From NCBI GenBank assembly GCA_025350055.1, contig JANXYK010000022.1:36988-100987 (forward strand): DNA of 64,000 nucleotides. Reading direction: 5' to 3'. This document shows positions 1 to 64,000 of the stretch, piece after piece. The translations under genes were made by a program, and so were the position numbers. How positions within the stretch are numbered: the stretch's first letter is position 1; the number at the start of each line of letters is the position of its first letter. The DNA comes from Gammaproteobacteria bacterium. GTDB taxonomy: Bacteria > Pseudomonadota > Gammaproteobacteria > Steroidobacterales > Steroidobacteraceae. Under the pieces are notes generated by a model, which made no database searches, was not told where the DNA came from, and worked only from the letters and a program-made list of their open reading frames with translations.

Positions 1-1
1 G

Positions 2-1534
2 GGCGCGCGGCCCGAGCAGGGTCTGTACACCGCGATCGTCGCTGGCCTGATCACCGCGCTGTTCGGCGGAACACGGTTGCAGATTTCGGGACCCACCGGC
101 GCGTTCGTCGCGGTGCTGGCCGTGATCACGGCGCAGCACGGCGTGGCCGGCCTGCAGGTGGCGACGCTGATGGCGGGTGTGATCCTGCTGGTGTTCGGCC
201 TGGCGCGCTTTGGCGCGGTGATCAAGTACATCCCCGAGCCTGTGATCGTCGGCTTCACGGCGGGCATCGCGGTGATCATCTTCGTCGGCCAGTGGCAGGG
301 CTTCTTCGGGCTGCAGCCGGCGCACAGCGGGCCGCACTTCCTGGAGAAGTTCGTGGCGATCATCCGCAGCATTCCGACGCTGCATTTGGCCACTACCGGC
401 CTCGGGCTGTTCACGCTCGCGATCCTGCTGATCGGGCCGCGCGTGTTGAAGTCGGTGCCGGCGCCGCTGATCGCCATGCTTGCGGCCACGGGGCTGCAGG
501 CCTGCTTTCATTTTCCGGGCGTGGCCACGATCGGCAGTGCCTTCGGTGGCATTCCGCGCGCGCTGCCACCCTTTGCGTTGCCGAGCCTCGATCTCGGCCA
601 GATGCTCACGCTGGTCGGGCCGGCATTCACGATCGCGCTGCTGGGCGCCATCGAATCGCTGCTCTCGGCGGTGGTGGCCGATGGCATGGCCGGCACGCGC
701 CATGACTCGAACCAGGAACTGATCGGCCAGGGCATCGCCAACATCGTCGCGCCGCTGTTCGGCGGTTTCGCCGCGACCGGCGCGATTGCGCGCACGGCCA
801 CCAATATCCGCAACGGCGCCACCAGCCCCGTGGCGGGCGTGGTGCACAGCCTGTTCCTGGTGCTGGTGATCGTGCTGCTGGCGCCGCTGGCCGCGACAAT
901 TCCGCTGTGCGCGCTTTCGGCGATCCTGTTCGTGGTGGCCTGGAACATGAGCGAGCTGCCGCATTTCCTACGGCTGGCACGTGGCGCGCCGCGACCGGAT
1001 GTGGCGATCCTGCTGCTGACCTTCGGTCTCACGGTGTTCGTCGATCTGGTGGTGGCGGTGAACGTCGGCGTGATGCTGGCAGCGCTGTTGTTCGTGCGCC
1101 GCATGGCCGAGTCGGTCAATGTCGAGGTCGATGAGGGTGCTGCAGCCGGCTCCACCGCGTCAGCAAGCACCGCGGCCACGGCGCCCGAGGAGCGCAGCGA
1201 TGTACTGGTCTACCTGATCGATGGCCCGTTCTTTTTCGGCGCGGCGGAGAAACTCGAAGGTACGCTGGCGCATATCCAGCGGCGCGCGCGGGTGCTGATC
1301 CTGCGCATGGGGCGTGTGCCCTTCGTCGATGCCACCGGCATCTTCGCGCTCGAGGAGATGGTGCACAGCTTTCAGCGCCACGGCGTCACGGTATTGTTGT
1401 GCGAGCTGCGCGCCAACGTGCGGCTCAAGCTCGAGCGGGCCGAAGTGATCAGCAGCGGCGTACAGGTGTACGACACGCTGGAGCAGGCCAGGGCGGCGGC
1501 CGCGGCGTTGCCGCAGGCGCCGCGACACCGCTAG
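2..1534 (+). CDS. SulP-family anion permease with C-terminal STAS domain (5' end outside the window)
   Basis: The frame of ORF 77..1534 stays open to the window edge. It has the SulP signature ..[14 protein letters not shown].., many TM segments and a STAS-like C-terminus ([16 protein letters not shown]). Confidence 0.85.
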
Positions 1535-2892
1535 CGCATTGTCACCAGTTCTTCCGCTGAACTCGGGTGGATCGCCACGGTGTCGTCGAAGTCGCGCTTG
1601 CGTGCACCCATGCGCACCGCGACGGCAAAGCCCTGCATCATCTCGTCCGCGCCCGCGCCGATCACATGGATGCCGACCACGCGCTCATCGCTCCCGGTGG
1701 TGATCAGTTTCATCGCAGTGCGCGGCTTGCGCGTAGTCATCGAGTGATACATCGGCACGAAACCCGTGCTGTACACCTTTAAATCCGCACCGTATCGTTC
1801 GCGTGCCTCGGTCTCGGTCAGGCCCACGGTGCCGATCGGCGGATGCGAGAACACCACGGTGGGAATGTTCTCGTAGTCGAGCAGGCGTTCCTTCATGCCG
1901 CCGAACAGGCGGTCGCTGAGCCGCCGGCCCGCGGCGATCGCGACCGGCGTGAGTTGCGCGCGGCCCGTGACATCGCCGATCGCGTAGATGCCGGTGACGT
2001 TGGTCTCCTGGTATTTGTCGGTGCGGATGTGGCCGTCGGCATCGCGCAGGATGCGCAGCGCATCGCAACCGAGCTGCGCGCTGTTGGCTCTGCGGCCCAC
2101 AGCCCAGATCACGGCATCGAAGGGGCCGAGCTTGCGGCCACCGGCCGTGGTAATTTCCAGCGGACCACTGCCCTGGCCCGCGGCCAGGCCCTGGCGCTGG
2201 ATGGATGCTGGTACGGCATTGATGGCGATCTCCACGCCTTCGTCACGGAGCGTGGTCATCAGGTTCTCGCCCAGCATTGGCTCGAAGCTGCGCAGCAGCC
2301 GGTCATGGCGCAACACCATCGTGGTGTGTGAGCCCAGCGCCGAGAAGATGCCCGCGAGCTCGACCGCGATATAGCCGCCACCGATGATGGCGACGCCCGC
2401 CGGCGGCGAGTTCAATTCGAAGAAGCCGTCGGAGCTGATGCCGAGTGCGGCACCCGGGATATCCGGAATGGTCGGCTGGCCGCCAGTCGCGATCACGATG
2501 TGCGTGGCGGTGTAGTTGCGCCCCTCGACCTGCACGGTCTGCGCGGCTACGAGCTTGCCGCGAGCGCGCAGCAGTTTGACGCCGCGCTTCTCGAGGTTGG
2601 CGGCGTAGATGTCATTGAGCCGCGCCACATAGGCATCGCGCTTGCGCTTGATCAGCGACCAGTCGTGGCGCGCCAGCGAGACATCGAAACCGTAGTCGGG
2701 CGCATCGTGCAATGCGGCAGCAACCTGCGCGGTATTCCACATAATCTTCTTCGGCACGCAGCCGACATTCACGCAGGTGCCGCCGAGCCGGGCCGATTCC
2801 ACCAGCAAGGTGCGCGCGCCGTATTCCGCCGCGCGTTGCGCGCAGGCCAGGCCACCGCTCCCTCCGCCGATGACGATCAGATCGTAGTCCAT
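1531..2892 (-). CDS. gor: glutathione-disulfide reductase
   Basis: [14 protein letters not shown] dinucleotide fold and redox-active [13 protein letters not shown] motif. Start trimmed to ATG 2892 (alternative 2907); the track ORF is over-extended to 3090. Confidence 0.9.
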
Positions 2893-2935
2893 GTCACGGG
2901 TTCCCATCTTGTGCCGCCTCTGGCAGTCTACCGTT

Positions 2936-4975
2936 ATGCCAACCAATAATCCGCTGCTGGGCGATTCAGCGCTGCCGCGCTTCGATGCCATTCTCCCTGA
3001 ACACGTGGAACCGGCGATCCGCGCCACGCTGGCGGAGCAGCGCGTCCGCGTGGCCGGGATCGCCGCACTGCCGGAACCCACTTTTGCCACCGTAGTGCTG
3101 CCGCTCGAGCAGATGCGTCATCGCCTGGCGCGCATCTGGTCGCCGGTCGGGCACCTCAACGGTGTGCTCAACTCCGAGGCGCTGCGCGCCGCCTACAACA
3201 GCTGCCTGCCGCTGCTGTCGGAATATTCCACTGATCTGGCGCAGAGCGAGCCGCTTTTCAAGGCTTATCTGGCGATCCGCGAGCGCGAATGGGCATCACT
3301 TGATAACGAACAGCGCGCCGTGCTGGAGCGCGCGCTGCGCGATTTCCGCCTGGCCGGCGTGGCCCTGGATCCGGCGCGCAAGGCGCGCTTCAAGGAAGTG
3401 ATGATCGAGCTGGCGAGGCTCCAGGCCAAGTTCGAGGAAAACGTACTTGATGCCACCAACGCCTTCTCGCACCGGGTCACCGAGGCGAGCGAGCTCGCGG
3501 GCGTCAACCAGGGCCTGATCGAGCGGGCGGCGCGCCGCGCCAGCGAGCAGGGGCTCAGCGGCTGGATCTTCGGGCTCGACCAGCCCACCTATGTGGCAAT
3601 CGTCACCGACGCGCACCATGCACCACTGCGGCGCATCTTCTACGAAGCCTGGACCACGCGCGCCTCGGATCGCGGGCCGAGCGCCGGCATGTTCGACAAC
3701 GGCACGCTGATCGAACAGATCGTGCAGTTGCGCCACGAGGCCGCGCGGCTGCTTGATTTTAATTCCTTCGCCGAGTACGCGCTGGCCGATCGCATGGCGC
3801 ATACCGTGCCGGAAGTCACGGACTTCCTGCGTCAGCTCGCGGCCGCGGCGCGCTCGCATGCCAGCGCGGAGCTGGCCGAGCTCGAGACCTTTGCCGGCCG
3901 CAAGCTCGATGCCTGGGATCTCACCTACTATTCCGAGCGCCTGCAGCACAGCCGCTTCCAGATCTCGCAGGAAGAGCTGCGCGAATTCCTGCCACTGCCG
4001 CGAGTGCTCGCGGGCCTGTTCGAAGTGGCCGAGAAACTCTACGGCGTCACGATCAGCGAACGCGACGGTGTGCCGCTGTGGCATCCGGACGTGCGCTACT
4101 ACGAAGTGCGCTCAGGGAGAGGCGAGCCGCTCGCGAGTTTTTACCTCGATGCCTACGCGCGTTCGCACAAGCGCAGTGGCGCCTGGATGGACGACTGCGT
4201 CGGGCGCAAGCAGCTGCAGGGTGCGCTCACGCTGCCGGTCGCGTATCTCGTATGCAATTCGCTGCCGCCGCAGGATGGCCGGCCAGCGCTGCTCACGCAC
4301 GATGATGTGGTCACGCTGTTCCATGAGTTCGGGCACGGCCTGCATCACATGCTTACGCGCATCGCCTACCCCAGCATCGCCGGCATCAACGGCGTGGCCT
4401 GGGATGCGGTCGAGCTGCCCAGCCAGTTCATGGAGAACTACGCCTGGCTGCCGCAAGTGCTCGAGCGCATCAGCGCCGAAGTGCGCAGCGGACAGCCGCT
4501 GCCCGCCTCCAAGCAGCAGCAGCTGATCGCGACGCGTAGCTACCAGGCGGGCCTGGCCACTTTGCGCCAGGTGGAGTTCGCGCTCTTCGACATGCGCCTG
4601 CACGCCGAGTACGACCCGGCGCGCGGCGCGCGCGCCTATGAGCTGCTGGCCGAAGTGCGCGGCGAAGTGAGCGTGGTGCCGGTGCCGGAATGGAACCGCT
4701 TCCCGCATAATTTCACGCACATCTTCGCCGGTGGTTACGCGGCCGGTTACTACAGCTACAAGTGGGCCGAGGTGCTGGCGGCCGATGCCTTCGCGGCCTT
4801 CGGTGCGCGCAATGCCTTCGATCGCGCGACCGCCGGGCGCTTCCTGGATAGCATCCTGGCGCGCGGCGGCAGCCGCGATCTGCTCGATGCCTTCGTGGAA
4901 TTCCGCGGCCGCAAGCCCGATATCGCGCCGCTCCTGCAGATGCATGGCATCGACACCGCCAGGACTGCGGCCTGA
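2936..4975 (+). CDS. prlC: oligopeptidase A (M3 zinc metallopeptidase)
   Basis: HEFGHGLHH zinc motif and about 680 aa M3 architecture. Start set at ATG 2936 (MPTNNPLL), divergent from gor. Confidence 0.9.
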
Positions 4976-4978
4976 GGC

Positions 4979-5749
4979 ATGACCCGCATCGCCACCTGGA
5001 ACGTGAACTCGCTGCGGGTGCGACTGCCGCAGGTGCTCGAGTGGCTGGCGCTGTACGTGCCCGATGTGCTGGCGCTGCAGGAAACCAAGGTCACGGACGA
5101 CCTGTTCCCGGCTGCGCAGCTGCAGGCAGTGGGCTATCACAGCGCCTTCAACGGCCAGAAGACCTACAACGGTGTGGCGCTGCTCACACGCGCGGAACCG
5201 CAGGCGGTACAGAAGGACATGCCCGGCAACGACGATCCGCAGCGGCGCGTGCTGGCGGCCACCTGCGGTGCATTGCGGGTGATCAACCTCTACGTGCCCA
5301 ACGGGCAGAGCCCGGAGTCCGATAAATTCCAGTACAAGCTCGGCTGGCTGCGCGCACTGCGCGCCTGGCTGCGCAGCGAGCTTGCCGCGCATCCGAACCT
5401 GGTGGTACTGGGCGATTTCAACATCGCACCGGAAGATCGCGACGTGCACGATCCCGCGGCCTGGATCGGCTCGGTGCATGTGAGCCCGCAGGAGCGCGAG
5501 GCCTTCCAGGACACGCTCAAGCTGGGCCTGGTCGATGTGTTCCGGCGCTTCGAGCAGCCGCCGCAATCCTTCAGCTGGTGGGATTACCGCACCGGCGCTT
5601 TCCGCCGCAATCACGGCCTGCGCATCGATCTGCTGCTGGCCTCCACGGGCCTGGCCGAGCGCTGCCGCAGCTGCACCATCGACCGCGAAGCCAGGCTTGC
5701 CGAACGCGCTTCCGATCACGCACCGGTGGTGGGCGAATTTGACATTTGA
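4979..5749 (+). CDS. xthA: exodeoxyribonuclease III
   Basis: [15 protein letters not shown]...LQETK...GDFNIAP...SDHAPV: classic ExoIII/AP endonuclease motifs. Confidence 0.9.
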
Positions 5750-5871
5750 TGGCAGCGGCAAGGCCGCCAAAGCGACCTTGAGAGCGACCACCAGGCAGGC
5801 CCCCGCTGCGGCCCGAACTGTGCGGCAGGTCGCTGGTACCGCGCCGGGCGCTGGCCTAGACTGACCCTTCC

Positions 5872-6924
5872 ATGGTTATTGCGGCAGATGATCGGGCTTC
5901 GCGGCCGCCTTCCCCGGTGGGCCTGGGCGGCGTTCGCCGCAGCGATTTCGACATCACCAATACGGTACGCGTCAGCTCGCACACGGCGGTGTTGCAGGCC
6001 GTCGAGCAGCTGTTCGCGCTCGCCTGGCCGGGCGCCTCGACCGCCGTGGTACGCCGCGCTTTTGCCCAATTCGATGACATGTTCTCGGGCCGTGTGCCCG
6101 GCTACGCCGGCGTCGATACGCTGTATCACGATCGTCAGCACACGCTCGATGTGACCCTCACCATGGCGCGCCTGTGCGCCGGCTACGAACAGCAAGTCGA
6201 ACCTCTGTGGAAACTGGGAGCGGAGAGGGGCTTGGTGGGAGTGGTGTTCGCACTGTTCCACGATGTGGGTTACCTGCGCCGCAGCGCCGACACCGCGCAG
6301 CGCAACGGCGCTGAATTCACGCGCACGCACATCAGTCGCGGCATCGAGTTCCTGCAGGAATTCCTGCCGGAATTGCAGCTCGGCCACTGGAACGGGATCG
6401 CCTCGCAAGTGCTGCATTTCACGGGCTACGAGAAGCCCTTCACCGACCTGGTGCTCGAGGATGCGCGCGACGTGCGCCTGGGCCACCTGCTCGGCACCGC
6501 TGACATGATCACGCAGATGGCCGATCGCTGTTACCTGGAAAAATGCCGCGACCGGCTGTATCCGGAATTCGTGCTGGGCGGCATGGCCCTGCCGCTGAGC
6601 AACGCCAGCGCACAGCAGGTGCGCTACGCCTCGGGCCTCGACCTGCTGCGCCAGACACCGCAATTCGTCGAGGAAACCAGGGCCAAGCGGCTCGATGGCG
6701 AATTCAACCGCGCCTACCGTTACCTCGAAATCCTGTTCGATGGCAGCAACCCGTACATCGAATCGATCGAGCGCAACATGGTCTATCTCGACCAGGTGCT
6801 GCGCAGCGAGAGCTGGCGGATGCTGCGGCGTAACCCGCCGCTTTACGCCGCCGACCCGAACGCACTGGCCGATGTGCGCGGGCTGATGCTGGGCTATTTC
6901 AAGCGGGCCTGGCTGCGCGACTAG
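5872..6924 (+). CDS. HD-domain protein of unknown function
   Basis: YHDRQHTLDV and ALFHDVGY resemble H..HD metal-binding motifs of HD phosphohydrolases. No further family assignment is possible by eye. Confidence 0.55.
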   Translation: MVIAADDRASRPPSPVGLGGVRRSDFDITNTVRVSSHTAVLQAVEQLFALAWPGASTAVVRRAFAQFDDMFSGRVPGYAGVDTLYHDRQHTLDVTLTMARLCAGYEQQVEPLWKLGAERGLVGVVFALFHDVGYLRRSADTAQRNGAEFTRTHISRGIEFLQEFLPELQLGHWNGIASQVLHFTGYEKPFTDLVLEDARDVRLGHLLGTADMITQMADRCYLEKCRDRLYPEFVLGGMALPLSNASAQQVRYASGLDLLRQTPQFVEETRAKRLDGEFNRAYRYLEILFDGSNPYIESIERNMVYLDQVLRSESWRMLRRNPPLYAADPNALADVRGLMLGYFKRAWLRD

Positions 6925-7627
6925 GGTACGCCGCTACCGTCACCACGTATCGCTCGTACAGCTCCGGCAGCTGTTCCGCCACGATTTCCCCGCCTTGCAG
7001 CGGTGCCTGTGCGAGCGCTGAGCGCAACAGATCAGCGCTCATCGCCGCCAGCGCGGGGCCGGCCACCGGGGCAAAGCTCAAGTGCCAGGGCTCGGGCAGT
7101 ACGCCGCCGCGATCCTGGTCATAGGGCCTGAAAAAACCGTAGTCCGTGGCACGTTCGCCCAGCCAGTCGTTGAGCGCGGCATAGCGTCCGTCGGGGGCAA
7201 AATCCACGTCCAGCAGATCGATCGGACCCTGCGCCGGCGCCGTGCGGCGATCGACGAGGTCGCAGTCCGAACCCCAATGGTGGCGGCTGGCGCCGGGGAG
7301 CGCTGACCAGACCAGGATGGCCGCGACCCGCTCGGCCGGGCTCAAGGCGGCGCTGTCGAGCACGCTGTTGTCGCGGCCGCGCAGGATGCGCTCGCCCTTG
7401 TATTTGGCATTCCAGATCCACAGCTGCTGCTCGAAGCTGCGGAACGAGGAAATCGGCACGATCTCGATGCCATCGGCCAGCGCCGCCCGGCTCATGGTCT
7501 GCAGTGCCAAAAGGGCATCGCAATGCAGCGTACAGCGAGGCTGCTCGCACTGCTGTACGTGGCTGCTGGCGCGGCCGGTAAGCTCCAGTTCGCTTAAAAC
7601 AGCCGAATTGGCGTACGGGGATTGCAT
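6899..7627 (-). CDS. M15-family metallopeptidase (VanY/D-Ala-D-Ala carboxypeptidase-like), no signal peptide
   Basis: SRHHWGSDCDL (SxHxxGxAxD-like) and EPWH motifs. The 3' end overlaps the HD gene by 26 nt (convergent). Confidence 0.65.
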   Translation of the reverse strand: MQSPYANSAVLSELELTGRASSHVQQCEQPRCTLHCDALLALQTMSRAALADGIEIVPISSFRSFEQQLWIWNAKYKGERILRGRDNSVLDSAALSPAERVAAILVWSALPGASRHHWGSDCDLVDRRTAPAQGPIDLLDVDFAPDGRYAALNDWLGERATDYGFFRPYDQDRGGVLPEPWHLSFAPVAGPALAAMSADLLRSALAQAPLQGGEIVAEQLPELYERYVVTVAAYPSRAARPA

Positions 7628-7663
7628 CGTGCATCATTCTAAGCGGGCATTGGCTCGTATGGG

Positions 7664-9733
7664 GTGCGCGTGCAGGGTTCGAGGCTCATCAGCCGGTATC
7701 TGGCCGCTTTGGTCCTGTGCCTGGGGATCATTGGCGGCACGACCCTGCTCGCCCTGAAATCATCGCTCCCGACTTCGACCGTGGTGCTGCTAGGCCTCTC
7801 GGCGCTGAGCGCCGCGGTGCTCGCGGCCTGGTGGTTCTGGCGCCAGAACCAGCGGCTGCGCGACAGCGTCGAGCAGCTGATCGATGGCGCCGAGTACATC
7901 AGCCGCGGCGAGTTTTCCCATCCACTGCCGCCAGCGGCGCGGGATGGGCGCCTCGGCCTGCTGGAGAGCGCCTTCGAGCGCATGCGCCTCGCGCTCAACG
8001 ACACCACCTACCGGCGCGACTACCTGCACAGCGTGCTCAACAGCATGAGCGACAGCGTGTTCGTGGCGGCGCCCGATGGGACGATCCGTATCGTCAACGA
8101 TGCCGCGCAACAGCTCACGGGCCTGACAGCGGCAGAGCTCACCGGCATGAATGTCGCGGCGCTGCTGGCGACCGTGCCCGAAAGCGGCGCCGATCCGCTG
8201 CAGGCGGCACGCGAGGCCGGTGAAACGGTACTGCGCGCGCGCGCCGGGCAGACGATTCCGGTGTCGTTCGTGGTCTCGACCGTAGCCACCAGCGATGCGC
8301 AGTTCGCCGGCGACATCTACGTGGCGCGTGACATCACCGAGCGCAAGCGCGCCGAGCGGCGCATCCGCTATCTGGCGCGTTACGACGCGCTCACCAAGAT
8401 TCCCAACCGCATGCAGTTCCAGCACCTGCTGCAGCAGGCGATCGCGCGTGCGCGCCGCGTCGGCCAGGGCGTGGCGCTGCTGTACGTCGACATGGACCGC
8501 TTCAAGGAAGTGAATGACACCTTTGGCCATGCCTCGGGCGACCGCGTGCTGGAAGTGCTCACCGAGCGGCTCACGCGTGTGCTCAGCAGCGATGCGGTGC
8601 TCGGGCGCCTCGCGGGCGACGAGTTCGCGCTGTTCGTCGATGGCGTCAGCGCCGATGCCGAGGAGGCCGGCGAGCAGGTGGCGCAGCTGGCGCGCACGGT
8701 ACTCGACACGGTCGGCGCGGCTTTCCATGTGAACCAGCAGGAGGTGTTCCTGACGGTGAGCATTGGCGTGGCCTTCTGCCCGCGCGATGCCGACAACGTG
8801 ATCGACCTGATCCGCAATGCCGATGCGGCGATGTACTACTCCAAGCAGAACGGCGGCAACACCTTTGCGTTCTACTCGCAGGAGATGAATGCGGCGGCGG
8901 TCGAGCGGCTGATGCTCAGGAGCAAGCTGCGCCGTGCGGTCGAGCGCGACGAGTTCGTGGTGCGCTACATGCCCAAGGTCGACCTGCGCGACGGGCGCAT
9001 CATCGGTGCCGAGGCGCTGCTGCGCTGGCGGCTGCCGGGTCATGGCGACATTCCGCCGGCGCAGTTCATCCCGCTGGCCGAAGAGAACAACCTCATCAAC
9101 GTGATCGGCGAGTGGGTGCTCGAGCGCGTGTGCCTGGACCTGAACCTGCTGCGCCGAGATGTGCGCGATCCGGGCCGCATTGCGCTCAACCTGTCACTCA
9201 AGCAGTTGCGCCAGGCGAGCTTCATCCTCAACTGCCGCGCGGTGTTCGAGCGCCACAACGTGCCGCCGCAGAGTCTGGAGCTCGAGATCACCGAGACTAC
9301 ACTGATGGCTGAACCGCGCCGCACGGTGCAGATGCTCAACCAGCTGGCCGACATGGGCCTGCATCTGTCGATCGACGATTTCGGCACCGGCTATTCCTCG
9401 CTCTCGGCGCTGCAGCAGTTCCCGATCGGCACCCTGAAGATCGATCAATCCTTCGTGCGCGACCTGGCCGACGATCCGGCCGATGCCACGCTGGTGCGCA
9501 CCATCATCGACATGGGCCACGGCCTCGGGCTCAAAGTGGTGGCCGAAGGCGTCGAGTTGCAGAAGCACGTGCAGCCGCTGCGCCAGTGGGGTTGCGATCA
9601 TGCGCAGGGCCGCCTGTTCGGCGAGGCGCTCGGCATCCAGGAATTCCTGATGCTGCTGCAACAGCAGCAGAATGGCGCACCGGCCTTTGCCCAGTTGATC
9701 GGCGCCAGCGCCGAGCAAGCACTGCGCGCCTGA
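7664..9733 (+). CDS. membrane sensor with PAS, GGDEF (AGDEF variant) and EAL domains
   Basis: Two N-terminal TM segments and a PAS-like region. RLAGDEFALF replaces GGDEF. EAL motifs present: GAEALLRW, ELEITE, DDFGTGYSSL, KIDQSFV, EGVE. GTG start. Confidence 0.85.
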   Translation: MRVQGSRLISRYLAALVLCLGIIGGTTLLALKSSLPTSTVVLLGLSALSAAVLAAWWFWRQNQRLRDSVEQLIDGAEYISRGEFSHPLPPAARDGRLGLLESAFERMRLALNDTTYRRDYLHSVLNSMSDSVFVAAPDGTIRIVNDAAQQLTGLTAAELTGMNVAALLATVPESGADPLQAAREAGETVLRARAGQTIPVSFVVSTVATSDAQFAGDIYVARDITERKRAERRIRYLARYDALTKIPNRMQFQHLLQQAIARARRVGQGVALLYVDMDRFKEVNDTFGHASGDRVLEVLTERLTRVLSSDAVLGRLAGDEFALFVDGVSADAEEAGEQVAQLARTVLDTVGAAFHVNQQEVFLTVSIGVAFCPRDADNVIDLIRNADAAMYYSKQNGGNTFAFYSQEMNAAAVERLMLRSKLRRAVERDEFVVRYMPKVDLRDGRIIGAEALLRWRLPGHGDIPPAQFIPLAEENNLINVIGEWVLERVCLDLNLLRRDVRDPGRIALNLSLKQLRQASFILNCRAVFERHNVPPQSLELEITETTLMAEPRRTVQMLNQLADMGLHLSIDDFGTGYSSLSALQQFPIGTLKIDQSFVRDLADDPADATLVRTIIDMGHGLGLKVVAEGVELQKHVQPLRQWGCDHAQGRLFGEALGIQEFLMLLQQQQNGAPAFAQLIGASAEQALRA

Positions 9734-9740
9734 TTTTCAG

Positions 9741-10718
9741 ATGCGTTATCGCGAAAACCGGGAACAGACGGCCGAACTGTTGCGCATGGTGTTGCCGTTG
9801 ATGTCACGGCACACGGCGGGCTTTCATCCGGTGAGCTATGCGGTCTGGTACGAATTTGCATCCGGCACCAACCAGGCGTTGAAGATCGCAGTCGACGGGC
9901 TGCTCACCGGCGGGCACAAGCTCGACGACGATGAAATCCAGGAACTGTTCGATCGGCACGTGGCGACGCGCGACATCGAATCCTCGATACGCCTGCGAGC
10001 GCGCATCCAGAAGGTGGTCGAGGAAGTCACCGAGGCCACGAACCAGGCGAGCGATGAAGTCGGCCGCTACAACGACGGGCTCGAGGTGTACCAGGACCGG
10101 TTGCAGCACGAGGACAATCGCGAGGTGATCGCCGAGCTGGTGCACGACCTGATGGGCGATACCACCAAGGTGCTGGGCAGCACCGCCGGCCTGAAGCAGA
10201 ACCTGGAGCACAGTGCCCAGGAAGCGCAGCGCTTGCGCGGCGAACTCGAGGCGGCGGTCGGTCAGGCGCAGCTTGATCCGCTCACCGGACTATTGAACCG
10301 GCGCGGCTTCGAGCAGCAGGTGGCGAGCGTGTATCCGCGCGGGTTGCCCGCGGGCGCGATGCTCGGCATCGAGATCGATCGCTTCAGCGGCATCGTCGAC
10401 AGTTACGGCAACGTGATGGGGGATCGGGTGCTGGCGACCGTGGCCGGACAGCTGCTGAGCTCGGCGCCCGGCGATGGTGCGCTGCCGGTGCGCGAGCGTT
10501 CGAATATGTTCCTGCTCTGGCTGCCGGGTGCCACCGCAGCCAGTGCTGAGGTCATTGTCGAGCGCATCCGGCGCGGCGTCGAGAATTGCCGCATCCGCCG
10601 CAATGATGCGGAATCCAGCGTCGAGGCGGTGAGCGTAAGCATCGGCTCCGCGAGCGTGGCCGAGGGTGAAACACTGGCGGCGGCACTGGCGCGTGCCGTT
10701 GAGGCTATACACGTCTAG
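9741..10718 (+). CDS. degenerate GGDEF-domain protein (active-site motif replaced)
   Basis: LTGLLNRRGF and GDRVLATVA GGDEF-domain landmarks are present. The GG(D/E)EF position reads RSNMF and the C-terminus ends early (..AIHV). Confidence 0.7.
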   Translation: MRYRENREQTAELLRMVLPLMSRHTAGFHPVSYAVWYEFASGTNQALKIAVDGLLTGGHKLDDDEIQELFDRHVATRDIESSIRLRARIQKVVEEVTEATNQASDEVGRYNDGLEVYQDRLQHEDNREVIAELVHDLMGDTTKVLGSTAGLKQNLEHSAQEAQRLRGELEAAVGQAQLDPLTGLLNRRGFEQQVASVYPRGLPAGAMLGIEIDRFSGIVDSYGNVMGDRVLATVAGQLLSSAPGDGALPVRERSNMFLLWLPGATAASAEVIVERIRRGVENCRIRRNDAESSVEAVSVSIGSASVAEGETLAAALARAVEAIHV

Positions 10719-10736
10719 TCGGCGCCTAGTCGGCGC
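10715..10736. repeat. perfect 11-bp tandem duplication CTAGTCGGCGC x2 at a convergent gene junction
   Basis: Copies at 10715-10725 and 10726-10736. The first copy supplies TAG for the + strand gene; the second supplies CTA (TAG on the - strand) for the photolyase. Confidence 0.9.
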
Positions 10737-12201
10737 CGCGCATGTCCTTGTAGGCCGCGAGCGCCGCGTTGCGCGAATCCTTCAGATCGACGATTGGCAG
10801 CGGATAGTTGCCGCCCAGCTCCACGCCGGCCGCGCGCAGTCGCGCCGCGGGTGCGAGCCAGGGTGCCTGCAGGTCCTCATCGCCCAGCCGCGCGAGTTCC
10901 GGCAGCCAGCGGCGCAGGTACAGTCCCTGCGGGTCGAACTTCTCACCCTGCGTCACCGGATTGAAGATTCGGAAGTAGGGCGCGGCATCCGCGCCGCACC
11001 CCGCGACCCATTGCCAACCGAGTGTGTTGTTGGCGAGATCGGCATCGACCAGGGTGTCCCAGAACCAGCGCGCGCCGGCCTGCCAGGGCAGGCGCAGGTT
11101 CTTCACCAGGAACGAGGCGGCGATCATGCGCACGCGATTGTGCATCCAGCCGCTGTGCCACAGCTCGCGCATGCCGGCATCGACGAGTGGAATGCCGGTG
11201 CGGCCGCGCTGCCAGGTGCGCAGCAGCGCGGGTGATTGCTGCCAGGGAAAGCGCGTGAACTCGCCGCGCAACGGTGCCTCGGTGGTGTGCGGAAAATGAT
11301 GCAGCAGATGCCAGGCGAACTCGCGCCACACCAGCTCATCGAGGAATTTCGCGCGTCCGCTGGCGTCGGCGGGCTGCTTTGATTGCAGCACCGCCTGCCA
11401 CACCTGGCGCATCGAGAGCTCGCCGTGATGCAGGTGCGGCGAGAGACGCGAGCTGCCGCGGATGCCGGGCTGATCGCGCGCTTGCGCATAGCGGCCCAGC
11501 GCGCTGTCGATGAAGGACTGCAGTTGCCGCGCGGCGCCGGCCTCGCCCGGTTGCCAGGCGCTTGCGAGCCCTGCATCCCAAGGGATTTGCGGCAGGTACT
11601 GCAGTGCTGCGAGCTCGAGTGAGTCGGGCCAGTGCGAGGGCGCCGGCAATTTCGCGGGCGCCATGCGCGCAGTGGCGAACTGCAGTTGCTCCAGCAGGCG
11701 ACGCCGGAATGGCGTGTATACCTGATAGGGCGCGTGATCTTGCGTGAGCACCGTGCCAGGTTCGACCAGCAGCGCGCCGCCGCGGCATTCCGCCAGCAGG
11801 CCTGCGTTGCGCAGCTCGCTCTCGATCGCGGTATCGCGCGCGCGCAGTGCCGGCTCGTAGCGCCGGTTCCAGTACACCGCATCGGCGCCGCACTCGCGGC
11901 ACAGGGTCCTGAGCGTCGCCAGCGCCGGGCCACGCCGCAGTATCAGCGCCGAACCCCTGGTCTGCAGTGCGGCGCCCAGGCTTGCGAGCGAGTGGTGCAA
12001 CCACCAGCGCGAGGCCGCGCCCGGCGCCCATGTGCCCTCATCTTCGCTGCTGTCGATATATACGGGAATCACCGGCCCACCGCGTTCGAGCGCAGCCAGC
12101 AGCGCCGGATTGTCGGCGAGCCGCAGGTCGTGGTGCAGCCAGAGGATGGAGGCCGGCGTGTCCAGGAGCTCAGCGCCTCGTGCGCGCTGGCCGCAGCGCA
12201 T
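10726..12201 (-). CDS. phrB: deoxyribodipyrimidine photolyase
   Basis: ILWLHHDLRLADNPAL N-terminus and C-terminal LGWQWVAGCGADAAPYFRIFNPVTQGEKFDP FAD-binding signature. Confidence 0.9.
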   Translation of the reverse strand: MRCGQRARGAELLDTPASILWLHHDLRLADNPALLAALERGGPVIPVYIDSSEDEGTWAPGAASRWWLHHSLASLGAALQTRGSALILRRGPALATLRTLCRECGADAVYWNRRYEPALRARDTAIESELRNAGLLAECRGGALLVEPGTVLTQDHAPYQVYTPFRRRLLEQLQFATARMAPAKLPAPSHWPDSLELAALQYLPQIPWDAGLASAWQPGEAGAARQLQSFIDSALGRYAQARDQPGIRGSSRLSPHLHHGELSMRQVWQAVLQSKQPADASGRAKFLDELVWREFAWHLLHHFPHTTEAPLRGEFTRFPWQQSPALLRTWQRGRTGIPLVDAGMRELWHSGWMHNRVRMIAASFLVKNLRLPWQAGARWFWDTLVDADLANNTLGWQWVAGCGADAAPYFRIFNPVTQGEKFDPQGLYLRRWLPELARLGDEDLQAPWLAPAARLRAAGVELGGNYPLPIVDLKDSRNAALAAYKDMRGAD

Positions 12202-13504
12202 ATTGCGGCGGCGCCTGGTTCAGGCGATTGAGGTATTCGCGTCGTTCGGGCGGCGTGCAGCGCGACCAGTCGATCTTGTCGTTCCAGTTGCTGCGCAGTT
12301 CGCGGTCGCTGACGGTGATTTCGCCAGCCTGGCGCCTGGGTGCAGCGTCGCTGGCGGTCACAGGCTGCAGGCTGCGCGTTTGCCCCGTGGCCAACAATTC
12401 GGCAATCGCGCGCGCCACGGTGGCGCTGCGCGGCAAAGCACTGTGCTCACAACGCAGCTGGTAGTTCGCGCGTCCGTCGAGCCGCGCTGAATCGAAGGCC
12501 ACTGTGCCATCGCCAGCGGAGCTGACCCGGTAGAGGAAATCCTCGCTGTTGCTGCGCACGCCGGTCACGGTGCGTTGCCCGAGTCCGACGATGGCGCAAT
12601 GCCGCTCATCGCTCGCCGGCAGCGTGCCGATGAAACTGCGCGCCGCCTGCAGCAACGCCGGGCTCGGACGCGGGCCGGCGAGCGGCCAGCTCGTCGCCTG
12701 ATGCAGGTCGGGCCCGCCATGGTCGGCAGGGGGCAGCAGCTCATACAGGCTGGGGAAGCTGCCAAACACCTCGTCGGCCAGCATTTCGGCATCATGGTGC
12801 CGGTCGAGCGCCGCGAGCCGCCGTACCACGGGATAGGTGCCGCGCAGTGCCTGCAGGGCGCCATACGACCCGAGCTGCGGCACGCCGAGCGAGATCATGC
12901 GCTGCACTTTTTCCAGGCCCGGCAGCGCGAGGCTGGAGCGTGCGAGCAGGCCACCCATGCTGTGTGCCACGATCATCACCTGCGCGGCGCTGTCGGCGCG
13001 CACGCGCGCGGCGAACTGCGCGGCCAGCACAGTGAGGCTGCGGCGCCAGTCATAGGGATGCACGAGCACGCGGTAACCCGCAGCCTGCAGGCGCAGCTGC
13101 AGTGCGAGGTAAGTGTAGGGAATGGCGCCGAGCGTGATGAGGCCGGCGGCGTCGCCGGGTGTCGCTGCGGTATGCAGGCGCATGAGCCTCAATTGCCCGG
13201 CGATGATGTCCTGCGGGTCGATCCACAACAGGTTGGCGACTTCGGGCGCGGCGCGCGCCAGTCCGAGTTGCGTGCCCATGATGCCGGGCAGCAGATAGAC
13301 CGTGGCGGGGTGGCGGGGTCGGGTGCGGGCGGCGCGTTGTGCCAGCAGTGCCAGGGTCTGGTAGTCGGGGCGGCCAAACACGGCCTGCAGCGCGCGGCGC
13401 GAGCGGCCGCTGGCCAGCAGGGCGCACAGCTGCGCATCGTCCAGGCGCATGCGGTCGTAAACCGACGGCGGCGATATGACACTGGCTTCCATATGTGAAA
13501 GCAT
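12170..13504 (-). CDS. alpha/beta-hydrolase (lipase/esterase-like) of unknown specificity
   Basis: Nucleophile elbow AHSMGG inside a 444-aa ORF with good GC3. The stop overlaps the photolyase start by 32 nt. Confidence 0.6.
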   Translation of the reverse strand: MLSHMEASVISPPSVYDRMRLDDAQLCALLASGRSRRALQAVFGRPDYQTLALLAQRAARTRPRHPATVYLLPGIMGTQLGLARAAPEVANLLWIDPQDIIAGQLRLMRLHTAATPGDAAGLITLGAIPYTYLALQLRLQAAGYRVLVHPYDWRRSLTVLAAQFAARVRADSAAQVMIVAHSMGGLLARSSLALPGLEKVQRMISLGVPQLGSYGALQALRGTYPVVRRLAALDRHHDAEMLADEVFGSFPSLYELLPPADHGGPDLHQATSWPLAGPRPSPALLQAARSFIGTLPASDERHCAIVGLGQRTVTGVRSNSEDFLYRVSSAGDGTVAFDSARLDGRANYQLRCEHSALPRSATVARAIAELLATGQTRSLQPVTASDAAPRRQAGEITVSDRELRSNWNDKIDWSRCTPPERREYLNRLNQAPPQYALRPARTRR

Positions 13505-13530
13505 ACCCGGCCAGGCCCACGGAGTGGTGC

Positions 13531-14235
13531 ATGCAGATCCTGCTGGTTGAAGATGACGTCGAGGCGGCGCGCCATGTGAGCCATGGCCTGCAGGAAGCCG
13601 GTTATGTCGTGCAGACCTGCGTGACCGGACCTAAGGGCCTGGCCGCGGCCAGCAGCACGCGCTTCGATCTGCTGATCGTCGATCGCATGCTGCCGCAGCT
13701 CGATGGCCTGGCGCTGATCGCCGCGCTCCGGCAGCACTCGGTGACGACGCCGGTGCTGGTGCTGAGTGCGCTCGGCACTGTCGATGATCGCGTCGAGGGT
13801 CTGCGCGCCGGCGGCGATGACTACCTCGTTAAACCCTTCGCGCTGGCAGAACTGTTGGCGCGGGTCGAGGCGCTGCTGCGTCGTGCGCTGGGCGATGTGC
13901 ATCACGTGGGTGTATTGAAACTTGCCGACCTCGAACTCAACGTGATCGCCCGGCGCGTGACACGCGGCGGCCGCGAGATCGCGCTGACCGCGCGCGAATT
14001 CCAGCTGCTTGAGTACCTGATGCGTCGCGTCGGCCAGGTGGTGACGCGCACCATGCTGCTCGAGGCCGTGTGGAACCTGCACTTCGACCCGCAGACCAAC
14101 CTGATCGATGTGCACATCTCGCGCCTGCGCCAGGCCATCGATCGTGGTCACGACGTGCCGCTGCTGCACACCATCCGCGGTGCCGGCTACGTGATCAAGG
14201 ATCCGGGCAGCGAGAGCACGAGTCGCGCGCCGTGA
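13531..14235 (+). CDS. OmpR-family response regulator
   Basis: MQILLVEDD receiver start and winged-helix C-terminus (IRGAGYVI). Start trimmed to ATG 13531. Confidence 0.9.
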   Translation: MQILLVEDDVEAARHVSHGLQEAGYVVQTCVTGPKGLAAASSTRFDLLIVDRMLPQLDGLALIAALRQHSVTTPVLVLSALGTVDDRVEGLRAGGDDYLVKPFALAELLARVEALLRRALGDVHHVGVLKLADLELNVIARRVTRGGREIALTAREFQLLEYLMRRVGQVVTRTMLLEAVWNLHFDPQTNLIDVHISRLRQAIDRGHDVPLLHTIRGAGYVIKDPGSESTSRAP

Positions 14236-15602
14236 GCACGCCGCGGCTGCGCTCCTCGACCGCGCGGCTGGCCTTGTTGTACCTGTGCGGCGTGGTGCTG
14301 GGCGTGAGCGTGCTGCTGTGGACGGTGTTCCTACTGACTCAGCGGGCGATGGATGGCCAGGTGGACCTGGTGATCCAGACCGAAATCGAATCGTTGAGCG
14401 AGGATTTTCGCGGCGGTGGCCTGCAGCGCCTGGTCGAGGTGCTCGACCATCGTGTCGATGACTGGGGGCGCCTGGGCGCGGTGTATCTGCTGCTCGATCC
14501 GCAGGGACAGCAGCTGGCCGGCAATCTCTCCTCGTGGCCGCTGAACCTGGCGCCGCAGGGTGAGTGGCGCGAGTTCGAGATCAGCGCCAACGAGCATGGC
14601 CGCGAAGTGAGTCATCCGGTGCGCGCGGCACTGGTGGCGCTCGATGGCAACCGGTTGCTGGTGGGCACCGATCTTTCCGAGCGCCGCCGCTTCACGCAGC
14701 GGCTGCGCGTCACGACGCTGTGGGCCATGGGACTCACGGCGCTGCTGATGGCGCTGACCGGCTGGTGGTTCAGTCGGCGCGTCGCCGCGCGTGTGCGCGC
14801 TGTGGCGCAGGCCTGCGCACGCATCATCTCCGGCGATCTCTCGCGGCGCCTGCCGCTCGATGGCAGCTTCGACGAATTCGATCAGCTCGCCGGCGCCGTC
14901 AATGTGATGCTCGATCGCATCGAGCAGCAGACCGCGGCGGTGCGCACCACCTTCAACAGTGCGGCACACGATCTGCGCGCGCCACTGCATCGCATCCGCT
15001 CACGCCTGGAGGCGCAGCTGCAGCACAGCGCGCTCGATGCCGAGGGCAGCAAGGCCATGCAGGCGACCATCGGTGATCTGGAGCGCGTGCAGCACACGCT
15101 GGCGATGCTGCTGCAGATCGCGCAGGCCGAAGCGGCCGGTGGCGCCGCGATCGAAGCGGTCGATCTCGCGGAGCTGGCGCAGCAGTTGTTCGAGCTGTAC
15201 GCGCCCGAGGCGCGCGAGCGCGGCGTCGAGCTGCTGCTGCACAGTGGCGGCGCGGCGGTGATCAAGGGCCACCGCCAACTGCTCGCGCAGTTGTGCACCA
15301 ACTTGCTCGAGAACGCGATCAAGTACGTGCCCGCGGGCGGGCGCGTCGAGTTTTCGGTGCACGGCGATGCCAGCCGAATCACGGTCAGCGTGGGCGACAA
15401 CGGCCCTGGCATCCCGGAAGCGGCCCGCGGCAGCATGCTGCTGCCGTTCCGGCGTCTTGAACGCGACGCTGCCGTGCCAGGAAGCGGCCTGGGGCTGAGC
15501 CTGGTGGCGGCTGTCGTACGATTGCATGGCGGTACGCTCGAGCTGTGCGAAAATGCCCCGGGATTGCTGGTGCGCTGTGCTTTTCCGGCGCGCCAGGCTT
15601 AA
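14232..15602 (+). CDS. sensor histidine kinase (2 TM, HAMP, HisKA, HATPase)
   Basis: H-box FNSAAHDLRAPL, N-box LLENAIKY and G-boxes DNGPGI / GSGLGLS. GTG 14232 overlaps the regulator stop (GTGA). Confidence 0.85.
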   Translation: MSTPRLRSSTARLALLYLCGVVLGVSVLLWTVFLLTQRAMDGQVDLVIQTEIESLSEDFRGGGLQRLVEVLDHRVDDWGRLGAVYLLLDPQGQQLAGNLSSWPLNLAPQGEWREFEISANEHGREVSHPVRAALVALDGNRLLVGTDLSERRRFTQRLRVTTLWAMGLTALLMALTGWWFSRRVAARVRAVAQACARIISGDLSRRLPLDGSFDEFDQLAGAVNVMLDRIEQQTAAVRTTFNSAAHDLRAPLHRIRSRLEAQLQHSALDAEGSKAMQATIGDLERVQHTLAMLLQIAQAEAAGGAAIEAVDLAELAQQLFELYAPEARERGVELLLHSGGAAVIKGHRQLLAQLCTNLLENAIKYVPAGGRVEFSVHGDASRITVSVGDNGPGIPEAARGSMLLPFRRLERDAAVPGSGLGLSLVAAVVRLHGGTLELCENAPGLLVRCAFPARQA

Positions 15603-15627
15603 CCATAATGCGGCCGCAGGAATTTCC

Positions 15628-16086
15628 ATGAACGAGCGCATCAACACCATCATTGCCCGCCTGGCGAATCAGCCGGGGCCATTGCTGCTGGTGTTGCATG
15701 CGATCCAGGAAGAGCTGGGCTACATTCCCGAGGAAGCCGTGCCGCAGGTGGCCGAGGGGCTGAACCTCTCGCGCGCTGAAGTGCATGGCGTCATGACTTT
15801 CTATCATTACTTCCGCCATTCGCCGCCGGGTCGGCATGTGCTGCGCATCTGCCGGGCGGAATCCTGCCAGGCCGTGAACGGCGCGGCGCTCGAGGCGCAG
15901 GCGCAGAAGAGTCTCGCCATCAAGTACCACGAGACCAGCGCCGATGGTGCGGTCACGCTCGAGCCGGTGTACTGCCTTGGTGCCTGCGCCTGCTCGCCGG
16001 CGCTGATGCTCGATGGCGAGCTGCATGGTCGCGTGACACCACAGCGCCTCGAGCAACTGCTCGCTGCTTGCAAGAAGCGCGCATGA
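15628..16086 (+). CDS. fdsG: NAD-dependent formate dehydrogenase gamma subunit (NuoE-like 2Fe-2S)
   Basis: NuoE-type pattern LLLVLHAIQEELGYIP..C..ESC....C.GAC. ATG 15628 lies 25 nt after the kinase stop. Confidence 0.8.
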   Translation: MNERINTIIARLANQPGPLLLVLHAIQEELGYIPEEAVPQVAEGLNLSRAEVHGVMTFYHYFRHSPPGRHVLRICRAESCQAVNGAALEAQAQKSLAIKYHETSADGAVTLEPVYCLGACACSPALMLDGELHGRVTPQRLEQLLAACKKRA

Positions 16087-17630
16087 GCACCGTGGTTTAT
16101 GTGCCGCGCGATGCCGGTGCACTGGCGCTCGGTGCCGAGCGTGTGGCACAGGCGATTGCGGCGCAGGCGCTCAGCAGCGGCGCCGCGGTCACGATCAAGC
16201 GCAATGGTTCGCGCGGCCTGTACTGGCTAGAGCCGCTGGTTGAAGTGGTCGCTGCGAAGGGCCGTGTGGCCTATGGTCCGGTGCAGGTTGAAGATGTGCC
16301 CGGTTTGTTCGCTGCCAATTTTCTCGCGGGCGGCGCGCATCCCTTGCTGCTCGGGCCGATCGAACAGCATCCCTATGTGGTGCGCCAGCAGCGCGTCACC
16401 TTTGCACGGGTCGGCATCACCGAGCCCACCAGCATCAGCGACTACGTCGCGCACGGTGGTTACCAGGGCCTGAAGCGCGCGCTCGGCATGCAGCCGGGCG
16501 ATATCGTGCAGGCTGTGACTGATTCGGGTCTGCGCGGCCGCGGCGGCGCGGCTTTCCCCACCGGCATCAAGTGGCGCACCGTGCTCGACAGCGTAGCGCC
16601 ACAGAAATACATCACCTGCAATGCCGATGAAGGCGACTCAGGCACTTTTGCCGATCGCATGCTGATGGAAGGCGATCCCTTGATGCTGATCGAGGGCATG
16701 ACGATCGCGGGGCTCGCGGTCGGTGCCACGCGGGGCTATATCTACCTGCGCGAGGAATATCCGCACGCGCATGCGGCGCTGAAAGAAGCCATCGCCAACG
16801 CCTATCGCGAACGGTATTTGGGCGCCGATGTGCAGGGCAGCGGCAAGTGCTTTGATCTCGAGGTGCGACTCGGCGCGGGTGCCTACATCTGCGGCGAAGA
16901 GACCTCGATGCTCGAGAGTCTCGAGGGCCGCCGCGGCGAAGTGCGCGTGCGCCCGCCACTGCCGGCGATCAAGGGCCTGTTCGGCATGCCGACCGTGGTC
17001 AACAACGTGATCTCGCTGGCGACCGTGCCCGCGATATTGAAGGACGGCGCCGCGGCCTATCGCGACCTGGGCGTCGGCAAGTCGCGCGGCACCTTGCCGC
17101 TGCAACTGGCGGGCAACCTCAAGCAGCCGGGGCTCGTCGAGCTCGCCTTCGGCACGAGCCTGCGCGAGATCCTGTACACCTATGGCGGCGGTTCGGCTTC
17201 GGGGCGCCCGCTACGCGCGGTGCAGATCGGCGGGCCGCTGGGCGCCTTCGTGCCCGAGCAGCACTTCGATACGCTGATCGACTACGAAGCGCTGAGTGCG
17301 GTGGGTGCGCTGCTGGGCCACGGCGGCATCGTCGCCTTCGACGACAGTGTCGACATGGCCCACATGGCGCGTTACGCGATGGAATTCTGCGCCGCCGAAT
17401 CCTGCGGCAAATGCACGCCCTGTCGCATCGGTTCGACGCGCGGCGTGGAGCTGATCGACCAGCTGCGCAAGGGCGGCGATCGCGAAGCCCAGCTGCAGCG
17501 GCTCGAGAGCCTGTGCGACACGATGGCCGAGGGGTCGCTGTGCGGCCTCGGCTCGATGACGCCGTTTCCGGTGCGCAGCGCCGTCAAGTATTTCCGCGCC
17601 GACTTTTTAAAATCACGATCGCCCGGTTGA
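16083..17630 (+). CDS. fdsB: NAD-dependent formate dehydrogenase beta subunit (NuoF-like, FMN/NAD/4Fe-4S)
   Basis: GLRGRGGAAFPTG.KW, ADEGDSGTF and ESCGKCTPCR NuoF motifs. ATGA overlap with fdsG. Confidence 0.85.
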   Translation: MSTVVYVPRDAGALALGAERVAQAIAAQALSSGAAVTIKRNGSRGLYWLEPLVEVVAAKGRVAYGPVQVEDVPGLFAANFLAGGAHPLLLGPIEQHPYVVRQQRVTFARVGITEPTSISDYVAHGGYQGLKRALGMQPGDIVQAVTDSGLRGRGGAAFPTGIKWRTVLDSVAPQKYITCNADEGDSGTFADRMLMEGDPLMLIEGMTIAGLAVGATRGYIYLREEYPHAHAALKEAIANAYRERYLGADVQGSGKCFDLEVRLGAGAYICGEETSMLESLEGRRGEVRVRPPLPAIKGLFGMPTVVNNVISLATVPAILKDGAAAYRDLGVGKSRGTLPLQLAGNLKQPGLVELAFGTSLREILYTYGGGSASGRPLRAVQIGGPLGAFVPEQHFDTLIDYEALSAVGALLGHGGIVAFDDSVDMAHMARYAMEFCAAESCGKCTPCRIGSTRGVELIDQLRKGGDREAQLQRLESLCDTMAEGSLCGLGSMTPFPVRSAVKYFRADFLKSRSPG

Positions 17631-17645
17631 ACAGAGGAACCTGTC

Positions 17646-20483
17646 ATGCACGCCCTTGATCATGTCGATGCCGGTACACCCGCGAGCATAGCCACGCGCA
17701 CCGTCACGCTGGAGATCGATGGGGTTGCGACCTCGGTGCCTGAGGGGACCTCGATCATGCGCGCGGCCGCGATGGTGGATACGCGCATTCCGAAACTGTG
17801 CGCCACTGATAATCTCAAGGCCTTCGGCTCCTGCCGCCTGTGCCTGGTGGAGATCGAGGGTCGCAAGGGGTATCCGGCGTCCTGCACTACGCTGGTGAGC
17901 GAGGGCATGAAAGTGCATACGCAGTCGGAGCGACTCACCGAGTTGCGTCGCGGCGTGATGGATCTCTATCTCTCCGATCATCCGGCTGCGCTGATTGCGG
18001 CCGATGCGCCCGCGCGCACCGAGATCCGCGAGATGGCGCAGGCGCTGGGCATGACCAAGAGTGGCTACGCCAGCGATGGCGTGCGCCATGCGGGTCTGCC
18101 GAAGGACGAGAGCAATCCCTATTTCACTTTCGACCCGAACGCCTGCATCGTCTGCTCGCGCTGCGTGCGGGCCTGCGATGAAGTGCAGGGCACCCTGGCG
18201 CTGACCATCGAAGGGCGCGGCTTCGGCTCGCGCGTCGCGGCCAGCCAGGGCGAGAGTTTCCTGGATTCCGAGTGCGTGTCCTGCGGTGCCTGTGTGGAAG
18301 CCTGCCCGACCACGGCGCTGCAGGAAAAAACGCTGATCGCGGCAGCGACGCCGAAGCAGGCCACGACCACGACCTGCGCCTATTGCGGCGTGGGCTGTTC
18401 GCTGGTGGCCGAGGTCAGCAATGGCGAAGTGACTCGCATGGTGCCCGATCGCGATGGCCATGCGAACCAGGGCCACGCCTGTGTGAAGGGCCGCTTCGCC
18501 TACGGCTATGCGACGCACAAGGATCGCATCCGCAAGCCGATGATCCGCGCCAAGATCACCGACCCGTGGCAGGAAGTCTCGTGGGAAACCGCGCTCAATC
18601 ATGCGGCCAGCGAGTTCAAGCGCATCCAGGCCAGGTATGGGCGCGATTCGGTCGGCGGCATCACCTCTTCACGCTGCACTAACGAAGAAGCCTACCTGGT
18701 GCAGAAGCTGGTGCGTGCGGCATTCGGCAACAACAATGTCGATACCTGCGCGCGCGTCTGCCATTCGCCCACCGGTTACGGTTTGAAGCAGACGCTGGGT
18801 GAGTCGGCGGGCACGCAGGCTTTCAACTCCGTGATGAAGTCCGACGTGGTCATGCTGGTCGGTGCGAACCCGACCGAAGGCCATCCGGTATTCGCTTCGC
18901 AGTTGAAGCGCGCCCTGCGCGCCGGCGCGAAGCTGATCGTCGTCGATCCGCGCGCCATCGCGCTGGTGCGCACGCCGCATATCGAAGCGCAGCATCACCT
19001 GCAGCTGCTGCCGGGCACCAACGTCGCGCTGCTGACGGCGCTCGCACATGTGATCGTCACCGAGAAGCTGGCGAAAGAGAATTACGTCGCCGAGCGCTGC
19101 GAGAGCGAATCCTGGCAGCGCTGGGTCGCGGCGGTGTCGCGGCCAGAGAATTCGCCCGAGGCGAGTGCAGCGATCACCGGTGTGCCAGCCGCCGAAGTGC
19201 GCGCCGCGGCGCGCCTGTATGCCAATGCCGGCAATGGCGCGATCTATTACGGCCTCGGTGTCACCGAGCACAGCCAGGGCACGACCGCGGTGATGTGCAT
19301 CGCCAACCTCGCGATGGCCACCGGGAACCTGGGCCGCGAGGGCGTGGGCGTCAATCCGCTGCGCGGCCAGAACAATGTGCAGGGCTCCTGCGACGTGGGT
19401 TCGTTCCCGCACGAGCTCGCGGGTTACCGGCACATCTCCGACCCCAACACGCGCGCGCTGTTCGATGGCGCCTGGGGCGTGAAGCTGCTGGATGAACCGG
19501 GCCTGCGCATCCCGAACATGTTTGAGGCGGCGCTCGATGGCAGCTTCAAGGGCATCTACATCCAGGGCGAGGACATGGCGCAGTCCGACCCGAACACGCA
19601 GCATGTGGCTGCGGCCTTTTCGGCGATGGAATGCGTGGTGGTGCAGGACCTGTTCCTGAACGAGACCGCGCTCTATGCCCACGTGCTGCTGCCGGGCTCC
19701 TCGTTCCTCGAGAAGGATGGCACCTTCACCAACGCCGAGCGGCGCATCTCGCGCGTGCGCAAGGTGATGGAGCCGCTGGCCGGCCTCGCCGACTGGGAAG
19801 TCACGGTGGCCTTGTCGAACAAGCTCGGCTATCCGATGACTTACCAGCATCCGTCCGAGGTGATGGACGAGATCGCGCGGCTCACGCCGACCTTCCACGG
19901 GGTGACGTACGAGAAGATCGATCGGCTCGGCAGCGTGCAGTGGCCCTGCAACGAGGCGGCGCCCGAGGGCACGCCGACTATGCACATCGATCGCTTCGTG
20001 CGCGGCAAGGGTCGCTTCTTCGTCACGGACTACGTCGCCACCAGCGAACGGGTATCGGCACGCTTCCCGCTGCTGCTCACCACGGGTCGCATCCTCAGCC
20101 AGTACAACGTGGGCGCGCAGACGCGCCGCACGCACAATGTGGTCTGGCACGATGAAGACGTGCTGGAGATCAACCCGCACGATGCCGAGACGCGCGGCAT
20201 TGTCGATGGCGACTGGGTCGGCATCACGAGTCGTGCCGGTGAAACGGTGCTGCGTGCCGACGTGACCGAGCGCGTGCCGCCGAGCGTGGTGTATACGACT
20301 TTCCATTTCCCGGAATCCGGCGCGAATGTCGTTACCACCGAGCTTTCCGACTGGGCGACCAATTGCCCCGAGTACAAGGTGACCGCGGTGCAGGTGGTGA
20401 AGGTCGCGAAGCCTTCGGCCTGGCAGCAGCGCCATCGCGAACTGGTGGCGCGGCAGAAGATCAAGGGCCATGTGGTGTCGTAG
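17646..20483 (+). CDS. fdsA: formate dehydrogenase alpha subunit (molybdopterin, multiple Fe-S clusters)
   Basis: N-terminal 2Fe-2S and 4Fe-4S Cys clusters, CAYCGVGC MopB cluster, and a 945-aa Mo-bisPGD fold with Cys (not Sec) chemistry. Confidence 0.9.
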   Translation: MHALDHVDAGTPASIATRTVTLEIDGVATSVPEGTSIMRAAAMVDTRIPKLCATDNLKAFGSCRLCLVEIEGRKGYPASCTTLVSEGMKVHTQSERLTELRRGVMDLYLSDHPAALIAADAPARTEIREMAQALGMTKSGYASDGVRHAGLPKDESNPYFTFDPNACIVCSRCVRACDEVQGTLALTIEGRGFGSRVAASQGESFLDSECVSCGACVEACPTTALQEKTLIAAATPKQATTTTCAYCGVGCSLVAEVSNGEVTRMVPDRDGHANQGHACVKGRFAYGYATHKDRIRKPMIRAKITDPWQEVSWETALNHAASEFKRIQARYGRDSVGGITSSRCTNEEAYLVQKLVRAAFGNNNVDTCARVCHSPTGYGLKQTLGESAGTQAFNSVMKSDVVMLVGANPTEGHPVFASQLKRALRAGAKLIVVDPRAIALVRTPHIEAQHHLQLLPGTNVALLTALAHVIVTEKLAKENYVAERCESESWQRWVAAVSRPENSPEASAAITGVPAAEVRAAARLYANAGNGAIYYGLGVTEHSQGTTAVMCIANLAMATGNLGREGVGVNPLRGQNNVQGSCDVGSFPHELAGYRHISDPNTRALFDGAWGVKLLDEPGLRIPNMFEAALDGSFKGIYIQGEDMAQSDPNTQHVAAAFSAMECVVVQDLFLNETALYAHVLLPGSSFLEKDGTFTNAERRISRVRKVMEPLAGLADWEVTVALSNKLGYPMTYQHPSEVMDEIARLTPTFHGVTYEKIDRLGSVQWPCNEAAPEGTPTMHIDRFVRGKGRFFVTDYVATSERVSARFPLLLTTGRILSQYNVGAQTRRTHNVVWHDEDVLEINPHDAETRGIVDGDWVGITSRAGETVLRADVTERVPPSVVYTTFHFPESGANVVTTELSDWATNCPEYKVTAVQVVKVAKPSAWQQRHRELVARQKIKGHVVS

Positions 20484-20507
20484 CGCTCGCCGCGTGACCC
20501 GCAAGCC

Positions 20508-21362
20508 ATGAACAGCGCCGCCGCTGCGGCCTCAGGCGCGGACGCGCGCGCAGCTACGCGTGCGGCCTCGCGTGTAGTCCGTCGCACGCAATACCGGCAT
20601 GGTGCGCCCACGATGGGCGAACGCGTGATCGCTGAAGAGACGGCAATCGCCTTTACCTACAATCGCGTCACCCATGCGGTGATGATGGCGACGCCGGCCG
20701 ATCTCGAGGATTTCGCGGTCGGCTTCAGCCTGGCCGAGGGCATCATCCACGCGCCCGCGGATATCGCGGCGCTGCAGATCGTGGCGGTGGATCTCGGCGT
20801 TGAGCTGCGCATGGATATCAGCGCCACGCTCGCCTCGCAGCTGGAGGCGCGCCGGCGCCACATCGCCGGCGTCAGCGGTTGCGGCATGTGCGGCCTGGAA
20901 AGCCTGGAACAGGCGATGCGCAGGCCACCGACCGTGACATCGCGGCTGACGGTGACGCCCGCGATGATCGCCGCGGCGATCGCGCAATTGCCGGCGCTGC
21001 AAGCGATCAACCAACTCACGCGCGCGGTGCACGCGGCGGCGTTCTGGCAGCCAGCCATTGGGCTGGTCGCGTTACGCGAAGATGTCGGTCGCCACAATGC
21101 GCTCGACAAACTGGCGGGTGCACTGACCAGAACCGGCATCGCAGCGGTCGAGGGCGTGGTGCTGCTCACCAGCCGCGTGTCGATCGAGCTGGTGCAGAAG
21201 GTGGCACTGATGGGCATGCCGATCATCGTGGCCGTGTCGGCGCCGACGGCACTGGCGGTACGGGTCGCCGAGGCCGCGGGCATCACGCTCATCGGCGTGG
21301 CGCGCGAGGATGGATTCGAGATTTTCACGCATGCGCAGCGCATTGCTGCATCGGGAGACTGA
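20508..21362 (+). CDS. fdhD: formate dehydrogenase accessory sulfurtransferase FdhD
   Basis: TPADLEDFAVGFSLAEGII, GCGMCG and GRHNALDK FdhD signatures. Confidence 0.85.
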   Translation: MNSAAAAASGADARAATRAASRVVRRTQYRHGAPTMGERVIAEETAIAFTYNRVTHAVMMATPADLEDFAVGFSLAEGIIHAPADIAALQIVAVDLGVELRMDISATLASQLEARRRHIAGVSGCGMCGLESLEQAMRRPPTVTSRLTVTPAMIAAAIAQLPALQAINQLTRAVHAAAFWQPAIGLVALREDVGRHNALDKLAGALTRTGIAAVEGVVLLTSRVSIELVQKVALMGMPIIVAVSAPTALAVRVAEAAGITLIGVAREDGFEIFTHAQRIAASGD

Positions 21363-21363
21363 G

Positions 21364-21576
21364 ATGGAAGCGGAACGACTGGTCAGCATGGCCAATCAGA
21401 TCGCCGTGTTCTTCGAACACGAGGAACCCGCCAAGGCGGTGGAGCGCACCGCCGATCACCTGCGCAAGTACTGGGATCCGCGCATGCGCAAGGCGATCAT
21501 CGCGCACCTCAAGAGCGGCGGCGCTGGTCTGGCGCCGCTGGTGAAAAGCGCGGTGGGTCTGCTGCCGCAGACGTGA
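21364..21576 (+). CDS. fdsD: formate dehydrogenase delta subunit
   Basis: 70-aa protein LVSMANQIAVFFE....HL.KYWDPRMR typical of FdsD. ATG 21364 is 1 nt after the fdhD stop. Confidence 0.75.
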   Translation: MEAERLVSMANQIAVFFEHEEPAKAVERTADHLRKYWDPRMRKAIIAHLKSGGAGLAPLVKSAVGLLPQT

Positions 21577-22322
21577 GCACCCGCCCGGCCAGCATTTTCC
21601 TGGTCGATGACGAACCCGCCATCGCCGAGGCGGTCAGCTTCGCGCTGCAGGCCGAGGGTTTCCGCTGCCGCCATTTCGCCACTGGCGGCGACTGTCTGGC
21701 CGCACTGGCCGGCGAGCAACCCGACCTGGTGCTGCTGGACATCGGCCTGCCCGATGGCAATGGCTTCGACTTCTTCAGGCGCATCCGCGAGCAGGGCGAT
21801 GTGCCGGTGGTATTCCTGACGGCGCGCAAGGAAGAGATCGATCGCGTGGTCGGGCTCGAGATGGGCGCCGACGACTACGTGGTCAAGCCCTTCAGCCTGC
21901 GCGAGCTGATGGCGCGGGTGCGCATGGTGATCCGTCGCAGTGCGGCGGCGCCAGCGAGCAATGCGGTGTCCGCGACTGCAGCCACGCCGGGTGGTGGTTC
22001 GAGCTCGGCGGGTGCTGCGCCGACTGTGGTTGGTCGATTCCAGCAGGATTCGCTGCGACGTCAGATCCGCTACGCGGGCAGTGCACTCGACCTGACGCTG
22101 CACGAATACCGCCTGCTCGAAGTACTGCTGCGCCACGTGGGTCGCGTGTTCACGCGCGCGCAACTGCTCGATCAGGCCTGGGAAGCGCCCGATCATCGCC
22201 TCGATCGCACCATCGACAGCCACATCAAGAGCCTGCGCGCGAAACTGCGTGCCATCGACGCGACTGCCGATCCGATCCACACGCACCGCGGCATGGGCTA
22301 TTCGCTGGAAATCGGCGCTTGA
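21573..22322 (+). CDS. creB: OmpR-family response regulator, CreB-like, with a low-complexity Ala/Ser/Gly linker insert
   Basis: IFLVDDEP receiver and HRGMGYSL winged helix, paired with a CreC-like kinase. GTG 21573 overlaps the fdsD stop (GTGA). Confidence 0.65.
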   Translation: MSTRPASIFLVDDEPAIAEAVSFALQAEGFRCRHFATGGDCLAALAGEQPDLVLLDIGLPDGNGFDFFRRIREQGDVPVVFLTARKEEIDRVVGLEMGADDYVVKPFSLRELMARVRMVIRRSAAAPASNAVSATAATPGGGSSSAGAAPTVVGRFQQDSLRRQIRYAGSALDLTLHEYRLLEVLLRHVGRVFTRAQLLDQAWEAPDHRLDRTIDSHIKSLRAKLRAIDATADPIHTHRGMGYSLEIGA

Positions 22323-23764
22323 GCATCCGCGCCAAGATCTTCCTGGTATTCGTTGCCGCGGTGGTGGCCGGCTTCGGCCTGCTGGCTTACTGGGTCGCCG
22401 GCGACTTGCGCTCGCGCTACAGCGAATCCTTCGAAGAGGTCATGGTCGATGGTGCGCATCTGCTGGCCGCGCAGCTCGCACAGAGCTGGGAGCAGCCGGC
22501 CACCGATCGATTTGCGGCGTTGCAGGGCGCGATGCAGACGCTGCGCGAGCAGACTTTCTCGGCGCGCATTTACTCCGTCGACAAGACCAGTGCCGATATC
22601 CGCGTCTACGTGACCGATGACCTCGGCGATCTGCTCTACGACTCGCGGCCGGGTTCCACACCGGGCGAAGACTATTCGCGCTGGATCGATGTGGCGCGCA
22701 CGATCGCGGGCGGCTACGGCGCGCGCACCACGGAAGAACCCGCGGCCGCGACGACCACGGTCTCGGTAGCCTACGTGGGCGCGCCCATCCTCGTGAACGG
22801 CAAGCTCGTGGGTGTGGTGAGTCTCGGCAAACCCAAGACCAACATCCAGCGCTTCGTCGACAACGCGCGCCGCAAGCTGATCTATGCGGTGCTGGCCGCC
22901 TCCGGTGTCGCCATCATCCTGGCGCTGCTGCTGTACCTGTGGGTCTCGCGCCCGCTGCAGTCGCTGGTCGAATATGCGCATGCGGTAGGTGAGGGCCGCA
23001 GCGAACATCTGCCGCTGCTGGGTGACAACGAGATCGGCCGCGTCGGCGAGGCGATCGAGACGATGCGCAAGGCGCTCGAGGACAAGGCCTATGTCGAAAC
23101 CTACGTGCAGTCGCTAACGCACGAGGTGAAGAGCCCGCTGACCGCAATCCGTGCCAGCGCCGAGCTGCTCGCAGGCGAGGTGCCCGCTGAACGGCGCGTT
23201 GCATTCGTGCAGACCATCGAGAGCGAAGTCGATCGTCTGAGCGATATTTCTGATCGGCTGCTGGAGCTCGCGGCACTCGAGCGCAGTGGGCGCTTGCGCC
23301 ACGCCGAGCCGGTGGCACTGCATGCGCTGGCAGCTCGGGTTGCGGCTGCAACGCGGGCCAGCGCCGCGGCGCGCGGCGTGAGCGTCACCGAGAGCTACAG
23401 TGGGAGCGACGCGGTGCGCGGTGACCCGCTGCTACTGCAGCAGGCGATCGACAACCTGCTGCGCAACGCGCTGGATTTCTCAGGTGCAGGGCAGACCGTG
23501 GCACTCAGTGCCAGCGCCGACAACCTGGGCGTCACGATCAGCGTGCAGGACGAGGGCCCCGGCATTCCCGAGTACGCGCGCGAGCGAATCTTCGACCGCT
23601 TCTATTCACTGCCGCGGCCGGCGAGCGGCCGCAAGTCCACGGGCCTCGGCCTCAACTTCGTGCGCGAAGTGGCCCAGCTGCACGGGGGCAGCATCACGAT
23701 CGAGAATCCGCCGCGTGGCACGCTGGCGCTGCTGTTCATTCCCTGGCGGCCGCCCTACGCCTGA
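22319..23764 (+). CDS. creC: sensor histidine kinase, CreC-like
   Basis: Periplasmic-domain motifs DYSRWIDV, YGARTT and VVSLGKP. H-box LTHEVKSPLTAIR. C-terminal RIFDRFYSLPR..GLGLNFV matches my recollection of E. coli CreC. TTGA overlap with creB. Confidence 0.65.
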   Translation: MSIRAKIFLVFVAAVVAGFGLLAYWVAGDLRSRYSESFEEVMVDGAHLLAAQLAQSWEQPATDRFAALQGAMQTLREQTFSARIYSVDKTSADIRVYVTDDLGDLLYDSRPGSTPGEDYSRWIDVARTIAGGYGARTTEEPAAATTTVSVAYVGAPILVNGKLVGVVSLGKPKTNIQRFVDNARRKLIYAVLAASGVAIILALLLYLWVSRPLQSLVEYAHAVGEGRSEHLPLLGDNEIGRVGEAIETMRKALEDKAYVETYVQSLTHEVKSPLTAIRASAELLAGEVPAERRVAFVQTIESEVDRLSDISDRLLELAALERSGRLRHAEPVALHALAARVAAATRASAAARGVSVTESYSGSDAVRGDPLLLQQAIDNLLRNALDFSGAGQTVALSASADNLGVTISVQDEGPGIPEYARERIFDRFYSLPRPASGRKSTGLGLNFVREVAQLHGGSITIENPPRGTLALLFIPWRPPYA

Positions 23765-23801
23765 GGACACGCCGCACCGCTGACCCCGGCGGCCGCGCGA
23801 T

Positions 23802-23828
23802 TCCACACGTTCTCCACGTCAATTCCAC
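23802..23828 (+). promoter_or_regulatory. three direct TCCAC repeats with exact 11-bp phasing (cre-tag-like candidate response-regulator site)
   Basis: TCCAC at 23802-06, 23813-17 and 23824-28 (TTCCAC / TCTCCAC / TTCCAC), 60-86 bp upstream of ATG 23888. A GGAG SD sits at 23877-80. Confidence 0.5.
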
Positions 23829-23887
23829 GCCCGCACCACAGTGCGGCTGGAAACTGGCAGCGTCGAAGCCACCCATGGAGAACCCTC

Positions 23888-25888
23888 ATGATCGCCATCA
23901 AGACCCGCCTGCGCCGGCTGTGCACGGTGCTTGCGCTGGTCAGTGTTTTCATCCTGTCCTTCAGCATGAGTCGCGCCGCCGGCGAGCCCGAAACCCCGCA
24001 GTCGCCGTACTTCGCAGTCCAGAACGACTCGGGTCTCGACCAGTTCCCGATGAAGGACAGCAAGATCACGGTGCGCCTGAACGGCGTGATCGCGAGCGTC
24101 CATGTGCGCCAGCACTATCGCAACGAGGGCAAGGCGCCGATCAACGCCCGCTACATCTTTCCGGGCTCCACTCGCGCTGCCGTCAATGCGATGACGATGA
24201 CGATCGGCGATCGCCGGCTGGTGGCGCAGATCAAGGAGAAGCAGCAGGCGCGGCAGATCTTCGCGGCCGCGAAAGCCGCGGGCCAGACAGCCTCGCTCCT
24301 CAGCCAGCAGCGCCCGAATGTGTTTTCGATGGATGTCGCCAACATCGTCGCGGGTGACGATGTCGTGGTCGACATGGAGTACACCGAATTCCTCAGCGCC
24401 AACGAGGGCGTGTACGAATTCATGTACCCGGGCGTGGTCGGTCCGCGCTATGGCGGTGATGCCGATCGCGCGGGACCTGGCCAGGCAGTCGCGTGGATCT
24501 CGAACCCGTACCTGCGCAAGGGCAAGGACAGTGCCACCACGCAGGACATCGAAGTGCAGCTGGCTTCGCCGATCGTGATCCATGACCTGCAGTCGCCCAC
24601 GCACCAGATCATCACGCGCTGGAGCGGCCCCGGCAACGCCGTGGTGCGCCTCAACGAGCCGCGCGAGAGCGCCGGCAATCGCGACTACGTGCTGCGCTAC
24701 CGATTGCAGGACAACGCCATCGTCTCGGGCATCACGCGCTTCACGGCCGGCAATGAAAACTACTTCATGCTGCAGGCCGAGCCGCCCAAGCGCGTGGCGC
24801 GCGCCGACCTGCCGGCGCGCGACTACGTGTTCATCCTCGACATCTCGGGTTCGATGGAGGGCTTTCCGCTCACGACCGCCAAATCGCTGATCGACAAGTT
24901 GCTCGCCGGCCTCAACAGCAACGACCGCTTCAACATCCTGTTTTTTTCCGGCGGCTCGCAGACCCTGAGCCCGGCCTCGCTCCCCGTGACGCCGGAGAAC
25001 CTGGCGCTGGCGCGCGAGATGCTGAGCCACATGTCGGGTGGCGGTGGCACCGAACTGTTGCCGGCGTTGCAACAGGCGCTCGCGATGCCGGTGGCGGAAG
25101 GCACCTCGCGCAGTCTCGTGGTGATCACCGATGGCTACATCACCGCCGAGGGCAGCGCCTTCCGGCTGGTGGACGAAAACCTCGGCCACAACAACCTGTT
25201 CGCCTTCGGCATCGGCAGCGCCGTGAACCGCTTCCTGATCGAGGGACTGGCGAAGGTGGGTCGCGCCGAAGCCTTCGTGGTCAGCAACGAGAACGACGCG
25301 GCGCGCGAAGCCGAGCGCTTCCGCAACTACATCTCGGCGCCGGTTCTGACCGACATCAAGGTGTCGGGCAATGGCGTGGAGCTGTATGACACCGAGCCCG
25401 CGGCGCAGCCCGACCTGCTGGCCGAGCGTCCGATCCTGGTGCTGGGCAAATACCGTGGCGCCAGCGGCACTGCCAGCATCGAGCTCTCGGGCATTGCCGG
25501 CAGTGGTCCGAAGAGCTGGAAGTTCGCACTCAGCGATGCCGACAAGGATCGCAACCTCCCGCTGTTGTGGGCGCGCAAGCGGCTCGAGCGCCTGTATGTG
25601 TTTCCCAATGCGGCCGACACGGCGCGCGAGGAAATCCTAAGCCTCGGCATGAAGTATTCGCTGCTCACCAGCGCGACTTCATTCATCGCGGTTGACGAGA
25701 AGATCTCGAACAGTGGTGCGCCGGCGGCTGATGTCAAGCAGCCCCAGCCACTCCCGGCGGGTGTGGAGAACACTGCCGTCGGCGCACCGCTCCAGCCGGC
25801 GCCCGAGCCCGAGGCACCGCTGCTGGTCTGGTTTGCTGCCCTGTTGCTGGCGCTGCGCGCATTGTTGCGCAGGTCGAGTGGTGTTTAA
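23888..25888 (+). CDS. secreted VIT + von Willebrand factor A domain protein with C-terminal PEP-CTERM-like sorting tail
   Basis: Signal peptide; VIT-like N-terminus (..YIFPGSTRAAVNAMTMTIGDRRLVAQIKEK..RPNVFSMDVANI); MIDAS FILDISGSMEG. The tail is APEPE, then the hydrophobic stretch APLLVWFAALLLALRALL, then RR. Confidence 0.85.
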   Translation: MIAIKTRLRRLCTVLALVSVFILSFSMSRAAGEPETPQSPYFAVQNDSGLDQFPMKDSKITVRLNGVIASVHVRQHYRNEGKAPINARYIFPGSTRAAVNAMTMTIGDRRLVAQIKEKQQARQIFAAAKAAGQTASLLSQQRPNVFSMDVANIVAGDDVVVDMEYTEFLSANEGVYEFMYPGVVGPRYGGDADRAGPGQAVAWISNPYLRKGKDSATTQDIEVQLASPIVIHDLQSPTHQIITRWSGPGNAVVRLNEPRESAGNRDYVLRYRLQDNAIVSGITRFTAGNENYFMLQAEPPKRVARADLPARDYVFILDISGSMEGFPLTTAKSLIDKLLAGLNSNDRFNILFFSGGSQTLSPASLPVTPENLALAREMLSHMSGGGGTELLPALQQALAMPVAEGTSRSLVVITDGYITAEGSAFRLVDENLGHNNLFAFGIGSAVNRFLIEGLAKVGRAEAFVVSNENDAAREAERFRNYISAPVLTDIKVSGNGVELYDTEPAAQPDLLAERPILVLGKYRGASGTASIELSGIAGSGPKSWKFALSDADKDRNLPLLWARKRLERLYVFPNAADTAREEILSLGMKYSLLTSATSFIAVDEKISNSGAPAADVKQPQPLPAGVENTAVGAPLQPAPEPEAPLLVWFAALLLALRALLRRSSGV

Positions 25889-26675
25889 TCCACTGACACA
25901 AGCCCGGCAGTCACTGCTTTGGTGGCTGCCGGCCGCTGGCATCGCTGCAGCGCTGAAGTGGCACTTCAGCGCTGCAGACTCCTGGGCGCTGAATTGGATG
26001 CTGCAGCCGCTGTCGCTTGCACTGCACGGGTTCACCGGTTGGAATTTCCTGCGCACCGCGGATGGCGACTGGACAAGCCGCGATGCCGGCATCGCGCTGG
26101 TGAAAGCCTGCGCAGGCATCAACTTCATGACCATGTCGTTCATCGCCTGGTGCCTGACGTTGCAGCCGAAGTGGGCCGACGCACCGGTGCTGTCGCCAGT
26201 CGCGTTGTGGCCGAAGCGAACGCCGTGGCAGCCGTTGCCGCCCACGCCGGTGTCGGCGTCGGTGCCGGCGCAGCCGCGTCCCGAGCTACTCGAGTGCGCA
26301 CGGCGGCTGGCAGCGGCGCTGCTGCTCGCCTGGCTCAGCGCACTCGCCGTCAATACGCTGCGCGTGATCGCCGTGGTGCACTGGCAACCGTCATTGCAAC
26401 AGTGGATGGCACCTGAAACCGCGCATCGGCTGATCGGCATAGTGATCTACCTGAGCGCACTCACGCTGCAGCTGCTGCCGGGCGAGGGGCGGCGCTGGAA
26501 CAAGGCCGCGCTTCACGGCGCGCTGATCTATGGCGCCGTGATGCTGATCCTGCCCATGTTGAGTGGCAACGCCGTGGCGAGCCCGGCGCAATACGTCGAG
26601 CATGCACTCGCGGTGCTGATCGTCATGGTGCCGCTGCTCGCGGCGGCGCTGCTCAGCCGATATGGAACACGTTGA
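25878..26675 (+). CDS. compact exosortase/archaeosortase-family intramembrane protein (about 265 aa, about 7 TM)
   Basis: Motifs in the expected order inside TM helices: ACAGI (Cys 26109-11), NTLRV (Arg 26361-63) and AHRLIG (His 26424-26). GTG 25878/25881 overlaps the TAA of the VIT gene (25886-88). Track ORF start 25692 rejected. Confidence 0.7.
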   Translation: MVFNPLTQARQSLLWWLPAAGIAAALKWHFSAADSWALNWMLQPLSLALHGFTGWNFLRTADGDWTSRDAGIALVKACAGINFMTMSFIAWCLTLQPKWADAPVLSPVALWPKRTPWQPLPPTPVSASVPAQPRPELLECARRLAAALLLAWLSALAVNTLRVIAVVHWQPSLQQWMAPETAHRLIGIVIYLSALTLQLLPGEGRRWNKAALHGALIYGAVMLILPMLSGNAVASPAQYVEHALAVLIVMVPLLAAALLSRYGTR

Positions 26676-27021
26676 GCTTGTTGCCGTCGAGGTCGCGGAA
26701 GTAGCCGGCGTAGAAGCCATCGCCGCGCGGGCCGGGCGCGCCTTCGTCCTTGCCGCCCAGTGCCATGGCCTTGCCATGCAGCGCATCGACCTTGGCCTTG
26801 CTGTCGACCACCAGCGACACCATTGAACCGTTGCCTATGGTCGCGGGTTTCTTGTCATAGGGCAGGATTACGCCGAGCCCGGGCAGCTGCGGGTTCACGC
26901 TCCAGGCCACCAGCCGCTCGGATTCCATCATGCGCTTGGCGCCCAGTTCGCCCAGCAGTGCATCGTAGAAGCCCGCAGCGCGTTGCAGATTGTTGGTGCC
27001 CAGTGTGACGTAGCCGATCAT
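26653..27021 (-). CDS. VOC/glyoxalase-family protein
   Basis: 122 aa, MIGYVTLGTNNL...FYAGYFRDLDGNKL typical of the glyoxalase/bleomycin-resistance fold. Confidence 0.8.
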   Translation of the reverse strand: MIGYVTLGTNNLQRAAGFYDALLGELGAKRMMESERLVAWSVNPQLPGLGVILPYDKKPATIGNGSMVSLVVDSKAKVDALHGKAMALGGKDEGAPGPRGDGFYAGYFRDLDGNKLNVFHIG

Positions 27022-27151
27022 GGTGCGCTCCTTGAGTGGGGATTCCTGAGATCGGCGTGCATGCTGCGCCCGCCACCATCGATCGTCAATTCCTGGTCGC
27101 CCGCGTACACTAGCGCCGCCACAGTCAGCCAGAAACCCGGGAGTCGCTGTC

Positions 27152-27544
27152 GTGAAAATTTACCTGCTCTGTTCCGCGTTGCTGGTGATCCTGTATTTCC
27201 TGCTGGCCTTCAATGTGTCGATGGTGCGTGGCAAGACCCGCATTGGCGTGGGCAGCAACACCGACCCCTCCGGCCCGCTCAACAAGGCAATACGCGCGCA
27301 TGGCAACGCCGCCGAGTACCTGCCGCTGTTCGTGACGATCTTCCTGTATTTCAGCCTGGTGGGCGCCAGTCGCTGGGTGGCCTGGGTGACGGTCGCGGTC
27401 ACGATATGCCGGTTTTCGCACGCGCTGGGCATGTACCTGTCGGCGGATCTGAACAAGGCGCAGCCGTTCCGCTTCATCGGCGCACTGGGCACCTATGCTG
27501 GCGGCATTGCGCTGGGCGTGGCACTGCTGCTGCGGTGCTGTTAG
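27152..27544 (+). CDS. MAPEG-family membrane protein (YecN-like)
   Basis: 130 aa, 3-4 TM, with IRAHGNAAEYLP matching the MAPEG/YecN motif. GTG start with GGGAG SD. Confidence 0.75.
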   Translation: MKIYLLCSALLVILYFLLAFNVSMVRGKTRIGVGSNTDPSGPLNKAIRAHGNAAEYLPLFVTIFLYFSLVGASRWVAWVTVAVTICRFSHALGMYLSADLNKAQPFRFIGALGTYAGGIALGVALLLRCC

Positions 27545-28809
27545 TGGATTCGGCCGCTACGCCCGAGCAAGTCGCGCAGTCAACGATCAAGCCCGGCGTG
27601 CCTGCGCCGCGCGGCGTGATCACCTTCATCATGCTGATGATGCTCATCGACGCGATGGGCATCGGCATCTCGGCGCCCGTGGCGCCGCGACTAATCATGG
27701 AGTTGACGGGCAATCCCGTGAACGATGCCGCCGGCATGGGCGGATGGCTGATGGCCGCCTACGCCGCGATGCAGTTCCTGTTTGCGCCGATACTGGGAAA
27801 CCTCAGCGATCATTTCGGTCGCCGCCCGGTGCTGCTGGTCTCGCTGGCCTCGCTCGTGATCGACTACCTGATCATGGGCTTCGCGCCCAGCTTGGGCTGG
27901 TTGTTCGTCGGCAGGATCCTCGCCGGATCAGCGGCCGCGACTTATCCGACCGCGAACGCCGTGATTGCCGATGTGATCCCGGCGCAAGAGCGCGCACGTT
28001 ACTTCGGCATGCTGGGCGCTGGTTGGGGTGTGGGCTTCATACTGGGCCCGGTGGTGGGCGGCCTGCTGGGCGGCTTTGGTTCGCGCGTGCCGTTTTTTGC
28101 AGCTGCGGCGCTGGTGGCGGTCAACCTGCTGCTGGGCCTCGCGGTATTCAGGGAAACCCTGGCGCTTGAAAACCGCCGGCCCTTCGCGCTCAAGCGCTCG
28201 CACATGCTGGCGGCGCTGCGCGAACTGCGCGCCTATCCGGTGGCGTTGTTGCTGCTGGTCGTGGTGGTCCTGTACCAGATCGCGCACGATGTGCTGCCCG
28301 CGACCTGGACCTTCTACATGATCGAGCGTTTCCACTGGAGTCCGCGCGAGATCGGCTTGTCGCTGGCGGTGGTGGGCATCTGCACCGCAATCGTGCAAGG
28401 CGGGCTGGTGGGCCCGGTCACCGGGCGCCTGGGCGAGAAGCGCAGCGTCTACGTGGGCCTGTCGATCGGTGCGATCTCGATGCTGGGCTACGCCTTCGCG
28501 CCTTCGCCGCCATGGCTGATGCTGGCGATTGCGGTCGGCGCCTTCATCGGGCTGACGATGCCCGCACTGCAGAGCGTGATGACGCGCAATGTTGCCGCCA
28601 ATGCGCAGGGCGAACTGCAGGGCGCGATCGCCGGCATCGGGAGCCTGGTTGCCATTTTCGCGCCGCTGGCGATGACGCAGCTGTTCCGCAACTTTGCGTC
28701 CGCCAGTCCGCCGTTCGGACTGCACCTGCCGGGCGCGGCATTTGTCGCCGGTGCCCTGGTACTGCTCTTGGCAGTGGTATTCTTCAGGCGAGCCATACAT
28801 CAATCGTGA
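27544..28809 (+). CDS. MFS transporter, Tet/TCR drug:H+ antiporter-like
   Basis: 12-TM profile and GNLSDHFGRRPVLL MFS motif A. GTG 27544 overlaps the MAPEG stop by 1 nt. The 608-aa track ORF is over-extended. Confidence 0.8.
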   Translation: MDSAATPEQVAQSTIKPGVPAPRGVITFIMLMMLIDAMGIGISAPVAPRLIMELTGNPVNDAAGMGGWLMAAYAAMQFLFAPILGNLSDHFGRRPVLLVSLASLVIDYLIMGFAPSLGWLFVGRILAGSAAATYPTANAVIADVIPAQERARYFGMLGAGWGVGFILGPVVGGLLGGFGSRVPFFAAAALVAVNLLLGLAVFRETLALENRRPFALKRSHMLAALRELRAYPVALLLLVVVVLYQIAHDVLPATWTFYMIERFHWSPREIGLSLAVVGICTAIVQGGLVGPVTGRLGEKRSVYVGLSIGAISMLGYAFAPSPPWLMLAIAVGAFIGLTMPALQSVMTRNVAANAQGELQGAIAGIGSLVAIFAPLAMTQLFRNFASASPPFGLHLPGAAFVAGALVLLLAVVFFRRAIHQS

Positions 28810-28823
28810 CGGAGGAGATCGCC

Positions 28824-29270
28824 ATGTCGGAAGCGAAAGCACCTACCCACTGGATCCAGGAACACCTGCAGCGCTATCTCGCCACTGATGGTGCCGACGG
28901 CTACTGGTGGGATTCCACCATCGGCGGTGGCAAGGGCATGGTACCGACGCTGCTGCTGACCACCGTGGGCAACAAGAGCGGCCGCGTGCTGACGATGCCG
29001 TTGATCTTCGGCGAATCTGGCAAGGACTACGTGGTGGTCGCCTCCAAGGCCGGCGCACCAACGCATCCGGCCTGGTACCTGAACCTGCAGGCACAACCCA
29101 AGGTGGAAGTGCAGGTGAAGGGCGATAAGTTCGCGGCGCGCGCGCGCACCGCCACGGGCGAAGAACGCAGCAAGCTGTGGGCGAAGATGGTCGACATCTA
29201 CGGCCCCTATGCGGACTACCAGACCAAGACCGACCGGCAGATTCCGATCGTGGTGCTCGCGCGCGCCTGA
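28824..29270 (+). CDS. deazaflavin-dependent nitroreductase-family (Ddn/DUF385-like) oxidoreductase
   Basis: LLLTTVGNKSGRVLTMPL....VVASKAGAPTHPAWYLNL.A.P.V.V split-barrel motif. GGAGGAG SD before ATG 28824. Confidence 0.7.
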   Translation: MSEAKAPTHWIQEHLQRYLATDGADGYWWDSTIGGGKGMVPTLLLTTVGNKSGRVLTMPLIFGESGKDYVVVASKAGAPTHPAWYLNLQAQPKVEVQVKGDKFAARARTATGEERSKLWAKMVDIYGPYADYQTKTDRQIPIVVLARA

Positions 29271-29280
29271 GGCGCGCGCG
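29258..29280. terminator. perfect 10-bp GC hairpin between convergent genes (no U-tract)
   Basis: CGCGCGCGCC-tga-GGCGCGCGCG. The loop is the stop codon of the upstream gene. An alternating CG run allows several registers. Confidence 0.35.
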
Positions 29281-29303
29281 GCGCGCGCATTGATGTAGCG
29301 GCG

Positions 29304-30167
29304 TCAGGCCCTCGCCAGGGCCAGACAAACGACCCCGCCCACGATGCACAGTGCGCCGACGATGCGACTCCAGCTCAGCCTTTCCTTCAGCAGCAGGATT
29401 CCGAGGTAGGTGCCGATCAGGGTCGCGAGTTCCCGGGTCGGCGCCACGTGGCTGATGGGCGCCTTGGTCATCGCCCATAACACCAGCACGTACCCCACGG
29501 TGCCGAACACCGCCACGATCAGCGCTGCGCCGCCAAACTGGCGTATTTCCTGGCGGATCGTCGACGCACGCGCCAGCGAAGCCGGCGCCAGCACCACGGC
29601 GCGAAACAGGTTGCCGGTGTAGTCCACCAGGAGCGGTGAGATCGCGAGGTACTTCACCGCCCAGCCGTCGTTCAGCGTGTAGCCGGCGATGCAAGTGCCC
29701 GTGAGCAGACCCCAGCTGATGCCGGCACGCACCGGATGCACGCGTGGGCGCATGAGTTCAGCCACCAGGCCGATGCCGACAACGACCAGCAGCACACCGA
29801 TGAGCGATACCAGGCCCGGACGCTCACCCAACAGCCAGGCCGCGCCGGCAAAGGACAACAGTGGCCCCGTGCCGCGCGCGATCGGATACACCAGCGAGAG
29901 ATCAGCGGCGCGATAGCCGGCCTGGAGCGAGAGTGCGTAGGCCAGGTGCAGCATGCAGGTGGCGCCCAGCGCCAGGAACGGGCGCAGGCCCGGCTGCCAT
30001 TGCGCGTGCGCGAGTATCACCGCGGCGGGGATGCCCCACACCACGACCGCGGCTACGGAGTACAGCCATACGAAGTGCGTGGAGCCGGCAGCGCGCTTGG
30101 CCACCAGGTTCCAGCTTGCGTGCAAGCACGCGGCCAGCAATACGGCCAGCAGGGCGGTCAGCGGCAT
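29304..30167 (-). CDS. EamA/DMT-family transporter
   Basis: 287 aa, 10 TM, duplicated EamA-like halves. Confidence 0.75.
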   Translation of the reverse strand: MPLTALLAVLLAACLHASWNLVAKRAAGSTHFVWLYSVAAVVVWGIPAAVILAHAQWQPGLRPFLALGATCMLHLAYALSLQAGYRAADLSLVYPIARGTGPLLSFAGAAWLLGERPGLVSLIGVLLVVVGIGLVAELMRPRVHPVRAGISWGLLTGTCIAGYTLNDGWAVKYLAISPLLVDYTGNLFRAVVLAPASLARASTIRQEIRQFGGAALIVAVFGTVGYVLVLWAMTKAPISHVAPTRELATLIGTYLGILLLKERLSWSRIVGALCIVGGVVCLALARA

Positions 30168-30241
30168 CGGCTAATCCGGAATTCAGCGCGCATCAGGCGT
30201 GGAGTCTCGCATGCCCGTGGTGCGTGCGCTGATTGTCGCGC

Positions 30242-30535
30242 TCAGGGCAGGAAACCCAGCTCACGTTGATGTCGTAGGGCGAGGATGCGCACCTCGTCGC
30301 TTGGAACCACGAAGCGATATAAGGCGATATACCCGGTCTGGCCGTAGGAAATGACCAGCTCGCGAATCTCATCGGCGATGCGTCTACCGATGAGCGGGTG
30401 CCTCGCGAGGTTGTCGACCGCAGTCTGAATGGCGACGACAGCAGCAAGCGCTGCCGACGGATTTTCCTGCTTCAGGAATTCAAACACGCGCTCGAGGTCT
30501 ACCAGCGAGCGTCGTGAATAAACTACCGTTGCCAC
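30242..30535 (-). CDS. parE: type II toxin, RelE/ParE family
   Basis: 97 aa. The pattern ..DLERVFEFL......A......I......L...P.IGR.....RELV......Y.ALYR is typical of ParE-type toxins. It overlaps the antitoxin stop. Confidence 0.8.
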   Translation of the reverse strand: MATVVYSRRSLVDLERVFEFLKQENPSAALAAVVAIQTAVDNLARHPLIGRRIADEIRELVISYGQTGYIALYRFVVPSDEVRILALRHQRELGFLP

Positions 30536-30804
30536 GCTTTCGGTCGCGGTGCCGCTACGCCATTGGCAAGTCGAGTCATCCAGGCGTGCACGTCCTCGGC
30601 ACGATAGACCTCGCCAGTGCGTTCAATCTCCTCGTCAGCTGCCATTGCGTCCTTGACTAAGCGCCGCATCTGTTCCTCGTAGGCCGCATGCCGTTCAACG
30701 GCCTCAACGATCAGACTGTGAGCAGAACGGCCAGATTGCCTGGCCAGCGTCTGCACGCGCGAGCGCAGCTTTGGTGGCAGACGGATTGTGGTAGTGGCGA
30801 CCAT
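30523..30804 (-). CDS. ribbon-helix-helix (CopG-like) antitoxin
   Basis: TTIRLPPKLRSRVQTLARQSGRSAHSLIVEAVERH RHH motif. Start trimmed to ATG 30804. Confidence 0.75.
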   Translation of the reverse strand: MVATTTIRLPPKLRSRVQTLARQSGRSAHSLIVEAVERHAAYEEQMRRLVKDAMAADEEIERTGEVYRAEDVHAWMTRLANGVAAPRPKAWQR

Positions 30805-30820
30805 GGGTACCTCAAATTTA

Positions 30821-30838
30821 GTGTTACAAAAGTAGCAC
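30821..30838 (-). promoter_or_regulatory. imperfect palindrome overlapping the predicted -10 of the TA promoter (candidate antitoxin operator)
   Basis: GTGTTAC-aaaa-GTAGCAC (1 mismatch). On the minus strand: -35 TTGTCC (30852-57), 17-nt spacer, -10 TACTTT (30829-34). Confidence 0.4.
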
Positions 30839-30860
30839 AATGTGGACGCTGGGACAAGTC

Positions 30861-30890
30861 ACGGCACGTGAAGTTACGGCACGTGAAGTT
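30861..30890. repeat. perfect 15-bp tandem direct repeat ACGGCACGTGAAGTT x2, each with a CACGTG palindrome
   Basis: Copies at 30861-75 and 30876-90, directly upstream of the TA -35 box, in the divergent region shared with the CocE/NonD gene. Confidence 0.9.
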
Positions 30891-30967
30891 GCGTTTGCAG
30901 CTGGTTGCTGGGAGCATCCAGCTGGAATCGGTGTAACCAGAAGAACACAACCGAGCGGGAGTATCCT

Positions 30968-32980
30968 TTGAAAACACGCCTTCGAGATTCAGATGTGCTG
31001 AGGACGCTATTTTTGGCCGGCGCAATGGGCTTGCTGGTAGCCACAGGCGGTGCATTGGCCGGGGAGTCGCCGGCGCCGCTGTATCCACAGTATCCGAGCG
31101 AAACCCCGGACAACCTCCAGCCGGTCACCGACAGCTACGACTACACCCCGCACGATGTGATGATCCCGATGCGCGATGGCGTGAAGCTGCATACCGTGAT
31201 CCTGGTGCCCAGGGGCGCGAAGCATGCGGGCATGCTGCTGACGCGCACGCCCTACGATGCGAAAGACCTGACCTCCCACACGCACAGCGGCCACCTCGGG
31301 TCGATGCTCGAGGGCTACGACAACGCCACCGATGTGATCCTCGAGGATGGCTACATCCGCGTGGTGCAGGACGTGCGCGGCAAGTACGGTTCCGAGGGCG
31401 ACTACATCATGAATCGCCCGCTGCGCGGCCCGCAGAACCCGACGCCGGTCGATGATGCTACCGACACCTACGACACCATCGACTGGCTGGTGAAGAACGT
31501 GCCCGAAAGCAACGGCAAGGTGGGGACGCTGGGCATCTCCTACGACGGCTTCGAACCGCTGATGGCGCTGGTGAATCCGCATCCGGCGCTGAAGGTCTCG
31601 GTGCCGATGAATCCGATGGTCGATGGTTGGATGGGCGACGACTGGTTCCACAACGGCGCCTTCCGGCAGCAGAACCTGCCCTACATCTACGAGCAGGTGG
31701 GCTCTCGCGACAACAGCATCAAATGGTGGTCGAACCATCACGACGACTACGACCAGTACCTGAACGCGGGCTCGGCCGGCGAGCTGGGTCGTCGCTATGG
31801 CATGCCGCAGATCGGCTTCTGGAACAAGGTGATCGCGCATCCGGATTACGATGCTTTCTGGAGCGATCAGGCGGTCGACAAGATACTGGGCGCGTTGCCG
31901 CTGAAGGTGCCGGTGATGTTGGTGCACAGTCTCTGGGATGCCGAGGACAGTTACGGTGCGATGGCCGTCTATGCGGCGATCAAGCCCAAGGATACGCGCG
32001 GCGACATGGTGAAGCTGGTGCTCGGTCCCTGGTATCACGGCCAGGAAATCGAGGATGCGAGTGCGCTGGGGAGCCTGAAGTTCGGCAGCGACACTGGTCG
32101 CTACTTTCGCGAGTACGTGTTGCGGCCGTTCCTGGCGCAGTACCTGAAAGATGGCGCGCCGGCGGCAGATGTTGCGCCAGTCACTGCGTTCGAGAGCGGT
32201 AGCAACGAGTGGCGGCGCCTCGATCGCTGGCCGCAGAGCTGCGAGCAGGGATGTGCACGCGCGAGTCGCGCGCTCTATCTGCAGGCCGATGCCAAGCTGG
32301 GTTTCGCGGCGCCGGCAGCGGGCGCCACCGACAAGGCTGGCACTGCCGGCGCTGCCGGCGTGGCCTACACTGAATACGTCTCGGATCCCGCGCATCCGGT
32401 GCCGTTTCGCGCGCGCCCGATCCAGCAGGTCGGCTACGCGGTGGGCCAGACCTGGCAACAATGGCTGACCGACGATCAGCGCGAAGCCTCGGGCCGCACC
32501 GATGTGCTCAGCTTCACTTCCGAAGTACTGGAGCAGCCGCTGAAGATCAGCGGTCAACCCGTCGTGCACCTGCAGGCTTCCACCAGCGGCACCGACAGCG
32601 ACTGGGTGGTCAAGCTCATCGATGTCTATCCCGATGAAGTGCATGCGCAGCCTGAGATGGGTGGCTACCAGCTCGGCGTAGGCATGGAGATATTCCGCGG
32701 GCGCTATCGCGAGAGCTTCGTGACGCCGAAGGCGCTGGAGGCCAACAAGCCAGTGGCTTACGAGTTCAAACTGCCGCCTGCGAACCACGTATTCCTGCCG
32801 GGTCACCGCATCATGGTGCAGGTGCAGTCGAGCTGGTTCCCGCTGTACGACCGCAATCCACAGAGCTTCGTGCCCAATATTTTCTGGGCCAAGCCCGGCG
32901 ATTTCCGCAAGGCGACGCAGCGCGTCTATCACTCGGCCAAGCTGCCTTCGTTCATCGCGCTGCCGGTGGTCGGGAGCTGA
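30968..32980 (+). CDS. CocE/NonD-family serine hydrolase (S15 X-Pro dipeptidyl-peptidase-like), secreted
   Basis: LLTRTPYD, GISYDGF (GxSxG) and WFPLYDRNPQ C-terminal beta-sandwich motif. Signal peptide. Start uncertain (TTG 30968 after GGGAG, or upstream). Confidence 0.8.
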   Translation: MKTRLRDSDVLRTLFLAGAMGLLVATGGALAGESPAPLYPQYPSETPDNLQPVTDSYDYTPHDVMIPMRDGVKLHTVILVPRGAKHAGMLLTRTPYDAKDLTSHTHSGHLGSMLEGYDNATDVILEDGYIRVVQDVRGKYGSEGDYIMNRPLRGPQNPTPVDDATDTYDTIDWLVKNVPESNGKVGTLGISYDGFEPLMALVNPHPALKVSVPMNPMVDGWMGDDWFHNGAFRQQNLPYIYEQVGSRDNSIKWWSNHHDDYDQYLNAGSAGELGRRYGMPQIGFWNKVIAHPDYDAFWSDQAVDKILGALPLKVPVMLVHSLWDAEDSYGAMAVYAAIKPKDTRGDMVKLVLGPWYHGQEIEDASALGSLKFGSDTGRYFREYVLRPFLAQYLKDGAPAADVAPVTAFESGSNEWRRLDRWPQSCEQGCARASRALYLQADAKLGFAAPAAGATDKAGTAGAAGVAYTEYVSDPAHPVPFRARPIQQVGYAVGQTWQQWLTDDQREASGRTDVLSFTSEVLEQPLKISGQPVVHLQASTSGTDSDWVVKLIDVYPDEVHAQPEMGGYQLGVGMEIFRGRYRESFVTPKALEANKPVAYEFKLPPANHVFLPGHRIMVQVQSSWFPLYDRNPQSFVPNIFWAKPGDFRKATQRVYHSAKLPSFIALPVVGS

Positions 32981-32993
32981 ACCGCGGCGCGCC

Positions 32994-35900
32994 TCAGGCC
33001 TCGCTCACGCGCGGCGGCATCAGCAGGTACATCACCGGCGTCACGAGTCTTGCGAGCAGCGTCGAGGTGATCAGCCCGCCGATGATCACCCAAGCCATGG
33101 GCGAGTAGATGCCCACATTCTGCAAAGCCAGCGGCAGCAGGCCACCGATGGCCGTGAGTGAGGTCAGCAGTATCGGCAGGAAGCGCGTTTCGCCGGCGCG
33201 CTCAATGGCCTCAGTCAGCGGCACGCCCTGCGCGCGCAGCTGGTTGGTAAGATCGACCAGCAGGATCGAATTCTTGATCTCGATGCCGATCAGGGCCACG
33301 AAGCCGATGCTGGCGACGAAGGAGATGTTGTTGCCGGTCAGCAGTAGCATGGCCAGGCCGCCCATCACGCCCAGCGGCACCACCGTGAGCACGATCAGCG
33401 TGGCCTTGAAGCTGCCGAACTCGAGCACCAGGATCGCGAAGATGCCGAACAACGCAACGATGATCGCCGTGCCGATGCCGGCGAAGGACTCCGAGCTCGA
33501 TTCGGCCTCGCCCCCCAGCACGAAGGAATAGCCGCGCGGCCAGTCCATGGCCTTGAGACGTTGCACCACGGCCTGCGTGACGCGACCGATGTTTTCGCCG
33601 GGCAGCACGTCGGCATCGATGGTGATCGCGCGCGAGCGGTTGAAGCGCTGGATGATGGTCGGCGCGGGCTCGAACACCGGGGTCGCGAGCTGCGTGAGCG
33701 GCAGCAGCGCACCGTTGCGATTGGCGACGCGCATCTGGTCGAGCGCCCCAAGATCGGCGCGCGCTGCCACTGGCGTGCGCACCACCATCGCATACTGCTC
33801 GCCATCGGCGGCCTTGAAGTTGCCGGCGGGCAGGCCGCCCACCGCGAGGCGCGCAGCGCGATCGATCTCCGCGGTGGCGACGCCCAGCAGCCCGGCCTTC
33901 TGCGAATCGATCTGCAGCCGCAGGTTGGTGCGCGGCACGCGCAGCGGATTGCTGACATCGCGCGTGCCGGGCGTGTCCTTGATCAGCTGCTGGATGCGGT
34001 GCGCCAGGCTGTCGAGCGTGCCCAGGTCCTCACCCAGGATGCGCACCGCGATAGGCGCGGTGATCGGCTGGCCCTGCACGAATTCCTTCACATAGATGTG
34101 CGCGGCCGGATACTTCGCGAAGTCGGCGCGCAGGCTCTCATAGAGGCGCGGCGTGGCGCGCGTGTCATAGCGTTCGAGCTGCACGAACAGTTCCGCATAG
34201 TTGGCCGAATCGTTGCGCACGATGTGGTTGTAGTAGATCTGCGGATTGCCGTGGCCGAGATTGGCGAAGTAGCCGCGCACGCCGGGCGTACGCGCCAGGC
34301 GCGCCTCGACGAATTTAAGCGCGCGATCGGTGGCCGCGAAACTGCTGCCATTCGGCAACTCGACGCTGATCAGGAATTGTGGCGTGTCCGCCTTGGGAAA
34401 CAGGCTGCTGCCCAGTACCTGCGTCAGGCCCAGCGACAGCAGCAGTGAGCCGCCGATCGCCACGATCGCGGTGGCGCGCGGCCGCTGCAGGCAGTAGTGC
34501 AGCGCCGGGCGATAGTAGCGGTGGATCATGCCCATCACGCGCTCGAGCAGCCGGTTGTGCTGCGGCTCGGTCTCCGGCGGCAGCAGGCGGCTCGCCAGAA
34601 AGGGGATGATGAACAGCGCGATCAGGAGCGACCCCACGATTGTCGCCACTACGGCGGTAGGCAGCACGCGAATGAACTTGCCCGCGTTGCCGGGCAGCGC
34701 CAGCAGCGGCAGGAAGGCGAAGATCAGCGTTGCGGTGCAGCCGAGGATTGCGGCGAAGATCTGCTGCGTGCCGCTGAGTGCTGCCTGCAGCCGCGTGGCG
34801 CCCTCGCGCAGGTGCCGGGCGATGTTCTCGACCACCACGATCGAATCATCGACCAGCAGGCCGAGCGCCACCACGAAGCCGGCGATGGAGATCTGGTTGA
34901 GTGAATAGCCGATGAAATACAGCACCGCGATGCCGAAGGCCAGCGACAGCGGCAGTGAGATCATCACGATGCCGGCAGCGCGCAGGCCCAGCGGCAGCAG
35001 TGTCAGCGCCACCAGCGCCACGGCGATCGAGAAATCGATGTACAGCCGATTGAGGCGATGGGTGACATTGCGCGCCTGCTCGAAGCCGCGCTCCAGGCGT
35101 ATGTCCTTCGGTAGCGTGGGCTGGTAGCGGTCCAGCGCACCATCGACATCCTGTTGTACGCGCGGGTTGTTGTAGCCGTCCTTCTGGTTGGCGGTGACGA
35201 ACAGCGCACGCTTGCCGTTGTAGCGACCGACGTAGCTGAGCGTGGCACTGTCCCAGCTCACCTCGGCGATGTCGCGTACGCGCACGACGCGCCCCGCGGC
35301 GCCGCCGACCACGGTGTCGCGCACCTGATCGAGCGTGGTGTAACCGGTCGAGGTCTTGAGGCTGAAGCTGCGATTGCCCACATCCACGTAGCCTGCGGGC
35401 ATGTTGGAGTTTTCGCTCTGCAGGGCCTGCAGCAACTGACCCGGCGTGATGTGCATCTGGCCCATGCGCGCCAGATCCACCGCGATGCGCAACTCGCGCC
35501 GCGGGTAGGCCCAGCTCTCGGCGGTGCGGATACCGGGCACGGCCTTGAGCGTGTCCTTGAGCGTGCGCGCGGCATCCTCGAGCTGCGCGTAGGAAGCCGT
35601 CTCGGAGACCAGTGCGAGCTGCAGGACATTCACCTGCGCCGGACTGATTTTCTTGATCTCGAGTGAGGCCAGTTCCGCGGGCAGCGTGGGGCGCAGCGCA
35701 TTCACTTCGCGCTGCATCTCGTCGTATTTCTTGTCCGGATCGGTCGAGGCCTCGAACTCCACCGCGACGAAGGCGACGCCATCGACCAGCGTGGTCTCGA
35801 GCTTGTGCACGCCATCGAGTTCGGCGATGCGATCCTCGATCGGCTTCGCCACCAGGCGCTCCAGGTCCTGCGGATCAGCGCCCGGCCAGATCGCGGTGAC

Positions 35901-36038
35901 GAAGTAGGCCGCGAACTTGATGTGCGGGTCTTCCTCGCGCGGAATCTGCTGGAAGGTGTAGAGGCCAAGCACCGCCAGGCACAGGAACGCGACCAGCGTG
36001 AACTGGTGGCGACGGATCGGCATTTCGAGCAGTTTCAT
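32994..36038 (-). CDS. RND efflux permease (AcrB/HAE family)
   Basis: 1014 aa, 12 TM, two large periplasmic loops. Confidence 0.9.
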   Translation of the reverse strand: MKLLEMPIRRHQFTLVAFLCLAVLGLYTFQQIPREEDPHIKFAAYFVTAIWPGADPQDLERLVAKPIEDRIAELDGVHKLETTLVDGVAFVAVEFEASTDPDKKYDEMQREVNALRPTLPAELASLEIKKISPAQVNVLQLALVSETASYAQLEDAARTLKDTLKAVPGIRTAESWAYPRRELRIAVDLARMGQMHITPGQLLQALQSENSNMPAGYVDVGNRSFSLKTSTGYTTLDQVRDTVVGGAAGRVVRVRDIAEVSWDSATLSYVGRYNGKRALFVTANQKDGYNNPRVQQDVDGALDRYQPTLPKDIRLERGFEQARNVTHRLNRLYIDFSIAVALVALTLLPLGLRAAGIVMISLPLSLAFGIAVLYFIGYSLNQISIAGFVVALGLLVDDSIVVVENIARHLREGATRLQAALSGTQQIFAAILGCTATLIFAFLPLLALPGNAGKFIRVLPTAVVATIVGSLLIALFIIPFLASRLLPPETEPQHNRLLERVMGMIHRYYRPALHYCLQRPRATAIVAIGGSLLLSLGLTQVLGSSLFPKADTPQFLISVELPNGSSFAATDRALKFVEARLARTPGVRGYFANLGHGNPQIYYNHIVRNDSANYAELFVQLERYDTRATPRLYESLRADFAKYPAAHIYVKEFVQGQPITAPIAVRILGEDLGTLDSLAHRIQQLIKDTPGTRDVSNPLRVPRTNLRLQIDSQKAGLLGVATAEIDRAARLAVGGLPAGNFKAADGEQYAMVVRTPVAARADLGALDQMRVANRNGALLPLTQLATPVFEPAPTIIQRFNRSRAITIDADVLPGENIGRVTQAVVQRLKAMDWPRGYSFVLGGEAESSSESFAGIGTAIIVALFGIFAILVLEFGSFKATLIVLTVVPLGVMGGLAMLLLTGNNISFVASIGFVALIGIEIKNSILLVDLTNQLRAQGVPLTEAIERAGETRFLPILLTSLTAIGGLLPLALQNVGIYSPMAWVIIGGLITSTLLARLVTPVMYLLMPPRVSEA

Positions 36039-36044
36039 CGGTGC

Positions 36045-37097
36045 TCAACGGGTCGCGACGGCGACGCGCTCGTTGTCATCCAGGAACGGCGCGCCATCGG
36101 TGATCACGGTTTCGCCGCGGCTCAGGCCGCTGCGCACCGCGATCTGCGTGCCCTCAACGAAGGCGATGGCGATCTCGCGCCGCCGGGCATGCTCGCCCTG
36201 CAGCACGAATATCGAGCCGCGCGCGCCTGAGGCCGTCACCAGCGCACCGGCAGGAATGCGCGCCAGGCTGGCGCCGCTCCCGGGCTGCAGTCGCGCGGTG
36301 GCCACCATGCCACTGGCGACGCGCAGCGCAGCGGGCTGCACGGTGATTTCCACCGGAAACAGGCCCGTGGCCGGATCCGCAGCGCGGCTCAGCAGACTCA
36401 CCTGGCCCTGCAGTGGCTGATCGGGCGCGGCATCGAGCACCACACTGGCCGCGAGGCCCATGCGCAGCGCGAGCAGTTCGCGATCCGAGACCGAGGTGCG
36501 CAGGATGTAGCCGCGCGAGCCCGAGCTCACGGTCAGCACTGGCTGGCCCGCGGCCACCAGTTCGCGCACCTCTGCCAGGCGATACAGCACCACACCGTCG
36601 CTCGCGGCGACGATGCGCGCGTGGCCGCGATTGAACTGCACGGCCTGCAGCTGCGCGCCGGCGACATCGTGCTGCGTGCGCAGGTTCTGCAGCTGCTCGA
36701 GACTGATCACTTCATCGCGATACAACTGTTCGCCGCGCTGCTGGTCGCGCGCTGCCTTGGCCTCGAGCTCGCGGGCGGAGTTCAACTGCGCGTCGATCTC
36801 AGCGGGCTCGATCTCGGCCAGCACCTGCCCGGCATGCACGTTGTCGCCGGCATCGACCGCGATGCGCGCGATCACGCCGGCAACCTTGAAGGAAAGCTTC
36901 GCTTGATCGCGACTGGCGATCACGCCGTGCAGTGCGATGGCCGGCAGGTCGGCACCGACGCTCACCGTCGCCGTGCCCACGGGTGTGGGCGCGTGCGCAT
37001 CAGTGGGCGCGCCCTTGCCGCCGCAGGCTGCCAGCAGCAGTCCGGGCAACAGCCACAACAACAACCAGGGTATCGGCCGGGGCAGGGGCGCGGTCAT
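36045..37097 (-). CDS. RND periplasmic adaptor (MFP), lipoprotein
   Basis: Lipobox LLAAC plus coiled-coil and beta-barrel MFP layout. ATGA-type overlap with the upstream OMP gene. Confidence 0.85.
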   Translation of the reverse strand: MTAPLPRPIPWLLLWLLPGLLLAACGGKGAPTDAHAPTPVGTATVSVGADLPAIALHGVIASRDQAKLSFKVAGVIARIAVDAGDNVHAGQVLAEIEPAEIDAQLNSARELEAKAARDQQRGEQLYRDEVISLEQLQNLRTQHDVAGAQLQAVQFNRGHARIVAASDGVVLYRLAEVRELVAAGQPVLTVSSGSRGYILRTSVSDRELLALRMGLAASVVLDAAPDQPLQGQVSLLSRAADPATGLFPVEITVQPAALRVASGMVATARLQPGSGASLARIPAGALVTASGARGSIFVLQGEHARRREIAIAFVEGTQIAVRSGLSRGETVITDGAPFLDDNERVAVATR

Positions 37098-38554
37098 GGC
37101 GTATCTCCACGGGCAAAGTCGTATTCGAACTGGCGTTGCAGCAGCGTGCAGCGGGTCTGGTCTTCGTTGAGCTCGGCGCCGGTCAGCGCACTGCGGGCGT
37201 CGAGGAATTCCAGCGCGCTGGCCATGCCGGCATCGCGTCTGCGGCTGGCGATGTCGAAGGCCGCGCGCGCCACGGCGCTGCGCACATGTGCTGTGACCAG
37301 CGATCCCAGCGCGGTGCGCAGGTTGTCGTAGGCCTGGCGCATCTCCAGTTCGACGCGGGTGGCCGCCAGCTGCTGCTGATTGCGTAGCTGCGCCGCCGAG
37401 AGCCGCGCCTGCGAGACGGCGGCAGCCCGTGCGCCGCCGTCGAACAGTGTCCAGGTGGCCACCAGCGAGGCCGTGCTGAAGTTGTAGTTGCGCCCCAGCC
37501 CGTAGTCAGCGCCCTGTGTGCCGGTGTCGACGCCCAGGGAAATGTTGGGTTTGCGCGCCGCGTGTGCCGCGCGCAGCTGCGCATCAGCGGCAGCACTGGC
37601 GGCTTCAAGCTGACGCAGTTCGGGGCGAGCGAGCAATGCGGTGTGGGTGGCGGCCTCGAGATCCGGCGGCGTCGTCACCGGCGTTGGCGGCGCGGTCTCG
37701 GTTTCGCCTGCTGTGTCCATGGCACTGAACGCACCGTTCTGCAGCGGCGTATCCAGCGGTCGATTGAGCAGGAAGTTCACGTAGCTGCGCGCCTGGGTGG
37801 CGCCGTTGGCGCTCTCGGATTGCTGCTGTTGTACGGCCAGCAACTCGGCCTGCGCGCGCAGCACGATGTCGTGCGTGCCTTTGCCGCTCGCATACAGCGC
37901 CTGGTTTACGCGCAGGTTTTCGCTGAGCAGTGCGGCGCTGGCAGCGATGATCTCGGTGCCGTGGCGGGCGCGCAGCCAGTCGAGATAGGACACGGCGATA
38001 TCGCGGCGCAGTTGCCGCGTGAAAGCCTGCTGCCCGAAATTCGCAGCGCTCGCGTTGGCGCGCGCCGCGGCGACGGCCGCCGGAATCGCCGGCGCATACA
38101 GCGGCTGGCGCAGCGTGAGGCGCGTGTCCTGCTCGCGCGGCAGTTGCAGCGGAAAGGATTCATCGCCCAGCATTGGAAAGCGCGGCGTGCCGCCGTTGGC
38201 GACCAGCAGCTCATTGAGGGTCTGGTAGGCCGGATTCAGCAATTGCCCGGTGGGCACGGTGAACTGCCGGCCACCGTCGGCGCGTGTGTAGCGCGCGTTG
38301 AGGCCCAGCTCGGGAAAGTAATGGGCGCGCGCGGCGTCCAGGGCCGCGAGGCCTTTCTGCGCTTCCAGTGACTGGTTGGCCAGTACCAGGTTGGAAGCCA
38401 GCCCGCGCTGTACGTAGTCCTCGATCACGACGCCGACCGGGCGATTGGCGTCCAAGGCAGTCGCGACAGCGTCGTTCGCGCCGGCCGCTGCTGTACCGGC
38501 GAGAGCCATCGTGGCCGCCAGGGAGGCAAGCAGCTGTTTAATGATTATACGCAT
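37094..38554 (-). CDS. TolC-family outer-membrane efflux protein
   Basis: Signal peptide and duplicated OEP repeats. Confidence 0.85.
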   Translation of the reverse strand: MRIIIKQLLASLAATMALAGTAAAGANDAVATALDANRPVGVVIEDYVQRGLASNLVLANQSLEAQKGLAALDAARAHYFPELGLNARYTRADGGRQFTVPTGQLLNPAYQTLNELLVANGGTPRFPMLGDESFPLQLPREQDTRLTLRQPLYAPAIPAAVAAARANASAANFGQQAFTRQLRRDIAVSYLDWLRARHGTEIIAASAALLSENLRVNQALYASGKGTHDIVLRAQAELLAVQQQQSESANGATQARSYVNFLLNRPLDTPLQNGAFSAMDTAGETETAPPTPVTTPPDLEAATHTALLARPELRQLEAASAAADAQLRAAHAARKPNISLGVDTGTQGADYGLGRNYNFSTASLVATWTLFDGGARAAAVSQARLSAAQLRNQQQLAATRVELEMRQAYDNLRTALGSLVTAHVRSAVARAAFDIASRRRDAGMASALEFLDARSALTGAELNEDQTRCTLLQRQFEYDFARGDTP

Positions 38555-38576
38555 GTCAAATTCAAGCCAAAAAAAC

Positions 38577-39224
38577 TCAGTGGCGCGTCGGGCTCAAGCC
38601 GTCGGCGGCAATCTTCAGCGCCTGGTCGACCAGCGCCTTCGCGTTCAGGCCATATTCGCCCAGCAATCCGCCCTTGGTGCTGATCAACTGGATCGTGCCG
38701 TGTATGAATGCCCACAGCGTCATGGCGATCGCGACCGGGGAGCCCGCGCTGGTGGCAATGCTGCCATCGCGCTGGCCGGCCTCGATCACCGCGAACATGG
38801 TCTGGTGCACTTTTTCGCCAGCTGCAAAGCAGGCGGCGACGTTGCCGGTGCCCGGTTCGCTCCCGGCCTCATGCGCCTGGAAGCTGGCGAGCGCCGCAAA
38901 ATGCACGGGAAATTCTGCGGCAAAAGCCACATAGGCGCGGCCGATCGCCACGATTTTCTGCAGCCCGGTGCCGCGCCTGGTCGCGGCTGCCTCGAAGCGG
39001 CTCTGCAGCAGCGCCAGTGCGCGCTCGCACAGCCCGAAGTGCAGATCGTCGCGGTCCTGGAAATAAACGTACAACAATGCGCGCGAGATGCGCGCACGGC
39101 GCGCCACCTGGTCCATGGTGAGCGCATCGAAACCCTCGCTGGCCGCCACGGCTTCGGCGGCATCGAGGATCTCGGTGCGCCGGCGATCCTTCTCTTCCTG
39201 GCGACGTTCAGCGATATAGTTCAT
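38577..39224 (-). CDS. TetR-family transcriptional regulator
   Basis: N-terminal HTH (..ALTMDQVARRARISRALLYVYF). First gene of the efflux operon. Confidence 0.85.
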   Translation of the reverse strand: MNYIAERRQEEKDRRRTEILDAAEAVAASEGFDALTMDQVARRARISRALLYVYFQDRDDLHFGLCERALALLQSRFEAAATRRGTGLQKIVAIGRAYVAFAAEFPVHFAALASFQAHEAGSEPGTGNVAACFAAGEKVHQTMFAVIEAGQRDGSIATSAGSPVAIAMTLWAFIHGTIQLISTKGGLLGEYGLNAKALVDQALKIAADGLSPTRH

Positions 39225-39244
39225 GCCATGATCCTAGCGAGGCG

Positions 39245-39259
39245 TTGACACAGTGTCAA
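39245..39259. promoter_or_regulatory. perfect palindrome TTGACAC-A-GTGTCAA (candidate TetR operator overlapping the -35 box)
   Basis: Minus strand: -35 TTGACA (39254-59), 17-nt spacer, -10 TAGGAT (39231-36). The tetR ATG at 39224 is about 7 nt downstream. Confidence 0.5.
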
Positions 39260-39270
39260 TAACTGTACGA

Positions 39271-40188
39271 ATGATCATTGCCCTGGGCCTGGCGTGCGTG
39301 GCCGCCGCGCCAGTGGGCGCGGCGCCAGCTACGGCAGCACCAGCGAAGGTCGCGCCGAGCACTGCGGCACCGGCTTGGCAGGTCGTCGATGACGAGGGCC
39401 ACAGCATCACGATGACGCATCCGGCGCTTCGCATCGTCGCGTTGTCGCCGGGTGCGACGGCAATGCTGTTCGCTGCCGGCGGCGGCGATCGCATCGTGGG
39501 CACTGCGCATTTCTCGGTCGAGCCGGCCGCGGCGCAGAAGATTCCGCGCATCGGTGATGCGCATGGTTTCGATCTGGAGCGCATCGTGGCGCTGCATCCC
39601 GACGTGGTGGTGGCCTGGAGCGGCGGCGCTTCGGCTGCGCAGCTCGCGCCGCTGGAGCGCGCCGGACTCGTGGTCTACCGCCATCGGGTGGTACGGCTCG
39701 GCGATGTCGCACCTTCCATTGAAAGGCTGGGCACCCTGCTGGGCACGCAGCAGATCGCGCACACGGCCGCTGCCGCACTGCAGGCGCGCATCGAGACGCT
39801 GCGATCGCAACATCGCAGCACTGCACCGCCGCGGGTACTGGTACAGGTGTGGGACCGACCGGTCTACACGGTCGGCGGCGCGCAGCTGATCTCCGACGCG
39901 GTGGAAGTGTGCGGCTATCGCAACCTGTTCGGTGACCTCACCGATCCCGCGCCGGCGGTGGCGCTCGAGGCGATCGCGGCGCGCGACCCCGATGCGATCC
40001 TGGCACTGGCCGCAGACAAGCATATGGCGCGCGACTGGTTGCAACGCTGGCATGCCTTGCCTTCATTGCGCGCGGTGCGGCGTGGCGCGCTGCTGTCATT
40101 CGTGGATGCGCGGCTCAGCCGACTGGGTCCGGAGGTGGTCGATGCCACCGAGGATCTGTGCCGGGTGCTGGCGGGCGCGAACAAGTAG
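39271..40188 (+). CDS. periplasmic binding protein, BtuF/cobalamin-siderophore class (orphan, no adjacent permease or ATPase)
   Basis: Signal peptide MIIALGLACVAAAPVGA. IVALSPGATAMLFAAGGGDRIVG....DLERIVALHPDVVV is typical of PF01497-type SBPs. Start trimmed to ATG 39271. Confidence 0.7.
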   Translation: MIIALGLACVAAAPVGAAPATAAPAKVAPSTAAPAWQVVDDEGHSITMTHPALRIVALSPGATAMLFAAGGGDRIVGTAHFSVEPAAAQKIPRIGDAHGFDLERIVALHPDVVVAWSGGASAAQLAPLERAGLVVYRHRVVRLGDVAPSIERLGTLLGTQQIAHTAAAALQARIETLRSQHRSTAPPRVLVQVWDRPVYTVGGAQLISDAVEVCGYRNLFGDLTDPAPAVALEAIAARDPDAILALAADKHMARDWLQRWHALPSLRAVRRGALLSFVDARLSRLGPEVVDATEDLCRVLAGANK

Positions 40189-40523
40189 AGCCGCGCGGTC
40201 GCGGTGCTGCGCGGGCTTGGCGCTACGCGTGCCCGGCGCAGCCGCTGGATGCGATCGGGTGTCTGGTCCCATTCCGCGAGCCCTTGCTTCCAGGTCTCCG
40301 CGGTCTGCGCCGCCCACTCATCGACGCTGAGATTGCGGCGCGCGGCTTCACTCGCATCCGCCCAGCGGGCGAAATCGGCCGGCGCCAGGTTCGGGAAGGT
40401 CGGCAGCAGATCGGCGATATCGCCCTTGGGTTCGATGCAGATCGCCGGGCCTGCCGGGCAAGCTAAGGGCTGCGTTGCGGCTGCGCAAGAGTCGCCATGG
40501 TGACTATTGACGCCCCCGGCCAC
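39915..40523 (-). CDS. hypothetical protein; only the first ~100 codons look coding
   Basis: The 5' part (40200-40523) has high GC3 and a protein-like sequence (DIADLLPTFPNLAPADFARWADASEAARRNLSVDEWAAQTAETWKQGL). With no in-frame stop, the ORF runs 274 nt antisense into the btuF-like gene as Ser/Arg/Thr-rich sequence. Confidence 0.3.
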   Translation of the reverse strand: MAGGVNSHHGDSCAAATQPLACPAGPAICIEPKGDIADLLPTFPNLAPADFARWADASEAARRNLSVDEWAAQTAETWKQGLAEWDQTPDRIQRLRRARVAPSPRSTATARLYLFAPASTRHRSSVASTTSGPSRLSRASTNDSSAPRRTARNEGKACQRCNQSRAICLSAASARIASGSRAAIASSATAGAGSVRSPNRLR

Positions 40524-40544
40524 GCATGGCCATACTCGCCGGGT

Positions 40545-40598
40545 ATGTCATTCCATGCCCAAACCGCCTCGATCCGCTGGTGGTGGACCCTCTCCTGA
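40545..40598 (+). CDS. trpL: trp operon leader peptide with three consecutive Trp codons
   Basis: MSFHAQTASIRWWWTLS*, with TGG TGG TGG at 40578-86. An in-frame upstream ATG at 40497 (AAGAG SD) would give a 33-aa version. Confidence 0.7.
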   Translation: MSFHAQTASIRWWWTLS

Positions 40599-40684
40599 AC
40601 CGGAGTGGGCCCTGGGCGCTGTTTCTTACTAAACCCGATTTCAACGCTGACCAGTCCCCCGCTCCGGAATGAAATCCGGATCGG
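40588..40684 (+). promoter_or_regulatory. trp attenuator: mutually exclusive 1:2, 2:3 and 3:4 helices
   Basis: Segments: seg1 40588-95, seg2 40600-09, seg3 40658-67, seg4 40675-84. The 2:3 helix is 10 bp (one G-U). The 3:4 helix is 9 of 10 bp and ends directly before ATG 40685. Confidence 0.6.
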
Positions 40685-42100
40685 ATGCATTTGCCTATGA
40701 AAGCACCATTCGACATCGCAGGTGACCTCGATACGCCCGTTTCGGCGTACGCCCGGCTGCGCGAGTTCAAGCCGCGCTTCCTGCTGGAGAGCGTCGAGGG
40801 CGGCGAGCGGCTGGGGCGCTATTCCTTCATCGGCTTCGGCGAAGCCTACGAAGTGCGGCTCGATGAGCAGGCCTTCCAGATCGGGCCGCAGCGGCTGCCG
40901 GTGCCGCGCAATGCGGGCGAGCTGCTGGAGGGGTTGCGCATGGGTCTGCGCCAGGCACCCCGGCCGCTGCCCGAGATCAGCTCGGTGCCGCTGGCCGGCG
41001 GACTCGTGGGTTACACATCCTACGATGTGGTGCGCTATTTCGAGCGCCTGCCCGTGCAGGCGGCGCGCTTGCCCAATGCGCCACCGCTCCTGCACTACAT
41101 GGCGCCGCGCTCGATGCTGGTGTTCGACCACCTGACGCGCGCGATCGCGCTGCTGCACGATGGGAGCGAGGCCGATCGCGCCGCATTGCGTCGCGCGGTG
41201 ATCGCGGCGCTTCGTGGACCGATGCCCGCAACACTGCCGGCGCACGCGCCCGGCAAGGCCAGCTACGCGCCACCCGTCGCGGCGCTCGCGCGCGCGCAAT
41301 ACCTCGAGGGCGTGCGGCGTGCGCAGGAATACATCGCCGCCGGCGATGTCTACCAGCTGGTGCTCTCGAGCCGTTTTTCCGGACGCCATCAGCTCGATCC
41401 CTTCCAGGCCTATCGCGCCTTGCGATTGATGAACCCCTCGCCGTACATGTTCTATTGCGAGCTCGGTGAACTCACCGTCGTGGGCTCCTCGCCCGAGGCA
41501 CTGGTGAAACTGAAGGCAGGTGCGGCTGAGCTGCGGCCTATCGCCGGCACGCGGCCGCGCGCGGCCGACAGCGCGCGCGATGAGCGCAATGCCGCCGAGC
41601 TGCTGGTCGACCCGAAGGAGAATGCCGAGCACGTGATGCTGGTCGACCTGGCACGCAATGACCTCGGGCGTGTAGCCGCCGCGGGCAGCGTGCATGTCAA
41701 TCCCTATCGCGTCATTGAGCGTTATAGTCATGTGATGCATATCGTCAGTGGCGTGCACGGGCAACTCGCTGCGGGGCGCGATGCATTCGATCTGTTCGCC
41801 GCGGCCTTTCCCGCTGGCACATTGGTGGGCGCGCCGAAGGTGCGCGCCATGGAAATCATCGAGGAGCTCGAACCTGTGCGACGTGGTCTGTATGGCGGCA
41901 CCGTGGGATATTTCGGTGCACGGGGTGACATGGACCAGGCGATCACGATCCGCTCGCTGGTGTTCCATGGCGATGAATACAGTTACCAGGCCGGCGCCGG
42001 CATCGTGGCCGACAGCGTGCCCGAGGCCGAACACGACGAGGTGCTCGCCAAGAGCGGCTCGGCCGTGCAGGCGCTGCAACTGGCGGAGAGTGGCCTGTGA
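40685..42100 (+). CDS. trpE: anthranilate synthase component I
   Basis: [25 protein letters not shown] and other TrpE motifs. Start is 40685 or 40697. Confidence 0.9.
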
Positions 42101-42675
42101 GCCCGCGCCTGCTGTTGATCGACAACTACGATTCCTTCACCTACAACCTGGTGCAGGCCTTCATGATCCTGGGCGCCGAGGTATTGGTGTATCGCAACGA
42201 CGCGCTCGAGCCGGAGCTTGCCGAAGCGCTGGCACCCACGCACCTGTGCATTTCGCCAGGGCCGGGCACGCCGCAGCAGGCTGGCGTGTCGATCGCGATG
42301 ATCAAGCACTTTGCCGGCCGCGTTCCGGTGTTCGGCGTGTGCCTGGGTCACCAGGCGATCACCGAGGCCTTCGGTGGCCACGTGGTGCGTGCACCGCGGC
42401 TGATGCACGGCAAGACATCGCCAGTGGAGCATGACGGGCAGGGCGTGTTCAAGGGCATCGTCAACCCTTGCGAGGTCGGTCGTTACCATTCGTTGATCGC
42501 CGCCGGCGATACACTGCCGCCCGAGCTCACGGTGACGGCGCGCACGCGTGAGGGCGAGATCATGGGTCTGCGCCACACGAAGCTGCGCATCGAAGGTGTG
42601 CAGTTCCATCCGGAGAGCGTGCTGACGCCCGATGGCCCGGCGATGATGAAGAATTTCCTGGAGTTCAAGCCGTGA
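42097..42675 (+). CDS. trpG: anthranilate synthase component II (glutamine amidotransferase)
   Basis: [20 protein letters not shown] and GVQFHPES triad motifs. 4-nt overlap with trpE. Confidence 0.9.
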
Positions 42676-43736
42676 GCGACACGCTGCCAGGCACGCTCGA
42701 TCGCCTGCTCGACGGCCAGAACCTGGCAGAGCGCGAAGCGGGTGAGTTGCTGGTAGCGTTGACGACGCCCGAGTTGCCGCCGGCACTCGGCGGTGCACTG
42801 CTGGCAGCACTGCGCGCCAAGGGTGTGACGGCCGCGGAGCTGCGCGGCTTCGCGCTCGCCATGCGCAGTCTCGCGCGTCGCCCCAACTTGCCCGCGCACC
42901 TGCCGGCGGTGGACATCGTCGGCACCGGTGGCGATAAATCCGGCAGCTACAATCTTTCCACGGGTGCGGCGTTGCTGGCGGCAGCTTGTGGTGTGCCGGT
43001 GGTCAAACACGGCAACCGCTCGGTTTCCAGTCGCGCCGGCAGTGCCGATGTGCTCCAGGCGCTGGGCCTCGCATTGCCGCTCGATGAACAACGCGCCGCC
43101 GATTGTCTGGCGCTGTGCAATTTCACTTTCCTGTTCGCACCGCACTACCACCCGGCGATGAAGAGCATTGCGCCCGTGCGCGCGGCACTCGGCGTGCGCA
43201 CCGTCTTCAACATCCTGGGGCCGCTGTGCAATCCGGCGCAGCCGCCGTTCCATGTGATCGGGGCCTACAATCTCGCCACAGCCGAACTCATGGCGCAGGC
43301 GCTGGCTGGCATGAACAGTGGTCGGGCACTGGTGATCCACGGCGCCGAGGGCTGGGATGAACCCACGCCCATCGGGCCCTTCGAGATCTTCGATGTGCGC
43401 GGCGACGAGGTGCGGCGCGAGCAGCGTTCGCCGGCCGACTACGGCCTGGCGGCCTGCACGGGCGAGCAGCTTGCAGGTGGCGATGCTAGCTACAACGCCG
43501 CCAGCCTCAGCCGCGTGTTGCGCGGCGAGGAGCACGGCGCGCATCGTGACGCGCTGCTGCTCGGTGCCGCGCTCGCGCTCGAAGTCACTGGCGTCGAGGC
43601 GGCGCCGCGACTCGCAGTGGCGCGCGCGGCGCAGACCATTGATGACGGCACGGCAGCAACCTTGTTGACGAAGCTGCTGCAGTTCGGTGCGCCACGCGCA
43701 GCGACTGCGCGCAGCGGCGCGGAGGTATCCACATGA
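42672..43736 (+). CDS. trpD: anthranilate phosphoribosyltransferase
   Basis: [24 protein letters not shown], and contiguity with the trp genes. Confidence 0.9.
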
Positions 43737-44572
43737 GCGACACCGATTTTCTCGCCGACATGGCCGCTGCCAGCCGCGCACGCGTGCAGGCGGCGCAAGG
43801 GCAGTTGTCCGCCGTGGAACTGCGCTCCCGTGCCGAGGCCAGCGCAGTGCCGCCACGCCTGCAGCTCTCCCCACGCCGCTTCGACCTGATCGCCGAAGTG
43901 AAATTCCGCTCGCCCGCGGCCGGCGCGCTGCGCGAGGGCAGCCCCGACAGCGTGCGTGTACGGGTCGCGGGTTACGCCGATGCCGGCGCGGTCGCAGTCT
44001 CGGTGCTGACCGAGCCAACGCGCTTCGATGGTTCGCTGCAACACCTGGAAGCAGCCGTGCGCGCGCTGGACGGGCGAATTCCGGCGATGCGCAAGGATTT
44101 CCTGGTCGATCCCTACCAGGTCTTCGAGGCGCGGCTGGCCGGCGCCGGCGGCGTGCTGGTGATCATGCGAATGCTGAACGACGCCGAGGTCGCAGCGCTC
44201 GTCGAGTGTGCCGCGCGGCTGCGGCTGTTCGTATTGCTGGAAGTCTTCGACGCGGCTGACATCGAGCGCGCGACCAAGGTCGCAAAGCAGTACGCGCGCA
44301 GTACCGAGTTGCTGATAGGCGTGAATTCGCGCGATCTCGTGACGCTGCAAGTCGTGCCGGGCCGCCTCGAAGAGCTGGTTCGGTTGCTGCCCGACGATGT
44401 GCCGCGTGTCGCCGAGAGCGGAGTAGCCACGGCGGCGGATGCCGGGCGTGTTGCGGTAGCGGGGTACGACGTGGCGCTGGTGGGCAGTGCGCTCATGAGC
44501 GCACTCGAGCCCTTGCAACTGGCGCGCGCGATGATTTTATCGGGGCGCAATGAGCGTGCGCGGCGATCATGA
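43733..44572 (+). CDS. trpC: indole-3-glycerol-phosphate synthase
   Basis: IAEVKFRSP, MRKDFLVDPYQ and GVNSRDL motifs. Confidence 0.9.
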   Translation: MSDTDFLADMAAASRARVQAAQGQLSAVELRSRAEASAVPPRLQLSPRRFDLIAEVKFRSPAAGALREGSPDSVRVRVAGYADAGAVAVSVLTEPTRFDGSLQHLEAAVRALDGRIPAMRKDFLVDPYQVFEARLAGAGGVLVIMRMLNDAEVAALVECAARLRLFVLLEVFDAADIERATKVAKQYARSTELLIGVNSRDLVTLQVVPGRLEELVRLLPDDVPRVAESGVATAADAGRVAVAGYDVALVGSALMSALEPLQLARAMILSGRNERARRS

Positions 44573-45171
44573 GCGGCTGGATAAAAATCTGCGGCATGAC
44601 AAGCGCCGACGCCATAACCGCTGCCATCGATGCGGGCGTGGATGCGATCGGCTTCGTGTTCGCGGATTCCGTGCGCAAGCTGACGCCCGAGCGCGCGGCT
44701 GAATTGGCGCGCGGCACGCGCCAGAAAGCCATCTGCGTCGCAGTCACTCAACACCCGTCACAGGCGGCGATCGATGAGATCGAGCGCACCTTTCATCCCG
44801 ATCTGCTGCAGACTGACATCGAAGACTATGCGCAGCTGAAGATACCGCGGCGGATGATGCGCCTGCCGGTGCTGCGCTCTTCGCATGTGCCGCCGGCAGA
44901 GCTGCCGCAGCGCCTGCTGTATGAAGGGCCACGCAGTGGCAGCGGTGCAACCAGCGATTGGCAGCAGGCCGCCGCGCTCGCGCGGCGCACGAAATTGATT
45001 CTGGCGGGTGGCCTGACCGCGGCAAACGTTGGGGACGCCATCCGCAGCGTGCGCCCCTACGGTGTCGATATTTCCAGTGGCGTGGAATCGCGACCGGGCG
45101 TAAAGAGCGCGGCGCGCATCATTGAATTTGTCCAGGCCGCACGTGCGGCCTTCAGCGAGATCGCAGCATGA
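44569..45171 (+). CDS. trpF: phosphoribosylanthranilate isomerase
   Basis: IKICGMT....A...GVDAIGFVF and DISSGVE motifs. Confidence 0.88.
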   Translation: MSGWIKICGMTSADAITAAIDAGVDAIGFVFADSVRKLTPERAAELARGTRQKAICVAVTQHPSQAAIDEIERTFHPDLLQTDIEDYAQLKIPRRMMRLPVLRSSHVPPAELPQRLLYEGPRSGSGATSDWQQAAALARRTKLILAGGLTAANVGDAIRSVRPYGVDISSGVESRPGVKSAARIIEFVQAARAAFSEIAA

Positions 45172-46466
45172 ATGCATCAATGGATCCGACCCCGGCACTG
45201 GGTGCCGCGAGCCTCACCGGCATCTCTGCGCAGCAGCGGCAGGCGCTGTACGCGGCGCACATTGCCGGCAAGTTCCCCGACGAGCTCGGGCGCTACGGGC
45301 CCTTCGGTGGCCGCTATGTGCCTGAGACCTTGATTCCGGCGCACGAGCGCCTCGAGGCGGGCGTGAAGCGCTGGCTGCGCGATCCGGAATTCCAGGCGGA
45401 GTTGCAGCGCGAGCTGCTGCAGTGGGCGGGCCGACCCACGGCGCTGAGCCATGCGCCGAAACTCTCGCAACGCTGGGGCGCGGAGGTCTGGCTCAAGCGC
45501 GAGGATCTCGCGCACACCGGCGCGCACAAGATCAACAACGCGATCGGCCAGGCCCTGCTGGCGCGACGCCTGGGCGCGAAACGCATCGTCGCCGAGACTG
45601 GCGCCGGTCAGCATGGCGTCGCCAGTGCGGCGGCCTGTGCGCGCGTGGGCCTGCCGTGCACGGTGTACATGGGGGCGATCGACATGGAGCGCCAGGCGCC
45701 CAATGTCGGACGCATGCGCCTGCTCGGCGCCAAGGTGGTGAGTGTTACCAGTGGCGATCAGACCTTGCGCGCGGCAATCGATGAGGCCATGCGCGATTGG
45801 GTCGCCAATCCGGATGGCACTTACTATCTGCTCGGTTCGGCGGTCGGTGCGCACCCTTATCCTTATCTGGTGCGTGAGCTGCAGTTGGTGATCGGCCGCG
45901 AGGCGCGCACGCAGTTCCAGCAGCAGGCCGGTGCACTGCCCGACGTGATCGTAGCCTGCGTGGGTGGCGGCTCGAATGCGATCGGCTTGTTCCATCCTTT
46001 CATCGGCGACCCGAGCGTGGCGATCCTCGGTATCGAGGCCGGTGGTATCGGCATGGGCCTGGGCGAAAACGCGGCGCCGCTGAGCAGCGGCCGACCCGGT
46101 GTGCTGCACGGCAGTTACTCGATGCTGCTGCACGACAACGACGGTCAGATCCAGGAGACGCAGTCGATCTCCGCGGGTCTCGATTATCCGGGCGTCGGGC
46201 CCGAGCATTCGCTGCTGCTCGCCACGGGTCGCGTGACCTACGAGGCGGCCAACGATGATGAAGCGCTCGATGCCGTGCGCGAGTGCTGTTCCTGCGAGGG
46301 CATCCTGCCGGCACTGGAGAGCGCGCATGCGCTCGCGGGCGCGCGGCGCTGGGCCGCCACGCATCCCGGCAAGAAGATCCTGATCGGACTCTCGGGGCGG
46401 GGCGACAAGGACATGCCGACACTACAGCGCACGCTGATCGCGCAGCTCGCCGCGGAGCAGAGCTGA
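45168..46466 (+). CDS. trpB: tryptophan synthase beta chain
   Basis: LKREDL.HTGAHKINN (PLP lysine) and GGGSNAIG. Confidence 0.92.
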   Translation: MNASMDPTPALGAASLTGISAQQRQALYAAHIAGKFPDELGRYGPFGGRYVPETLIPAHERLEAGVKRWLRDPEFQAELQRELLQWAGRPTALSHAPKLSQRWGAEVWLKREDLAHTGAHKINNAIGQALLARRLGAKRIVAETGAGQHGVASAAACARVGLPCTVYMGAIDMERQAPNVGRMRLLGAKVVSVTSGDQTLRAAIDEAMRDWVANPDGTYYLLGSAVGAHPYPYLVRELQLVIGREARTQFQQQAGALPDVIVACVGGGSNAIGLFHPFIGDPSVAILGIEAGGIGMGLGENAAPLSSGRPGVLHGSYSMLLHDNDGQIQETQSISAGLDYPGVGPEHSLLLATGRVTYEAANDDEALDAVRECCSCEGILPALESAHALAGARRWAATHPGKKILIGLSGRGDKDMPTLQRTLIAQLAAEQS

Positions 46467-47242
46467 TGCTGCCACGCGAACGCATTGCCGCGGCGCTGCG
46501 TGGCGCCACGCCGCAGGGCGAACCAGGGCTCGTGGCCTTCATCACCGCGGGCTATCCGCAGCGCAAAAAATTCCGCGAACACCTGAGCGCCGTGAGCGCC
46601 GCCGCCGATGTGGTCGAGATCGGCGTGCCCTTCACCGATCCGATGGCCGATGGCATGACGATCCAGCGCTCGAGCCGCGAGGCGCTGCGCCAGGGCGTCA
46701 ACCTGCAGTGGATCCTCGATGAGCTGGGCGCCATCAAGGATCGCAACACGCCTTTGCTGCTGATGAGCTATCTCAATCCACTGCTGACCTACGGCTATGA
46801 ACGGCTGGCCGCCGCCGCGCTGGCAGCCGGGGTGTGTGGCTTCATCGTCCCCGACCTGCCGCTCGATGAGAGTGCCGCATTGAGCGCGGCGCTCGATGTG
46901 CATGGGCTGGCACTGGTGCAGATGGTGACGCCGGTCACGCCGCTCGAGCGACTGGCGCGCCTGTGCGCTGCGAGCCAGGGCTTCGTGTATGCGGTGACGA
47001 TGACCGGTACCACCGGCAAGAGTGTCGCCGTGCCAGACGAGGTGATCACCTATCTCGAGCGCGTGCGCAGCAAGGCGAGCGTGCCGGTGTGCGCGGGCTT
47101 CGGCATCCGCAGCCGCGAGCAGGTGCTGCGCCTGCGCGGCCACGTGGATGGCGTGATCGTGGGCTCGGCGCTGGTCGAGCTGCTCGAGCGCAACGAGTCG
47201 CCGCAGGCCTGGCTGCGCGCGCTGCGACACGACACCGTGTGA
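46466..47242 (+). CDS. trpA: tryptophan synthase alpha chain
   Basis: FITAGYP, IEIGVPFTDPMADG and GFGI motifs. ATG 46466 overlaps the trpB stop by 1 nt. The track ORF start (46283) is over-extended. Confidence 0.9.
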   Translation: MLPRERIAAALRGATPQGEPGLVAFITAGYPQRKKFREHLSAVSAAADVVEIGVPFTDPMADGMTIQRSSREALRQGVNLQWILDELGAIKDRNTPLLLMSYLNPLLTYGYERLAAAALAAGVCGFIVPDLPLDESAALSAALDVHGLALVQMVTPVTPLERLARLCAASQGFVYAVTMTGTTGKSVAVPDEVITYLERVRSKASVPVCAGFGIRSREQVLRLRGHVDGVIVGSALVELLERNESPQAWLRALRHDTV

Positions 47243-48462
47243 AATCGCCGGCCGAGCCCGCCGCCCACTCACCGCGACTGACCATCGTGCTGGCCCTGCT
47301 CTCGACGCTGGGCCCGTTCACGATCGACACCTTCTTTCCGTCGATGCGCGCGATGGCGGCGGAGTTCGGCATCAGCTACTGGCAGGTGCAGCAGACGCTG
47401 ACCGCCTACCTCGTGCCCTACGCGCTGATGTCGCTGGTGCACGGTTCGCTCTCCGATGCGCTCGGTCGCCGGCGCGTGGTGATCGCGGGCCTGCTGCTGT
47501 ATGTGCTGGCCTCCACCGGCTGCGCACTGGCGCCAGGATTCACTTCGCTCCTGGTGTGTCGCGCGCTGCAGGGCATGGTGGGCGGTGTCGGCCACATCAT
47601 CAGCCGCGCGGTCGTGCGCGATTGCTACAGCGGCACTCAGGCGCAGAAGGTGATGAGCGCGATCACGATGGTGTTCAGCCTCGGTCCCGCGCTGGCGCCG
47701 GTGATCGGCGGCTGGGTGCACGTGTGGTTCGGCTGGCGCGCCGTGTTCGCGTTCATGGCGCTCTACGGCCTGCTGTTGTGTGCGCTGGTGATCAGGAAGC
47801 TCCACGAGACCTTGCCGATCTCGCAACGCACGCCGCTGCACGTGGGCGCAATCGTCGGCAACACGTTCTCGGTCTTGCGCCACCCCGAGTTCCTGCGGCT
47901 CACGGGCGCCAGCGGACTGTGCTTCATCGCGCTGCACACCTACATCGGCGCGGCGCCGGCGATCATCCTCGACCACTGGCACCTGAAGGAGACCAGCTTC
48001 GCGGCGCTGACCCTGCCGGTGATCGGCGGCTATGCCTTCGGTGCCTTCTGGTCCGGCAGGCTCGCCGGGCGTCTGCCGCCCGACCGTCAGGCCAATATTG
48101 GCTACGCGACGCTGACGGCGACCAGTGCGGCCATGCTGCTGCTGCAGTTCCTGGTGCGCGATCCGCCGCTGCTGCCGCAACAACTGCTGCTGGCCGCCAC
48201 CGCGGTCGGCCTGCAGCTGATGTTTCCGATCGTGACGCTGCGCATCCTCGACATCTTCAGTGACACGCGCGGCACGGCCGCCTCAGCGCATTCCTTCGTC
48301 AGCCTGCTGCTGGCCGCGGCGATGATGGGGGCGCTTGCACCCTGGTTCGCGGTCTCGATGCGGCGCCTGGCCCTCAACGCCTTCCTGGTCAACCTCGCGG
48401 GCGTGCTGGTATGGCGCTCCGCGCTGCGCTATCGTCGCCGGGCCACTATGGACGGTGCCTGA
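47239..48462 (+). CDS. MFS transporter, Bcr/CflA drug-resistance subfamily
   Basis: LSTLGPFTIDTFFPSM..MA..F and GSLSDALGRRRV motifs, 12 TM. GTG 47239 overlaps the trpA stop (GTGA). Confidence 0.8.
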   Translation: MKSPAEPAAHSPRLTIVLALLSTLGPFTIDTFFPSMRAMAAEFGISYWQVQQTLTAYLVPYALMSLVHGSLSDALGRRRVVIAGLLLYVLASTGCALAPGFTSLLVCRALQGMVGGVGHIISRAVVRDCYSGTQAQKVMSAITMVFSLGPALAPVIGGWVHVWFGWRAVFAFMALYGLLLCALVIRKLHETLPISQRTPLHVGAIVGNTFSVLRHPEFLRLTGASGLCFIALHTYIGAAPAIILDHWHLKETSFAALTLPVIGGYAFGAFWSGRLAGRLPPDRQANIGYATLTATSAAMLLLQFLVRDPPLLPQQLLLAATAVGLQLMFPIVTLRILDIFSDTRGTAASAHSFVSLLLAAAMMGALAPWFAVSMRRLALNAFLVNLAGVLVWRSALRYRRRATMDGA

Positions 48463-48464
48463 CC

Positions 48465-49172
48465 ATGCAACTGCTGACCGTTGCTCCCCGATTCTGCGGT
48501 CCGCCCGGCGCGGCCAACGGCGGCTATGTGGCCGGCCTGTTTGCGCAGCACGCCCCCACCACGGTGCGCGTGCGGCTCGAGCGTCCCGTGCCGCTGGCTG
48601 TGGCGCTGAAAGTGGTCGAGAGCGAAGCAGGGCGGCTCGAACTGCTGCACGACAGCGAGCGCGTCGCGCGCGCCGAGCCCGACCAGCTGCAGCTCGAAGT
48701 GCCGCGTGCACCTGATTATCTCGGGGCGATGGAAGCCTCGCGCCGCTACAGCGGTTTCAACGACCACAGTTTTCCTGGTTGCTTCGTGTGTGGACCAGGA
48801 CGCGCGCGCGGCGACGGGCTGCGCATTTTCGCCGGTGCCTGCAGTGGCGATGCCGCCATGGTGGCGGCGCCGTGGGTGCCAGATGCGGCGCTGGGCCAGA
48901 GCGATGGCAAGGTGCGCCCCGAGTTCATGTGGGCCGCGCTCGACTGCCCGGGCTATTTCGCCGCGCGCAATGACAACGTGATGATGTTCCTGGGCGAGTT
49001 CACCGCGCATGTCGACCGGCGCGTGCATGTCGATGAGCCCTGCGTGATCATCGGCTGGTCCGTTGGCAGCAGCGGGCGCAAGCACCAGGTCGGTACTGCG
49101 CTGTTCGACGAGGATGGCGAGCTGTGCGCACGGGCGCTGGCGACCTGGGTAGAGCCGCGGCCAGCGACCTGA
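48465..49172 (+). CDS. hotdog-fold (PaaI/thioesterase-like) protein
   Basis: FPGCFVCGP.....GL.I.F and LDCPGYF resemble PaaI-type thioesterase motifs. ATG 48465 is 2 nt after the MFS stop. Confidence 0.5.
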   Translation: MQLLTVAPRFCGPPGAANGGYVAGLFAQHAPTTVRVRLERPVPLAVALKVVESEAGRLELLHDSERVARAEPDQLQLEVPRAPDYLGAMEASRRYSGFNDHSFPGCFVCGPGRARGDGLRIFAGACSGDAAMVAAPWVPDAALGQSDGKVRPEFMWAALDCPGYFAARNDNVMMFLGEFTAHVDRRVHVDEPCVIIGWSVGSSGRKHQVGTALFDEDGELCARALATWVEPRPAT

Positions 49173-49186
49173 ATGCCGCCAGCGCC

Positions 49187-49282
49187 TCAGGCGTAGGCGC
49201 GCACCACCAGGCTCAGGCCTGCGACCAGGACCAGCGCGATGATTACCGTGATGCGGAGGAATCGGTCTTTGGTTTCCATCAT
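49187..49282 (-). CDS. candidate 31-aa single-TM small protein (below the ORF-track threshold)
   Basis: AGGAG SD 4 nt before ATG ATG. Sequence MMETKDRFLRITVIIALVLVAGLSLVVRAYA*. Confidence 0.35.
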   Translation of the reverse strand: MMETKDRFLRITVIIALVLVAGLSLVVRAYA

Positions 49283-49395
49283 TGCGCTCCTGATTATGGG
49301 AGATCATTGACGCAAAGATGGATTGTCCCGGCAACTGTCGCTGTTCCCTTACACCAGGGTCGACCCGGCAAATCCCGCGCTGGTACTGGCCCGGC

Positions 49396-49803
49396 TCAGG
49401 CAGGCTTGGCCGCCTTTGCAACAGCCGCTTTCGCAATCGCCGCGCGCGCCTGCACCATGGCTGACTGCATGGCCTGCTGCCGGCACTCTTCGTCCGTGGT
49501 GTAATCTTTTGGAAACAATTCGCCCAGCTGCGCGCACACGGCGTTCGCCGATGCCGTTACCCGCTGCTCCAGCACGGCCATGCCGGCCGACGTAGAAAGA
49601 TCCAGGTCGTTGAATCGCACGCGTCGCTCCAGCGTATGGATTTCGATCCCTGAATTCTCGTAGGGTTGCGAGAGGGTCGGCTTGGTCTGGTGTGCCACCA
49701 CCATGGTGGCATCCGTGGCGCTCGCCAGTCCGGCAGCCAGCGTCAGACCAACGCTCGCGCGCGCGATGCGCAGGCGCTTCGAATTTTCCGTTCCGATTTG
49801 CAT
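49396..49803 (-). CDS. UrcA-family small secreted protein
   Basis: Signal peptide, then VRFNDLDLSTSAGMAVLEQRV..AANAVC, as I recall for the UrcA family. Start trimmed to ATG 49803. Confidence 0.6.
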   Translation of the reverse strand: MQIGTENSKRLRIARASVGLTLAAGLASATDATMVVAHQTKPTLSQPYENSGIEIHTLERRVRFNDLDLSTSAGMAVLEQRVTASANAVCAQLGELFPKDYTTDEECRQQAMQSAMVQARAAIAKAAVAKAAKPA

Positions 49804-49890
49804 GACAGGGTTCCTCACTGAAGTGAATCTTCAGCAGTTGAACCCCTCGAACACACCGAAAGTTTCAGTGCGCCGGTCCCGCTCGTACCC

Positions 49891-51552
49891 TCAGGCGCTC
49901 CGCTGGTGCCGCCACGCGGAAATGAAGGCCACGAGTGAGGTTGCGCCCAGCAGCCACGCGGGCCACACGGGCCAGGCAGGAATGGCCAGCAACCCTTCCC
50001 AGAGGATCGCGCCGATCAGCAGTACGCTGCCGAGCAGCAGCCGGTCGCGGCGGCGATTCGCGCTATCCATGTGCGCGCGCAGCGCGATCAGCTCGGTGCT
50101 GTCGATCGGCAGTGCGAGCTTGCCATCCTGCGCGCGTTCGACGAAATTCTTGGCGAGCGCGGGCACCGACTTCATCACTTCGAGCATGTCGGGCAGCCCG
50201 CGGCGCAGTTCACGCAGCACCGTGCGCACGCGCATGCGATCGCGCATCCAGGAGCGCAGCACCGGCGCCGCGGTCTGCCAGATGTCGAGCTGCGGATAGA
50301 GCTGGCGCCCCAGACCCTCGACGTTGAGCAGCGTCTTCTGCAGCAGGATCAGTTGCGGCTGGATCTGCCCGTCGAAGCGTTGCAGCGCTGCGAACAGCCG
50401 CAGCAATACCGTACCAAACGAGATCTCGCTCAGTGGCCGGTCGAAGATCGGCTCGCAGATGGTGCGCACCGCCGATTCCATTTCATCGACGCGCGTGCCG
50501 GCTGGCACCCAGCCCGATTCGATATGCAGCTCGGCCACGCGCCGGTAGTCGCGATCGAATACCGCCAGGAAATTCTCGGCCAGATAGCGCTGATCGCGCA
50601 ATGAGAGCGTGCCGACGATACCGAAATCCACCGCCGCATAGCGCGGACGGGCCGGGTCATCGAGCAGCACGAAGATGTTGCCCGGGTGCATGTCGGCATG
50701 GAAGAAATTGTGGCGGAACACTTGCGTGAAGAAAATCTCGACGCCGTTCTCGGCCAGGCGCCGGAAATCGGTGCCGCGCGCGCGCAGCGTGGCCAGATCG
50801 CCGATCGGGACGCCGCGGATGCGCTCCATCACCATCACATCGTTGCGGCACAGGTCCCAGTGCACTTCGGGCACATACAGCAGCGGCGAGCCGGCGAAGT
50901 TGCGCTTGAGCTGCGAGGCGTTGGCGGCCTCGCGCATCAGGTCCAGTTCATCGAGGATGGTCTTGTGGTACTCATCGACCACGGCGATCGGTTTCAGGCG
51001 GCGTGCTTCTGGCCACCAGCGTTCGGCCAACGTGGCCAGCGTGTGCATCACCTCGAGGTCGCGGTTGATCACGGCCCGCATCTGCGGCCGCAGCACCTTG
51101 ACGACCACCTCGCGTCCATCGCTGCGCAGGGCCACGTGCACCTGCGCGATCGAAGCCGCGGCTAGTGGTGTCTCCTCGAACTGCTTGAACAGTGCGCTGA
51201 GCGGCTGGCGATAGCTGCGCTCCAGGCTGGCGCGCGCCTCACTGCCCGGGAATGGTGGAACACGATCCTGGAGCTTCGCGAGTTCGTCCGCGATGTCGGC
51301 CGGCAGCAGATCGCGCCGCGTCGAGAGCGCCTGGCCGAATTTCACGAAGATTGGGCCCAGCTCCTCGAGCGCCAGGCGCAGGCGTTCGGCGCGCGTCGCG
51401 CCGCGACGGCGCTGGAACCAGGTCCAGGGTGACAGGAAGAACAGGAAGCGCAGCGGCCGGTACAGATGCGTGGCACGCACGAAGTCATCGAGCCCGTGGC
51501 GCACCAGCACGCGCTGGATCTCGAGCATGCGGCTGAGCACGCGCAGCTTCAT
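49891..51552 (-). CDS. ubiB: ubiquinone biosynthesis regulatory kinase UbiB
   Basis: ABC1/UbiB kinase motifs (LGPIFVKFGQ.LSTRRDLLP, AASIAQVH, HADMHPGN) and C-terminal TM helices. Start trimmed to ATG 51552. Confidence 0.9.
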   Translation of the reverse strand: MKLRVLSRMLEIQRVLVRHGLDDFVRATHLYRPLRFLFFLSPWTWFQRRRGATRAERLRLALEELGPIFVKFGQALSTRRDLLPADIADELAKLQDRVPPFPGSEARASLERSYRQPLSALFKQFEETPLAAASIAQVHVALRSDGREVVVKVLRPQMRAVINRDLEVMHTLATLAERWWPEARRLKPIAVVDEYHKTILDELDLMREAANASQLKRNFAGSPLLYVPEVHWDLCRNDVMVMERIRGVPIGDLATLRARGTDFRRLAENGVEIFFTQVFRHNFFHADMHPGNIFVLLDDPARPRYAAVDFGIVGTLSLRDQRYLAENFLAVFDRDYRRVAELHIESGWVPAGTRVDEMESAVRTICEPIFDRPLSEISFGTVLLRLFAALQRFDGQIQPQLILLQKTLLNVEGLGRQLYPQLDIWQTAAPVLRSWMRDRMRVRTVLRELRRGLPDMLEVMKSVPALAKNFVERAQDGKLALPIDSTELIALRAHMDSANRRRDRLLLGSVLLIGAILWEGLLAIPAWPVWPAWLLGATSLVAFISAWRHQRSA

Positions 51553-52190
51553 GGGCGCGCCAGGCGCTGATCGACCTGTGTGACGCGCGCTTCGGCGCGC
51601 GCCACGCTCTGGCGCAGCGACTCGACGCCGCTGAGGAATTGCTCGGCCTCGGCGCGTGGCACCAGGTCGCGGCTCTCGTGCGCCAGATAGTCGGCGCTGT
51701 TGTCGAACAGCGAGCGGCCGGCGGCGCGTCCCCACTGCTGTAACGCGCTTAAGGCCCGCGTCGCCAGGTGCGCGGGTACGCGGCCGATGACTTTCGCGAG
51801 CCCGGCCTCGAGGCCGGGCCGCAGCAGGCGCGCCAGTTCCTGAAATTGCGTCGCGAGCTGTTCATCGCCGCTCATGAGCAGCCGTCGCTCGGCAACCAGC
51901 TGTTCGACATTGCTGCCGAGGGCGGCCAGGAAGGCCAGCGGCGTGCCGCGGAGCGTGACATCAGGGGCGGCCGCATCGGCAGCGCCCGTGATGACGCGAC
52001 GCAGTTGCAGTTGCTGCTCGCCGACGCTGACCTGCAACAGCAGATCGACAACGCTGATCTCGATGCGCAGGGTTCTTCCGCTCAGTTCGCGGCACAACGC
52101 GCGCGCACGTGGCGAATCCGCCAGTGCACCCTCCACATGGGAGGCGAAGGCGCGCTCGAACTGCCCGAAGGCCGCATCCGTGCTCAGCAA
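51549..52190 (-). CDS. ubiJ: ubiquinone biosynthesis accessory factor UbiJ (SCP2 domain)
   Basis: Position between ubiE and ubiB, about 210 aa, SCP2-like region (LRGTPLAFLAL....L...GD..LA..F..L). Start uncertain (TTG 52190). Confidence 0.6.
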   Translation of the reverse strand: MLSTDAAFGQFERAFASHVEGALADSPRARALCRELSGRTLRIEISVVDLLLQVSVGEQQLQLRRVITGAADAAAPDVTLRGTPLAFLAALGSNVEQLVAERRLLMSGDEQLATQFQELARLLRPGLEAGLAKVIGRVPAHLATRALSALQQWGRAAGRSLFDNSADYLAHESRDLVPRAEAEQFLSGVESLRQSVARAEARVTQVDQRLARP

Positions 52191-52936
52191 CGGAATCCCC
52201 GATGCACCGCGACGATGCCGCCGAACAGATTGTGGTAGCGACATTCTTCCAGGCCCGCAGCGCGCAGCATCGCCAGCAGCGTTTCCTGGTCCGGGTGGCG
52301 ACGGATCGATTCGGCCAGATAGCGGTAGCTGTCGGCATCGCCTGCGACCACGCGCCCCAACAATGGCAGCAACTTGAAGGAGTAGCTGTCGTACAGCGAG
52401 CCCAGTGTGGTGTTCACGGGCTTGGAAAATTCCAGTACCAGCAGCTGCCCGCCCACCTTGAGCACGCGGCGCATCGAGGCCAGCGCGCGCGCCTTGTCGG
52501 TCACATTGCGCAGGCCGAAACCAATCGTCACGCAATCGAAGCTTTCATCGGCGAAGGGCAGGCACTCGGCATCGGCCTGCGCGTAACACACGTTGCCCAC
52601 CAGGCCAGCGTCGATCAGCCGATCGCGTCCGGCATCGAGCATCGCGGCGTTGATGTCGGTGAGCACGACCAGGCCCGATTGCCCCACCTGCTGCGCCATG
52701 CCGACCGACAGGTCGCCCGTGCCGCCGGCCACATCGAGCGCGCGGCCGCCGGTCTTGAGGCTGGTGAGCGAGAGCGCAAAGTGTTTCCAGATGCGGTGCG
52801 CGCCGCCCGACATCAGATCGTTCATCAGGTCGTAACGCGTCGCGACCGAATCGAAGACCTCGCGCACGCGCCGCGCCTTGTCGCCGCGCGGCACCTGTTG
52901 GTATCCGAAATCGACCGTGTCGTGTTCGCCGGGCAT
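52184..52936 (-). CDS. ubiE: ubiquinone/menaquinone C-methyltransferase UbiE
   Basis: VFDSVA.RYDLMNDLMS.G.HR.WK and LDVAGGTGD SAM motif. Confidence 0.92.
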   Translation of the reverse strand: MPGEHDTVDFGYQQVPRGDKARRVREVFDSVATRYDLMNDLMSGGAHRIWKHFALSLTSLKTGGRALDVAGGTGDLSVGMAQQVGQSGLVVLTDINAAMLDAGRDRLIDAGLVGNVCYAQADAECLPFADESFDCVTIGFGLRNVTDKARALASMRRVLKVGGQLLVLEFSKPVNTTLGSLYDSYSFKLLPLLGRVVAGDADSYRYLAESIRRHPDQETLLAMLRAAGLEECRYHNLFGGIVAVHRGFRC

Positions 52937-53044
52937 CCGATGCGCGCTCCGCTGAAGTCAGCCGCAGATTCTATGTAATACGTACTGCTGGTGCGCCCTC
53001 GCGAGAGGTTTTGTATGCGCCGCAGCAGATCTTATTATTGAATA

Positions 53045-53161
53045 CCTGTAGCTATTTTGCGCCAGTTGTTTAGAATCGCGCCCCGGCCAGCAGCCGAAAA
53101 GGCGCTGGCTAGTGGGGGTCTTGTTAAGATTTGGCCGGGCTTTTGCCCGGCCTTTCTTTTT
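53045..53161 (+). ncRNA. candidate ~115-nt small RNA, antisense to the 3' end of the DUF971 gene
   Basis: Plus-strand TTGTAT (53011-16), 16-nt spacer, TATTAT (53033-38). Internal hairpin at 53086-53109. It would end at the canonical terminator 53133-53161. No plus-strand CDS is present here. Confidence 0.2.
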
Positions 53162-53498
53162 CTACCCGGCGCAGGTATTCGGCCCAGCGTGAGTGTTGCG
53201 ATTGCCCCAACTCGTACAGGTATTTCCAGGTGTAGAGGCCTGTATTGTGGCCGTCGTCGAAGTTCAGGCGCACCGCGTAATGGCCCACGGGTTCCACTGA
53301 ACTGATGCCGACCTTCTCCTTGCCCGTGATCAGCACCGGCGGCTCGACGCCGTGGCCCTGCACCTCGGCCGAAGGCGAGTGCACGCGCAGGTACTCGGCC
53401 GGCAGCGCGAAGCGCTCGCCGCTCTCGAAAGCGACTTCCAGCAGCCGTGAGCGCGTGCGCAGACGGATTTCCAGCAGGGCGGGTAAACTAGTCTGCAA
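53124..53498 (-). CDS. DUF971 (gamma-butyrobetaine hydroxylase-like N-terminal domain) protein
   Basis: ..LPAEYLRVHSPSAEVQGHG.......GKEKVGI..VEPVGHYAVRLNFDDGHNTGLYTW.YL is typical of DUF971. TTG start. Confidence 0.7.
   Translation of the reverse strand: MQTSLPALLEIRLRTRSRLLEVAFESGERFALPAEYLRVHSPSAEVQGHGVEPPVLITGKEKVGISSVEPVGHYAVRLNFDDGHNTGLYTWKYLYELGQSQHSRWAEYLRRVEKERPGKSPAKS
53133..53161 (+). terminator. canonical intrinsic terminator on the plus strand
   Basis: GGCCGGGC-tttt-GCCCGGCC followed by TTTCTTTTT. It lies inside the last codons of the minus-strand DUF971 gene. On the minus strand it is followed only by AAATCTT. Confidence 0.6.
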
Positions 53499-53549
53499 AG
53501 TGACACTACTCGCTACATTTGGGCCGTTTTGCTATACAAGGCGGCCGCC

Positions 53550-55358
53550 ATGAATCCTACAGATACTGCGAATCCCGATCATTACCATCGGGTCGTCGAT
53601 TGCCAGTGGGCCTGCCCTACGCATACCGATGTTCCAGAATACATCCGGCTGATCGCCCAGGGGCGTTTTACCGACGCCTACCTGCTCAATCGCCAGTCCA
53701 ACGTGTTCCCGGGCATCCTGGGTCGCGTCTGCGACCGGCCCTGCGAGCCGGCCTGCCGGCGCGGACGCGTCGAGGAAAAGCCGGTCGCGATCTGCCGGCT
53801 CAAGCGCGTCGCCGCCGATCTCAAGGGCGAGCTGACCGGCCGCGTGCCGCGCGGGCCCTTCGAGCGCAATGGCAGGCGCATCGCCTGCGTGGGCGCGGGT
53901 CCGGCCTCGCTCACCGTTGCCAACGATCTGGCGCCGCTCGGCTATGAAGTGGTGATCTTCGAGCGGCAGCAGGTGCCCGGCGGCCTGATGCGCAGCAATA
54001 TTCCTTCGTTCCGGCTGCCGCAGAGCGTGTTGGATGAAGAGATCGGCCTGATCCTCGACATGGGTGTCGAGCTGAAGCTCAATGCGCCGATCGGCAGCAT
54101 GCGCGACCTGCTGGAAAAGCAGGAGTTTAACGCGGTGTTCGTTGGTTCCGGCGCGCCCAAGGGCAAGGAGCTGGAACTCCCCGGCCGCCACGACACCGAT
54201 CGCATCCACATCGGCATCGACTGGCTCGAGTCGGTGGCATTCGAGCACATCAAGAGCGTTGGCGAACGCGTACTGATCATCGGCGTCGGCAATACCGCGA
54301 TGGACTGCTGCCGCAGCTCGCTGCGCATGGGCGCGAAGAGCGTCAAGGTGATGGCGCGCAAGCCGCGCGGTTTCTTCAAGGCTTCCGAATGGGAGCTCGA
54401 GGATGCCGAGGCCGAGAGCGTCGAGATCATCGTCAACCGTTCACCAAAAAAGTTCGTGATTGAAAACGGCAAGCTCGCGGGCATGCTCTTCGACCAGATG
54501 GAATACGAGCTCAAGGATGGCCGCATCACTGCCGAGCGCGTGGTCGGCGAAGAGCTGATTCCCTGCGACGATGTAATCCTGGCGATCGGCCAGGAGAACG
54601 CCTTTCCGTGGATCGAGCGCGACTTGGGCATTGAATTCGACCAGTGGCGCGTGCCTAAAGTCGATGCGCAGACTTTCCAGTCGACGAACGCGAAAGTGTT
54701 CTTCGGCGGTGACGCGGCCTTCGGGCCCAAGAACATCATCTGGGCAGTGGAGCACGGCCACCAGGCCGCGATCTCGCTGCACAGCTTCCTGCAGGGCCAG
54801 CCGGTCGCCGAGCGACCGAAGCCGGGCGTGAAACTGCAGAGCGTGAAGATGGGCGTGCACGAGTGGGCGTACTCGAACGACTACGCGCCGCTCGAGCGGC
54901 GGCTGGTGCCGCACGTCTCGCTCAAGGAACGCTTCAAGAAACTCAACATCGAAGTGGAGCTCGGCTACAACGCCGACGTGGCGGCGCAGGAAGTGCAGCG
55001 CTGCCTCAACTGCGATGTGCAAACCGTGTTCGAGGCGAAGCTGTGCATCGAATGCGATGCCTGCATCGATGTCTGCCCGACCGATTGCCTGACCATCACC
55101 CATGGTGGCGAAGAGGCCGACCTGCGCACACGCCTGCGGGCGCCGGCGCGCGTCACCGCGCAGCCGCTGGTGGTCTCGGGCGCGCTGCCGCAGACCGGCC
55201 GCGTGATGGTCAAGGATGAAAACCTCTGCGTGCACTGTGGACTGTGCGCCGAGCGTTGCCCGACGGCGGCCTGGGATATGCAGAAGTCCACGATTCATTG
55301 GCCCCACGCCGGAGATGGTGAAACCGCATGCCGCCCAAAGCAGCGCCAGAGCGCGTAA
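53550..55358 (+). CDS. GltD/NfnB-like FAD-NAD(P)H oxidoreductase fused to a C-terminal 2x[4Fe-4S] ferredoxin domain (KorC-like)
   Basis: N-terminal Fe-S Cys motifs (C..ACPTHTD..; CDRPCEPAC), two GxGxxG/A folds (VGAGPASL, IIGVGNTAMDC), and C-terminal CLNCD..C..CDACIDVCP / CVHCGLCAERCP. Confidence 0.75.
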   Translation: MNPTDTANPDHYHRVVDCQWACPTHTDVPEYIRLIAQGRFTDAYLLNRQSNVFPGILGRVCDRPCEPACRRGRVEEKPVAICRLKRVAADLKGELTGRVPRGPFERNGRRIACVGAGPASLTVANDLAPLGYEVVIFERQQVPGGLMRSNIPSFRLPQSVLDEEIGLILDMGVELKLNAPIGSMRDLLEKQEFNAVFVGSGAPKGKELELPGRHDTDRIHIGIDWLESVAFEHIKSVGERVLIIGVGNTAMDCCRSSLRMGAKSVKVMARKPRGFFKASEWELEDAEAESVEIIVNRSPKKFVIENGKLAGMLFDQMEYELKDGRITAERVVGEELIPCDDVILAIGQENAFPWIERDLGIEFDQWRVPKVDAQTFQSTNAKVFFGGDAAFGPKNIIWAVEHGHQAAISLHSFLQGQPVAERPKPGVKLQSVKMGVHEWAYSNDYAPLERRLVPHVSLKERFKKLNIEVELGYNADVAAQEVQRCLNCDVQTVFEAKLCIECDACIDVCPTDCLTITHGGEEADLRTRLRAPARVTAQPLVVSGALPQTGRVMVKDENLCVHCGLCAERCPTAAWDMQKSTIHWPHAGDGETACRPKQRQSA

Positions 55359-57187
55359 ACGATTTCGTCATCAAGATCGGTACCGTCAACGGTACCGGTT
55401 CCGCGAGCGCCAACGGCCTGCTGATGAAGGCCGTGTTCCGCAGCGGCGTGCCGGTGGTCGGCAAGAATTATTTTCCCTCGAACATCCAGGGCGCGCCTAC
55501 CTGGTACGAGATCCGCGTGACGCGCGCCGGTTATCGCGCGCGCGCCGGCCAGGTCGACATCATGGTGGCGCTCAACCCCGAGAGCTACGCGCGCGACCTG
55601 CAGGAAGTGGTCTCGGGCGGCTATTTCGTCTACGACTGCACCTGGCCGCGACCCGCGCTGCTGCGGCGCGATGATGTCACCGTGCTGGGCGTGCCGCTGG
55701 CGCGCCTGTGCAACGAGAACTTCCAGGGCGTGCGCACCCGCATCCTGATGAAGAACATCTGCTACGCCGGCGTGCTGGCGGCGCTGTGCGATCTCGATCT
55801 GGATGTGATCCGCGGTCTGCTGGCCGAGACCTACGCGAAGAAGCCGCAGCTGGTCGAGAGCAACATGAAGGCGATCCAGCTCGGCTACGACTACGCGCGC
55901 AAGGCGTTCGACTGCCCGCTGCCGCTGCGCGTCGCCAAGCTCGACGCCACCAAGGGCCACATCATCATCGATGGCAACACCGCTGCCGGCCTGGGCTGTG
56001 TGTATGCCGGCGCCACGGTGGGCGCCTGGTATCCGATCACGCCTTCCACCTCGCTGATGGATGCCTACAAGAGTTTCGCCGAGCGGTTGCGTGCCACGCC
56101 CGACGGGCGCAAGAACTACGTGATGATCCAGGCCGAGGACGAGCTCGCCTCGATCGGCATGGTGATCGGCGCCAACTGGAACGGCGCGCGCGCGTTCACC
56201 GCCACATCGGGCCCTGGCATTTCGTTGATGCAGGAATTCCTCGGCCTCGGCTACTACACCGAAACGCCCGCGGTGGTATTCGACGTGCAGCGTGTCGGCC
56301 CCTCGACCGGCATGCCGACGCGCACGCAACAGAGTGACCTGCGCTCGGCGGCTTATGCCTCGCACGGCGATACGCGGCACGTGTGCCTGTATCCGGCCAA
56401 TCCGGAGGAGTGCTTCTATTTCGCGGCCACGGCCTTCGACTTGGCCGATCGCCTGCAGACACCGGTGCTGGTGCTCTCCGACCTCGACATCGGCATGAAC
56501 GACTGGATGTGTCCCGATCTCAAATGGGACGAGAACTACCAGCCCGATCGCGGCAAGCTGCTCGACGCCGAGCAGCTCTCGAAGATCGACAAGTTCTGGC
56601 GTTACTACGACCACGACGACGATGGCATTCCGCAGCGCACGCTTCCGGGCGTCAGCGCCAAGGGCGCCTGGTTTGCGCGCGGCTCGGGGCACACGCAGTA
56701 CGGCGCCTACACTGAGGATTCGCGCGACTACCAGATTGTGCTCGACCGCCTGCGTAAGAAGTGGATCACCGCCTCAAGGCTGGTGCCCAAGGCGATCATC
56801 GAGAACAGCGCACCGATCGAAGGCGAGGGAAATGGTACCAATGAGCTCGCGATCGTCACGGTCGGCAGCGGCGATGCGCCGGTGCGCGAAGCGATCGATC
56901 GCCTGCGTGCGCAGGGTGTGGCCGTGGACTACATGCGGGTGCGCGGCTTTCCCTTCGGCGAGGAAGTCGAGACTTTCCTGAACGCGCACAAGACCAGTTT
57001 CATTGTTGAGCAGAACCGTGATGCGCAGTTGCGCGCGCTGCTGCTGCTCGAGACCGGCGTCGAGAAAGGCCGCATGCGCTCGATCCTGCATTACAACGGC
57101 ATGCCGCTGGCCGCCGCTTACGTGGTCGATGGCGTGATGGCGGCGGTGCAGGATCGCGCGCGCCCCGCGGCACAACTGGTGCGCTGA
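55328..57187 (+). CDS. korA: 2-oxoacid:acceptor oxidoreductase alpha subunit
   Basis: IKIGTVNGTGSASANGLL gamma-like domain followed by an alpha domain (GAWYPITPST), 619 aa. 31-nt overlap with the upstream gene. Confidence 0.8.
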   Translation: MPPKAAPERVNDFVIKIGTVNGTGSASANGLLMKAVFRSGVPVVGKNYFPSNIQGAPTWYEIRVTRAGYRARAGQVDIMVALNPESYARDLQEVVSGGYFVYDCTWPRPALLRRDDVTVLGVPLARLCNENFQGVRTRILMKNICYAGVLAALCDLDLDVIRGLLAETYAKKPQLVESNMKAIQLGYDYARKAFDCPLPLRVAKLDATKGHIIIDGNTAAGLGCVYAGATVGAWYPITPSTSLMDAYKSFAERLRATPDGRKNYVMIQAEDELASIGMVIGANWNGARAFTATSGPGISLMQEFLGLGYYTETPAVVFDVQRVGPSTGMPTRTQQSDLRSAAYASHGDTRHVCLYPANPEECFYFAATAFDLADRLQTPVLVLSDLDIGMNDWMCPDLKWDENYQPDRGKLLDAEQLSKIDKFWRYYDHDDDGIPQRTLPGVSAKGAWFARGSGHTQYGAYTEDSRDYQIVLDRLRKKWITASRLVPKAIIENSAPIEGEGNGTNELAIVTVGSGDAPVREAIDRLRAQGVAVDYMRVRGFPFGEEVETFLNAHKTSFIVEQNRDAQLRALLLLETGVEKGRMRSILHYNGMPLAAAYVVDGVMAAVQDRARPAAQLVR

Positions 57188-57197
57188 GGAGCCTGCA

Positions 57198-58253
57198 ATG
57201 ACCTTCATGGCAAAACCCAAGGTTGCCCATCCGGAACTGCCGCGCAACGCGCTCGGCCTCACGCGCCGCGACTACGAGGGCTCTAACTCGACGCTGTGCG
57301 CCGGCTGCGGGCACGACTCGATCACCGCCTCGATCGTCGAGGCCTGCTGGGCCAACGCGCTCCAGCCGCAGAACCTGGTGAAGCTCTCGGGCATCGGCTG
57401 TTCGTCCAAGACCACGGCGTATTTCGTCAGCGGCGCGCATGGCTTCAATTCGGTGCACGGCCGCATGCCCTCGGTGGCCACGGGCGCCAACGCGGCCAAC
57501 CGCAAGCTGCACTACATCGGCGTCTCGGGCGATGGCGACACGTTGTCGATCGGCCTCGGGCAGTTCATCCATGCGATCCGTCGCAACCTGAACATGGTGT
57601 ACATCATCGAGAACAACGGCGTGTACGGCCTGACCAAAGGGCAGTTCTCCGCCTCGGCCGATGTGGGTACCAAGGCGAAGAAGGGCGAAGTCAACAGCCA
57701 GCCGCCGATCGATCCGGTGCAGCTCGCACTCACGCTCGGCGCTTCGTTCGTGGCGCGCAGCTTCTCGGGTGACAAGGCGCAACTGGTGCCGTTGATCCAG
57801 GCAGCGATGCACCACCAGGGTTTTGCGCTGATCGATGTGCTCTCGCCCTGCGTCACCTTCAACGACCACGAAGGCTCGACGCGCAGCTATGCCTACTCGC
57901 GCGAGCACTACCATGAGGCTGTGCACACGGATTTCGTGGCGCCTGCTGGCCAGATCAGCGTCAGCTATGCGGCCGGTGAAGCGCTGCCGGTCACGCTGCA
58001 CGATGGCAGCTGCGTCATGCTGCGCAAGGTCGATGCCAGTTTCGATGCCACCAATCGTGGCACCGCGCTGGCGCGCATCCGCGAGCGCCTGCGCGACAAC
58101 GAATACCTGACCGGACTGCTGCATGTCAGCGACAGCCAGGCCGAGTTCCATGATCTCAACCGCACGCCTGACGAGGCGCTGAACCAGATTCCCTACGCGC
58201 AGCTCAATCCCGGTTCTGCTGCGCTCGCCAAGGTGCTCGCGCGATTTCGCTGA
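57198..58253 (+). CDS. korB: 2-oxoacid:ferredoxin oxidoreductase beta subunit (TPP-binding)
   Basis: CAGCGHDSI and GDGD..SIG...IHAIRRN.N...II.NN.VYGLTKGQ TPP motif. Confidence 0.85.
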   Translation: MTFMAKPKVAHPELPRNALGLTRRDYEGSNSTLCAGCGHDSITASIVEACWANALQPQNLVKLSGIGCSSKTTAYFVSGAHGFNSVHGRMPSVATGANAANRKLHYIGVSGDGDTLSIGLGQFIHAIRRNLNMVYIIENNGVYGLTKGQFSASADVGTKAKKGEVNSQPPIDPVQLALTLGASFVARSFSGDKAQLVPLIQAAMHHQGFALIDVLSPCVTFNDHEGSTRSYAYSREHYHEAVHTDFVAPAGQISVSYAAGEALPVTLHDGSCVMLRKVDASFDATNRGTALARIRERLRDNEYLTGLLHVSDSQAEFHDLNRTPDEALNQIPYAQLNPGSAALAKVLARFR

Positions 58254-58254
58254 A

Positions 58255-59061
58255 GTGCGCCCGGCATTGCAAGCCGCCCGACTGACGTGCTGGCTCATCG
58301 TCGCTGCCGCCAGCGTCGCGCCGGCCCTGGCGCAAGAACCTGGCAAGCAGGCGCTGCTGAAATCCATCGCCGACGATCTGCAGGAGATTCCCGCGGGCAG
58401 CTACCTGATGGGCAACGCCGAGCCGAACTTCGGCGATGCCGATGAGAAGCCCACCCGCCAGGTATCCGTGCGTCGCTTCCACCTCGCTGGCCACACCGTC
58501 ACTTTCGAGCAATACGATGCCTACAGCGACGCAAACGGCCGCGCGCGCGTCAATGACGAGGGCTGGGGACGCGGCTCGCGGCCCGTGATCCACGTGAGCT
58601 GGAATGACGCGCAGGATTTCCTGCGGTGGCTCAACGAGCACGGCGGCACGCACTATCGCCTGCCCACTGAAGCCGAATGGGAATACGCGGCGCGCGCCGG
58701 CAGCAAGGCGCATTACCCCTGGGGCGATCACTACCAGGAGGGCCTCGCGAACAGCGCGGGTACTTCGGGTGCTGATCGCTTTGAGCACAGCGCGCCCGTG
58801 GGCAGTTTCCCGGCCAATGCTTGGGGATTGTTCGACACGCTGGGCAACGTCGAGCAGTGGGTGGCCGATTGCTATCGCGAACCCTACGCGGCCACGCCCG
58901 TGGATGGCTCGGCTGTGGAAGACCCGACTTGCACACAGCGCGTGCGCCGCGGCGGCTCCTGGGGTCTCGCGCCCTGGTTCCTGCGCGTCGACTATCGCAA
59001 CAGCGCGCCCCCGACGCTGCAATCCGATGCAATTGGCTTCAGGCTGGCGCGCGATGACTGA
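58255..59061 (+). CDS. secreted FGE-sulfatase (SUMF1/PvdO) domain protein lacking the catalytic Cys pair
   Basis: Signal peptide. RLPTEAEWEYAARAG, GN..EWV, RGGSW and IGFRLARD motifs. Where FGE has C..S.C, this protein reads GLAPWFL. GTG starts 1 nt after the korB stop. Confidence 0.75.
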   Translation: MRPALQAARLTCWLIVAAASVAPALAQEPGKQALLKSIADDLQEIPAGSYLMGNAEPNFGDADEKPTRQVSVRRFHLAGHTVTFEQYDAYSDANGRARVNDEGWGRGSRPVIHVSWNDAQDFLRWLNEHGGTHYRLPTEAEWEYAARAGSKAHYPWGDHYQEGLANSAGTSGADRFEHSAPVGSFPANAWGLFDTLGNVEQWVADCYREPYAATPVDGSAVEDPTCTQRVRRGGSWGLAPWFLRVDYRNSAPPTLQSDAIGFRLARDD

Positions 59062-61123
59062 ACGTCTGATCGTGCGTTTGCGCGCCGTGTTGTGGTGCGG
59101 CCTGCTGCTGTGTGGCGCCGTTACTCCACGAGCCCACGCCGATGACTGGCTGATGCCGGTGAGCACCGTGAACGAGCCGCTGATCGCGGGACGCGAAGTG
59201 CAACTCGACGCCAAGGGTGTACTGCTGCCCTGGCCGTTTGCTGACAATGCCGGCCGCTCCTACGATGAACACCTGCGCTCGCAATGGACGTTGTTGCAGC
59301 AGATGCTGCAGCAATCGCGCATGCCCTATTTTCATTGCTGCTTCCAGATCGATCCCACGAGCCTGGAGCCGAAGGCCGACTTCAACTGGGTGAACTCCAC
59401 CGCCTACCTGCGCGGTATGTTGATCGGCTTCGTCGAACGGCTCTATCCCTACACCGGCGACGCGCGGATGCTCGATGACGTCCGGGCCTTCGTCGACTAC
59501 GAGCTCGAGCACGGGCTCACGCCAACAGACTACAAGTGGGCCGGCGTGCCCTATCCATCGGCCGATCCGGGTGCCGCCGAGTATCGGGGCTGGAAGCCGC
59601 GCGGCACGGACTACATCGAGCCGCATCTCGTGGGTGAAGACGGCTACGCCTACGTGCGGCTCTACGAGATGACGGGCCAGCAGAAATACCTCGAGGCCGC
59701 CATCCATTTCGCCGACCAGCTGGTGAAGAACTACGAGCCTGGCGATGCCGGCCATTCGCCCTGGCCCGTGCGCTGCCAGGCGCGCGATGGTCGCATCGAA
59801 GGTTCGGGCATGGGGCCGTACTCGGCCAATGTGCTAGGTCCGATCTCGCTATTCGACGAGCTGCTGCGCATCAAGCGCGGCGATCTTGCCGCTTACCGCC
59901 GCACGCGCGCCGCCGCCTGGAACTGGCTGCAGCAATACCCGCTGCAGAATAACGTCTGGGTCGGCTATTTCGAAGATGTGGCGCCGAGCTTCGGCAACAT
60001 GAATAGTGTGATTCCGCTGGAGCTGGCGCGCTATGTGCTCTGGCATCCCGAACTCGACAGCGAGTGGCGCACCCATGCGCATGCCCTGATCGACTGGGTG
60101 CGCACCACGCCGCGCTGGCCAAAGTATCGCGTGCACGGCGCTTTCGTTACCACCGAGCAGGGCAATGGCAGCAACTTCTGCTGCAACAAGCCGAACCAGT
60201 GCTGTGACAGCCACACCGCGCGGCTCGCGGCGATCGAGGCGCTCTACTACCGGCGCACCGGCGATCAGGACATGCTGGAGGAGGCGAGACGCTCACTGAA
60301 CTGGGTCACCTACTTCCAGGGCTTGCCGGGCGATGCACATGCGCCCTTCGGCAACCAATGGTGGTTCAACGATGAGTTCACCGATGGCCCGCGCAGGATG
60401 ATGGAGGCGCTGTGGGCGGTGCCCGAGTGGGCGCCCGCGGATGCTTCACATCTGCTGGGTTCGACCTCCGCCGTCACGCGAATCGAGTACGGTCGCGGTC
60501 GCGTGCACTACACGACGTTCGATGCCGACGCAGAGGATGTGCTGCGTCTTGATTTCCGTCCAACCACCGTGCGTGTCGGCGCGCAGGCTATGCGCGCCAG
60601 CTGCGCGCCCAAAAAGCCGGGCTGGTGCTACGAGCCGGCCAGCGGTGTACTACGGATCACGCGCCGCGGTGCGCGCGAGGTCGAGGTGCGGGGCGAGGGC
60701 GGTACAGCCCCGAGCCAGGTACTGACATTCGACAATCCGCATCTGGCGGCAGGCACGCCGATGCAAGGCGAATATCCCAAGGCGCTGATCGACTGGACCG
60801 CGGGCCCGTGGCGGATCGGCGCACCCGGTGGCCCTTTCGGCACCTTCCATTTGACGCTAGTCGGCGCCGCGCAATCCGGCTCATTCCAGTTCATGCATCC
60901 GAGCGTATTGGTGGGCGTCGATGCCTATAACCCTGGGTTGCAAGTTGCCACGCTGAGCCTGCGCTGTGCCGGCGAAGCGGATTTCAAGGCCACACTTGCT
61001 GTCCATCGCGTGCAGCGGCTGCAGACACACTGGCAGCGGCCCTGCGACGTAGTGAGCGCCGTTTTCGATGGCCCGGGGACCGTGCAGCTGGACAATCTGG
61101 CCTACATTCCCGCGCCCCGGTGA
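59054..61123 (+). CDS. secreted 689-aa hypothetical protein (helix-rich N-terminal two-thirds, beta-rich C-terminal third)
   Basis: ATG 59054 overlaps the upstream stop (ATGACTGA). Signal peptide ..LLLCGAVTPRAHA. No family recognised by eye. Track ORF start 58604 rejected. Confidence 0.7.
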   Translation: MTERLIVRLRAVLWCGLLLCGAVTPRAHADDWLMPVSTVNEPLIAGREVQLDAKGVLLPWPFADNAGRSYDEHLRSQWTLLQQMLQQSRMPYFHCCFQIDPTSLEPKADFNWVNSTAYLRGMLIGFVERLYPYTGDARMLDDVRAFVDYELEHGLTPTDYKWAGVPYPSADPGAAEYRGWKPRGTDYIEPHLVGEDGYAYVRLYEMTGQQKYLEAAIHFADQLVKNYEPGDAGHSPWPVRCQARDGRIEGSGMGPYSANVLGPISLFDELLRIKRGDLAAYRRTRAAAWNWLQQYPLQNNVWVGYFEDVAPSFGNMNSVIPLELARYVLWHPELDSEWRTHAHALIDWVRTTPRWPKYRVHGAFVTTEQGNGSNFCCNKPNQCCDSHTARLAAIEALYYRRTGDQDMLEEARRSLNWVTYFQGLPGDAHAPFGNQWWFNDEFTDGPRRMMEALWAVPEWAPADASHLLGSTSAVTRIEYGRGRVHYTTFDADAEDVLRLDFRPTTVRVGAQAMRASCAPKKPGWCYEPASGVLRITRRGAREVEVRGEGGTAPSQVLTFDNPHLAAGTPMQGEYPKALIDWTAGPWRIGAPGGPFGTFHLTLVGAAQSGSFQFMHPSVLVGVDAYNPGLQVATLSLRCAGEADFKATLAVHRVQRLQTHWQRPCDVVSAVFDGPGTVQLDNLAYIPAPR

Positions 61124-61164
61124 GATAGACTCCGCCGCGCAATCCACACTTGAGGAGATGATCC

Positions 61165-61287
61165 GTGGGCAAAGGTGATCGCAAGACGCGTCGGGGCAAG
61201 ATCTACGCCGGTTCCTTCGGCAAATCGCGTCCCAAGGATCCGGCCAAGAAGAAGCGCGAGGCTGCCAAGAAGGGCACACGCAAGTAG
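61165..61287 (+). CDS. 30S ribosomal protein THX
   Basis: GAGGAG SD 7 nt before GTG. Sequence VGKGDRKTRRGKIYAGSFGKSRPKDPAKKKREAAKKGTRK*, a THX-type basic peptide. Not in the ORF track (<60 aa). Confidence 0.75.
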   Translation: MGKGDRKTRRGKIYAGSFGKSRPKDPAKKKREAAKKGTRK

Positions 61288-61402
61288 ATTCAATCACAGC
61301 TGTGCGCGCCACGGGCGCGCCACGCTAAGGCCGGCTGCGCGGCGTCTGGGTTGATATACAACGATTCTCGATCCATAAAAACTTCCAACGGGGGGCGGGG
61401 AC

Positions 61403-62086
61403 ATGAAGCAGTTCATTGCTGAACTCATCGGCACATTCATCCTGGTGTTCTTCGCCTGCGGCACGGCGGTGTTCGCTGGCGCACAGGTGGGCGTGCTGGG
61501 CATCGCACTGGCCTTCGGACTGGCGCTGATCGCGGCAGCCTATGGCATCGGCGCCATTTCGGGCGCGCACATCAATCCGGCGGTCAGCCTCGGCGCCTGC
61601 GTCGCGGGCCGGCTGTCGGTGCAGCAGCTGGTGGTCTACGTGATCGCGCAGTGCCTGGGCGCAATCATTGCCGCCTGGTGTCTGGCCTCGATCGCCAAGG
61701 GCGTATCGGGAGGCTATGACATTGCCACGGCAGGCCTGGCGCAGAACGGCTTCGGCGAAGGTTACCAGGGCGGTTACAACGAGCATGCCGCCATGCACTT
61801 CGAGCTGATTGCCACCTTCATCTTTGTGCTGGTGATCCTCGGTGCCACCGGGCGCCGCGCGCATCCGGCGATCGCGGGCCTCGCCATCGGCCTGACGCTG
61901 GTGGTGATCCACCTGGTCGGCATCCGCATCACCGGCACTTCGGTGAATCCGGCGCGTTCGCTTGGCCCCGCAATCATGGTCGGTGGCAAGGCGCTCTCGC
62001 AATTGTGGTTGTTCATCGTTGCTCCGCTGGTGGGCGGCGCACTGGCGGGCCTGGTGGCCAGGTTCGGCATCGTCAACACTGATTGA
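61403..62086 (+). CDS. aqpZ: aquaporin Z
   Basis: Two NPA boxes (HINPAVS, SVNPARS), 6 TM, 227 aa. Confidence 0.92.
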   Translation: MKQFIAELIGTFILVFFACGTAVFAGAQVGVLGIALAFGLALIAAAYGIGAISGAHINPAVSLGACVAGRLSVQQLVVYVIAQCLGAIIAAWCLASIAKGVSGGYDIATAGLAQNGFGEGYQGGYNEHAAMHFELIATFIFVLVILGATGRRAHPAIAGLAIGLTLVVIHLVGIRITGTSVNPARSLGPAIMVGGKALSQLWLFIVAPLVGGALAGLVARFGIVNTD

Positions 62087-62213
62087 AGCTCGCGCGCTGT
62101 GGGTGCGATTGCACCTACGGCGCGCATGCAGCCAGTTGTAGATTGGAAAACGCTCTGGTGATTTTGTGCGTGAGATCTTCTAGCTTACGTGGCCTCAGAG
62201 CGCAGCTACTCAG

Positions 62214-62697
62214 GTGACAGGGTTCAATGGTCCGCTCGTTGTTGGCATTGCCCAGGCAGCCTGCTGGGCAGCTGGCCTTTTGATGGTATTGACATCGTGC
62301 GCGCGCACATCGCGTCCGCCACCTCCCCACGCGCTTCTAGAATCCCAGGACGCAGCTGTCGCTACCTCGGCGGGTGTCAAGGCTAGCGTTGCTCAGCCGA
62401 CCGCCGCGTCAGCGACACCCAAAAACCCCTGTGAAATGGGATAACACTACTGGGGTGATCACTATCACGATTCCATCAGGTAACGGGATCGAAAGCGGCA
62501 CCACTGGCGCCGCCAGCCTGTCTTACCATACCAAGTTCAACCTCTCGCGACGGCTGGAATTGTTCTTCAACAACGAATACTTCACCTTGCCTCCAGGGGC
62601 CCCGCATGGCGAGCAACCCAAACTGGGCATCCTTCGTCCCTCGCTGATGCGTAGAGCCGCCGCCTTCAGCGCGAGCTCGACCCCTGAGAAAACCTGA
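62214..62697 (+). pseudogene. possible frameshifted lipoprotein gene (two overlapping ORFs in frames 0 and +1)
   Basis: ORF 62214-62444 begins with a lipoprotein-like signal (..GLLMVLTSC). ORF 62374-62697 continues in another frame. Both frames are open across the A5C4 run at 62420-62428. Codon usage is atypical. Confidence 0.3.
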
Positions 62698-62883
62698 GGG
62701 TCTGTCCAGGGCGCGACTATGACGAAGCCATCATGCCGCCTCGGGATGAACCCAGATGCGGGATGGGATGTCCGCTCTGTGTCGTGTGCTATCGTCACTC
62801 GGGCAAAGGCCGTCGTTGTGCGAGTAGACATTCGTGTTAGTGCGTTTCTCGCACGATCGAGACCCCTACCATACGGTGCGCGC

Positions 62884-63540
62884 TTGAAACTCAAATCCTG
62901 CCTGACCTGGTCGCTGCTGATTACGCTGGCTGGTTGCGCCGCTGCGCCGCCTGGGGCGCCTGTACCAATCAGTACGGCCGCGCCCGTGACGCCGCCGCGC
63001 CCCGTGGGCACACGCCCGACAGATACGGATTCCGCCGCCGCGATGGCCACAGAGCCCGCTGCTGAGAGTACGCTAACGGCGGTGGCGTCGATGCCAGGCC
63101 CTGCTGTCGCACCGGCGCCTGCCGCCAAACCGGCGCCGGCCGCAAGCATCGCCAAGGCCAAGCCGCCGGCGCCGGTCAAGGCAGTCGTGCCGCCAGCCGC
63201 GGCCGTTGCGCCCAAACCCGGCCCGGAGCAACGCCCAGCCACGCCTGCGCTTGATCTGGCAGCCCTTGAACAGCGCTTGCGCGACACGCACGCCATCGGT
63301 CTTTTCACCAAGCTGTCCATCAAGAACCAGGTCGACGACCTGCTGGACCTATTCCGTGCGCACTTCCGCAGCCAGGCCAACCCGCCGCTGGCTGTATTGC
63401 GACAGCGCTATGATCTGCTGTTGATGAAGGTGCTCACTTTGTTGCAGGACGGCGATGTGCCGCTGGCCAGCGCCATCAATTCATCGCGTGAAGCGATCTG
63501 GCAAATGCTCAATGATCCGGCCAAGCTCGCCTCGACCTGA
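62884..63540 (+). CDS. lipoprotein with Pro/Ala-rich linker and ~85-aa conserved-looking C-terminal domain
   Basis: TTG 62884, lipobox LITLAGC. About 110 aa of P/A-rich low complexity, then a helical C-terminus. The upstream part of track ORF 62719 looks non-coding. Confidence 0.55.
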   Translation: MKLKSCLTWSLLITLAGCAAAPPGAPVPISTAAPVTPPRPVGTRPTDTDSAAAMATEPAAESTLTAVASMPGPAVAPAPAAKPAPAASIAKAKPPAPVKAVVPPAAAVAPKPGPEQRPATPALDLAALEQRLRDTHAIGLFTKLSIKNQVDDLLDLFRAHFRSQANPPLAVLRQRYDLLLMKVLTLLQDGDVPLASAINSSREAIWQMLNDPAKLAST

Positions 63541-63585
63541 CATCCCTCTGCCCTTAACCCTCTACCGACAAAACGGACACCCCCT

Positions 63586-63834
63586 ATGAACGCGCGCGCC
63601 ACAGCTTTCGCATTCACGGCATTCGCTGCCACGCTGGCTACTTTCCCGGCATCTGCGGATGACTCTTTCGGCAAGGACCTGATGGCCACCATCGCGCTGC
63701 AGGGGAAACCCTGCGACCAGGTCGTCGCTGCCAAGCGCAATGGCGATAGTGACTATGTGGCCACTTGCAAGGATGGCCACCGCTACCACGTCTACGTCAA
63801 CGCCCAGGGCCGCGTGGTCGTCGACAAACTATGA
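63586..63834 (+). CDS. small secreted protein (82 aa)
   Basis: Signal peptide ..ATFPASA, two Cys, beta-rich mature part (PepSY-like size). The stop overlaps the next start (ATGA). Confidence 0.55.
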   Translation: MNARATAFAFTAFAATLATFPASADDSFGKDLMATIALQGKPCDQVVAAKRNGDSDYVATCKDGHRYHVYVNAQGRVVVDKL

Positions 63835-64000
63835 GGAGATGCCTGCTGGCTCTGGTTGCCGGCTGCGTCTATGCCGCCTCCGCGCTGTCCGCCACCATCG
63901 ATGTCGATGCTCCCGTGCACCCCTTTCCACATTTCTGGGAGCATGTGTTTGGTTCCGGGCGTGCGATCCTGACGCTGCGCGCGGGGTATCGCAGCGACCT
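63831..64000 (+). CDS. secreted glycoside hydrolase, GH39-like N-terminus (3' end outside the window)
   Basis: Signal peptide, then FWEHVFGSGRAILTLRAGYRSD, resembling the W..(C/V)(V/F)G(T/S)GR..L.LR..Y start of GH39 enzymes. Only 56 codons are visible. Confidence 0.45.
   Translation, partial: MRRCLLALVAGCVYAASALSATIDVDAPVHPFPHFWEHVFGSGRAILTLRAGYRSD

Follow-up and report, generated by a model that had tools for sequence, protein, structure and literature searches.

The window, as we call the whole 64-kb stretch of DNA analysed, carries a four-gene unit formed by a creB-like gene, a creC-like gene, the gene of a VIT-vWA protein (hereafter the cargo) and an XrtK-type exosortase gene. Their open reading frames lie at 21573-22322, 22319-23764, 23888-25888 and 25692/25878-26675, all on the + strand. 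A preliminary description of this DNA had presented four collinear genes as one unit, and all of its elements were found where it had placed them. The features of the locus are the following:

21573..22322, + strand: creB-like response regulator of the OmpR/PhoB family, 249 aa (NF008296, Pfam)
22319..23764, + strand: creC-like sensor histidine kinase, 481 aa (NF008312, Pfam)
23802..23839, + strand: four cre-tag-like pentamers in 11-bp phase, presumed CreB binding site
23850..23855, + strand: tentative -10-like hexamer GAAACT, proposed from a conserved block
23877..23882, + strand: ribosome-binding site GGAGAA, followed after 5 nt by the cargo ATG (sequence)
23888..25888, + strand: cargo, 666 aa, predicted Sec-exported VIT + vWA (MIDAS) protein, ITIH/PARP4-like (Pfam, profiles, AF2)
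23888..23977, + strand: predicted Sec signal peptide, residues 1-30, cleavage near SRA/A (read from the translation)
24839..24853, + strand: MIDAS motif DISGS, D318-S322 (residue scan)
25790..25885, + strand: predicted sorting signal with PAPEPE, hydrophobic helix LLVWFAALLLALRALL and basic cluster RR
25878..26675, + strand: XrtK-type exosortase, 265 aa, ~6 TM helices (TIGR04287, invariant residues)
26109-26111, 26361-26363 and 26424-26426, + strand: catalytic-type exosortase residues Cys78, Arg162 and His183

The identities first proposed for the regulator and the kinase were confirmed, as both proteins exceed their NCBIfam cut-offs. The regulator reaches 292.4 bits with the CreB model NF008296 (cut-off 273), combines the Pfam domains Response_reg and Trans_reg_C, and is 44% identical to E. 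coli CreB over its full length, with a near-identical C-terminal DNA-binding region. An overlap of 4 nt joins the creB stop to the creC start. The kinase, with HAMP, HisKA and HATPase_c domains, scores 509.8 bits against the CreC model NF008312 (cut-off 356), with positions 1-474 of 477 aligned, and shares 38% identity with E. coli CreC, again over the full length. On its upstream side, creB overlaps the stop of an fdsD-like ORF, so CreBC may serve further targets.

The third gene encodes the secreted 666-aa protein that had been announced. Its N-terminus, MIAIKTRLRRLCTVLALVSVFILSFSMSRA|AGE, shows the basic n-region, the hydrophobic core and the small residues at -3/-1 of a predicted Sec signal, with no lipobox Cys in the translation of the signal peptide. 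Pfam places a VIT domain at residues 56-165 (E 4.6e-31) and VWA_3/VWA at 314-469, where the DISGS motif is part of a complete MIDAS site (D318, S320, S322, T388 and D415, invariant in 40 homologues). The protein matches the sortase-target family TIGR03788 with 402.7 bits, residues 57-658 aligning to profile positions 2-623, below the cut-off of 551.65; this sequence comparison identifies it as a homologue of the sortase target of marine proteobacteria. Among PDB entries, a profile of the cargo family finds PARP4 with E 4.9e-55 and ITIH4 with E 8.6e-33, and the AF2 model (pLDDT 73.4) matches ITIH1 6FPY (E 1e-33, TM 0.59/0.64).

The cargo ends in ...QPAPEPEAPLLVWFAALLLALRALLRRSSGV, where P637, P639, E640 and P641 are invariant and define the motif P-x-P-E-P. 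Homologous tails from ~90 loci consist of PAPEPE, PMPEPE or VPEPE/G, then a helix, then Arg/Lys. One relative with a VPEPE tail passes the PEP-CTERM model TIGR02595 (22.0 bits against 16), whereas the window tail, a divergent PAPEPE variant, does not reach that cut-off. A regex scan of the 64-kb window, which sets the scope of the 'single cargo' status, found no other PEP-type tails and no EPS genes, in agreement with the preliminary description.

The start of the exosortase overlaps the cargo stop, as originally noticed, either by 11 nt from a GTG at 25878 (265 aa) or by 8 nt from a GTG at 25881 (264 aa); the equivalent of the latter is used by the public gene call of the MAG contig GCA_043724525.1, which encodes an identical cargo, and such an overlap recurs in the gene calls of other loci. 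The proposal of a polytopic exosortase with Cys/Arg/His motifs also stood. The protein passes the XrtK model TIGR04287 (63.2 bits, cut-off 55), which is matched by 52/52 sampled relatives, and falls 0.5 bit under the cut-off of the generic signature TIGR04178 (22.5 against 23), which 47/52 relatives pass or hit. This sub-threshold score is due to a lineage-specific Pro-rich loop at about residues 100-133, of low pLDDT, which splits the HMM match. The protein and its relatives also give weak matches to the XrtA and EpsH HMMs. Residues C78, N159, R162 and H183 are shared by all homologues compared (24 close, 52 distant), R184 is nearly invariant, and Cys78, Arg162 and His183 are kept down to ~23% identity; such a Cys/Arg/His set is characteristic of exosortases and archaeosortases. 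The AF2 model is all-helical (pLDDT 87.6, pTM 0.83), and no solved structure resembling it was found.

The spacer between creC and the cargo measures 123 bp (23765-23887), a correction to the 124 bp previously given, and contains the phased TCCAC repeats described before, at 23802, 23813 and 23824, plus a fourth pentamer, ACCAC, at 23835. Shuffles of the window predict 0 matches to TCCAC-N6-TCCAC-N6-TCCAC, and the looser double pattern has one other occurrence within the 64 kb. A scan of both strands of 57 distinct related loci (727 kb) for the TYCAY-N6 triple gave 48 occurrences, each of them at -260..+30 relative to the cargo start, and 0 elsewhere; the repeat is thus conserved and specific to this promoter. 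A double or triple is present in 42/45 loci with adjacent CreBC and in 0/3 loci without it. In related loci an array typically consists of 4-5 pentamers, and its end lies ~51 nt ahead of the start codon. In PMC4689548, the cre/blr tag that precedes creD, TTCAC-N6-TTCAC, is described as critical if activated CreB/BlrA is to bind. The E. coli creC-creD spacer has phased TTCAC, TTCAC, TTCAA and CCCAC directly before creD. The window array matches the tag, with mostly TCCAC pentamers versus the TTCAC of the tag, and has the layout of this E. coli promoter. A (G/C)AnACTG block is kept at the position of the putative GAAACT hexamer in type A loci. A sigma-70 consensus scan of 21200-27200 gave no full promoter, and a canonical -35 is absent at GAAACT, as expected if the promoter is activator-dependent. 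GGAGAA is also kept in homologous spacers.

The adjacency of cargo and exosortase is widely conserved. As anticipated, exosortase homologues adjoin VIT-vWA genes, which lie directly upstream and on the same strand in 77/77 informative related loci (those with at least 700 bp of sequence upstream of the exosortase), 75 of these pairs being within 400 bp. The suspected co-occurrence with creBC was likewise borne out, with CreBC homologues flanking the pair in 60/63 determinable loci, in the orders creB-creC-cargo-xrt (37 loci), cargo-xrt-creB-creC (21) or another orientation (2). One adjacent CreB/CreC pair was scored per non-standard arrangement, and both exceed the CreB/CreC cut-offs, with 320/539 bits for the cargo-xrt-creB-creC locus L042 and 299/574 bits for the convergent locus L013. 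The remaining 3/63 loci, all Acidobacteriota with cargo and exosortase, lack CreBC, which consequently is not obligatory for the pair. Flanking genes vary among loci (fdh/glyoxalase, POR/bcs, ICL/aceK, MoxR/DUF58). The four-gene unit is common among uncultured bacteria, and the named GTDB genomes belong to Steroidobacteraceae, other Gammaproteobacteria, Chromatiales, Methylomonas, Vicinamibacterales and Polyangiaceae.

Among known systems, Pds (sortase TIGR03784, target TIGR03788, PdsR/PdsS and PdsO) has a cargo homologous to that of the module over nearly the whole length, and also pairs one enzyme with one adjacent target beside a two-component system that controls expression, a control that in the module is predicted. 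In Shewanella algae, the G547W mutation of the pdsS kinase raises the sortase 126-fold and the target 388-fold (PMC11580497). The module differs in its enzyme, an unrelated polytopic exosortase and not a sortase; in its signal, PxPEPE/helix/basic instead of LPXTG; and in its two-component system, which is of CreBC type and far under the cut-offs of TIGR03787 (145 bits) and TIGR03785 (115 bits). Moreover, it has no OmpA-like PdsO gene and its cargo stays under the TIGR03788 cut-off. The preliminary description had counted the locus as a third pairing of this cargo architecture; a cargo family with a different sorting enzyme was indeed found, but the number is an undercount, as passages of Haft and Varghese (2011; PMC3237569) already report VIT/vWA homologues with LPXTG, GlyGly-CTERM and PEP-CTERM tails.

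With creBC-creD/blrAB-blrD of E. coli, Pseudomonas, Aeromonas and Stenotrophomonas, the module shares the CreB/CreC equivalog families and phased TTCAC-like pentamers at 11-bp spacing before the downstream gene, but as downstream target it has a VIT-vWA cargo and an exosortase where those loci have the inner-membrane protein CreD, and creA is missing. In enterobacteria and pseudomonads creD adjoins creBC, a position held here by cargo and exosortase. Neither the candidate window ORFs tested nor the neighbouring genes tabulated with their Pfam domains included a CreD. The unit sits in creD's place, as had been proposed. XrtA/PEP-CTERM/EpsH (PMC1569441) resembles the module in the tripartite C-terminal signal and in a polytopic enzyme with conserved Cys, Arg and His, whereas the module is one-to-one and not many-to-one, its enzyme is much shorter and its tail stays under the PEP-CTERM HMM. 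Unlike EPS-linked XrtA systems, module loci have no conserved EPS biosynthesis genes nearby in the neighbouring gene tables. Finally, the cargo shares fold, domain order (6FPY, TM ~0.6 over ~630 columns) and an intact MIDAS with ITIH1-4/PARP4, but with ~15% identity and with unrelated processing machinery and acceptor. The heavy chains of ITI lose a C-terminal propeptide and are then attached by the C-terminus. Their polymer, to which they are bound covalently, is chondroitin sulfate and then hyaluronan, as passages of PMC7170535 describe; the parallel with the cargo is an analogy, not evidence.

Altogether, the unit looks like one in which a sensor pair of CreBC type turns on a secreted protein, ITIH-like and of adhesion type, together with a small membrane enzyme that is predicted both to cut and to anchor this protein. 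Read from its genes, the module is a dedicated exosortase/cargo operon in creD's place, with putative CreBC regulation and predicted processing. We consider it probable that this is a four-gene envelope module in which the CreBC-type pair activates the VIT-vWA cargo and an XrtK-family exosortase that processes it. The CreC-type kinase would phosphorylate the CreB-type regulator, which would bind the four phased TYCAY pentamers (equal to two cre tags) as tandem dimers. These pentamers may stand in for the -35 region of the spacer promoter, and CreB binding would thereby turn on a bicistronic cargo-exosortase operon. Sec would export the cargo, which has an intact metal-ion-dependent adhesion site, and the C-terminal helix would keep it in the inner membrane. 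The compact exosortase, presumably coupled to it in translation through the overlapping stop and start codons, would recognise PAPEPE and use its Cys/Arg/His site to remove the helix and the basic tail, one enzyme serving one adjacent substrate. The cut cargo might then be released or transferred onto an acceptor in the envelope or at the surface; other exosortase/archaeosortase systems are the models from which cleavage, acceptor and localisation are extrapolated. Analogy with CreBC/BlrAB and with Shewanella Pds makes stress of the cell envelope or of peptidoglycan the probable inducing signal. The module is not wholly new, since its enzyme carries the database name exosortase K and the VIT-vWA tail variants as well as the Pds system controlled by a two-component system are published. 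No paper describing the four-gene unit was found in the literature searched, where neither the link to CreBC nor the one-to-one pairing seen in the sampled XrtK-like loci appears to be described.

Exosortase K (TIGR04287) and the MSEP-CTERM protein (TIGR04286) form a Bacteroidetes system according to TIGRFAMs, and it is unlikely that the locus is just an ordinary member of it, with nothing distinct. The enzyme subfamily by HMM, the compact enzyme and the adjacent substrate gene are shared, the XrtK model is passed by the window enzyme and hit by all sampled relatives, relatives are already labelled 'exosortase K' at JGI and NCBI, and the cargo tail region gives weak matches to TIGR04286 positions 822-913. 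Yet the cargo misses the MSEP-CTERM model by far (10.8 bits against a cut-off of 150, relatives at most 17.7), has its best match in TIGR03788 (403-435 bits) and bears PAPEPE, PMPEPE or VPEPE motifs. The enzymes, of 240-300 aa against a 163-position model (~100 aa longer), are linked to CreBC and come from other taxa, the named ones being Gammaproteobacteria, Acidobacteriota and Polyangiaceae instead of Bacteroidetes. Moreover, XrtK/MSEP-CTERM is unmentioned in the literature searched, which thus holds no published account of a CreBC link.

The enzymatic role of the XrtK-like subfamily comes from sequence comparison, and the small membrane protein could instead be a partner, anchor or chaperone, the cargo helix being a permanent inner-membrane anchor for a periplasmic vWA protein. 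The TIGR04178 shortfall and the lack of a similar solved structure among those searched are compatible with such a role, which we regard as very unlikely given the invariance of Cys78, Arg162 and His183, the P-x-P-E-P right before the helix, needless for a plain anchor, the TIGR04178 matches of most relatives and the loop that explains the window score. As for regulation, the dedicated CreBC-controlled module is preferred over a global CreBC regulator that adjoins the pair by some unrelated cause, with pentamers bound by another factor or functionless. E. coli CreBC does control a dispersed regulon (passages of PMC4689548), the window creB may share a transcript with formate dehydrogenase accessory genes, and three loci lack CreBC; nevertheless, we give this explanation hardly any credence, as the linkage persists with CreBC either upstream or downstream, and the array is confined to the cargo promoter, is missing where CreBC is missing, and agrees in sequence, spacing and position with the site defined by experiment for CreB.

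The module is rated here, on comparative sequence evidence, as a probable dedicated exosortase system and a counterpart of the proteobacterial dedicated sortase (Pds) system, the target of which (TIGR03788) carries an LPXTG signal. Its parts are as follows.

21573-26675, + strand: the four collinear ORFs of the module (ORF calling)
21573-22322, + strand: CreB-like regulator, 249 aa, with receiver and winged-helix output domains (Pfam)
22319-23764, + strand: CreC-like kinase, 481 aa (NCBIfam CreC equivalog)
23802-23839, + strand: pentamer array at exact 11-bp phase, TCCAC at 23802, 23813 and 23824, ACCAC at 23835
23888-25888, + strand: cargo, 666 aa, with a Sec-type signal peptide, VIT domain at residues 56-165 and vWA domain at 314-469
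GTG at 25878 or GTG at 25881, + strand: start of the small membrane protein, 11 or 8 nt upstream of the cargo TAA

By profile match and conserved residues, the small membrane protein is classified as an XrtK-type exosortase. The N-termini of its relatives align with a start at 25878/25881, and the public annotation of a MAG contig with a 100% identical cargo (GCA_043724525.1) uses the second GTG, giving a 264-aa exosortase. The preliminary description had proposed an exosortase, an assignment that the family models bear out at the subfamily level, with 63.2 bits in two stretches against the XrtK model TIGR04287 (cut-off 55), and leave marginally short at the generic level, with 22.5 bits against TIGR04178 (cut-off 23) and 19.0 against PF09721 (cut-off 25.7), the generic match covering the second half of the protein only. 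These marginal scores arise because a Pro-rich loop insertion of ~30 residues, PVALWPKRTPWQPLPPTPVSASVPAQPRP (about 100-133; window 26175-26276), splits the HMM match in two. The loop is modelled with low pLDDT, is lineage-specific and is absent from all relatives below ~80% identity, and relatives lacking it pass both TIGR04287 and TIGR04178. Relatives score 55.6-134.8 bits against XrtK; all 52 of a sample match that model and 47 of them match TIGR04178 at E≤1e-3, with close relatives above its cut-off (30.1 bits for P0016 and 33.7 for P0040, both exosortases). The protein has ~6 hydrophobic helices, and C78 (in KACAGINF), N159, R162 and H183 do not vary among 24 close homologues, nor across 52 homologues that reach down to ~20-25% identity; the conserved Cys, Arg and His we take to be the exosortase catalytic residues. 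The AF2 model is all-helical (pLDDT 87.6, pTM 0.83), and a Foldseek search with it found no solved structural relative in the PDB below E=1. The family seemed rare from a first, word-indexed search (32 homologues), a view dropped after a HMMER profile search run exhaustively over 1.84 billion representatives returned 1530 homologues, with 1051 clusters at E≤1e-10 and 225 at E≤1e-30. Several relatives are labelled 'exosortase K' by JGI and NCBI, and the exosortase itself already belongs to the curated XrtK subfamily. At its 3' end, a glyoxalase-family gene (26653-27021, - strand) converges on the exosortase gene with a 23-nt overlap, an arrangement kept in the closest relatives.

The best curated family for the cargo is TIGR03788, the target of the marine proteobacterial sortase, which is matched over residues 57-658 with 402.7 bits, below the cut-off of 551.65. 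Since the protein has no LPXTG motif and the adjoining enzyme is an exosortase, the cargo is best described from its sequence as a full-length homologue of the sortase target lying outside that family. Its MIDAS motif, D318-I-S-G-S322, falls within the vWA domain, and all five MIDAS residues (D318, S320, S322, T388 and D415) are invariant among 40 homologues. A profile built from these 40 homologues matched PARP4 (E 4.9e-55) and ITIH4 (E 8.6e-33) in the PDB over their VIT-vWA region, and the AF2 model of the cargo (pLDDT 73.4) aligned over ~630 columns with the inter-alpha-inhibitor heavy chain 1 (6FPY; E 1e-33, TM 0.59/0.64). Such heavy chains, which are eukaryotic relatives of the cargo, are covalently attached to chondroitin sulfate and hyaluronan (PMC7170535); a glycan acceptor for the cargo would be a suggestive analogy, nothing more. 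Public databases name the cargo homologues 'VIT domain-containing', 'VWA domain-containing' or 'Ca-activated chloride channel family', and the sorting signal is recognised in none of these names.

That signal lies at the C-terminus of the cargo, which ends ...QPAPEPEAPLLVWFAALLLALRALLRRSSGV, and consists of APEPE, the hydrophobic helix LLVWFAALLLALRALL and RR, a tripartite architecture that accompanies the signal peptide at the other end of the protein. The tails of ~90 loci can be aligned: a shared QPLPLPxGVSxxAVG block precedes the motif, which is followed by a hydrophobic helix of ~17-20 residues and an Arg/Lys cluster. The motif itself reads PAPEPE in Steroidobacteraceae-type loci, PMPEPE in Chromatiales-type loci and VPEPE or VPEPG in type B loci (defined below by gene order), and P637-x-P639-E640-P641 is invariant in the 40 homologues. 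The tail had been called PEP-CTERM-like; the architecture and the invariant P-x-P-E-P agree with this, and the part that does not stand is a match to the PEP-CTERM model TIGR02595, which the PAPEPE tail of the window lacks even when scanned alone. Homologous type B tails come close to or exceed the TIGR02595 cut-off of 16 (L106, 15.3 bits; L122, 22.0 bits). By homology and architecture, then, the signal is a divergent derivative of PEP-CTERM outside HMM membership. A regex search of the 64-kb window recovered this one tail and no other of PEP type, in keeping with the initial statement that no other PEP-CTERM proteins are encoded nearby.

Whether enzyme and cargo belong together can be judged from their neighbourhoods in other genomes, and adjacency of target and enzyme genes is a mark of dedicated sorting systems, defined by Haft and Varghese in 2011 (PMC3237569). 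We gathered 107 distinct exosortase relatives with flanks from single look-ups, a GTDB scan and a metagenome scan, and located genes in these loci by tblastn with the four window proteins. The scan of GTDB species genomes gave 28 loci, found with a peptide pattern biased towards the window clade, in Steroidobacteraceae and other Gammaproteobacteria, Chromatiales, Sedimenticolaceae, Thiogranum, Methylomonas, Vicinamibacterales and Polyangiaceae. All 28 come from uncultured MAGs, and direct experiments therefore need heterologous reconstruction. The metagenome-contig scan contributed the best 80 of 360 confirmed loci. Among the sequences with the cassette are the complete chromosomes OZ257260.1 (Steroidobacteraceae, L017) and OZ245019.1 (Sedimenticolaceae, L031). 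As the preliminary description had anticipated, a VIT-vWA homologue lies upstream of the exosortase on the same strand in every locus with at least 700 bp of upstream sequence (77/77), and CreB/CreC homologues occur in 60 of the 63 loci where the flanks permit a decision. The cargo and exosortase genes are within 400 bp of each other in 75 of the 77 loci, and the other two carry a radical-SAM-like gene between the pair. In both of these type B loci (L083:4648-6108 and the equivalent gap of L087) it is a 486-aa ORF with a CxxxCxxC motif (CPHHCDFCY) and, by eye, a B12-binding-like N-terminus.

The position of the two-component genes is more variable. Type A loci, with the order creB-creC-cargo-xrt, number 37 and form the clade of the window; type B loci, with cargo-xrt-creB-creC, number 21 and encode exosortases 23-31% identical to that of the window; in two further loci CreBC is convergent. 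The adjacent pair scores past both the CreB and CreC cut-offs in the type B locus L042 (320/539 bits) and in the convergent locus L013 (299/574 bits). That CreBC stays linked although the gene order changes argues strongly for a functional coupling. Only three loci, all in Acidobacteriota, have cargo and exosortase without CreBC within reach, and genes outside the four vary between loci. Two individual cases are recorded here as observations. In the Steroidobacteraceae MAG STL-PRO115 the cassette is present twice (JAXMGO010000024.1 and JAXMGO010000003.1), the second time with frame breaks in the cargo and the PEP motif lost in the called frame, which points to a pseudogene or else to faulty assembly. 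In another Steroidobacteraceae MAG, a pro-kumamolisin/S8-S53 peptidase gene (L022:2582-4804, - strand) sits between creC and cargo and puts 2.5 kb between the two-component system and its presumed target.

The two-component proteins of the window are 44% (regulator) and 38% (kinase) identical over their whole lengths to E. coli K-12 CreB and CreC. The regulator exceeds the NCBIfam CreB equivalog cut-off by a small margin (292.4 bits, cut-off 273), and its C-terminal DNA-binding stretch, DRTIDSHIKSLRAKLRAI...PIHTHRGMGYSL, nearly matches that of E. coli CreB, DRTVDTHIKTLRAKLRAI...PINTHRGMGYSL. The kinase reaches 509.8 bits with the CreC equivalog (cut-off 356), and its match is near full length, covering positions 1-474 of 477, so that its periplasmic part is CreC-like too. 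Orthology with PdsRS of the sortase system was ruled out, since the CreB and CreC models score far higher. Upstream, the creB GTG (21573) overlaps by 4 nt the stop of an fdsD-like ORF (21310-21576), itself preceded by fdsA-like (17646-20483) and fdhD-like (20508-21362) genes, and in this genome creBC may receive read-through from the formate dehydrogenase operon. Unlike this 4-nt overlap, a gap and a 92-aa ORF separate creB from the upstream genes in the related locus L001.

The spacer between creC and the cargo measures 123 bp, one less than the 124 bp first given, and contains the phased TCCAC repeats that had been noted there. The array reads TCCAC-N6-TCCAC-N6-TCCAC-N6-ACCAC, which by sequence places it among cre tags (TTCAC-N6-TTCAC) as a putative CreB site; shuffles of the window lead one to expect zero TCCAC triples. 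The repeats proved to be conserved across loci and confined to the cargo promoter: a search of both strands of 57 distinct loci (727 kb in all) gave 48 matches to the degenerate triple TYCAY-N6-TYCAY-N6-TYCAY, all of them on the sense strand between -260 and +30 from the cargo start, with none elsewhere in the 727 kb. Type B loci such as L042, with the two-component genes downstream, have such triples as well. Where CreBC is adjacent, a triple is found in 30 loci, a double in 12 and neither in 3; the array is present in 0/3 loci without CreBC. Arrays typically comprise 4 or 5 pentamers of consensus yTYCAY and end ~51 nt upstream of the start codon; behind the array come the conserved block (G/C)AnACTG and the ribosome-binding site GGAGAA. 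Between 21200 and 27200 a promoter scan detected no sigma-70 consensus promoter, and a terminator scan gave a single weak candidate, which lies within the 3' end of creC. The absent -35 element is compatible with activator dependence, without being evidence for it, and the cargo promoter is likewise compatible with a PhoB-like type in which regulator boxes replace the -35 element. The window holds only one other TYCAY-N6-TYCAY match (34901-34916, - strand), put aside as a further cre tag: it is isolated, within the chance expectation of 0.9 per window, and inside the span of a long minus-strand ORF (32994-36038, 1014 aa), equal in length to the ACR_tran (RND pump) gene that borders the related loci L001 and L005.

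In the cre/blr systems, the tag TTCAC-N6-TTCAC upstream of creD is described as critical for binding of activated CreB/BlrA (PMC4689548). The creC-creD junction of E. coli K-12 reads TTCAC-N6-TTCAC-N5-TTCAA-N6-CCCAC and ends ~40 nt upstream of the creD ATG, a four-pentamer layout common to this promoter and that of the window. As a side observation on E. coli, the creD promoter (L128:4102-4138) thus has four phased pentamers where the published tag has two, and the leading ones fall inside the 3' end of creC. The gene 3' of creBC in the window is the VIT-vWA cargo in place of the adjacent creD of CreBC systems. No CreD was found by Pfam among the neighbours of related loci with Pfam tables, nor among nine tested ORFs of 430-500 aa in the window (the CreD size range, a non-exhaustive set). 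With a creD-like promoter 5' of the cargo and the same downstream position, the cargo-exosortase operon therefore stands in creD's place, as had been suspected. The pair would be a second conserved local CreBC target besides creD, the physiological function of which is still little studied (PMC4689548).

In the mechanism that we propose, CreC would sense a signal and phosphorylate CreB, dimers of which would bind both of the tandem cre tags and switch on the operon. Sec would then carry the cargo through the inner membrane, in which its C-terminal helix would keep it, and the exosortase, translationally coupled to the cargo, would cut at the PEP-type motif, after which the cargo would be released or passed to an acceptor by the enzyme. 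As inducing signal, envelope stress is favoured with low confidence and by analogy, because of two precedents. In Shewanella algae, the Pds cargo of which is homologous to that of the window, a point mutation in the dedicated-sortase kinase raised transcripts of the sortase 126-fold, the target 388-fold and pdsO 799-fold, and was associated with carbapenem resistance (PMC11580497); and CreBC and BlrAB add to beta-lactam resistance in Pseudomonas aeruginosa and Aeromonas (PMC13214185). A bolder reading, which we hold to be unlikely, would be that in much of the sampled environmental diversity CreBC-type systems serve as dedicated switches of an XrtK/ITIH-like module, with creD as just one alternative local output, and that under envelope (peptidoglycan) stress the module covalently fixes a MIDAS-bearing VIT-vWA cargo to an envelope or matrix glycan. 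If so, the reaction would resemble the way in which hyaluronan receives inter-alpha-inhibitor heavy chains, and the module would be equivalent in function to the Pds sortase system, which goes along with beta-lactam tolerance in Shewanella.

Exosortase substrates are usually many and scattered, and to our knowledge exosortases are among the least characterised protein-sorting enzymes, with no acceptor that we know of. In this regard, the module offers a minimal system for exosortase function: the enzyme is compact, its one substrate is encoded next to it and has a predictable structure, and the regulator can be recognised. Canonical exosortase K is found in Bacteroidetes, where its substrate is an MSEP-CTERM protein; the window enzyme matches the XrtK model, whereas its adjoining substrate is of another kind, and the 28 GTDB relatives, recovered with a clade-biased pattern, belong to MAGs of Gammaproteobacteria, Acidobacteriota and Polyangiaceae. 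That the cargo is itself an MSEP-CTERM protein (TIGR04286) was ruled out at 10.8 bits against a cut-off of 150; its relatives reach at best 17.7 bits, and the motif of the window is PAPEPE, not MSEP. The pairing had been presented as the third of its kind for a VIT-vWA cargo, a count that has to be revised: panel C of an alignment figure in Haft and Varghese 2011 (PMC3237569) already has VIT/vWA homologues ending in GlyGly-CTERM, PEP-CTERM (Verrucomicrobium) or LPXTG, and the swapping of sorting signals on this cargo was therefore already known. In the literature searched, the names 'exosortase K', 'XrtK' and 'MSEP-CTERM' do not occur with this meaning, and no link between exosortases and CreBC came up. 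Three features thus appear undescribed in that literature: the one-to-one association of every sampled XrtK-like enzyme with a TIGR03788-like cargo (also with respect to the cargo models of NCBIfam release 20), the linkage of the XrtK/VIT-vWA pair to a CreBC-type system in two gene orders, and the cre-tag array at the cargo promoter. Sortase, rhombosortase and exosortase, which are non-homologous machines for C-terminal sorting, have each been coupled to the ITIH-like VIT-vWA cargo family, and at least two of the resulting systems have their own two-component switch, which suggests that the selected trait is the inducible surface display or attachment of the protein, with interchangeable sorting chemistry.

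A last observation concerns the MSEP-CTERM model, of 920 positions. The C-terminal helices of two long XrtK-like exosortases (L122:6962-7732 and L107:6959-7867) weakly match its N-terminal positions ~73-203 (E 1.7e-5 and 2e-3), and cargo C-termini (residues 560-655 in the window, and that of L122) match positions 822-913, which suggests at the level of sequence that the MSEP-CTERM proteins of Bacteroidetes may combine pieces akin to both partners of the module.

Follow-up and report, generated by a model that had tools for sequence, protein, structure and literature searches.

CreBC is a widespread two-component system for which, to our knowledge, creD is the only universal target so far. The activation of promoters by OmpR-family regulators bound to phased repeats is a textbook principle. 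The cre/blr tag, which consists of TTCAC-N6-TTCAC upstream of creD, has been described as critical for the binding of activated CreB/BlrA (PMC4689548, PMC13214185). In S. maltophilia, a putative homologue of this tag lies at approximately −80 to −65 relative to the creD start codon, within an 81-bp creC–creD spacer (PMC4689548). The Pho boxes recognized by PhoB follow a defined promoter rule: the repeats take the place of the −35 element, and 10 bp separate their end from a weak −10 hexamer downstream (PMC1906773). For the exosortase K system, a full-text literature search retrieved no published regulatory input.

The locus addressed here belongs to an uncultured member of the Steroidobacteraceae represented by a metagenome-assembled genome. 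The whole stretch of DNA that was analyzed, hereafter the window, has a length of 64,000 nucleotides (JANXYK010000022.1, positions 36988–100987), and its parent assembly comprises 3.29 Mb with 65% G+C. Between creC and the gene for an exported VIT-vWA protein, termed the cargo, the window carries an array of phased direct repeats. With a probability of about 0.75, and judging from sequence, we read this array as a cre-tag-type CreB operator that activates the VIT-vWA/exosortase K operon, in the slot that is normally creD's. Most likely, it would be an operator of a known type, in variant form, wired to an unusual target: a surface protein together with a sorting enzyme.

The creBC–cargo locus and its repeat array

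The identification of the upstream genes as creB and creC, made in the first-pass annotation, holds, since both products pass the NCBIfam equivalog cut-offs for CreB and CreC (Table 1). The CreB of the window is 44% identical to that of E. coli. Its recognition helix reads DRTIDSHIKSLRAKLRAI, compared with DRTVDTHIKTLRAKLRAI in E. coli, and the wing is THRGMGYS in both, leaving helix and wing nearly identical. Downstream, the exosortase gene can begin at an in-frame GTG GTG (25878–25883), ahead of the cargo TAA at 25886–25888. Because this start overlaps the cargo stop, the cargo and exosortase K-like genes are probably co-transcribed.

Table 1. Coordinates of genes and sequence elements in the window
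Feature	Position	Strand	Basis
fdhD	20508–21362		Pfam and NCBIfam
fdsD	21310–21576		Pfam
creB-type OmpR/PhoB-family response regulator, proposed to bind the array	21573–22322	+	NCBIfam NF008296 CreB, 292 bits (cut-off 273)
creC-type sensor histidine kinase	22319–23764	+	NCBIfam NF008312 CreC, 510 bits (cut-off 356); HAMP, HisKA, HATPase_c
R0 position (ancestral unit, degenerate here: GCGGCCG)	23789–23795	+	nnnnCA(C/T) in 10/14 orthologous regions
R1, ATTCCAC	23800–23806	+	First TCCAC; ATTyCAy in 14/14
R2, TCTCCAC	23811–23817	+	Second TCCAC; TCTCCAy in 13/14, TATCCAT in one
R3, ATTCCAC, weaker variable unit	23822–23828	+	Third TCCAC; position 5 C in 14/14, position 6 A in 10/14
Inverted repeat CCGCAC-caca-GTGCGG, probably incidental	23831–23846		Shares bases with R4 and with the freely varying spacer ahead of the −10
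R4, GCACCAC, promoter-proximal unit	23833–23839	+	nnnnCA(C/T) in phase, 14/14
Putative weak −10 hexamer GAAACT	23850–23855	+	GAnACT in 13/14, GACAGT in one
CGTCG block around the presumed start of transcription	23861–23865	+	Nearly invariant in the 14-sequence alignment
Shine-Dalgarno GGAG of the cargo gene	23877–23880	+	Invariant in 14/14; 7–8 nt before the ATG
VIT-vWA exported cargo gene, proposed target	23888–25888	+	Pfam VIT and VWA; TIGR03788 (marine sortase target) 403 bits, below the cut-off of 552
Exosortase K-like gene	25878–26675	+	TIGR04287 XrtK, 62 bits (cut-off 55)

In the genome of the window, the fds formate dehydrogenase genes precede creBC with almost no gaps, and creB starts at a GTG that overlaps the stop codon of fdsD (21573–21576). 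Two relatives (G014 and G004) have non-coding DNA before creB, with no FdsD match there, which indicates that the fds–creBC fusion is lineage-specific and that creB–creC–cargo–xrtK constitutes the conserved module. Nothing convincing in the way of an autoregulatory tag was found upstream of creB in these two genomes.

The creC stop codon (23762–23764) and the cargo ATG at 23888 enclose a spacer of 123 bp. The pentamer TCCAC occurs within it at 23802–23806, 23813–23817, and 23824–23828, in the successive contexts aTTCCAC, TCTCCAC, and aTTCCAC. The coordinates, the exact 11-bp period, and the position 60–86 bp before the cargo ATG given by the first-pass annotation are all correct. Its count of three repeats, while accurate for TCCAC itself, missed an in-phase fourth unit, GCACCAC, which overlaps the 5′ arm of the adjacent inverted repeat. 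The three TCCAC repeats are units R1–R3 of a longer array, which on sequence comparison has four units here and five in relatives and in the presumed ancestor. These units are 7-bp direct repeats with the consensus (A/T)(T/C)T(C/T)CA(C/T) and a period of 11 bp. The complete R1–R4 array occupies 23800–23839, begins 36 bp past the creC stop, and extends from −88 to −49 relative to the cargo ATG.

This arrangement is rare in the genome. Counting both strands, the 3.29-Mb assembly contains TCCAC 5415 times (8.2 × 10−4 per position per strand), from which approximately 0.004 triples phased at 11 bp are expected genome-wide; one was found, the window array. Phased pairs number seven against approximately 4.5 expected, and two of the seven belong to the same array. 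Among 200,000 shuffled versions of the 123-bp spacer, 0.1% contained some pentamer as a triple phased at 10 or 11 bp, and none contained such a triple of a pentamer with at most one mismatch from TTCAC.

The genome was further scanned with the exact pentamer triple, with the R1–R2 pattern allowing at most one mismatch, and with a three-unit TYCAY score. The latter two scans matched coding regions only, apart from one array on contig C55, and no other intergenic CreB-type site was detected in the genome. Exact TTCAC-N6-TTCAC is absent from the whole genome, as is creD. The search for further copies of the phased motif, which had been suggested at the outset, thus leaves the window array as the unique intergenic site in a genome without creD. 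On these grounds, CreB appears to have no direct target in this genome other than the cargo operon.

The sole other perfect three-unit match is the A+T-rich TTCTATTCAT array on contig C55, which lies outside the window. At 21440–21600 of that contig, an A+T-rich island contains three to four copies of TTCTATTCAT, in which TTCAT recurs three times with an 11-bp period. The island precedes the gene of an HTH-containing protein. This array was judged unrelated; it resembles the operator of a module acquired by horizontal transfer. Another element outside the window, at positions 49890–49930 of contig C29, is a long palindrome (TTACGCGTAATCGACATATATGTCGACTACGCGTAA) that immediately precedes a pair of genes on the minus strand, which we would guess to be a toxin–antitoxin system.

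Conservation of the array and its linkage to the cargo gene

Whole-genome searches of the genus and family yielded 13 further cargo loci, with protein identities of 62–97%, and the 14 upstream regions were aligned. These regions come from two Steroidobacteraceae genera of a single family and are not fully independent, so the conservation described below counts lineages. All 14 align without gaps from R0 to the GAnACT hexamer, and the DNA further upstream cannot be aligned. R1 and R2 are almost invariant, whereas R3 and R4 are degenerate apart from a core: the fifth position of the heptamer is C in 14/14 sequences for every unit from R0 to R4, and the sixth is A in 10 of the 14 sequences at R3 and in every one at R4. 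The 4-bp spacers between units vary freely. The ancestral unit R0 reads, for example, TCTCCAT or TTTCCAC in relatives and has decayed in the genome of the window (G000) and in three others (G018, GL14, and G226).

The half-site itself varies within this set. Four of the 14 regions (GL14, G032, G165, and G069) have the canonical TTCAC within R1, which reads ATTTCAC there, and R0 of G014 is cgTTCAC; TTCAC is therefore covered by the lineage consensus TyCAy. Downstream of the array, the order is the same in the 14 sequences: GAnACT, CGTCG, a ribosome site (GGAG), and the start codon. The repeat, whose conservation before orthologous VIT-vWA genes had been put forward as a check on the CreB-target reading, is kept down to 62% protein identity and across two genera.

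These results bear on the alternative that the repeat arose by chance and has no function. Pentamer repeats can arise in a window of 64 kb, and this one was picked after being seen. Set against this are the expectation of 0.004 triples per genome and the near-invariance of the units where the proteins are only 62–66% identical and the flanking non-coding DNA is unalignable. Conservation has effectively ruled out the chance reading, which we regard as extremely improbable.

The array belongs to the cargo gene, with which it stays where creC is separated. In copy a of G004, an intact cargo gene lies behind unrelated A+T-rich DNA with no creC upstream, and the array is kept at the same distance to the ATG. 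In G165, approximately 2.4 kb separate creC from the cargo, and the array remains beside the latter. At the level of whole genomes, the cargo and creBC go together: a cargo orthologue occurs in six of 201 sampled family genomes, and a creC orthologue (at least 62% identity) in exactly those six. Among 37 genomes of the genus, the cargo is present in eight and creC in seven, and in the discordant genome (G001) the cargo lies 55 bp from a contig end. In 12 of the 14 loci, creBC and the cargo are adjacent.

Both of the rearranged loci show additional peculiarities. G004 has two cargo copies with the same array (contigs C17 and C23), and its creC-linked copy is split into three frames, reflecting either a pseudogene or assembly errors. 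In G165, a divergent gene for a pro-kumamolisin/sedolisin-type protease (contig C2; positions 3651–4961 of locus L044) lies between creC and the cargo, and creC contains an in-frame TAG.

Promoter geometry and a possible route of activation

The distance from the end of R4 to GAnACT (GACAGT in one sequence) is a constant 10 bp in 14/14 regions. The hexamer of the window, GAAACT, matches TATAAT at three of six positions, and a scan of the creC–cargo spacer found no consensus sigma-70 promoter, as expected for an activator-dependent promoter. Because the constant 10-bp gap between R4 and a −10-like hexamer corresponds to the geometry of the Pho box, a PhoB-like mechanism is proposed.

According to this proposal, CreC would phosphorylate CreB, and dimers of CreB~P would bind head-to-tail to the near-invariant R1–R2 pair, a strong box, and cooperatively to the weaker R3–R4 box. 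The latter would cover the −35 position and end 10 bp before the weak −10 hexamer, to which bound CreB may recruit RNA polymerase in the way that PhoB does at Pho boxes. Transcription would start near 23861–23863, so that the array would span approximately −62 to −23, and the transcript would comprise a short leader with the GGAG ribosome site and would encode the VIT-vWA cargo along with the exosortase K gene that overlaps it. The cargo/exosortase operon would in this manner hold the slot of creD in canonical creBCD clusters. That CreB binds, that it acts as an activator and not as a repressor, and where the −10 hexamer and the start site lie are inferred from the sequence and its comparative analysis.

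Around the presumed start, the segment at 23856–23866 shows the conserved GAnACTG, four to five variable bases, and then the nearly invariant CGTCG. The conservation of CGTCG goes beyond the usual need of a start site, and this block could serve initiation or be bound by a second protein.

Other promoter assignments were considered and set aside. A sigma-54 promoter, TGGCAG-N5-AAGCC at 23855–23870, has the right GG-N10-GC spacing, but its GG is not conserved, being TGC or TGA in six of the 14 sequences, and CreB is not an enhancer-binding protein. For an ECF-type promoter (GAAC ... CGTC), the conserved blocks are merely 5 nt apart. An alternative −10 hexamer, CACAGT at 23837–23842, would center R1–R2 near −41; it is not conserved in G005 and G004, and GAnACT is preferred.

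The same spacer admits a different role for CreB, which might bind the array and repress or modulate read-through from creC, as a roadblock or autoregulatory brake, with the cargo forming the distal part of a creBC–cargo–xrtK transcript. This would agree with the lack of a terminator-like site between creC and the cargo and of a consensus promoter in the spacer. Moreover, creD expression in S. maltophilia rises upon deletion of creBC, which shows that CreB sites are not always activating (PMC4689548). However, the position of the array and the GAnACT and CGTCG blocks are kept in G004a and G165, whose cargo copies need a promoter of their own because creC is not immediately upstream, and the fixed 10 bp to a −10-like hexamer is an activation geometry and not that of a roadblock. 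We therefore consider a purely repressive or modulating role unlikely and retain activation by CreB as the preferred reading. Since no terminator intervenes, read-through from creC could matter as well, contributing to or even dominating cargo expression.

A further explanation places the function of the repeats and the adjacent hairpin in RNA, as a stabilizer of the creC 3′ end, a terminator, or a 5′-UTR element. In the window genome, the 36-nt stretch 23822–23857 folds at −15.7 kcal/mol (z = −2.9), with R3 pairing with the GGAA of the putative −10, and comparable hairpins in differing registers are formed in G005, G004b, and G032. Across eight lineages, however, z-scores range from −3.0 to +1.1, and four of the eight (G021, GL14, G014, and G004a; z from −0.5 to +1.1) have no significant hairpin; G021 and GL14 among them are 89%-identical relatives. 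No T-run follows the inverted repeat, a terminator scan made no call between creC and the cargo, and an Rfam scan of 23600–24000 returned no matches. The combination that identifies an intrinsic terminator, a conserved hairpin with a T-run, is thus missing at 23831–23846. In addition, direct repeats phased at 11 bp with free spacers are a signature of DNA binding rather than of RNA pairing. Taken together, a role in RNA appears very improbable.

The inverted repeat had initially been suggested to be a creC terminator or a part of the control region. Its coordinates are exact, but this suggestion is not sustained: because it is not conserved and no terminator-like site was scored, a dedicated function of the repeat in termination or control is unlikely. 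It is probably incidental or, at most, lineage-specific. The hairpin was likewise rejected as a conserved RNA or terminator element, being absent in close relatives and without a terminator call.

Comparison with known CreB operators and sorting modules

The creC–creD junctions of other bacteria provide a frame for interpreting the array. The junction of E. coli K-12 reads cTTCACcgtcacTTCACatagcTTCAAattcTTCCCAC and contains four phased units, spaced by 11, 10, and 11, which overlap the creC stop. The units are followed by 10 bp and then by TATCCT, and the distance from the first unit to the creD ATG is 77 bp (array at −77 to −41). Another genus of the same family (G173) has a canonical creB–creC–creD cluster, with scores of 315, 604, and 461 bits, all above the cut-offs, and its creC–creD spacer contains CCCACACAA twice at an 11-bp period. 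In a genome of the same order (G406), TCTCCACggaaTCTCCAC lies directly after the creC stop, followed by a further CTCCAC, 10 bp, and TAGGGT; the R2 heptamer is present there twice, as TCTCCAC-N4-TCTCCAC. Canonical creC–creD junctions of this order thus carry phased TCTCCAC or CCCACAC units, and phased GCCACA or CCAC units precede creD elsewhere in the order. In further families of the order, GCCACAATTCG recurs two to four times before creD at a 10–11-bp period; it would be another half-site variant of the presumed CreB operator.

These junctions help to weigh the possibility that the array serves another direct-repeat-binding regulator, for example a different member of the OmpR/PhoB family, with the adjacency of creBC being coincidental or reflecting co-regulation at another level. 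Regulators of this family all bind direct repeats phased at 10–11 bp, the genome encodes further OmpR-family regulators, and the half-site is TCCAC here against the published TTCAC (PMC4689548). Yet creBC and the cargo co-occur perfectly in the six family genomes that have them and are mostly neighbors, canonical creC–creD junctions of the order use the same heptamers, four orthologues have TTCAC in R1, and CreB shares a conserved recognition helix with its E. coli counterpart. We judge it improbable that a regulator other than CreB is the one that binds.

The initial description of the repeats as cre-tag-like, with the same period and nearly the same pentamer, is supported by TTCAC in R1 of 4/14 orthologues, by a position comparable to that of the putative S. 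maltophilia tag and of the E. coli units, and by the phased units of creC–creD junctions. When the window is compared with the published tag element by element, at least two TTCAC pentamers are replaced by three TCCAC and the CCAC of R4, with four of five positions matching in each unit. The 6-nt spacer between pentamers is preserved in an exact 11-bp period over four units here and five in relatives. With respect to position only, the array lies less than approximately 100 bp before the start of the gene directly downstream of creC, and the genome encodes a CreB orthologue that scores above the NF008296 cut-off.

More tentatively, and at slightly less than even odds, we propose that this Steroidobacteraceae branch of CreBC has been rewired by cargo replacement, so that the creD slot and a multi-unit operator drive a single-cargo exosortase K/VIT-vWA adhesin operon as the sole direct target of CreB. 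If so, CreC signaling, whose natural stimulus is poorly defined, would control the display of a surface protein. The published two-unit cre tag would then under-describe the real CreB operator, which would have four to five units with the proximal one 10 bp from the −10. On the main reading, the locus would offer comparative evidence that CreB operators are phased-unit arrays with PhoB-like geometry and not simple two-unit tags, along with a clean, probably single-operon CreB regulon for studying output and signal and a regulatory handle on an exosortase K system. The practical importance is modest, since the organism is uncultured and the principle is a textbook one.

A partial counterpart was observed in another family (G058, contig C20), where the cargo comes first: after a VIT-vWA homologue (30% identity) there are two ORFs and then a CreC-like kinase (37% identity). 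Upstream of this cargo, CACA-rich repeats occur with no clean phasing, and a creD fragment lies on another contig of the same genome.

Among described systems, the proteobacterial dedicated sortase system is one of the closest to this module; we take it to consist of a TIGR03784 sortase, a TIGR03788 VIT-vWA target, a TIGR03785 kinase, and a TIGR03787 regulator. Both share the four-gene theme of a VIT-vWA surface protein, a sorting enzyme, and a two-component system, and TIGR03788 is the best NCBIfam match of the cargo, although below its cut-off. They differ in the sorting enzyme, which here is of the exosortase K type and not a sortase, and in the two-component system, whose kinase and regulator score 510 and 292 bits as CreC and CreB against 115 and 146 bits for TIGR03785 and TIGR03787.

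With the E. coli Pho box of PhoB, the array shares tandem direct repeats at 11 bp, the 10-bp distance to a putative weak −10, and a proposed tandem of high- and low-affinity boxes. The half-site sequence and the regulator differ, and the analogy is one of mechanism only. With the cre tag, it shares direct repeats at an 11-bp period, a location just past creC and approximately 60–90 bp before the next start codon, and a CreB equivalog with a conserved recognition helix encoded next door. The likeness to the E. coli creC–creD junction extends to four phased units, the 10-bp gap, and a −10-like hexamer. In contrast to the cre tag, the half-site is TCCAC or, for the lineage, TyCAy instead of TTCAC, the lineage conserves four to five units where the published tag has two, and the target of this predicted operator is a VIT-vWA exosortase cargo instead of creD.

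Follow-up and report, generated by a model that had tools for sequence, protein, structure and literature searches.

The VIT-vWA protein gene of the 64-kb window (the whole stretch of DNA analysed; coordinates refer to its + strand unless stated otherwise) raises the question of whether the tail of its product is a sorting signal and, if so, which enzyme acts upon it. The gene (23888..25888, stop TAA 25886-25888) encodes 666 aa ending in VKQPQPLPAGVENTAVGAPLQPAPEPEAPLLVWFAALLLALRALLRRSSGV immediately before the stop, and the initial annotation described this end as a Pro-Glu-Pro motif followed by a hydrophobic helix and a basic terminus. All three elements were found where they had been placed: a signature motif P637-A-P-E-P-E642 (25796..25813), within which codons 25802-25810 (ccc-gag-ccc) specify P639-E640-P641; a hydrophobic transmembrane helix of residues 643-660, APLLVWFAALLLALRALL (25814..25867); and a basic cluster with the C-terminus, R661-R662-SSGV (25868..25885). 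Kyte-Doolittle hydropathy gave a single C-terminal membrane segment (642-660), and the helix carries an extra Arg (R657). No second tail of this kind was detected among the window's other ORFs (100 aa or longer).

The remainder of the protein could be assigned to the VIT-vWA family, with Pfam scores of 107.7 bits for VIT and 63.4 bits for VWA_3. The VIT domain covers residues 56-165 (24053..24382; PF08487, E=4.6e-31) and the von Willebrand factor A domain residues 314-469 (24827..25294; PF13768/PF00092), the latter including the MIDAS motif D318-x-S320-x-S322 (DISGS at residue 318; 24839-24853); D318, S320, S322, T388 and D415 were all invariant in alignment A2. Inspection by eye and hydropathy pointed to a probable Sec signal peptide in residues 1-30, MIAIKTRLRRLCTVLALVSVFILSFSMSRA (23888..23977), with a basic n-region, a hydrophobic stretch at 10-28 and a small-residue (S-R-A) c-region. 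The best NCBIfam match of the protein was TIGR03788 (402.7 bits over residues 57-658, below the 551.65 cut-off), and 3988 of the 8000 candidates scored were VIT-vWA homologues at E<=1e-10. A Pro-rich linker, QPQPLPAGVENTAVG (residues 618-632; 25739..25783), precedes the tail and had been taken for a spacer belonging to the signal. Residues Q618, P621, L622, P623, G625, V626 and A630 of this linker were nearly invariant in alignment A2, and the pattern QPxPLPxGVxNxAVG was also present in 7/7 inspected homologues without a sorting tail. The linker is therefore conserved as part of the VIT-vWA core, and the idea of a signal-specific spacer had to be given up.

Conservation of the tail itself was assessed in the 120 best VIT-vWA homologues (55-100% identity), whose C-termini held the motif invariant or nearly so. 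P-E-P was kept in 120/120, Pro at -2 in 119/120 and Ala or Met at -1 in 119/120; the spelling P-[AM]-P-E-P occurred in 119/120, with M-P-E-P in 70/120, and position +3 after the start of PEP was Glu or Asp in 97/120. The distance from PEP to the C-terminus was 28-30 residues in almost all of the 120 (median 30; 28 here). Helix residues drifted freely among the homologues with their hydrophobicity retained, Arg and Lys predominated at +18 to +25 past PEP, and R662 was nearly invariant in alignment A2. Conservation of the tail is thus far above chance. Judging from these alignments, the conserved unit is P-[AM]-P-E-P-[ED] and not APEPEAP, which is a local spelling.

The gene following the VIT-vWA gene (25881..26675, 264 aa, GTG start as in public gene calls) encodes an exosortase K-like protein, which scored 63.3 bits on the NCBIfam exosortase K model TIGR04287 (cut-off 55). 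The match is split in two stretches because of a loop insertion of 30-40 residues. Near misses were obtained with TIGR04178 (22.6, cut-off 23) and Pfam Exosortase_EpsH (19.0, cut-off 25.7), and the related enzymes at L010, L029 and L055 scored 125.6, 106.9 and 85.1 bits on TIGR04287. The catalytic-type residues are Cys77 (26109-26111), Arg161 (26361-26363) and His182 (26424-26426): the motifs K-A-C-A-G-x-N-F, N-x-x-R and H-R-x-x-G were invariant in 23 close homologues of the enzyme, and C77, G79, F82, R161, H182 and G186 in 12 cross-phylum homologues. Hydropathy indicated at least five hydrophobic segments. The start of the enzyme gene overlaps the VIT-vWA stop codon by 8 nt, suggesting translational coupling. 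Searches of the literature for 'MSEP-CTERM', 'exosortase K' and 'XrtK' retrieved nothing relevant, and a profile search for a solved structure of any exosortase relative found none; we know of no characterised XrtK-type enzyme, nor of a cleavage site or acceptor for one.

Does the tail go with this enzyme? In the eight close-family contexts an exosortase K-like gene overlapped the target stop by 8 or 17 nt (8/8), and the flanking genes were otherwise unrelated among these contexts. As a distant set we used 80 VIT-vWA loci from many phyla, with 41-49% identity to the target, among the matches listed. An exosortase gene lay directly downstream of 36/36 complete genes with an xEP motif, helix and basic tail in this set, and adjoined 0/33 of the tail-less VIT-vWA homologues (Fisher p ~6e-19). 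At L071 the exosortase gene beside the tail was found by a three-frame search (E=1e-97), and at L053 the VIT-vWA tail consists of GSEPS plus helix, with an exosortase alongside. The adjacent exosortases of the distant tailed loci were either XrtK-like or XrtQ-like, pairs of the latter type being located, among the matches listed, at L017, L030, L034, L046, L062, L065, L066, L069, L071, L075 and L087. Together with the neighbour passing TIGR04287 and the retention of P-E-P throughout the 120 homologues, this co-occurrence supports the claim of the initial annotation that the tail is of a type recognised by exosortases. Features used to recognise dedicated tripartite signals (Haft, 2023, doi 10.1101/2023.06.07.544157) were likewise present, namely C-terminal position, motif, and helix with basic cluster, as well as neighbour pairing in both the close (8/8) and distant (36/36 vs 0/33) loci and other C-termini in homologues elsewhere, the last in 129/150 representatives and 33 loci.

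We consider it very probable that the two genes form a dedicated one-enzyme, one-target exosortase system. The N-terminal signal peptide would direct export of the VIT-vWA protein, and the C-terminal helix would hold it in the inner membrane, with the Arg cluster in the cytoplasm and P-A-P-E-P-E at the periplasmic face. The co-translated neighbour, predicted to be an exosortase K-type cysteine protease (Cys77, Arg161, His182) with several membrane spans, would then recognise the motif and cut off the helix and basic tail, and probably hand the new C-terminus to an acceptor, so that the MIDAS (metal-binding) vWA domain is either fixed to the cell envelope or set free there.

The last of these steps could also be simpler, in that the enzyme only clips the membrane anchor and frees the VIT-vWA protein into the periplasm or the medium, an acceptor playing no part. 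EpsI-like, polysaccharide and lipid-modifying genes were all absent beside the XrtK-type pairs of the eight close contexts, as this explanation would have it, and the XrtQ-type pairs, by contrast, have an extra EpsI/XrtT-C-like gene. However, archaeosortase ArtA, the one relative studied in detail, requires its conserved Cys173, Arg214 and Arg253 to be active, and its cleavage step is coupled to, and followed by, the attachment of a lipid (PMC9263693). By analogy, the retention of a Cys-Arg enzyme in place of a simple hydrolase would fit an acyl-enzyme intermediate, and we regard cleavage alone as rather unlikely.

A second explanation takes the tail for a usual PEP-CTERM signal, processed by an exosortase of general use (XrtA/XrtB) whose gene lies elsewhere, along with many co-targets and an exopolysaccharide locus. 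The P-E-P within the motif would agree with this, and so would the TPEP tails of related VIT-vWA proteins, which passed the PEP-CTERM model TIGR02595 (L034 22.5-24.2 bits, L062 tail 20.1; cut-off 16) and served as a positive control. In contrast, neither TIGR02595 nor PF07589 matched the present protein at E<=10, whether the whole sequence or its 49-residue tail was used, and the tail should thus be called 'PEP-CTERM-like' and not PEP-CTERM. Moreover, in 8/8 contexts the overlapping neighbour itself encodes an exosortase, the tail is the only one in the window, and the TPEP relatives, too, each adjoin an exosortase gene of their own. This explanation is therefore already largely refuted, and we consider it highly improbable. 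A plain C-terminal anchor, i.e., a permanent inner-membrane tether next to a membrane protein unrelated in role, is equally improbable, since a hydrophobic helix followed by Arg has the look of any such anchor but the five invariant residues outside the helix are not needed by one, nor would one account for the 36/36 vs 0/33 co-occurrence with a gene keeping protease-type Cys, Arg and His.

No curated sorting-signal model recognised the tail; the best matches were MSEP-CTERM with the whole protein (E=0.082) and MYXO-CTERM with the tail (E=0.12). The MSEP-CTERM model TIGR04286 scored 10.8 bits on the VIT-vWA protein against a cut-off of 150, and only its positions 822-907 (of ~920) gave an alignment, a weak one, to the final ~95 residues. 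The tail scored 11.4 bits when compared with a profile built from XrtK-linked tails and 3.9 bits with one built from XrtQ-linked tails, and the XrtK-linked profile was the better one for 109/120 family members. The XrtK-linked tail consensus reads [VG]-[SP]-E-P-[EG]-L, with a deeper consensus of x-S-E-P-[EG]-L. By these scores, the tail groups with XrtK-linked, MSEP-like tails and not with canonical PEP-CTERM. The spelling APEPE as such was rejected as an XrtK-specific mark, since a TAPEPEL tail adjoins an XrtQ-like enzyme at L017; with so similar a tail next to a different type of exosortase, the motif by itself is not enough to fix the enzyme. The proposal that the motif variant defines a distinct signal subclass thus holds in so far as the tail groups with the XrtK-linked tails, and fails as regards APEPEAP, which is a local spelling and has its near counterpart beside the XrtQ-like enzyme.

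Among the closest known counterparts is the exosortase K/MSEP-CTERM system (TIGR04287/TIGR04286), of which the canonical pair comes from Bacteroidetes and has a target of ~920 aa. The pairs share an enzyme that passes the XrtK model and an adjacent one-to-one arrangement of genes, and the M-P-E-P found in 70/120 family members is close to M-S-E-P. They differ in that the target here is a 666-aa VIT-vWA protein nearest to a sortase-target family, the host is gammaproteobacterium-like and creBC lies upstream; this comparison was made through the models. Homologous targets (41-49% identity) are found in the VIT-vWA/XrtQ-like pairs, which have the same linker, a tail of xPEP, helix and basic cluster, and an exosortase directly downstream. 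Unlike the present pair, their enzymes are nearest to the NF012182 exosortase Q model (180-196 bits, cut-off 270), an EpsI/XrtT-C-like gene follows the enzyme, and the tails read G-A-E-V-P-S-T-P-E-P, two of them passing TIGR02595. With canonical PEP-CTERM/exosortase A, the pair has in common a tripartite signal with P-E-P and a processing enzyme of the same superfamily, whereas here the target is matched one-to-one with an adjacent enzyme and not many-to-one, and the VIT-vWA/exosortase pair at this locus has no adjoining polysaccharide genes and no exopolysaccharide locus nearby.

The proteobacterial dedicated sortase system (TIGR03784 sortase, TIGR03785 kinase, TIGR03787 regulator, TIGR03788 target) resembles the locus in its VIT-vWA target family and in a four-gene logic of response regulator, histidine kinase, VIT-vWA target and sorting enzyme, and its target and sortase genes are adjacent as well (PMC3237569). 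In the present locus, however, the enzyme is an exosortase and not a sortase, the motif is P-[AM]-P-E-P-E and not LPXTG (which was sought in the VIT-vWA tail and is absent), the upstream pair is CreB/CreC and the target falls under the TIGR03788 cut-off. By their core, eukaryotic VIT-vWA proteins of solved structure are also related to the target (PARP4 E=1.7e-35, ITIH4 8.1e-18, ITIH1 2.8e-8), although the inter-alpha-trypsin inhibitor (ITI) heavy chains and PARP4 have no exosortase, transmembrane tail or PEP motif. In the ITI heavy chains, cleavage takes place close to the C-terminus, and the Asp that becomes the new end forms an ester with a glycosaminoglycan. As regards processing of the C-terminus, these chains and the VIT-vWA/XrtK pair are compared by analogy.

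The upstream pair consists of a creB-like OmpR-family response regulator gene (21573..22322, 249 aa; NF008296 CreB 292.4 bits, cut-off 273) and, overlapping it by 4 nt, a creC-like sensor histidine kinase gene (22319..23764, 481 aa; NF008312 CreC 509.8 bits, cut-off 356). In the window and in L005-L007, which were the four loci scanned, CreB and CreC scored above their equivalog cut-offs, and a response regulator/histidine kinase pair occupied the same upstream position in the other four close contexts. Identity with the regulator and kinase of the dedicated sortase system was rejected (145.5 bits for a cut-off of 335.7, and 115 bits for one of 612.2). A regulator/kinase pair could not be regarded as a general neighbour of VIT-vWA genes either, as most of the 80 distant loci lacked one within ~3 kb. 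The creBC link is specific to the close clade.

[quoted passage not shown] These repeats resemble cre/blr tags and constitute a candidate CreB site. The exact pattern TCCACN6TCCAC is unique to this promoter within the window (2 overlapping matches vs 0.07 expected), and chains of 2-5 [TC][TC]CA[CT] repeats with the same 11-bp period were present at -99..-51 in 7/7 related intergenic regions. Each TCCAC half-site is one base off the published cre tag, TTCACN6TTCAC, described upstream of creD (PMC4689548), and the 11-bp-period repeats are positioned where the cre tag of creD would be. The creBC pair would probably turn on the two-gene operon through these promoter repeats. A scan of 21300-27200 for promoter and terminator consensus sequences yielded nothing useful. 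On the other side, the cassette is bounded by a convergent glyoxalase-family gene (26653..27021, - strand); as called in L001, this gene matched Pfam Glyoxalase.

Tripartite signals, dedicated systems and the swapping of signals among VIT-vWA proteins (2011) have already been published, and the pair therefore refines current knowledge and overturns nothing; it is a further variant of the known one-enzyme, one-target surface-protein systems and involves no new principle. VIT/vWA homologues carry GlyGly-CTERM, PEP-CTERM or LPXTG tails according to lineage (Haft and Varghese, 2011, PMC3237569, Fig. 2C). As a speculative reading, of which we are doubtful, the bacterial VIT-vWA proteins could be one widespread envelope family that needs C-terminal processing and has repeatedly swapped its module of tail and enzyme gene, the XrtK version having come to occupy the usual slot of creD after creBC in this gammaproteobacterial clade. 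The versions of such a module known or observed so far are sortase/LPXTG, rhombosortase/GlyGly-CTERM, XrtK/xSEP-xPEP and XrtQ/TPEP. If the XrtK version does stand in the creD slot, it would count among the direct outputs of the Cre regulon, which is poorly understood, and the creBC link suggests a new and testable member of this regulon at the normal place of creD. If the new C-terminus were joined to an envelope polymer, the result would resemble the way in which the ITI heavy chains are bound to glycosaminoglycan through a C-terminal ester, and covalent C-terminal attachment would suggest itself as an ancient property of the VIT-vWA family.

To our knowledge, exosortase systems are known almost wholly through comparative genomics, and a pair of one enzyme and one target would offer the simplest experimental handle on exosortase action; the present pair has the assets of five invariant motif residues, genes that overlap and, in CreBC, a likely regulator that is already known. 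For annotation, hundreds of proteins now listed as 'VIT domain-containing' or 'Ca-activated chloride channel family' could become exosortase K targets, a relabelling for which a new tail model is required, since the signal escapes all curated ones. On the enzyme side, public annotation already labels relatives as 'exosortase K', and in a profile search with cross-phylum XrtK-like sequences those of the best 120 matches that were named by source were Lachnospiraceae/Eubacteriales MAG or JGI metagenome proteins.

The VIT-vWA gene of the window (23888..25888, forward strand) is an ORF of 666 aa with the C-terminus ...VKQPQPLPAGVENTAVGAPLQPAPEPEAPLLVWFAALLLALRALLRRSSGV, and Pfam assigned 107.7 bits to the VIT domain and 63.4 bits to the vWA domain, with the DxSxS MIDAS motif at residue 318. 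The initial annotation described a PEP-CTERM-like tripartite tail on this protein, and this observation stands, as both codons and hydropathy agree with it: P639-E640-P641 is encoded by ccc-gag-ccc at 25802-25810 (forward strand), and residues 642-660 form the single C-terminal membrane segment, directly followed by R661-R662. A second hydrophobic segment, residues 10-28, is preceded by a basic stretch and appears compatible with a signal peptide. No ORF of at least 100 aa elsewhere in the window carries a comparable tail.

To assess conservation, the best 120 homologues (55-100% identity) of the 3988 with E<=1e-10 among 8000 candidates scored were aligned at their C-termini by anchoring on PEP; the nearest named relatives among those listed were Steroidobacteraceae MAGs at approximately 65% identity. 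All 120 share the same kind of ending and keep P-E-P (positions 0 to +2), while Pro at -2 and Ala or Met at -1 are each found in 119/120 and Glu or Asp at +3 in 97/120; thus the conserved unit is P-[AM]-P-E-P-[ED], and the APEPEAP motif proposed previously is the local spelling. The helix positions are variable yet hydrophobic throughout, positions +18 to +25 are mostly Arg or Lys, and the median distance from PEP to the C-terminus is 30 residues. The Pro-rich spacer noted ahead of the signal does exist (QPLPLPxGVSxxAVG), but belongs to the protein core and is also present in tail-less homologues. Within the predicted helix, R657 (25856-25858; position +18) has an Arg counterpart in 59/120 homologues, and a Cys at +11 (..AWCALLLGL.. 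type) is found in 41/120, for example among the tails of proteins P0014-P0052; the enzyme may make contact through such conserved polar residues within the helix. In a few family members (P0046, P0052, P0053, and P0063), a cytoplasmic extension rich in Arg, Pro, and Ala adds 20-45 residues after the basic cluster, so that the signal does not always form the extreme C-terminus.

The downstream gene (25881..26675, forward strand) begins with GTG, as in public gene calls, and overlaps the VIT-vWA TAA by 8 nt. Its product scored 63.3 bits with the NCBIfam exosortase K model TIGR04287 (cut-off 55), 22.6 bits with the exosortase/archaeosortase signature TIGR04178 (cut-off 23) and 19.0 bits with Pfam Exosortase_EpsH (cut-off 25.7); as judged by the curated TIGR04287 score, the putative enzyme is an XrtK member. 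The TIGR04287 match is marginal and split in two because of a Pro-rich loop insertion of 30-40 residues (PKWADAPVLSPVALWPKRTPWQPLPPTPVSASVPAQPRPE; window ~26170-26290, enzyme residues ~97-135), which falls after the Cys block and before the N-x-x-R block and is mostly missing even from the closest homologues. We found 32 homologues of the enzyme, several already labeled exosortase K by JGI or NCBI, and none of its relatives was found to have a solved structure. Alignment of 23 homologues revealed the invariant blocks K-A-C-A-G-x-N-F, N-x-x-R, and H-R-x-x-G, and C77, G79, F82, R161, H182, and G186 were still invariant after relatives from Acidobacteriota, Firmicutes, Myxococcota, Desulfobacterota, and others were added. 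Hydropathy indicated at least five hydrophobic segments, with C77, R161, and H182 within them or at their edges.

In the archaeal relative ArtA, conserved Cys173, Arg214, and Arg253 are required for activity, and the tripartite signal is cleaved before a lipid is attached (PMC9263693). For the window, an XrtK-type enzyme very probably recognises the tail and removes the helix and basic tail. The VIT-vWA protein would be exported by Sec and held in the inner membrane by its C-terminal helix with the Arg cluster inside, and the co-translated XrtK-type cysteine enzyme would bind P-[AM]-P-E-P-E at the outer face and cut off what follows. The new C-terminus may then be passed to an acceptor, as in ArtA, or the processed protein may simply be freed; release alone is rather unlikely.

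Recognition by an XrtK-type enzyme was examined further through gene neighborhoods. In eight independent close contexts (the window/L001, L005, L006, L007, L089, L090, L091, and L092), the VIT-vWA proteins are 56-100% identical, the flanking genes are unrelated, and the order is always response regulator, histidine kinase, VIT-vWA and a membrane protein of 233-264 aa, the gene of which overlaps the VIT-vWA stop by 8 or 17 nt in 8/8. The exosortase profile recognised all seven neighbor proteins retrieved (E 1e-69 to 1e-105), each of which kept the three motifs. A genome scan with the VIT-vWA alignment gave, among the matches listed, 80 loci at 41-49% identity from many phyla, for which the VIT-vWA C-termini were extracted and all ORFs searched with profiles of both exosortase types, XrtK and XrtQ. 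When the count was restricted to complete genes followed by 700 nt or more of sequence, an xEP, helix and basic tail was immediately followed by an XrtK-like gene at 24 loci and by an XrtQ-like gene at 10. Two further loci were rescored: L071, first taken as tailed without exosortase, has an XrtQ-like gene on three-frame search (E=1e-97), and L053, first taken as tail-less beside an XrtK-like gene, has a tail, GSEPS plus helix, missed by the regular expression. The 33 tail-less loci (TonB-C-like, beta-barrel or other C-terminal domains) have no exosortase immediately downstream. Tail and adjacent exosortase thus coincide at 36/36 tailed versus 0/33 tail-less loci (Fisher p ~6e-19, computed on loci that span many phyla and are phylogenetically non-independent), and the tail is indeed missing from paralogues lacking the neighbor. 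Together with the passed exosortase K model, this supports the earlier suggestion of an exosortase-recognised architecture; given also the PEP unit kept in every close homologue, an ordinary membrane anchor is highly improbable. The same picture emerged when 1.84 billion representative proteins were searched: among the best 150 VIT-vWA relatives, approximately 20 have an xEP tail and measure 638-735 aa, with P0193 (852 aa) and P0198 (841 aa; a doubtful regular-expression match) as longer exceptions, the remainder have different C-terminal domains, and none carries LPXTG.

The XrtK-like neighbors at distant loci passed TIGR04287 comfortably (125.6, 106.9, and 85.1 bits), and their target tails read [VAI]-G-S-E-P-[EG]-L, with EP in 26/26 and Ser (19) or Pro (5) at -1. 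The second group of neighbors is nearest to exosortase Q, reaching 180-196 bits with NF012182 where 270 are required, and the next gene encodes an EpsI/XrtT-C-like protein of ~180 aa ending in ...SAWYWAA..GPW.AVT.; the target tails of this group read G-A-E-V-P-S-T-P-E-P, and the two that reached the canonical PEP-CTERM model TIGR02595 passed it (20.1-24.2 bits, cut-off 16). The window's tail matched neither TIGR02595 nor PF07589 at E<=10, and with an exosortase gene directly adjacent, it is very hard to credit that the tail is a canonical PEP-CTERM signal handled by a distant XrtA. In home-made profiles, the tail scored 11.4 bits with XrtK-linked against 3.9 with XrtQ-linked tails, and the XrtK-linked profile was the better for 109/120 family members. 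MSEP-CTERM (TIGR04286), named as the partner of XrtK, was the only curated tail-bearing model to touch the tail; its match spans the last ~95 residues and, at 10.8 bits, is far from the cut-off of 150, and no curated model covers the tail. Because of these profile scores, the MSEP-CTERM contact and the absent PEP-CTERM match, we assign the tail by sequence to the MSEP-like class linked to XrtK, within which it forms a branch spelled P-E-P. The proposed distinct subclass therefore holds insofar as the tail groups with XrtK-linked tails beyond curated models, but class membership cannot be read from the motif by itself: the Steroidobacteraceae MAG locus L017 pairs a TAPEPEL tail with an XrtQ-like enzyme.

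XrtQ-type cassettes were located in L017 (6895-8218), L062 (6967-8365), and L034 (7165-8070), and also in L030, L046, L065, L066, L069, L071, L075, and L087, mainly in Betaproteobacteria but also in Pseudomonas and the verrucomicrobial Nibricoccus; the exosortase and EpsI/XrtT-C-like protein are apparently fused in L030 and L069 (~458 aa).

The concepts of a tripartite signal and of an enzyme dedicated to one target are already established, and according to the legend of Fig. 2C in a 2011 study, VIT/vWA homologues carry GlyGly-CTERM, PEP-CTERM or LPXTG tails across lineages (PMC3237569). The family closest to the target is the sortase-target family TIGR03788, but its score of 402.7 lies below the cut-off of 551.65, and the window's locus has neither LPXTG nor a sortase. 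Compared with the XrtK/MSEP-CTERM system, the enzyme belongs but the target is not an MSEP-CTERM member. The protein core is related by sequence to PARP4 and ITI heavy chains. The predicted arrangement here is an XrtK-type dedicated system with a VIT-vWA target and an unmodelled P-[AM]-P-E-P-E tail, within a creBC cassette.

The two genes upstream of VIT-vWA pass the CreB (292.4 bits) and CreC (509.8 bits) equivalog models, as does the corresponding pair in L005-L007; assignment as regulator and kinase of a "dedicated sortase system" was rejected, those models not being passed. The 123-nt creC-VIT-vWA gap contains TCCAC as a direct repeat in three copies, spaced at an 11-bp period (23802-23828, forward strand; -86 to -60 from ATG), and the exact TCCACN6TCCAC occurs only there in the window (2 overlapping matches, 0.07 expected). 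Chains of 2-5 [TC][TC]CA[CT] repeats, again spaced at 11 bp, were present at -99 to -51 in 7/7 related intergenic regions (L005 5889-6000, L006 5897-6000, L007 5924-6000, L089 3875-4000, L090 3893-4000, L091 3881-4000, and L092 3897-4000). These repeats resemble the published cre/blr tag TTCACN6TTCAC, which in Stenotrophomonas lies at ~-80 to -65 upstream of creD, the usual gene after creBC (PMC4689548); the VIT-vWA/xrtK pair therefore takes the place of creD and is preceded by a cre-tag-like site. We infer that CreB may control the pair. Immediately upstream of creB (17646-21576) are a formate dehydrogenase alpha-type gene (17646..20483), fdhD (20508..21362; TIGR00129, 200 bits) and a small ORF of 88 aa (21310..21576), which fall outside the cassette because related loci carry different genes there.

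In the Gram-positive gut Lachnospiraceae, XrtK genes with adjacent VIT-vWA targets ending in ...G-S-E-P-[GS] are common (L029, L040, L053, L076, L083, and L086, from Lachnospiraceae, Enterocloster, Lacrimispora, and Acetatifactor MAGs; proteins P0319, P0332, P0345, and others), the enzymes being named exosortase K by NCBI, and a Firmicutes exosortase system with a VIT-vWA target seems worth attention. In L008, an ORF at 2-751 that precedes a distant XrtK-like gene combines a VIT-vWA C-terminus and classical VPEPG tail with a first ~70 residues resembling an unrelated enzyme (GGTTVINAITERKGVKTALVTTAGFRDVLEIARGNRPDLYNL); it probably reflects chimeric assembly of this metagenome contig. The regulator and kinase genes of the locus lie downstream on the opposite strand.
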